Of a DNA stretch of 14,892 bases, positions 1 to 14,892 are shown piece after piece (within the stretch, counting starts at the first letter, position 1; the number at the start of each line of letters is the position of its first letter). Source of the stretch: Candidatus Heimdallarchaeota archaeon (lineage in GTDB: Archaea; Asgardarchaeota; Heimdallarchaeia; Heimdallarchaeales; Heimdallarchaeaceae); NCBI GenBank assembly GCA_030668875.1, contig DAOVER010000063.1, positions 1 to 14,892 of the forward strand. The letters are read 5' to 3'. The notes under the pieces are model-generated. The model did not search any database. It was given only the letters and a program-made list of their open reading frames with translations, and had not been told where the DNA came from. Made by a program: the position numbers and the translations under genes.

Positions 1-48
1 TTGCATGTTGAGGTGGTGATGGTTAATACCTCTCCAATTTTCTTCCAT
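1..48 (-). CDS. Possible 5' start of the element-encoded protein (MEENWRGINHHHLNMQ..., truncated by the window edge)
   Basis: ATG at 48-46, open to position 1, directly after the structured leader. The W-x-x-I-N-x-x-x-L spacing resembles the W-x-x-I-[ND]-W-x-x-[LV] start of group II intron RT/maturases (RVT_N), but only 16 aa are visible and the second W is H. Confidence 0.3.
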   Translation of the reverse strand, partial: MEENWRGINHHHLNMQ

Positions 49-337
49 TTTTCTACGAGTTTATATAGGAAAGTGTTGATATATGGGTAGTGCTTGGCGA
101 AAACTCGCCATATTTATGGTTCGCAAGTGTTTGAACACTTGCCCCTCAGTTAATAAAGTTTGAACCATACAGCACGATGCGCAATGGCAGGAATGTAGTC
201 GGAGTAAATGCGCACTCCCTTCCTTCCTTCCCCAATCATGATCCTCATGATTCTTCCCCTCAACGCACGTGAGGGGACCCACTTAAACGACGGTTAGACC
301 GCCTTTGGCAAGTTTAACCAAGTTTCATAACGTGCGT
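49..337 (-). ncRNA. Putative structured RNA (or ssDNA) leader of the terminal element
   Basis: Inverted repeats read directly, in + coordinates: 292-319 hairpin; 256-262/270-276 (7 bp, 7-nt loop); 234-241/245-252 (8 bp); 201-205/214-218; 90-94/171-175 enclosing 95-100/105-110 and 116-122/162-168; 123-130/135-142 (8 bp). I recognise no known RNA family motif. Confidence 0.5.
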
Positions 338-668
338 CTTCACCATAGATATCATACATATCTGGTGAGGCTCCACCGCCGGATAGACCGACTACACCTA
401 GGTCAAAGTCTCTTGTTAACATTAAAGTTCCAATGAACACTGTCCATTCTTCGACTTTAACTTCTATTTCAACACCAATCTCTCTTAGGTATTGAGCTAT
501 ATACAAACCATAGTCAGGTCGTACTCCACCGCCGTTAGTCTTGAAGACTAAGTTAGCTATTGGCTGAACTCCTGCATAAGTGTTATTTGCATTGTATACG
601 CTCATTACAACTAAGCTAGAAAGGATAACTACTGTAAAAAGCATCACTTTTTTTCCCAAATTTTCCAC
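294..668 (-). pseudogene. 5' fragment of an ABC-type peptide/oligopeptide substrate-binding protein (family 5-like), interrupted by the terminal element
   Basis: Hydrophobic signal/TM segment, then IAQYLREIGVEIEVKVEEWTVF...DFDLGVVG, typical of family-5 solute-binding proteins. The last ~14 codons (294-337) are element-derived. The real start may be TTG at 659, 5 nt after an AGGTGG site. Confidence 0.7.
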
Positions 669-940
669 CTATTTTATTATAGAGTATTATCTCTAATGCT
701 CCAACCTTTTACTAGTTACTGCACTTATTATACTGTTTGTGTATTGCACCACACAGCAGCTAATCCTTATAAGTGCTTGATTTGCACAGCCCTACTCTCT
801 TCTTGTTTACTTCTACTAATTTTAGTGTCACTTTTTCCCTCTTCATCTTAGTGCATTATTTATATATTATAGCTCAATTTTCTTTTGTCCTCAAGCACAC
901 ATTGTCTGTAGGATATTTGCACCCAAGATGTGATTAAGGT

Positions 941-1906
941 ATGAAACCAATCGCAGAAATTGTCAAATCACGCTCTTTTTCTATTTTTCAGGCATTTTTT
1001 GTGACAATTCTCTGGTCTTCATCTTGGCCTATTATAAAACTCGGTTTGGAGGAGATTCCACCTCTTTTCTTTGCAGGTTTACGTTACTTTATTGCCTCTC
1101 TAATTCTTGTTACTATTGTATTAGTTTCTCCCAAAAATCGTAAAGTTATAGCGACCATTCCACGAAAATGGTGGTTAAAATTGGTTCTCTATGGTCTGAT
1201 TTTCTATTCTTTAACTCAAGGTGCCCAGTTTGTTGCTATTCTTTATCTTGAAGATACAATTACTGTTAGCCTTCTTCTCAGTTTTACTCCCATATTAGTA
1301 TTGATTTTGGCCATTTTCCTTATTAAAGAAAAGCCCAATCTTGCCCAAGTTCTGTTCGTTCTCACTGCTCTTGCTGGCGCTTTAATGTACTTTTATCCAT
1401 TTGTAGAAATTCAATCATCAATATGGGGTATCATTGGATTAATCGCTGCAATTGTTGGAGTTGTTGCGAATGCGTTGTCGGCAATTATGGGACGGGCTAT
1501 TAATAAAGCTCAAGAATTTAACCCATTGGTTGTTACAACCATTAGTATGTTGATTGGATCCATTGTTTTGCTAGTATCCGCATTAATTATTGAGGAGATC
1601 CCAGTATTGTCTTTAACATCAATTGGATACATTCTTTGGTTGAGTTTTGTAAACACTGCTTTTGCATTTACTTTATGGAACAATGTGTTGCAGAAACTGC
1701 AAGCTGTTGAGATATCAATAATCAACAATACAATGTTAGTACAAATAGCTATTCTCGCATTGATTTTTCTTGGTGAAAGACCATCCGTACTTGAATGGGT
1801 TGGAGTAGCTATTGTTGTTGTATCAGCGCTATTGCTCCAAATATTCAAACCAAAGCGTGATGAATCTCAACTTATACCATTCGAAAAACCGCAGAAGCTG
1901 CTTTAG
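941..1906 (+). CDS. DMT/EamA family transporter
   Basis: 321 aa with about 10 hydrophobic helices. LWSSSWPIIK...PPLFFAGLRYFIA start and AFTLWN...L...FLGE in the second repeat are typical of two-domain EamA proteins. Confidence 0.92.
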   Translation: MKPIAEIVKSRSFSIFQAFFVTILWSSSWPIIKLGLEEIPPLFFAGLRYFIASLILVTIVLVSPKNRKVIATIPRKWWLKLVLYGLIFYSLTQGAQFVAILYLEDTITVSLLLSFTPILVLILAIFLIKEKPNLAQVLFVLTALAGALMYFYPFVEIQSSIWGIIGLIAAIVGVVANALSAIMGRAINKAQEFNPLVVTTISMLIGSIVLLVSALIIEEIPVLSLTSIGYILWLSFVNTAFAFTLWNNVLQKLQAVEISIINNTMLVQIAILALIFLGERPSVLEWVGVAIVVVSALLLQIFKPKRDESQLIPFEKPQKLL

Positions 1907-1935
1907 TTGAGAAAGAATTTCAATCTAATGATATA

Positions 1936-1956
1936 AAATAAAAAAAAGATAAGAAG
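1936..1956 (-). terminator. T-rich archaeal-type terminator
   Basis: An oligo-T run on the minus strand immediately follows the stop of 1957..2856, between convergent genes. Confidence 0.5.
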
Positions 1957-2856
1957 TTATTTTCGTTTTCTTCTTATTATTACTATTACACTAAAAACTA
2001 CTAATCCAACAACAGCAAAGGACCATTCATAAGATGCACTGGTTGGCAACTGAGTACTTTCTATCAATAAGTCAACTGCTGTAGTGTCATCAACTAAAGA
2101 ACCCTCAGTTTCAAGAATTCTATTCCAGTTGAAAGTGTATTGCAAATATGTTACTAACCCTGTTTCTCTGTTAAATCGTAGTTCTGCAACCAAAGTTTCA
2201 GTAGTATGCTCTTTGAACCAATTGTCTGGGTTTCTGAAGTTTTCTACTGTTTCATCTTCAGAAGAATCAATCTTAATTGTCCAAGTATTCGTACTTAGTT
2301 TAGTAGAAGTAACAACTTTCTTAATTTTAAGTTCATAGAATGCATATTCATTAGTTTCTTTTCTTGATTCCTCATCTTTTTCAGAATAACCATTGTGGTA
2401 AATCAGAAAATTGTCATAGACACCAGTTGAATTTGTGTATAATGTAGGCTCCAAGAAGTAATAATCCCCTAAATCCATCCAAGATAAATCAAATATACCA
2501 ATGTCATCTACATTTGTAGATTGGTTTACGTCGTTAAGGGAAAATTCAACCCATACATTTGAAGTGTTGAACAGTTGAAGAGGATCTCCTATTGCTGATT
2601 CATTTACATCTAAAAGTATCGTTGCTGTCAACTTGTCTCCTTGATGAATCGTTTCATCTCCATAATCTAAGAATGCGTTAGTATCTGATCCAACTACAGC
2701 CAGTGTGGTTACACTCCAATCATAAGTAACATCAGGGACTAAAAGCAATGAATAACTATATTCTTGACCTCTTACTATGTTGTTTGAGTTCAAAGAACTT
2801 AGAATAATTAAGGAGAAGAATACTCCTAGCAAAATCATTTTTTTTGAATTTCTCAT
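1957..2856 (-). CDS. Secreted/surface protein with N-terminal signal and C-terminal membrane anchor
   Basis: Basic and hydrophobic N-terminus, polar beta-rich body, C-terminal TM helix followed by RRKRK. AGGTGAG ribosome-binding site just upstream of the ATG. Confidence 0.8.
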   Translation of the reverse strand: MRNSKKMILLGVFFSLIILSSLNSNNIVRGQEYSYSLLLVPDVTYDWSVTTLAVVGSDTNAFLDYGDETIHQGDKLTATILLDVNESAIGDPLQLFNTSNVWVEFSLNDVNQSTNVDDIGIFDLSWMDLGDYYFLEPTLYTNSTGVYDNFLIYHNGYSEKDEESRKETNEYAFYELKIKKVVTSTKLSTNTWTIKIDSSEDETVENFRNPDNWFKEHTTETLVAELRFNRETGLVTYLQYTFNWNRILETEGSLVDDTTAVDLLIESTQLPTSASYEWSFAVVGLVVFSVIVIIRRKRK

Positions 2857-2951
2857 CTTTTCTCACCTAAGCTAATTCTTAACCAAAGAATACTTGTAAT
2901 TATATAATCGCTTTTCAAATAATATAAACCTTTGGAGAATACTAGAGGTAG

Positions 2952-3955
2952 TGTTAACTCAACAGACATGGGTTACACTTGAGGGTATAGAGAGAGTCAA
3001 GGGCACATTCATAAATCTTTCACCAGGAGTTTGAAGGTTTATTCCTTGGTGGGGGCGGGAGAAGTTGTAATAGTCACGATAACGACGGAGGTCAGCATTA
3101 CAGTAAGTTAATTCTAACCTCTTCATCTCTCTGATGATTGTACCATGGAGACGCTCGACTTTACCACAAGTTTCGGGATGATACACTCGTGCTCGGATAT
3201 GGTCGATAATATTCGTCTTACACCATCGGGTGAAGGAACTTGTCCCTCCTCTTTGTGGGTGGAAGATGGCACCATTATCTGTTAAGATCTGACGGGGAGT
3301 GCCATAGGTTTGCATAGCCTGGTCTAAGAGATGGAGGATGTCCCAGGTCTTAACAGGACGGGGGAAGAACTTTGCTCCTACACAGAACCGTGAGTGGTCA
3401 TCAATAACACTTACAAGGTGAAGATGCTGTCCCTGTTCTTCTACCCAGAAGGGTCCCTTGATATCTATCTGCCAGAGATCGTTAGGTTCTTCTCGTTCGA
3501 ACCTTTTCACCCTCTTGTAAGCTTTCTTTGTCGTTCTCCACTTCTCCTCCCCCTCTTGTTGGAGCGTCTTCCAGACAGTCGTGTGAGAAAGGTTTATCCC
3601 TTCGAGTGTTAGGATATAGGCTATTTTCACTATATTGAAGCCATATGCTCTCCTGAGAGCGAGAATACGCTCCTTCTTTTCTTCTGTCACTTTCCCCTTG
3701 ATCGTCTTGGGTCGCGAGGATCTTTCCTTGTACCATTCCCCTTCAGGGTCCTCGCTATGTCTTTTCATCCACTTATAGATGAACTTCCTGCTGACCATAA
3801 ACGCTCTAGCTAGATGGGTAATGTTTTCGCCATTCAAAGCCTTTTTAACTACAATTTTTCTAAGTTTTACCAGGTTACGTTTGGGTTTCATGTTTAATCA
3901 CATACCCTCCGTAACCCATTCTTTTAAACTGTTACCAAGGTGGGTTTAGTTAACA
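2952..3955 (-). mobile_element. IS481-family insertion sequence, 1004 bp
   Basis: 5'-TGT...ACA-3' ends. Imperfect 29-bp terminal inverted repeats: TGTTAACTCAACAGACATGGGTTACACTT vs TGTTAACTAAACCCACCTTGGTAACAGTT, 22/29. Single transposase ORF. Visibly higher GC than the flanks. Confidence 0.9.
2959..3891 (-). CDS. IS481-family transposase (HTH + rve integrase core)
   Basis: DDE motifs WQIDIKG, VIDDHSRF, ILTDNG, GKVERLHGTI and YYNFSRPHQGI..TP; N-terminal HTH (VSRKFIYKWMKR). The stop codon lies inside the terminal repeat. Confidence 0.95.
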   Translation of the reverse strand: MKPKRNLVKLRKIVVKKALNGENITHLARAFMVSRKFIYKWMKRHSEDPEGEWYKERSSRPKTIKGKVTEEKKERILALRRAYGFNIVKIAYILTLEGINLSHTTVWKTLQQEGEEKWRTTKKAYKRVKRFEREEPNDLWQIDIKGPFWVEEQGQHLHLVSVIDDHSRFCVGAKFFPRPVKTWDILHLLDQAMQTYGTPRQILTDNGAIFHPQRGGTSSFTRWCKTNIIDHIRARVYHPETCGKVERLHGTIIREMKRLELTYCNADLRRYRDYYNFSRPHQGINLQTPGERFMNVPLTLSIPSSVTHVC

Positions 3956-4004
3956 ATTGATTATTCTTTTTAAAAAAACTATAAAAGAGAAAATAATGAG
4001 GTAG

Positions 4005-4517
4005 TTATATCCCAAAAGGAGAATCCCACGCAACTATCTCGGTAGTATTATAGACAAAGCTGTGTTTGAATAAATAGAAGTTAATTACTAAACTTATCCC
4101 TATCTCTATTTCTAAGTCTCCATCTTGAATTGCTAATAAAACAATCTCTGTTGTGATATTAGTTTCTATATCTCCAGACCAGTTTGATCCAGGTTTAATA
4201 TCTCCAAGGTTATTAACACCTTCTCCCAATAGAAGACCATTCAAGCTACTTATGAGGAAATTAGCTCCGTAAATTTTAATTTTTACAACAATGTTTTGAA
4301 ACTCATATAATCCACCATTGGATATTTCTAAATGGGTTTTTGAAACAATAAAACCAGTGTAATCAAATAATAATTCCGTAATGTTTGATGTTACTGTAGT
4401 ATCATCTACTGAATATATAACATTCTTGTAGGAGTAAAATAGCGTTCCACCAAATGCTCCAACTAAGATAATTACTGTTGTAAAAATAATCAGGAAAATT
4501 TTTAATCCCTTTTTCAT
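4005..4517 (-). CDS. Single-pass membrane protein, hypothetical (possibly LEA_2-like beta fold)
   Basis: N-terminal TM helix followed by a beta-rich soluble part; GGTGA site upstream of the ATG; T-rich tract downstream. The fold guess is inference. Confidence 0.7.
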   Translation of the reverse strand: MKKGLKIFLIIFTTVIILVGAFGGTLFYSYKNVIYSVDDTTVTSNITELLFDYTGFIVSKTHLEISNGGLYEFQNIVVKIKIYGANFLISSLNGLLLGEGVNNLGDIKPGSNWSGDIETNITTEIVLLAIQDGDLEIEIGISLVINFYLFKHSFVYNTTEIVAWDSPFGI

Positions 4518-4590
4518 ATCTCACCAGAAAAATTATCAACTAAAAAACATATTCTTTAAACTAGTAAATTGCCTCTATTTGTTCTTAAAC

Positions 4591-4749
4591 ATGTCTAGAT
4601 TTATATTTTTGAGTTCCATCTTTTCCTTAGATTTTGAAGAATATAGAAATCCGATTGTTCGTTTAGCGGAATACAGTGATTACTTTATTAATCTAGGGGA
4701 AAAACTTCAAAATGAAATAATTGAACGTACTGGACATTCGAACTATTAA
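4591..4749 (+). CDS. Small 52-aa ORF or gene remnant, not in the ORF track
   Basis: MSRFIFLSSIFSLDFEEYRNPIVRLAEYSDYFINLGEKLQNEIIERTGHSNY*. It fills the gap between two genes and its TAA (4747-4749) abuts the PadR stop codon. Confidence 0.35.
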   Translation: MSRFIFLSSIFSLDFEEYRNPIVRLAEYSDYFINLGEKLQNEIIERTGHSNY

Positions 4750-5118
4750 TCATTTTTCAAATAATTCCCCAGCTTCAGAAATAGAGGCGAATAGCTGTTC
4801 CCAATCTTTTTTCATAACTAGAAGCAGTTCTTGTCCTTTTTCAGAAAGACTATAATATGTCCTAACTCTTCCTCCAACAGTCTTATTTTGGTAGGTCACC
4901 AAGCTTTTTCGTTTTAATCTTGTTAAGACATTGTAAATTGCTCCATCTGTTAAAGGAGGTTCCGTTAAAGGTAGCAAAGATCTGACTAATTGTAAAATAT
5001 CCCACCCATATCTTTCCTTTTTTAGTAAGATGAGCACGAGAAATTCTAGAATCCCTTTAGACAATTGTGCCCTCCATTTTTTCAAGAGAATATCTTCATC
5101 ATGCTCATCTATAGACAT
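4750..5118 (-). CDS. PadR family transcriptional regulator
   Basis: KGILEFLVLILLKKERYGWDI, GAIYNVLTRL and GGRVRTYYSLSEKG winged-helix motifs. Confidence 0.92.
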   Translation of the reverse strand: MSIDEHDEDILLKKWRAQLSKGILEFLVLILLKKERYGWDILQLVRSLLPLTEPPLTDGAIYNVLTRLKRKSLVTYQNKTVGGRVRTYYSLSEKGQELLLVMKKDWEQLFASISEAGELFEK

Positions 5119-5364
5119 CTAATCATCTCCTTTCTTCAAGTTTGACGAGAGTTGAAGTGTTTTTTCATCCCATTTAAAGAATATGAAGAAGATTACGCAT
5201 ACGAATATTACAACATCATACCAGTTAGGTAACCAAGGAACAACAGCTGAAAATTGCAATTGTATGTAAGGATATATGCGTGTTATATTTTCAAAGTACA
5301 ATATAACGTGATATTTCAGCACCCCTGATCCATTAACATTTAATGATATATACTTAATTGACAC
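5119..5364 (-). CDS. Small hypothetical membrane protein
   Basis: One hydrophobic segment (WYDVVIFVCVIFFIFF). Its TAG is immediately followed by the PadR ATG. The GTG start is uncertain and the ORF may be spurious. Confidence 0.35.
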   Translation of the reverse strand: MSIKYISLNVNGSGVLKYHVILYFENITRIYPYIQLQFSAVVPWLPNWYDVVIFVCVIFFIFFKWDEKTLQLSSNLKKGDD

Positions 5365-5538
5365 GTTATATTCATCGCTTGAATAACTAGGTGTTGAGTA
5401 GCTATCGAAATTACCATCAATTCTTCAGCTAAGTCATTTCTTGACATGAAGGTTCGAGAACAGGATAGACTTGAAACCCTAAGGTTGCGTTATGAAGGAA
5501 TCATAAGCAAATATACATATAATATTGGTGAACAAAAA

Positions 5539-6048
5539 ATGGAAAACACTGACAAATATCGAATCGTTAAATTACCCCCTCTTAGAGTTGTTTCATTCCA
5601 TGCAATGGGAATATTCTTGGGAGATCCAGAAACAAAAGCATCTGCAGAATTAAGCTCTTGGGCTAATCCGAAAGGTGTGCTCAAAAATCCAGAAAAACAC
5701 AAGGTTTACGGATTCAATAATCCTGATCCTAAGTACGATAAAGAAACAGGGGATTTCATCGTCAATGAAGAAAACCCGTACGGCTATGAATTCTGGATTA
5801 CTATAGATGAAGATTTTAAAGAAGAAGAGAATATCACAGTTAAAGAAGTTCCTGGTGGCTTATACGTCGTAACAAGCTGCATAGGTGTACAAACACTAGG
5901 TGAAACATGGAAAGATCTCTATAGATGGGTGAAAGAAAGTAAGAAATACAAATTTGGGAAAAATCAATGCTTGGAACACAGTAAAGATCCAACAATTTCG
6001 GATGAATCAGAATTAAATTTTGATTTATATTTCCCCATATCAGAGTAA
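5539..6048 (+). CDS. GyrI-like small-molecule-binding domain protein
   Basis: LPPLRVVSF...YGFNNPDP...YGYEFWITI...VKEVPGGLYVV...WKDLYRWV pattern. I prefer the start at ATG 5539 (GGTGA at 5527-5531) over the ORF-track start at 5446. Confidence 0.85.
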   Translation: MENTDKYRIVKLPPLRVVSFHAMGIFLGDPETKASAELSSWANPKGVLKNPEKHKVYGFNNPDPKYDKETGDFIVNEENPYGYEFWITIDEDFKEEENITVKEVPGGLYVVTSCIGVQTLGETWKDLYRWVKESKKYKFGKNQCLEHSKDPTISDESELNFDLYFPISE

Positions 6049-6058
6049 AAATGCTCTA

Positions 6059-6082
6059 TTTTCTTTTTTACTTTTTTCTTTC
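6059..6082 (+). terminator. T-rich archaeal-type terminator
   Basis: Successive oligo-T runs just after the stop at 6048. Confidence 0.55.
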
Positions 6083-6125
6083 ATTAATGCACTAAATTTT
6101 TAATTACAAATGTCAAGATGCTTAT

Positions 6126-6617
6126 ATGAGAGGTATTCGCAGAAAAGAAAAAGCAATTACTGACGAAAAAATAATGAAGAAAATTCTCTTGGAAGTTGCT
6201 TACATAACCATTGCTTTATGCAAAGATAACCAACCATATCTTGTAAGTTTAAGTCATGGTTATGATCCTGACAAGAACTGCATATATTTCCACTGTGCTA
6301 GCGAAGGGAAAAAGATAGATTACTTGAAAGAAAACAATATAGTTTGGGGACAAGCCATTGTTGATAAGGGGTATATTCAAGGTGCTTGTGACCATCTTTA
6401 TGCAACAACTCAGTTTAAGGGCAGAGTGTCATTTGTTGACGATTTTGAGGAGAAGAAAGAGGCTTTAATCAACATGGTGCTTAAACTAGATGAAAACCCA
6501 GATGTCTTAATTGAAAAACAATTAACTCAACAATCTGTCTCAAAAATAATAATTGGACGAATTGACATTGAATACATGAGTGGAAAAGAAGCAAAAGAAG
6601 CAGTAATCTCGCTTTAA
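6126..6617 (+). CDS. Pyridoxamine 5'-phosphate oxidase-like / NimA-type flavin-binding protein
   Basis: MRGIRRKEKAI start, PYLVSLSHGY and IYFHCASEGKKIDYLKEN motifs of the Pyridox_ox_2/NimA family. Confidence 0.88.
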   Translation: MRGIRRKEKAITDEKIMKKILLEVAYITIALCKDNQPYLVSLSHGYDPDKNCIYFHCASEGKKIDYLKENNIVWGQAIVDKGYIQGACDHLYATTQFKGRVSFVDDFEEKKEALINMVLKLDENPDVLIEKQLTQQSVSKIIIGRIDIEYMSGKEAKEAVISL

Positions 6618-6618
6618 T

Positions 6619-7116
6619 CTATTTTCCTACTGTTCTCCTTATCAAGTAATTAGCAACAAATTCCAGTGCAGGTGCTAGTTGGTAGACAGATCTTATAATA
6701 TCCTCTCTCTCAGAAAATTTTTCACGATTAGATCTACAAGCATAGAATCGTAATACAACCCTTCCAGGACTGGTTTCAAAGTTAAAAATCTCCAAACCTT
6801 GTTGTCTTGGGATAGATTTTACTTTCTCTTGTAGTGTTCCTAATAAACTATTTTGGATATCTTCTAACTCTCCAGGATACAAACCAACGCCTTCTATCTC
6901 TATAATTCCATATTTACCTTTGAAATATCCACAGAAAAGTTTCACTAAACCAGATGTACAGACAGCATCAATTTTATAATCTGTACTAAAATCACATTTC
7001 TTAAAATAATCAACGCAGAGATCTTCTATTACATAAATTCCATCTTCAATAAGACAAGATTCAAGGTTAACTTTGCGACCTGCATTGGGCATTTGAGAGA
7101 ATTGATATAGATTCAT
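6619..7116 (-). CDS. Hypothetical protein
   Basis: Long ORF with protein-like composition. The ORF-track start at 7239 overlaps the upstream gene and its T-rich terminator, so ATG at 7116 (or 7092) is more plausible. No recognised motif. Confidence 0.65.
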   Translation of the reverse strand: MNLYQFSQMPNAGRKVNLESCLIEDGIYVIEDLCVDYFKKCDFSTDYKIDAVCTSGLVKLFCGYFKGKYGIIEIEGVGLYPGELEDIQNSLLGTLQEKVKSIPRQQGLEIFNFETSPGRVVLRFYACRSNREKFSEREDIIRSVYQLAPALEFVANYLIRRTVGK

Positions 7117-7159
7117 TCTTATATTTTGTTGTTGGGATACGTAACCTTCTAAAAAAGGA

Positions 7160-7186
7160 ATACATAAGAAGAGAGAAAAAAAGATA
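7160..7186 (-). terminator. T-rich archaeal-type terminator
   Basis: Pyrimidine/T tract on the minus strand directly after the TAA at 7187-7189. Confidence 0.5.
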
Positions 7187-8782
7187 TTAAAGAGGAGGCT
7201 GAAGTTTTCTATCTGGAGGATATCTAACACTATAATCAAAAATTATTTTTATTTCCTCTTCTTTTTTAAGTTCAAATTCCCATTCATAAACTCCTTGATT
7301 TTTCTCATTAGGTTCAATATTTAGGTCATTAATCTCAACATCAATATTCTCATCTAAGGAATGTGGGAATCTATCAATTAACTTGAGTTTGCAAGGAGAT
7401 TCTACTTGATTCTGGATCTTAATCTCATAACCAAAGTCCATCTCGCGTTTGCCTTTAATCAAACCTTTCTTCTGAACCTCTCGATGTACAAGTTTCTTAT
7501 CGATTTTAAGGTCATAGCTTTCAATAATTCCAAGTGTAAATTTCTCTTTAGGATGAATGGTTTCAAGATAGCTTTGACTGATATATTCACCTGCTATGAA
7601 CACTTTGGCATTTCCAGGTAACAGGAAATATTGGTCGTTTTCAAGTTCATGTGTCATAATGAGTTTTGGCTGAGTTGAACTCCAGTAATAAGATTTCTCC
7701 AATTTAAGATCAAAGTGATCTAAGTGTAAAGTTTTTGGAGTATTACCGGATGGTATAGCATGTTTTCCGCTTAATTCAAACCTTTGATGACCAGTTTGCG
7801 ATATAGATATTTCACCTTCTTGATAAACCATCGCAGGTGCTTCAGCAGCAGGAGCTGGTGCTCCAGGAGCTAGTACTTCTTCCATTTCTGCAAAATCATC
7901 TAAAGCCATCTTAGCTGATTTTATAACTGCTCCCCCAGCAGCTCTTGACTTCTTCTTCACTCTTGGAGAATATAATGGCGCAAGTCTTAGATAGAAAGGA
8001 GATACTGTGTCAATTGATACTGGTTTTCTTGTTCCAGTTGTTACGATTATGTTAACGTTTTTCCAGTCAAATCCGCTGAAATTGAATATCTTAGCTAATC
8101 TCTGAACAGAAGCTGTTTCTTTTAGAAGATCAACTATGTACAATGGATCCCATCTAGCTTGACTAATTGAGTAACCAACTTCTAATTTAATTGAACCAGC
8201 AGTTTGGACATCCAAGGTAATGTCGACCTCATAAAATTGAGAATCTGAGTGTGAAAGTTGATTTCTCTTTGCTCTGAGGATTTTGACTTCTTCATGTAAA
8301 TCTTCTATCTCATTTTCGAGCTTTATTTCTTTAGCTTTTTCTGTTCTTGCTCCTTTCTGGTAATAGGCATAGTAACTGTCAAAATCAGCAGCTGTAAGGC
8401 CTTTTCTAAGACCCCATTCCCCAAATCCTCTACCTATCTCTTGTATTGTCTCATCTAGAGTAGTCATTGAAATCTCAATGACACTCTTTTCTCTTTCTTT
8501 AGCAACAATTTTTTTCTCGATTTTCTTAATTCTGTGATCAATTTCACTAACATCTTTATCCTCAATCTCTAAATATTCTATGCGAGGGGCCACGTCAATA
8601 AGAGTAATTTTCCCTTTCCCTTTAACTCTAACAGAATCACTATCTAAGTGCTCTGATAGTTTTGTTAAAGTGACAATCTGTTCACCTTTAGCGAGCTCCA
8701 TTTTTCCTATGTGAGTTAGAATGGCCCCATCTGTTAGAACAGTGACATGTTTTAATGGTAATTCAAATTTATTCATGAGCAA
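7187..8782 (-). CDS. DUF4140/DUF4139 domain protein (mucoidy inhibitor MuiA-like family)
   Basis: N-terminal VTVLTDGAILT...LDSDSVRV (DUF4140), long coiled coil, ARWDPLY...NFSGFDWKNVNIIVTT and LLPGNAKVFIAGEYI (DUF4139). Confidence 0.88.
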   Translation of the reverse strand: MLMNKFELPLKHVTVLTDGAILTHIGKMELAKGEQIVTLTKLSEHLDSDSVRVKGKGKITLIDVAPRIEYLEIEDKDVSEIDHRIKKIEKKIVAKEREKSVIEISMTTLDETIQEIGRGFGEWGLRKGLTAADFDSYYAYYQKGARTEKAKEIKLENEIEDLHEEVKILRAKRNQLSHSDSQFYEVDITLDVQTAGSIKLEVGYSISQARWDPLYIVDLLKETASVQRLAKIFNFSGFDWKNVNIIVTTGTRKPVSIDTVSPFYLRLAPLYSPRVKKKSRAAGGAVIKSAKMALDDFAEMEEVLAPGAPAPAAEAPAMVYQEGEISISQTGHQRFELSGKHAIPSGNTPKTLHLDHFDLKLEKSYYWSSTQPKLIMTHELENDQYFLLPGNAKVFIAGEYISQSYLETIHPKEKFTLGIIESYDLKIDKKLVHREVQKKGLIKGKREMDFGYEIKIQNQVESPCKLKLIDRFPHSLDENIDVEINDLNIEPNEKNQGVYEWEFELKKEEEIKIIFDYSVRYPPDRKLQPPL

Positions 8783-8877
8783 GTTATATCGGAAATGAAT
8801 ATTAAAATATAACTGCTGAACAGATTTATTGTAACAATTTACCTCTAGGTTTTAATATACTGCTAGGAGAGTAACAT

Positions 8878-9567
8878 GTGATAAGAATGAGTGATATCTT
8901 TACAATTAAACTAGGATTTATGAAGAGTTTTTTGATTAAATCTGAAACTGGTTATGTTCTTATTGACGCTGGTTATCCTAATAAAGAGCAAAAATTGTGG
9001 AATTTTCTTAAAAAGAAGAAAATCAATCCTGAAGAGATTAATTTAGTGGTTGTTACTCATGGACATTATGATCATTTTGGTAGCCTCGCGAAAATCGTAG
9101 AGAAAACCAATGCAAAAATCATTGTTCATGAAAATGATCAAGAGATGTTGAAGAAAGGAAAGAGTGGAAAAATAACATTACGCACTAAGTGGGGGAAAAT
9201 TCTTGAGAAATTAATGGGCAAACAAATGAGAAAAATATCTGTTACACCAATAAAACCAGATATTGTTATTACTGACAATTATTCACTGGAAGAATACGGA
9301 ATAAAAGGAAAAATTCTACACACTCCAGGGCATACAGATGGTTCCATTTCTGTTGTTTTAAATTCTAAAATTGCCTTTATCGGTGATTTAACTCATGGCT
9401 TTCCACTGAGAGGTAAAACAGATTTTCCTTTTGTTGCTGAAAATCTTGAAGATGTTTTCCAAAGTTGGAAGAAATTATTAGATGAAGGAGTTGAACTGTT
9501 TTATCAAGCTCATGGCAAGGAATTCAAAAGAGAGCTCTTGTTGAAAAGATTAAGAGAGCGAAAATAA
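8878..9567 (+). CDS. MBL-fold metallo-hydrolase
   Basis: LIDAG, THGHYDHFG (HxHxDH), HTPGHT, GDL and a C-terminal H; AGGAGAG site upstream. Confidence 0.92.
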   Translation: MIRMSDIFTIKLGFMKSFLIKSETGYVLIDAGYPNKEQKLWNFLKKKKINPEEINLVVVTHGHYDHFGSLAKIVEKTNAKIIVHENDQEMLKKGKSGKITLRTKWGKILEKLMGKQMRKISVTPIKPDIVITDNYSLEEYGIKGKILHTPGHTDGSISVVLNSKIAFIGDLTHGFPLRGKTDFPFVAENLEDVFQSWKKLLDEGVELFYQAHGKEFKRELLLKRLRERK

Positions 9568-9788
9568 TCTTTTGGTATAATATTTTTCTAGTTATTTTAA
9601 CCTAGGGTTATACATTGTGTAATGCAGAACTAGTGTCGTGCTATTTTTTGTTCATTTTAAGCATAATTTAAAAATAATATTTATTGTCGGGATTTAAAAA
9701 GCGTGAAATTGTATTCCAAGCACTTTGTGTTTATCGGTGTTGTGGGTATGTCTAGTTGTAAATTATATAACCAAAATGATTATAACTG

Positions 9789-10412
9789 ATGAATGAGTAT
9801 CATATTATTAGACTAATTTGTTTGATGAAAATGAAAATCGATAAAACATACAAAATCACCTTGATTGGTGACGGAGCTGTAGGAAAAACTTCCATTCGTC
9901 GTTCTTACTTAGGTGAGACTTTTGAGGGAAATTATAGTCTTACATTAGGCTCTGATTTTGCTACCAAAACTATGCAAGTATTTGATCTCACTGTCAATAT
10001 GATTATATGGGATCTTGCAGGTCAACCGCGCTTCAAAGCTGTTAGAGAAGGATTTTATCGAGGAACTAAGGGAACTTTACTAGTCTATGATATAACAAGA
10101 AAAGATACATATGAAAACATCCCACGATGGATTATGGAACTACTGAAAAATAATGGAAATAAAAAAGTTCCAATGATTCTAATTGGAAATAAATCTGATT
10201 TGAGAGGGTCATTGTACAAAACTATTCCATCTGACCATGGAGAAACCTATGCTAAAGAATTAGGTTTATGGAGTGGTTTTGATGTTCCATACATTGAAAC
10301 TTCTGCTAAATTTGGTGATAATATAGAACAACCTTTTGAAACATTAATCAAACAGATTATCAAAACAGATCAAATGAAAACTATAACTAGTTATTTGCAA
10401 GGAGAATTGTGA
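9789..10412 (+). CDS. Rab-like small GTPase (Ras superfamily, eukaryotic signature protein)
   Basis: G1 GDGAVGKT, G2 TLGSDF, G3 WDLAGQ, G4 GNKSD, G5 ETSAK and RFKAVREGFYRG. The start may be a later Met (MKMKIDK). Confidence 0.93.
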   Translation: MNEYHIIRLICLMKMKIDKTYKITLIGDGAVGKTSIRRSYLGETFEGNYSLTLGSDFATKTMQVFDLTVNMIIWDLAGQPRFKAVREGFYRGTKGTLLVYDITRKDTYENIPRWIMELLKNNGNKKVPMILIGNKSDLRGSLYKTIPSDHGETYAKELGLWSGFDVPYIETSAKFGDNIEQPFETLIKQIIKTDQMKTITSYLQGEL

Positions 10413-10434
10413 GATCTTCTTTTTCTTTGTATAC

Positions 10435-12783
10435 TTATTCCCAAAATCGTTTAATTTTTCTCATTAAATCTTCTTTTCCAGAGATTCTTGGAACACTATC
10501 CCAATGCTTTGGAAACAGTCTCTCATATGTTATAGATGAGTATCTGTCTCCAATTAGTAACACTACTCCTCTATCCGTTTCTGTTCGAATTACTCTTCCA
10601 ATTGCTTGTAGAACCCTATTCATACCTGGATAAGTGTATGCAAAGAGAAATCCTTTCCCATTTTTCTTATCAAAGTATTCCTTTAGAAGATTTTGTTCCA
10701 GACCCACTTTAGGTAATCCCACTCCCACTATCACAGCTCCAGAAAGTTTCTCTCCAATAAGATCTATTCCTTCACCAAATATCCCTCCCATAACAACAAA
10801 ACCAATCAGGGATTTTTTACCAAATTTGGAGAATTCATTGAGAAAAATCTCCCTTTCATTTTCAGTCATTCCAGGGGTTTGTTTGATTATCTTCGCCTTT
10901 ACATTAAGTTTAAGGAAATGTTGGAATGCCTCTTCCATGTAAGCGTAAGATGGGAAAAATATCAAAAAGTTACCCGTTTTACCTTTTGCTATCACTCCTA
11001 CAAGTTTTGCAATTTCATCATATGAATATTCTCTCATTGTGTATTTTGTAGAAACATAATCAGCAATGTATAATCCGAGATTTTCTCTAGGGAATGGTGA
11101 ATTTAGTAGTAGTTTTGCTGAATTATTATCTCCTCCAAGTAATTCTTGGAAATAACTTGCAGGTGTTAGTGTAGCAGAAAAGAATATAGCGTTTTTTCCT
11201 TTTTTTAATGCTTTTTTCAATAATTTTGATGGATCTAAACAATAAAGCCTAATTCTCACATTATTTTTGTATTTCTTGAAATAGGTAAGGAATCGTTGGT
11301 CATAATCCTCAACAACTCTCAGGAAGTTTCTTGCTTCAAAATAGAACTCCAACAATTTCTCTCGAAAGCTGGAATAAATGTTTAATTCTAACCATACTTC
11401 AGCATCTCGAGAAAATTTCCTTAAATCAGCAATGAACTCTTTAGACGGTAGATCTTTTTGCACATGAGAATATGTACCATTTTTCTCACACATCTTCCTT
11501 GCTACAATCATATGTTGATTAAGTTTGTTCAATAAAGAAGATAATTTTGGAACATCTGTTTTGGTTGCTCTTCTCAAATCTAAAATTGGTTTTTTCATTA
11601 AATCTGCTGAGAACATCTCTCTAGATCTGTCAACTAGATTATGAGCTTCATCGATAAGAAAGGTGAAATCACCCTTATCCTCTAAGAAGAATCTCCTGAG
11701 ATAAACTCGAGGATCAAAAACATAATTATAATCACATATGATACAATCACTCCACAGTGTTAAATCCAAAGAAAATTCAAAAGGACACACTTGATGTTTT
11801 CTTGCATATTTCTCAATATTTTCTCTTGTAAAAGAATCTTGTGAATAGATGTCCTCGATTGCATTGTTTACTCGATCAAAATGCCCTCGTGCATACTCAC
11901 AATAAACTGGGTCACAATTGTCTTTCTCTTTAAAACAAATTTTCGCTTTAGCCGTTATTGTAACTGATTTGAGTTTAAGTGATTTCTTTCTGAGAATAGA
12001 AAGTGTTTCTTCAGCTATAAAACGTGTAGTTGTTTTAGCTGTAAGATAGAATATTTTGGAATCTAAACCATTATTTAATGATTTAATCGCAGGATAAAGA
12101 ACTGCTATAGTTTTGCCTATGCCAGTTGGTGCTTGACAGAAGAGCTTCTGTTGGTTTTTTAGCACGTCAGTTGTTACTTTAACCATCTTATCTTGACCCT
12201 TTCTATATGCAGGAAATGGAAATTTAACCGTCTTTATACTCTTATTCCTAGTTTCAAGCCATTTGAAAACAGAGAATGCCCACCCTAAATATTTGTCAAC
12301 TAAATCTAGACATTTTGTTTTGAGTTCATCTAGTCTATATGTTTTAACGAAGGATCTGGTTTTCTTTGTGTCTAAGTTGAAATAAGTGAGTTGTATGTTA
12401 ATTATTTTGAGATTATTTTGTTTAGAGTAAATGTACCCATAGCAAATTGCTTGAGCCCAATAGTTCTCATTGGATTTTTCTTTAATGCTTGACAAAGTTC
12501 TTTGAGTAGTCTTAATTTCTTCGAGAAACGTCTGACCATTTTCCTCGAAAATACCATCAATTCTCCCCCCTAAATGTAATATGCATTTGTCTCTCTCAAT
12601 TAGTTCTTTTACAGAAACTTCTTTTCTATACTTGGGTCCTCTCTTCTTTTGAACATACTGATGACCCTTTGTTCCTTCCGCTAATCGAGAACGCTGGAAA
12701 TATCCCACAGATATGTCTCCTTTACGTAAAACGTAAGAAACTAAATTCCGGACGGATACCTTAATTGTGGGTTTGGGAACCAT
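10435..12783 (-). CDS. XPD/Rad3/DinG-family Fe-S helicase with N-terminal PD-(D/E)xK (RecB-like) nuclease domain
   Basis: Nuclease motifs GHQYVQ, GRIDG, EEIKT and QAICY. Helicase motifs QAPTGIGKT, IDEAHNL, SATL, GGIFGEGID and QAIGRVIR. Four Fe-S cysteines (KIC, NCD, YCE, VCP). Confidence 0.92.
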   Translation of the reverse strand: MVPKPTIKVSVRNLVSYVLRKGDISVGYFQRSRLAEGTKGHQYVQKKRGPKYRKEVSVKELIERDKCILHLGGRIDGIFEENGQTFLEEIKTTQRTLSSIKEKSNENYWAQAICYGYIYSKQNNLKIINIQLTYFNLDTKKTRSFVKTYRLDELKTKCLDLVDKYLGWAFSVFKWLETRNKSIKTVKFPFPAYRKGQDKMVKVTTDVLKNQQKLFCQAPTGIGKTIAVLYPAIKSLNNGLDSKIFYLTAKTTTRFIAEETLSILRKKSLKLKSVTITAKAKICFKEKDNCDPVYCEYARGHFDRVNNAIEDIYSQDSFTRENIEKYARKHQVCPFEFSLDLTLWSDCIICDYNYVFDPRVYLRRFFLEDKGDFTFLIDEAHNLVDRSREMFSADLMKKPILDLRRATKTDVPKLSSLLNKLNQHMIVARKMCEKNGTYSHVQKDLPSKEFIADLRKFSRDAEVWLELNIYSSFREKLLEFYFEARNFLRVVEDYDQRFLTYFKKYKNNVRIRLYCLDPSKLLKKALKKGKNAIFFSATLTPASYFQELLGGDNNSAKLLLNSPFPRENLGLYIADYVSTKYTMREYSYDEIAKLVGVIAKGKTGNFLIFFPSYAYMEEAFQHFLKLNVKAKIIKQTPGMTENEREIFLNEFSKFGKKSLIGFVVMGGIFGEGIDLIGEKLSGAVIVGVGLPKVGLEQNLLKEYFDKKNGKGFLFAYTYPGMNRVLQAIGRVIRTETDRGVVLLIGDRYSSITYERLFPKHWDSVPRISGKEDLMRKIKRFWE

Positions 12784-13517
12784 TATCTAACACTCTTTGT
12801 TTTAACAAATTCGAGTAGTATATAATACTAGTTAAGAGAAAGTGTAGGTTTTGATATAAAAAGAAAGATAGTTTTTTGTAAGAATCAAATAACGATAAGA
12901 GAAGAATAAATATTTCAGAAGATTTGATGAGTTCTTTTCACCATTTAGCGGATTTATTGAATTTTCTATTCACTTTGAAGCTGTATCATTTTCAATGGGA
13001 TTCCTCTGACTTCTAACAATAGAATTATAATTCATAAATCGGATTTATGCCTATATTTAATATCTTTGTAGGTTAAAATATGAAAAATCCATTAAAACAG
13101 TCCAAAGCCTCAATTAGACAATTTGTATGTGTTATACTATTAATTTTTGTAATAAGCATGTCCTCTAATATGAAAGTAAATGCTACAAACGTCTCTCATG
13201 ACCCACCATCTTGCTCTTCTCTGATTCCACATGATTCTATTGAAATTACTTCTGATAGTGGTTTTTTAGTTTTTCCTGGTTCAGGAATAGTAGAAGATCC
13301 TTATCTTATTGAAGGATACAATATTACGACACCGAGTGCAAGTGGAATTTATATTGAGGGTACAACGAAACATTTCGTTGTTCGTAACTGTTATGTAGAT
13401 GCATTAAGCTATGGTATTCGTATCTATAATGTAGCTTCTGGAACAGCAACTATCGAGAATAACATGATCAACAACAACGACATGGGCATCTTTCTTTCCT
13501 CTTATGATTCTTCCACT

Positions 13518-13623
13518 GTTTCCAACAACACTTGTAGCAATAACATTTATGGCATCTATCTTTCCAATTTTGGTTCTTCTACCGTTTCCAACAACACTTG
13601 TAGCAATAACATTTATGGCATCT
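13518..13623 (+). repeat. Two identical 40-bp copies at 66-bp period within the beta-helix gene
   Basis: GTTTCCAACAACACTTGTAGCAATAACATTTATGGCATCT at 13518-13557 and 13584-13623. Confidence 0.95.
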
Positions 13624-14186
13624 GGCTTGAGTCTTCTGCTAGTTCTACTGTTGTAAACAACACCTGTAACTTCAACAATGTAAATGGGATCATGCTTTGG
13701 GCTTCCGCTAGTTCCACTGTTATAAACAACATTTGTAACAATAACAACTATGGCATTGGCGTGTTTCAACATTCTGATAGTTCTACTATTGCCAACAATA
13801 CTTGTAGCAACAACAACGAATATGGTATCTGGTTTAGGGATTCTGATAGTTCTACAGTGGCCAACAACACTTGTAGCAACAACGACTGGTATGGCATCTC
13901 TCTTGAAGAGTCTGATTTTTGTGTTGTTACTTACAATCTCTTACAAGAAAATGAAAACTATGGAGTATACTTATATTTAGATTCTGATAATAATCTTGTT
14001 CATCATAATACCTTTGTAGACAATAATCTAGGCGGAACTTCCCAAGCAATAGATAGTGGAGCTAACAACTACTGGTATGATACTGTAGCTTTGGAAGGTA
14101 ATTACTACAATGATTGGTCAGGAACCGGTTCTTATTCTATTGATGGTTCTGCTGGTTCTATTGATCTCTATCCTCTTGATGGCTCC

Positions 14187-14210
14187 CCATCTGACCCTCC
14201 ATCTGACCCC
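14187..14210 (+). repeat. 12-bp tandem repeat encoding a PSDP-PSDP linker
   Basis: CCATCTGACCCT followed by CCATCTGACCCC, between the two beta-helix modules. Confidence 0.85.
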
Positions 14211-14751
14211 CCACTTATCCCACATGCTTCGATATCAATTACTTCTGATATTGGATTTGCGGTTTTTCCCGGTTCAGGAACAGCTGAAGATCCTTATCTT
14301 ATTGAAGGGTATAACATTACAACAACAGATACTATTGGTATTCATATATCTGGTACAACAAAATATTTCGTTGTTCATAATTGCTATGTTAACGCAAATG
14401 ATTATGGCATTTATATCGATAATGTAGCTGCTGGTACAGCAATTATCATTAGCAACACTTGCAACAACAATAACTTAAGAGGTATCTATATTTACGAGTC
14501 TAGCAGTTCTACTGTTGCCAACAATACTTGTATCAACAACTGTGAATATGGTATTTATCTTGGGGATTCTGTTAGTTCAACTGTTTCCAACAACACTTGT
14601 AGCAACAATAACCTTTATGGCATCTATCTTGACTCTTCTGGCAGTTCTACTGTTTCTAACAACTTTTGTAGCTATAACAACGATGGCATCCTGCTTTACT
14701 GGTCTGTTAATTCTGATGTTACTAACAATATGTGCAACAATAATGATGATT

Positions 14752-14892
14752 ACGCACGTTATGAAACTTGGTTAAACTTGCCAGAGGCGGTTTAACCGTC
14801 GTTTAAGTGGGTCCCCTCACGTGCGTTGAGGGGAAGAATCATGAGGATCATGATTGGGGAAGGAAGGAAGGGAGTGCGCATTTACTCCGACA
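14752..14892 (+). mobile_element. End of the same unclassified multicopy element (copy 2, runs off the window end)
   Basis: 138/141 nt identical to the reverse complement of 197-337; begins abruptly inside a beta-helix repeat. Confidence 0.85.

What the first reader, a model, noticed from the sequence alone, without database searches (positions are those of the whole stretch)
1..337. Unclassified multicopy element that inserts into coding genes and opens with a ~290-nt non-coding leader
Seen: the same sequence interrupts two unrelated genes (junctions at 337/338 and 14751/14752), both times in the sense orientation of the host gene, giving the shared tail ARYETWLNLP(K/E)AV*. No plausible gene lies in the first 290 nt. 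Knowledge: DDE insertion sequences usually have short ends, whereas long structured leaders directly at the junction occur in group II introns, IscB/IsrB omega-RNA elements and IS110 bridge-RNA elements. This leader lacks the group II 5' GUGYG at the junction, and the visible ORF start has neither a PLMP nor a DEDD-type motif. Inference: a possibly undescribed RNA-based mobile element of Asgard archaea.
Basis: partly seen in the sequence, partly recalled or inferred. Interest (0 to 1): 0.85.

Follow-up and report, generated by a model that had tools for sequence, protein, structure and literature searches.

The report
Gene-less IS607 mini-transposon with guide RNA
The repeat at both ends of this contig is a 401-base, protein-less offshoot of an IS607-type jumping gene of a Heimdall-group archaeon that keeps the transposon ends, a promoter and the guide-RNA scaffold of the transposon's TnpB-like protein; it is well defined but of a kind already described.

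Summary
The junctions (337/338, 14751/14752) and the shared read-through tail are real. The element has no long leader in front of a gene: it is 401 nt in all and has no gene. The "ORF start" is a 16-codon frame.

The genome holds about 18 copies in two subfamilies, plus an 83-nt mini form.

Its ends match those of a 2,728-nt autonomous element (contig C48). That element encodes an IS607 serine transposase and a 638-aa protein with a TnpB/Cas12f fold.

It carries a guide-RNA (omega RNA) scaffold behind an invariant TATA box. A hairpin loop pairs with the last 6-7 nt before the flank, and this pairing covaries across relatives.

Relatives' empty sites show no target duplication. They carry an ACCGT-like 5-mer where the element sits, as expected for an IS607 target that also serves as the TnpB target-adjacent motif (TAM).

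Copies lie in both orientations relative to genes, and about half lie outside genes.

This is not a group II intron, an IS110 bridge-RNA element or an assembly artefact. It is a new member of a known kind. This scan had already reached the same class for other copies in this genome and in related genomes. Expression and nuclease activity are untested.

The parts
1..337 (+). Left-hand copy of the 401-nt gene-less IS607 derivative. It covers element positions 65-401, read in transposon orientation on the + strand, and is cut by the contig end. The right end (RE) terminus is at 337.
   Evidence: BLAST to full copy C95:100420-100820, 96.7% over 337 nt. The RE terminus ...CATAACGTGCGT is identical at 26 junctions.
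60..67 (+). TATA-box-like motif TTTATATA, the putative archaeal promoter of the guide RNA. It points towards the RE.
   Evidence: GTTTATATA is invariant in 14 homologues that are 77-100% identical to the reference copy (alignment A2, columns 23-31). It lies about 25 nt upstream of the first covarying stem. Function is inferred, not shown.
90..337 (+). Predicted omega-RNA scaffold, about 248 nt, with several stems. It ends exactly at the element terminus.
   Evidence: RNAalifold on A2 gives 64 pairs, 9 with compensatory changes. The RE part was tested on 33 sequences: 7 pairs with double changes, and 0 of 500 shuffles reach the observed value. The last ~225 nt align with the 3' end of tnpB plus the RE of the autonomous element.
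256..276 (+). Hairpin CCCCTCA / TGAGGGG. Its loop ACGCACG (263-269) forms the 5' strand of the pseudoknot.
   Evidence: Helix 1 and helix 2. Loop and terminus covary (ACGCTCG with CGAGCGT, ATGCACG with CGTGCAT, ACACACG with CGTGTGT). Distant tnpB loci use quite different but still complementary 7-mers.
292..319 (+). Stem GGTTAGA (292-298) with TTTAACC (313-319). It encloses the RE arm of the subterminal inverted repeat (306-325), the probable transposase-binding site.
   Evidence: Helix 3 has 3 pairs with double changes. The inverted repeat is element 23-42 with 370-389, 20 nt and 75% complementary.
331..337 (+). Terminal CGTGCGT. It is the 3' strand of the pseudoknot and the last nucleotides of the scaffold. 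CGT is repeated at the left end (ACCGT), so it holds the probable recombination core.
338..357 (+). Predicted guide segment of the left copy, the flank that would be transcribed after the scaffold. It is antisense to the interrupted solute-binding-protein gene.
   Evidence: Inferred from the TnpB/omega-RNA architecture. The 20-nt length is assumed. No RNA data are available.
338..668 (-). First 110 codons of a family-5 solute-binding-protein-like gene, cut by the insertion. The rest of the gene is not in the assembly.
   Evidence: Weak SBP_bac_5 hit, 26.3 bits, below the cut-off. Orthologues 75-90% identical run on uninterrupted past the junction. No partner contig was found.
14752..14892 (-). 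Right-hand copy, element positions 261-401 in transposon orientation on the - strand. The RE terminus is at 14752. It is cut by the contig end, and its other half is on contig C81 (left end at C81:7551).
   Evidence: The flank next to the C81 left end continues the orthologous gene of genome G021.
14732..14751 (-). Predicted guide segment of the right copy. It is antisense to the beta-helix gene.
   Evidence: Inferred, as for 338-357.
13080..14751 (+). NosD/right-handed beta-helix repeat gene, interrupted at a ...NNNDDY|G... repeat codon.
   Evidence: Pfam NosD 175.8 bits and Beta_helix 168.7 bits. The G021 orthologue is uninterrupted and has ACGGT (ACCGT on the transposon strand) at the site.

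Best explanation
Window 1-337 and 14752-14892 are two copies of a 401-nt non-autonomous (MITE/PATE-like) derivative of an IS607-family transposon.

The autonomous relative (C48:36122-38849) encodes a serine-recombinase transposase (TnpA) and a 638-aa TnpB-like protein. The mini element keeps four things:
- the left end (ACCGT...) and the right end (...CGTGCGT), with a subterminal inverted repeat that probably binds TnpA;
- an invariant TATA box;
- behind it, a structured RNA of about 250 nt that ends exactly at the right-end terminus, so that transcription continues into the flank;
- net, about 396 nt of inserted DNA, because the left-end ACCGT takes the place of the target 5-mer.

Proposed mechanism. 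TnpA supplied in trans excises the element as a double-stranded circle and integrates it by conservative recombination at ACCGT-like sites. The core lies within the CGT shared by both ends, and no duplication results. Excision restores the site exactly. The element's own omega RNA, whose guide is the right-hand flank, would then load the TnpB-like protein made by full-length copies. That complex would recognise the vacated site (ACCGT-like TAM plus flank), leading to re-copying of the element from a sister chromosome.

Shown here: the anatomy, the copy number, the kinship with the IS607 element, the RNA covariation including the pseudoknot, the absence of duplication, and the target motif.
Inferred from published IS607/IS605 work: mobilisation in trans, transcription, guide use and DNA cleavage.
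For: 1. The element is 401 nt and has no ORF. The genome holds 13 left-end and 12 right-end junctions of subfamily 1, 5 copies of subfamily 2 and an 83-nt mini form.
2. The last 86 nt are shared at 88-98% identity with the 2.2-2.7-kb elements. The left-end ~40 nt and about 225 nt of the right end align with C48.
3. C48 encodes an IS607 transposase (NF033518 163.8 bits against a cut-off of 110; MerR plus Resolvase domains) and a 638-aa protein. Its C-terminus aligns with the Cas12f/TnpB zinc ribbon and RuvC-III motif. Its AlphaFold model (pLDDT 82.5) hits only Cas12f/TnpB/Cas12 structures among the top 50, including IS607 ISFba1 TnpB (8iaz) and ISDra2 TnpB (8h1j).
4. RNA structure: 96% of cells are paired, 7 pairs have changes on both sides, and 0 of 500 shuffles reach this value; slid controls give 22-46% paired. 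The pseudoknot between loop and terminus is kept with different sequences at tnpB loci of 32-45% protein identity. A pseudoknot next to the guide is the conserved feature of omega RNAs and Cas12 guide RNAs (PMC10097598).
5. The gene-less lineage keeps the RNA without any coding constraint. Fourteen homologues from this genome and 7 other genomes of the genus keep an invariant TATA box, and 9 pairs covary.
6. At 8 sites, relatives carry ACCGT, ACCTT, GCCAT, ACCAC, ACCGT, ACTGT, ACTGT or TCCGT where the element sits, with no duplication. Position 2 is C in 8 of 8 in a genome of about one-third G+C. This mirrors the IS607 CboIStron, where the TnpA target TGGG equals the TnpB TAM and the scaffold ends in the shared core (10.1101/2023.11.20.567912).
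7. Gene-less PATEs that encode omega RNAs used in trans are described for IS200/IS605 (10.1101/2023.03.14.532601).
Against: - There is no RNA evidence. The only RNA-labelled runs hold little of the stretch, and one is probably DNA.
- The TnpB-like protein has an invariant histidine (H620) where the third RuvC aspartate should be, so DNA cleavage is not assured.
- Its matches to the Pfam and NCBIfam TnpB models are below their cut-offs.
- The target motif is read from orthologues and one paralogue (68-90% identical), not from true pre-insertion alleles. Several of those 5-mers lack the CG/GT core. Two junction positions (C26, C16) were extrapolated across 7-35 unaligned bases.
- No Rfam family matches the RNA.
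- The partner contig of the left copy is missing.
Confidence: 0.88

Rival explanations
1. The mini element is mobilised by IS607 TnpA, but its RNA part is only a decaying passenger. It would be a relic of the tnpB 3' end, or nothing more than transposase-binding DNA, and would not be made or used as a guide RNA.
For: No transcript data are available. The 83-nt mini form on C88 keeps only about 47 nt of the left end and about 36 nt of the right end, so the RNA is not needed for the DNA to be present. The partner protein lacks the canonical third catalytic Asp.
Against: Gene-less homologues, 77-100% identical to the reference copy and drawn from this genome and 7 others, keep every stem, with 9 compensatory pairs and an invariant TATA box, although no reading frame constrains them. 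Compensatory changes in the loop-terminus pseudoknot are an RNA-level signal. A double-strand recombinase site would not need them.
Confidence: 0.08
2. It is a self-splicing intron: an ORF-less group II intron, or a group I intron as in IStrons, that sits in genes and is removed from the mRNA.
For: It interrupts two genes in the same relative orientation in this window. It is highly structured, with a terminal sequence complementary to an internal loop. Other first readers of this scan read the same sequence as group II domain I.
Against: No group I or group II Rfam model matches at E up to 10 (window 1-700) or up to 1 (full copies), and there is no GUGYG at either end. No RVT_1 reverse transcriptase was found in the genome, which is 92% complete. 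Copies lie in both orientations, and about half of the junctions abut no long open frame. Its ends and about 225 nt are those of an IS607 element. In this window the RNA strand supported by the promoter and by homology to the tnpB-sense omega RNA is antisense to the host genes.
Confidence: 0.02
3. It is a non-autonomous IS110/IS1111-type element whose structured end encodes a bridge RNA, with a loop that pairs with the element's own end.
For: A 7-nt loop is exactly complementary to the terminal 7 nt, which superficially resembles a donor-binding loop.
Against: No DEDD_Tnp_IS110 (PF01548) match was found anywhere in the genome, while the control genomes ring. The elements that share these ends encode a serine recombinase and a TnpB-like protein. 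The pairing is the pseudoknot typical of omega RNAs.
Confidence: 0.01
4. It is an assembly artefact: chimeric contig ends created by a repeat.
For: Both copies sit at contig ends. One pair of subfamily-2 copies (C29, C83) has flanks swapped relative to the orthologues.
Against: The same precise termini occur at 26 right-end and 21 left-end junctions, including internal full copies on C95, C29, C83, C88 and C48. Homologues occur in 9 other genomes of the genus. An independent-format contig covers 311-416 with no difference. Contigs break in the repeat because it is a repeat.
Confidence: 0.01

Closest known systems
IS607-family tnpA(serine)-tnpB-omega RNA elements, for example the Clostridium botulinum CboIStron (Zedaveinyte et al. 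2023, 10.1101/2023.11.20.567912)
   Same: The transposase is a serine recombinase with an N-terminal MerR-type HTH, and tnpB lies downstream. The guide-RNA scaffold overlaps the 3' end of tnpB and ends at the right-end terminus. There is no target duplication. A short target motif stands next to the left end and doubles as the TAM. The scaffold ends in the nucleotides shared with that motif.
   Different: There is no group I intron. The target/TAM is ACCGT-like rather than TGGG. The TnpB-like protein is about 640 aa, with an enlarged helical lobe and His in place of the third RuvC Asp. The host is an Asgard archaeon. The copies in this window carry no genes.
PATE-like gene-less IS200/IS605 derivatives that encode omega RNAs (Meers et al. 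2023, 10.1101/2023.03.14.532601)
   Same: They are protein-less and multicopy, share their ends with autonomous elements, and carry an omega RNA that must be used in trans by a TnpB encoded elsewhere.
   Different: Those are mobilised as single strands by a Y1 HUH transposase that recognises subterminal hairpins. This element belongs to the IS607 family, which moves as double-stranded DNA by a serine recombinase. It also has its own conserved TATA-box promoter.
ISFba1 TnpB-reRNA (RAGATH-18-derived RNA; PDB 8iaz, Cell Res 2024, PMC11061315) and ISDra2 TnpB-omega RNA (PDB 8h1j; PMC10097598)
   Same: The predicted fold of the partner protein matches them (Foldseek probability 1.00). The RNA has a pseudoknot formed by the nucleotides just upstream of the guide.
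   Different: Sequence identity is 14-16% and TM-scores are 0.24-0.40. The protein is about 240 residues longer. The RNA matches no Rfam family at the thresholds used.
IS110/IS1111 bridge-RNA elements and group II introns
   Same: They also have a long structured non-coding RNA at an element end.
   Different: No DEDD recombinase and no reverse transcriptase were found, there is no domain V and no GUGYG, and both recombination partners are of the IS607 type.

Membership tests
IS607 family insertion sequence (for the autonomous partner and, through shared ends, the mini element) | Serine-recombinase transposase with an N-terminal MerR-like HTH | tested here: met
   C48:36214-36801 scores NF033518 transpos_IS607 163.8 bits (cut-off 110), with Pfam MerR and Resolvase domains. 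The mini element itself has no gene.
IS607 family insertion sequence | The mini element shares both termini with the autonomous element | tested here: met
   The right-end 86 nt are 88-98% identical, and weaker similarity extends to about 225 nt. The left-end ~40 nt align (ACCGT..CAAC..CAATCTTG).
IS607 family insertion sequence | Conservative integration: no target-site duplication, and a short core shared by both junctions | tested here: met
   At 8 sites, relatives carry a single ACCGT-like 5-mer in place of the element. The occupied sites read ACCGT...GTGCGT, so the CGT triplet shared by both junctions holds the core, which is CG or GT. The exact core dinucleotide is not resolved.
IS607 family insertion sequence | Excision as a double-stranded circle and re-integration by TnpA | not testable with these tools
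   This needs a transposition assay or circle-junction reads.
TnpB / omega RNA (OMEGA) system | Partner protein with the TnpB/Cas12f fold: WED, REC, a split RuvC and a zinc ribbon | tested here: met
   The AF2 model has pLDDT 82.5, and the top 50 PDB matches are all Cas12f/TnpB/Cas12. phmmer against 8hr5 gives E 1.8e-5 over the C-terminal 125 aa. The Pfam TNB score (24.8 bits) and the NCBIfam TnpB score (16.6 bits) are below their cut-offs.
TnpB / omega RNA (OMEGA) system | Canonical RuvC catalytic triad D-E-D | tested here: not met
   D436 and E535 are invariant, but the third position is an invariant His (H620) in 15 homologues. RuvC-III Asp-to-His branches are reported in PMC10691335. Activity is unknown.
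TnpB / omega RNA (OMEGA) system | Structured RNA that overlaps the tnpB 3' end and the right end, stops at the transposon boundary, and has a pseudoknot next to the guide | tested here: met
   Covariation is shown. The scaffold ends at the terminus at all junctions.
TnpB / omega RNA (OMEGA) system | The RNA is expressed, bound by TnpB, and guides recognition of TAM plus flank | not testable with these tools
   No usable RNA runs were found. The TAM is inferred from empty sites only.
MITE / PATE-like non-autonomous element | Short, without a coding gene, multicopy, with near-identical copies at unrelated sites | tested here: met
   The element is 401 nt and its longest internal frame is trivial. 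There are about 18 copies, those of subfamily 1 being 96-100% identical, with unrelated flanks.
Group II intron | 5' GUGYG, domain V, a 3' AY, and usually a reverse transcriptase | tested here: not met
   No Rfam intron model matches. The ends are ACCGT... and ...GTGCGT. No RVT_1 match was found in the genome.
IS110 bridge-RNA element | A DEDD (RuvC-like) recombinase of the IS110 family associated with the ends | tested here: not met
   PF01548 is absent from the genome, which is 92% complete, while the controls ring.

The most novel reading that the evidence does not exclude
The gene-less copies may be more than debris. They could be about 18 independently promoted guide-RNA genes that programme a His-type TnpB-like protein in trans.

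IS607 excision is exact, and the ACCGT/ACGGT target coincides with the conserved Asp-Tyr-Gly-Ile codons of the large beta-helix surface-protein family. At least three, and possibly four, insertions sit at that same repeat position. Insertion and RNA-guided retention could therefore act as reversible on/off switches of surface-protein genes in a Heimdall-group archaeon. Alternatively, the His-type protein may bind DNA without cutting it and act as an RNA-guided regulator.
Probability: 0.1. Interest if true: 0.6.

Novelty: new member of a known kind. Interest (0 to 1): 0.3.

Why it matters
It removes a candidate new class of RNA-based mobile element and several look-alike readings of the same repeat (group II intron, bridge RNA, ribozyme).

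It gives a clean archaeal example of the IS607 branch of guide-RNA transposons in miniature form, with defined ends, a promoter, a covarying pseudoknotted scaffold and an inferred ACCGT-like target/TAM.

It also explains why this assembly is broken at many contig ends and why several beta-helix and transporter genes look truncated.

For people who mine compact RNA-guided proteins, the roughly 640-aa TnpB-like lineage with an invariant histidine in the RuvC-III motif now has a scaffold and a TAM prediction that can be tested directly.

Tried and rejected
- Rfam scans found nothing relevant. Window 1-700 at E up to 10 and four loci at E up to 1 gave only chance-level snoRNA/sRNA hits.
- An ORF downstream of the "leader" does not exist. 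The genes are on the other strand.
- I searched for the missing half of the left-hand host gene. Only paralogues are in the assembly.
- Orthologous empty sites for the copies on C95, C31 and C65 gave no match in the relatives searched. The C48 site has only a 73%-identical orthologue, which is uninformative.
- RNA evidence: the RNA-labelled runs hold 8-12% of the sampled words. One looks like DNA, and the other covers only 365-515, with 8 differences in 151 nt, so it comes from a relative's gene. This says nothing either way about expression.
- The sigma-70 promoter scan is irrelevant to archaea. It found none, and its one terminator-like hit (95-110) is simply the first stem of the RNA.
- Guide-directed homing between beta-helix paralogues does not explain the repeated insertions at one motif. 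The three right-hand flanks share only about 6 nt, so a shared target 5-mer explains them better.
- I did not build a covariance model of the 300-column RNA, because calibration would probably have exceeded the time limit.

Full report
**Observation**

The window is contig C73 of a 99-contig, 3.23-Mb genome. Its first 337 nt (read on the minus strand) and its last 141 nt are copies of one repeat. Both copies abut open frames, and read-through gives the tails ...ARYETWLNLPKAV* and ...ARYETWLNLPEAV*. So the junctions at 337/338 and 14751/14752 and the shared tail are real. The tail is simply the translation of the same repeat end in one frame.

The repeat gives about 40 matches in the genome, many at contig ends. 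In public run X1 the depth is about 800-7,000 over the repeat against about 47-100 in the flank. Several different sequences continue from position 337, and a 106-nt contig covers 311-416 without a difference. That contig has only 27 nt on the repeat side, and the run may be the source sample. The contig ends are therefore the usual breaks of an assembler in a repeat, not chimeras.

**Size and content**

Oriented comparison of the copies shows that similarity stops after about 400 nt. The internal full copy C95:100420-100820 is 401 nt. The frame that seems to open at the window edge is 16 codons long and ends in a stop. There is no gene. The "290-nt leader in front of an ORF" does not exist.

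A motif scan of the genome gives:
- 13 left-end and 12 right-end junctions of the main subfamily;
- 5 copies of a second subfamily about 80% identical to the first (for example C29:51575-51972);
- an 83-nt mini form (C88:71839-71921);
- a 772-nt form with tnpA only (C15:30712-31483);
- several long elements.

**What it derives from**

The terminal 86 nt at the junction are shared with elements of 2.2-2.7 kb.

The first is a 196-aa protein that scores 163.8 bits on NCBIfam transpos_IS607 (cut-off 110) and has MerR and Resolvase domains.

The second is a 638-aa protein. Its C-terminus aligns with the zinc ribbon and RuvC-III motif of Cas12f/TnpB structures. With an alignment of 15 homologues, AlphaFold gives a model of pLDDT 82.5. 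Its best 50 PDB matches are all Cas12f, TnpB or other Cas12 proteins, among them the IS607 ISFba1 TnpB (8iaz) and ISDra2 TnpB (8h1j). TM-scores are low (about 0.2-0.44), as expected for a multi-domain protein about 240 residues longer than TnpB.

The Pfam and NCBIfam TnpB scores are below their cut-offs. The third catalytic residue is an invariant histidine, H620; D436 and E535 are conserved. I therefore call it TnpB-like. Branches with Asp-to-His in RuvC-III have been reported (PMC10691335).

The protein family occurs in 23 of 23 other genomes of the genus.

The mini element aligns with the left-end ~40 nt of C48 and with its last ~225 nt, that is, the 3' end of tnpB plus the 89-nt non-coding right end. 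The end at the junction is thus the RIGHT end of an IS607-type element. In this window the transposon strand is + for the left copy and - for the right copy.

**The RNA**

In TnpB systems the guide (omega) RNA scaffold overlaps the 3' end of tnpB, ends at the transposon boundary and continues into the flank as the guide.

I aligned 33 right ends (92 nt) from this genome and from relatives and tested a structure that I wrote from the sequence: a 7-bp hairpin, a second 7-bp stem, and a pseudoknot between the hairpin loop and the last 7 nt. The result was 96% of cells paired, 7 pairs with changes on both sides, and none of 500 shuffles reaching the observed values. Sliding the partners by 1-3 columns gave 22-46% pairing.

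The pseudoknot changes in step. ACGCTCG pairs with CGAGCGT, ATGCACG with CGTGCAT, and ACACACG with CGTGTGT. At tnpB loci only 32-45% identical in protein, the loop and the downstream 7-mer are different sequences but still complementary: CGCATAC/GTATGCG, CACATGC/GCATGTG and CACAAAAC/GTTTTGTG. The outermost pair (A with the terminal T) is not conserved, so the pseudoknot is 6 bp. A pseudoknot formed by the nucleotides just 5' of the guide is the conserved core of omega RNAs and Cas12 guide RNAs (PMC10097598).

The gene-less lineage provides a natural control for coding constraint. Matches to the mini element occur in 9 other genomes of the genus. Fourteen homologues, 77-100% identical to the reference copy and taken from this genome and 7 of those genomes, keep an invariant GTTTATATA. 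About 25 nt downstream begins a multi-stem fold with 9 compensatory pairs that runs to the terminus.

In the window this places the TATA box at 60-67, the scaffold at about 90-337, and the predicted guide at 338-357. The guide length is assumed.

No Rfam family matches. No RNA data could be obtained. Transcription and use of the RNA are therefore inferred.

**Insertion chemistry and target**

For eight insertions I found the uninterrupted sequence in relatives or, in one case, in a paralogue.

| Site | 5-mer(s) in relatives, transposon strand | Notes |
|---|---|---|
| Right copy of the window (partner left end C81:7551) | ACCGT | G021 orthologue |
| Left copy of the window | ACCTT, ACCTT, ACCAG, ACCTG, TCCGC | five relatives |
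| C84 / C71 | GCCAT | paralogue inside this window |
| C29 / C83 | ACCAC, ACCAC, TCCAC, TCCGT | |
| C78 | ACCGT, ACCTA, ACCTT | |
| C15 / C49 | ACTGT, ACTGT, ACCGT, ACAGT | |
| C26 | ACTGT x3, ACCGT | position extrapolated over 7 unaligned nt |
| C16 | TCCGT x2, ACCAT | position extrapolated over 14-35 nt |

In every case one 5-mer stands where the element sits, and nothing is duplicated. The occupied sites read ACCGT...GTGCGT. The element as I delimit it therefore contains the target 5-mer at its left end. The net insertion is 396 nt, and CGT is present at both junctions.

This is what conservative recombination at a CG or GT core predicts. It parallels the IS607 CboIStron. There TnpA integrates a double-stranded circle at TGGG with a GG core, excision is exact, the same TGGG is the TnpB TAM, and the scaffold ends in UCGG, sharing the core with the TAM (10.1101/2023.11.20.567912).

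By analogy, ACCGT would be the TAM of the vacated site. The right end (TGCGT) differs from it at positions -4 and -5, which would protect occupied sites.

The two ends also carry an imperfect subterminal inverted repeat, element 23-42 with 370-389. It is the likely TnpA-binding site.

Caveats: relatives are not the true pre-insertion alleles, and several of their 5-mers lack CG or GT.

**Orientation and genes**

Of 26 right-end junctions, 9 abut a long open frame antisense to the transposon strand, 5 abut one in the same sense, and 12 abut none. Left-end junctions are likewise mixed. There is no orientation rule, which argues against any intron-like reading.

At least three insertions (C73 right, C71, C5) sit at the same place of the repeat unit of NosD-like beta-helix genes, after ...AATGAYT. 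Their right-hand flanks share only about 6 nt. The simple explanation is that the conserved Asp-Tyr-Gly-Ile codons contain the target ACGGT.

**Rivals**

- Group I or group II intron: no Rfam match, no GUGYG, no RVT_1 in the genome, and both orientations occur.
- IS110 bridge-RNA element: no DEDD recombinase in the genome, with positive controls ringing.
- Assembly artefact: excluded as described above.
- The RNA is a relic in the gene-less copies: this cannot be excluded without RNA data, but the covariation and the invariant promoter argue against it.

**Comparison and novelty**

The element works like the gene-less, omega-RNA-bearing PATEs of IS200/IS605, which are used in trans by TnpB (10.1101/2023.03.14.532601). 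It belongs, however, to the IS607 (serine recombinase) branch.

A literature search for Asgard, TnpB and IS607 together found only the general TnpB census. I know of no published description of these archaeal mini elements.

Within this scan, the same class was already assigned to other copies in this genome and to similar families in related genomes. I reached my reading before opening those notes and re-tested it here. The lead on the histidine came from them, and I checked it. According to those earlier notes the organism is a Heimdall-group Asgard archaeon; I did not test its taxonomy.

**Verdict**

The element is a new member of a known kind, of modest interest.

Noticed in passing
L031:1345-3261 (G000 C48:36844-38757) and alignment A3: The TnpB-like protein of this transposon family is about 640 aa. 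It has an invariant His (H620) in place of the third RuvC Asp and an H-C-C-C zinc ribbon. It occurs in all 23 other genomes of the genus.
   Followed up: partly
G000 C95:34008-35831: A second TnpB-like lineage, 40% identical to the first, lies in the same genome. Its own downstream hairpin loop and terminus are complementary (CGCATAC/GTATGCG), so it probably has a separate omega RNA.
   Followed up: partly
G000 C29:51575-51972 and C83:33627-34024: These are two subfamily-2 copies. Compared with the orthologues, the gene next to the C29 left end continues next to the C83 right end. This indicates either recombination between the two copies or a mis-join by the assembler. The C29 copy begins ACAGT and the C83 copy ends GCAT.
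   Followed up: partly
G000 C88:71839-71921: An 83-nt mini derivative is made of about 47 nt of the left end joined to about 36 nt of the right end. It lacks the RNA scaffold.
   Followed up: no
G000 C15:30712-31483: A 772-nt derivative keeps both ends and an apparently intact tnpA (195 aa, 85% identical to the C48 TnpA) but has no tnpB.
   Followed up: no
window 13080-14751; C71:141; C5:180; C84:13746; C81:7551: Several insertions lie in paralogous NosD-like beta-helix genes at the same repeat position, the Asp-Tyr-Gly-Ile codons, which contain the target 5-mer.
   Followed up: partly
window 2959-3891 (-): A 310-aa protein with HTH and rve (DDE integrase core) domains marks a second, unrelated insertion sequence in the window.
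   Followed up: no
window 9789-10412 (+): A 207-aa Ras/Roc-family small GTPase (Pfam Ras, 153 bits).
   Followed up: no
window 10435-12783 (-): A 782-aa XPD/Rad3-type helicase (DEAD_2, HBB, Helicase_C_2) carries an N-terminal PD-(D/E)XK nuclease-like segment.
   Followed up: no
G000 C26:141-147: The first 7 nt of the flank next to this right end (ATTAACT) differ from all four orthologues (TCTCCAA), while the rest of the flank aligns at 78-90%. This small change at the junction is unexplained.
   Followed up: no
G000 C91:28225-28528: A copy of the main subfamily loses similarity after 304 nt, so about 97 nt of its left end are missing. It is truncated or interrupted.
   Followed up: no

Follow-up and report, generated by a model that had tools for sequence, protein, structure and literature searches.

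The short complementarity between a hairpin loop and the end of a repeated element in Candidatus Heimdallarchaeota very probably represents the pseudoknot of an omega/reRNA-type guide-RNA scaffold, located at the right end of an IS607-family transposon. It was analyzed in a stretch of 14,892 nucleotides (from now on referred to as the window), which is one contig (C73) of an assembly of 99 contigs. The RNA is read here in the sense of the TnpB-like gene of the transposon, in which direction it would be transcribed. Its last ~90 nt would fold into two structures, designated H1 and H2, and its final 6–7 nt (CGUGCG-U) would pair with the apical loop of H1, directly 5' of a flank that would serve as the guide. 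What had appeared as a puzzling junction pseudoknot hereby becomes a recognizable part of a guide-RNA scaffold. The features found include an IS607-family serine-recombinase TnpA in the same element, a structured RNA region on the tnpB strand at or after the tnpB 3' end that ends at the right end, a pseudoknot between an apical loop and the nucleotides directly 5' of the guide position, variable flanks after the terminus (26 copies) and a left flank AC before the core in 18 of 19 sites. Guide use, a target-adjacent role (TAM) of the left flank, binding of the RNA by the TnpB-like protein and transcription are inferred from these sequence features; the RNA-labelled sequencing runs that contain the sequence all consisted of contigs and were probably DNA libraries, or else extended only over a paralogue of the neighboring gene.

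Both copies of the right end in the window carry the complementarity. In copy 2, whose RNA sense is the minus strand, ACGCACG at 14752–14758 (the 3' arm of the pseudoknot, with the core triplet at 14752–14754) is the exact complement of the 7-nt loop CGTGCGT at 14820–14826 (the 5' arm). This loop is closed by the 7-bp stem CCCCTCA (14813–14819)/TGAGGGG (14827–14833), so that H1 spans 14813–14833; H2 lies at 14770–14797, likewise on the minus strand. Copy 1, whose RNA sense is the plus strand, has H1 at 256–276 (stem 256–262/270–276, apical loop ACGCACG at 263–269 as 5' arm), H2 at 285–325 (outer helix 285–288/322–325, main stem 292–299/312–319) and the last seven nucleotides of the right end, CGTGCGT, at 331–337 as 3' arm, of which 335–337 (CGT) are the duplicated or crossover core. 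The exact match of terminal 7 nt and loop given in the preliminary description was thus confirmed, with its coordinates, in both copies. Its orientation was not: the presumed first seven nucleotides of the element are the last seven of the right end, i.e. its 3' end, on the strand that encodes the TnpB-like protein. Both copies represent one repeat, placed in inverted orientation at the two contig ends (164 nt matched, 93% identity), and therefore count as a single observation. A perfect 7-bp hairpin with a 7-nt loop and a complement of that loop no more than 120 nt away is expected by chance 0.03 times per window, based on 200 shuffles of the window.

Full-length elements are ~2.73 kb long and encode a serine-recombinase TnpA and a 638-aa TnpB-like protein but no other gene. 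On contig C48, a 196-aa ORF (TnpA) is located upstream of the 638-aa ORF, and TnpA precedes the TnpB-like gene at 13 or more related loci as well. TnpA matches NF033518 (IS607 family transposase) with an E-value of 3.1e-48 and 163.8 bits against a cut-off of 110, and contains MerR HTH and Resolvase domains. Pfam and NCBIfam searches of the element's two genes returned no match to Y1 (IS200/IS605) or DEDD (IS110) transposases or to reverse transcriptases. The right-end module starts ~3 nt past the stop codon of the 638-aa ORF on C48, on the same strand, while in most relatives the ORF runs through H1, so that the module overlaps the 3' end of the gene. Omega RNAs usually overlap tnpB at its 3' end in this way.

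The TnpB-like protein is only weakly recognized by sequence (Cas12f1-like TNB domain, 2.5e-05, under the Pfam cut-off), with CnCas12f1 as the top PDB sequence match. A fold search with its AlphaFold model (mean pLDDT 81.6) returned Cas12f and TnpB structures as best matches with E-values of 1e-9 to 1e-6, among them the ISFba1 TnpB-reRNA-DNA complex (8iaz, IS607) and ISDra2 TnpB (8h1j). TM-scores of these matches are low (0.2–0.47) due to an enlarged N-terminal lobe; ~430 mostly helical residues precede RuvC-I. As modelled, the protein is a TnpB/Cas12 fold with a RuvC domain and a zinc finger. Residues D436, E535 and H620 (numbering of the C48 protein, L027:1045-2961) are invariant in the protein alignment A3, as are the ligands of the zinc finger (HxxC...CxxC). 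RuvC-III reads NTHxNAA in place of DxNAA, and the canonical D-E-D triad is accordingly absent, with the invariant His620 at the position of the third Asp. Guide-dependent cleavage by this protein is for this reason only putative. Among 30 genomes of the same family, 28 encode the large TnpB-like protein. A link to Fanzor proteins was considered because of the protein size and the Asgard host, Asgard being the archaeal group closest to eukaryotes; the fold search gave it no support.

An unlikely, but the best surviving, alternative accepts that the pairing belongs to a TnpB-type RNA scaffold and holds that the D-E-H protein is no guide-directed nuclease, acting instead, for example, as a binder or regulator or as a nickase, with the RNA serving in targeting without cleavage or in some other role. 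The replacement of the RuvC-III Asp by an invariant His fits this, and inactivated or rearranged TnpB branches are documented (PMC10691335). Further, one clade without TnpA sits at a fixed place by tRNA-Cys in several genomes, as exapted TnpBs do. However, the main clade is multi-copy, accompanied by TnpA and clearly mobile, the D and E residues are intact, and the same survey catalogued TnpB branches with a D-to-H replacement in RuvC-III and argued that such conserved replacements are probably active (PMC10691335).

The clade without TnpA is a distant clade of the large TnpB-like protein (~40% identity) that keeps the hairpin and a co-varying pseudoknot. At least six genomes carry it ~60–90 nt from a tRNA-Cys gene in opposite orientation; loci are L197 (C95:31500-37000; gene 2473–4413, tRNA-Cys 4507–4582), L057, L073, L074, L076 and L078. 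The copy in the present genome, on C95, lies between a methionine sulfoxide reductase gene and tRNA-Cys. Past the pseudoknot, members of this clade have conserved sequence similar to a tRNA 5' half. The clade may represent a fixed or exapted copy, or else an element targeting tRNAs.

The pairing was examined in two alignments of right-end modules, A1 with 33 sequences and A2 with 86 modules (65 of them distinct) from 23 genomes in which ~170 modules were detected. A2 was built on a covariance model holding only nested helices, so that the pseudoknot columns were not fitted to the hypothesis. Covariation between loop and junction in diverged homologues, which the preliminary description had named as a check, is present: both-sided compensatory changes occur in four of the seven pseudoknot pairs (13 cells), and none of 500 column shuffles of A2 reached the covariation score of the whole structure. 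Sliding the partner columns by 1–3 positions lowers whole-structure pairing in A2 from 96.6% to 20–42%. The inner six pairs are 96–100% paired across the 65 distinct modules; the pairs of the H1 stem are 98% paired in the same set. The outermost pair, formed by the A of ACGCACG and the last T of the loop, is paired in only 35 of 64 sequences, and the conserved helix is consequently one of 6 bp. Variants seen in A2 include ATGCACG/CGTGCAT, ACACACG/CGTGTGT, ACGCTCG/CGAGCGT, TCGCACA/TGTGCGC and AAACACG/CGTGTTA. A distant clade (37–47% protein identity) retains the hairpin, and its loop is complementary to the 7 nt after CTTCATA, with a one-base bulge in some members. The pairings of this clade use other letters altogether (CGCATAC/GTATGCG, CGCATGT/ACATGCG, CACATAC/GTATGTG, CACATGC/GCATGTG and AACGCATG/CATGCGTT). 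On the protein tree, the CAT/ATG type appears in three separate places and the TGT/ACA clade includes a member with a G-U intermediate, which shows repeated origins of pairing variants on a tree where some branches are poorly supported. The loop-terminus pairing is a real, selected pseudoknot at the junction of element and flank.

Several observations bear on the strand. On the tnpB strand, one-sided changes within the pseudoknot comprise eight G-U cells and two A-C cells. One pair of H2 is G-U in 34 of 65 sequences, with compensatory UA and CG changes also present, and another helix contains a U-G pair in 21 of the 65 distinct A2 sequences. These helices cannot form on the strand opposite tnpB. 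As evidence to the contrary, three decayed copies in this genome (C99, C83 and C53) have one terminus change each, and these leave a mismatch on the proposed RNA strand and a G-U pair on the opposite strand.

These data also speak to a second alternative, namely that loop and terminus form an inverted repeat acting at the DNA level, as subterminal sites bound by the serine transposase, with no RNA helix involved. IS607 TnpA is generally known to bind repeated motifs near the ends, and two arms recognized by one protein could change together too. This is nevertheless very improbable, because the left end has no copy of the 7-mer motif beyond the 3-nt core, changes on one side only mostly give G-U pairs on the tnpB strand (eight versus two) and the neighboring helices need G-U pairs on that strand. 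In addition, the clade without TnpA keeps the complementarity with different letters, which argues against a transposase-binding role.

The preliminary description also considered that the first ACG could be target sequence. At 18 of the 19 sites recoverable in this genome, the left-end junction reads AC followed by CGT (ACGGT on the opposite strand), and flanks beyond it are unrelated. The same left-end junction is found in full-length elements here and in other genomes. In a sister genome, the empty orthologous site contains ACGGTA once, at the position occupied by ACG-element-ACGGTA in this genome, which bears out the assignment of the first ACG to the target, and two further insertions are consistent in length with one copy of the triplet in the orthologues. 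ACG, or CGT in the RNA sense, is thus a 3-nt core present at both ends of the element and once in the target, and the target is ACCGT in the RNA sense. Element and target share the last three nucleotides of the right end (CGT), and with this core triplet inside the 3' pseudoknot arm the helix indeed crosses the junction between the two, as had been supposed.

The core differs between elements, and the loop differs with it. Elements whose right-end core is TGT have loop letters ACA or TCA and the left end ACTGT (5 of 5), while those ending in CGT have the left end ACCGT in 11 of the 15 listed, the others being ACTGT, ACAGT, CCCGT or unalignable. Left-end core, right-end core and loop co-vary, CGT with ACG and TGT with ACA, although the five TGT elements form one clade and the three-way co-variation is essentially one evolutionary event. 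Regular expressions, nhmmer and short BLAST searches did not find the left ends of CAT-type and TCGCACA-type elements or those of several tnpB-only elements, so that only the CGT and TGT types underlie this co-variation; for CAT-type elements, ACCAT would be predicted at the left end. A fixed 5-nt target containing the recombination core plus, we infer, a variable guide past the pseudoknot accounts for site choice.

Least probable of all is a loop that acts as a guide choosing insertion sites by target pairing, as EBS1/IBS1 of group II introns or the guides of IS605 and IS110 elements do, or a self-cleaving or self-splicing junction: although three nucleotides of the paired terminus are also present in the target and IS607 IStrons with group I introns are described in Clostridia, the partner of the loop is the end of the element itself and not the variable target flank (beyond the core, 26 copies have unrelated flanks), the helix is at the 3' end of the transcript, the element starts with ACGCACG and not GUGYG on the strand of the preliminary description, neither gene matches a reverse transcriptase, Y1 or DEDD family in the Pfam and NCBIfam searches, and there is no Rfam intron or ribozyme match even at E = 1. 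For Rfam, gathering thresholds were applied to the whole window and a cut-off of E ≤ 1 to two complete elements; no family matched, the intron, ribozyme and RAGATH-18 models included. The intron-like mechanism suggested initially, target recognition or self-cleavage, gives way to a pairing internal to a guide-RNA scaffold. A guide of IS200/IS605 or IS110 type fares no better, since the two genes match serine-recombinase and TnpB/Cas12f families only in the Pfam and NCBIfam searches and the two 7-mers pair with each other, not with flanks.

The guide-RNA scaffold reading agrees with what is known of IS607 TnpB systems. Yoon et al. described for IS605 and IS607 reRNAs that ~5 nt flanking the guide pair with an apical loop, a pairing needed for ISXfa1 activity, and that a nucleotide fixed by serine-recombinase crossover is absorbed into the reRNA scaffold (PMC10711439); Ren et al. 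found PK1 to be essential in ISFba1 (PMC11061315). The principle of transposase-fixed nucleotides in an IS607 reRNA scaffold, and of a pseudoknot beside the guide, is therefore already published. Like ISXfa1 (PMC10711439) and ISFba1 (8iaz, PMC11061315), the element described here has a serine-recombinase TnpA upstream of a gene of TnpB fold, a structured RNA at or after the 3' end of that gene that ends at the right end, an apical loop that pairs with nucleotides directly 5' of the guide, and recombinase-core nucleotides built into the scaffold together with a short fixed motif in the left-end flank. It differs in that the protein has ~640 aa (~430 aa before RuvC-I) against ~390 aa, the RuvC-III residue is His rather than Asp, the core is CGT or TGT within the 5-nt target AC(C/T)GT rather than the classical GG crossover dinucleotide, the helix has 6–7 bp rather than ~5, the RAGATH-18 motif is absent and the host is an Asgard archaeon.

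Other known systems resemble it in part. The ISDra2 (IS200/IS605) TnpB-omegaRNA complex (8h1j/8exa) has the same protein fold and a pseudoknot beside the guide (cited in PMC10711439). However, ISDra2 uses a Y1 transposase, single-strand 'peel and paste' and subterminal DNA hairpins where the present element has a serine enzyme, and its scaffold stops exactly at the transposon boundary whereas the scaffold here includes the shared core. Group II EBS1/IBS1 shares the principle of a short loop pairing with sequence at the element boundary, but intron RNA domains, a reverse transcriptase and a 5' GUGYG are lacking here and the pairing is inside the RNA's own 3' end, its partner being no variable exon or target.

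For this little-studied lineage, the large His-type relatives of TnpB that occur in multiple copies in Heimdall (Asgard) archaea, the analysis yields a covariation-backed secondary structure, exact ends, the target AC(C/T)GT and a 3-nt core. Guide, TAM and scaffold can now be designed for a biochemical test of DNA cutting by D-E-H TnpBs. The three-way co-variation of left-end core, right-end core and loop suggests that the crossover site of the transposase and the guide RNA constrain each other. We tentatively hypothesize, as a possibility somewhat short of even, that because the core lies inside the pseudoknot the two cores and the H1 loop must change together, that the switch from ACCGT to ACTGT passed through a tolerated G-U pair and was fixed by a compensatory loop change, that RNA folding thereby constrains the target choice of the transposase, and that amplified gene-less copies are extra guide-RNA genes for the enlarged His-type TnpB.

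Both copies in the window belong to such gene-less derivatives. The first 141 nt of the element, in the orientation of the preliminary description, occur 26 times in this genome, mostly at contig ends, and only the first 86–96 nt in that orientation are shared with longer elements. Two gene-less families of ~400 nt are alike over their whole length, family A with at least 12 copies, including both window copies, and family B with at least five. The genome thus holds at least 17 gene-less copies and ~6 full-length ones. Copy 1 (1–337, plus strand) is the 3' 337 nt of a ~402-nt derivative of family A cut by the contig start; it is 97.7% identical over 304 nt to the copy on C91 and 96.7% identical over 337 nt to the complete copy on C95. 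Copy 2 (14752–14892, minus strand), which the contig end truncates, comprises 141 nt from the right end of the same element family.

Besides the right-end module, the gene-less copies retain upstream parts of the full-length element. A TATA-like box (TTTATATA) followed by GGAGG (60–67, plus strand) marks what appears to be the retained tnpB promoter and leader region, with a putative promoter function; a 40-nt stretch kept in families A and B is 77.5% homologous to the region ending at the start codon of the tnpB-like gene in the full-length C48 element. The 5' part of the scaffold (83–182, plus strand) consists of three nested helices predicted by RNAalifold from five diverged copies, out of 62 predicted pairs over the whole element, eight of them compensatory; compensatory pairs in this part include 98/107, 115/169, 116/168 and 126/139 in window coordinates. 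Overall, ~170 nt of the gene-less copies form predicted helices with compensatory changes between families and genomes. The hairpin AATCATGA-TCC-TCATGATT (234–252, plus strand; perfect 8 bp with a 3-nt loop; counterpart in copy 2 at 14836–14856) occurs in gene-less derivatives only, just 5' of H1, where it replaces the last TnpB-like codons. RNAalifold also offered GCAC, ~120 nt upstream, as another partner of the terminus, which was rejected for lack of conservation between families A and B. The flank read as a putative guide segment in copy 1 is 338–357 (plus strand), and post-terminus flanks of the 26 copies of this genome have no consensus. Judged by sequence, the gene-less copies look like guide-RNA genes without a protein gene. 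They would be mobilized by TnpA acting in trans from full-length copies, and their RNAs would be used by the TnpB-like protein, likewise supplied in trans. Gene-less derivatives of TnpB transposons (PATE/MITE-like) are comparable, as the ~400-nt copies likewise preserve both ends and the complete RNA scaffold in the absence of any gene. The copies described here differ by their IS607-type rather than IS200/IS605 origin and by the retained tnpB promoter region and covarying 5' scaffold.

The 5-nt target accounts for the genes that were hit. Copy 2 truncates a NosD/right-handed beta-helix repeat gene (13080–14751, plus strand; Pfam NosD 1.7e-52, Beta_helix 5e-50), and the Gly predicted after TAC from the repeat pattern is indeed encoded, the insertions lying within Tyr-Gly codons (tAC GGT). 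Position of the target on Tyr-Gly codons explains the beta-helix insertions, and its recurrence in the repeat means that surface-protein genes are hit repeatedly. Contig ends C81 and C84 continue the interrupted beta-helix repeats in frame, and an uninterrupted paralogous repeat is present in the window at ~14400. Insertions in Asp-Tyr-Gly codons (gat tAC GGT a) of NosD/beta-helix genes were seen at 14740–14758 of the window, at C71:141-180 and C5:180-220 and at the C81 and C84 ends. Copy 1 interrupts the 5' part of a solute-binding-protein gene (338–668, minus strand; SBP_bac_5 with an E-value of 6e-06 and 26.1 bits, sub-threshold to the cut-off of 32.4 bits), of which four other genomes have orthologues, and this one a paralogue, that run uninterrupted through the junction. 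The continuation of this gene is not in the assembly, and contig C3, considered as partner contig of copy 1, proved wrong.

Further derivatives and rearrangements were noted. A ~772-nt derivative ending at C15:31483 (L031, C15:28400-31520) has lost the entire TnpB-like gene but still has tnpA, the left end and the RNA module of the right end. At C88:71839-71923, a ~85-nt derivative of family B has an internal deletion that fuses the first ~43 nt of the right end (terminus and half of H2) with the final ~51 nt of the left end; lacking H1, it has no partner for a pseudoknot. Compared with orthologous sites that are uninterrupted in sister genomes, some ~400-nt copies have swapped flanks, such that sequence upstream of one copy resumes downstream of another (C83:33627-34026 with C29:51573-51972; C95:100419-100820 with the start of C47). 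This may be due to homologous recombination between copies (inversion or translocation) or to assembly mis-joins across the repeat. In a DNA run of a marine-sediment metagenome, the summed contig depth at 313–336 was ~150x that of the unique flank (553–700), and the rest of the element reached ~17–40x; such depth sums all organisms in the sample and is not a copy number, and it fits a widespread, multi-copy module.
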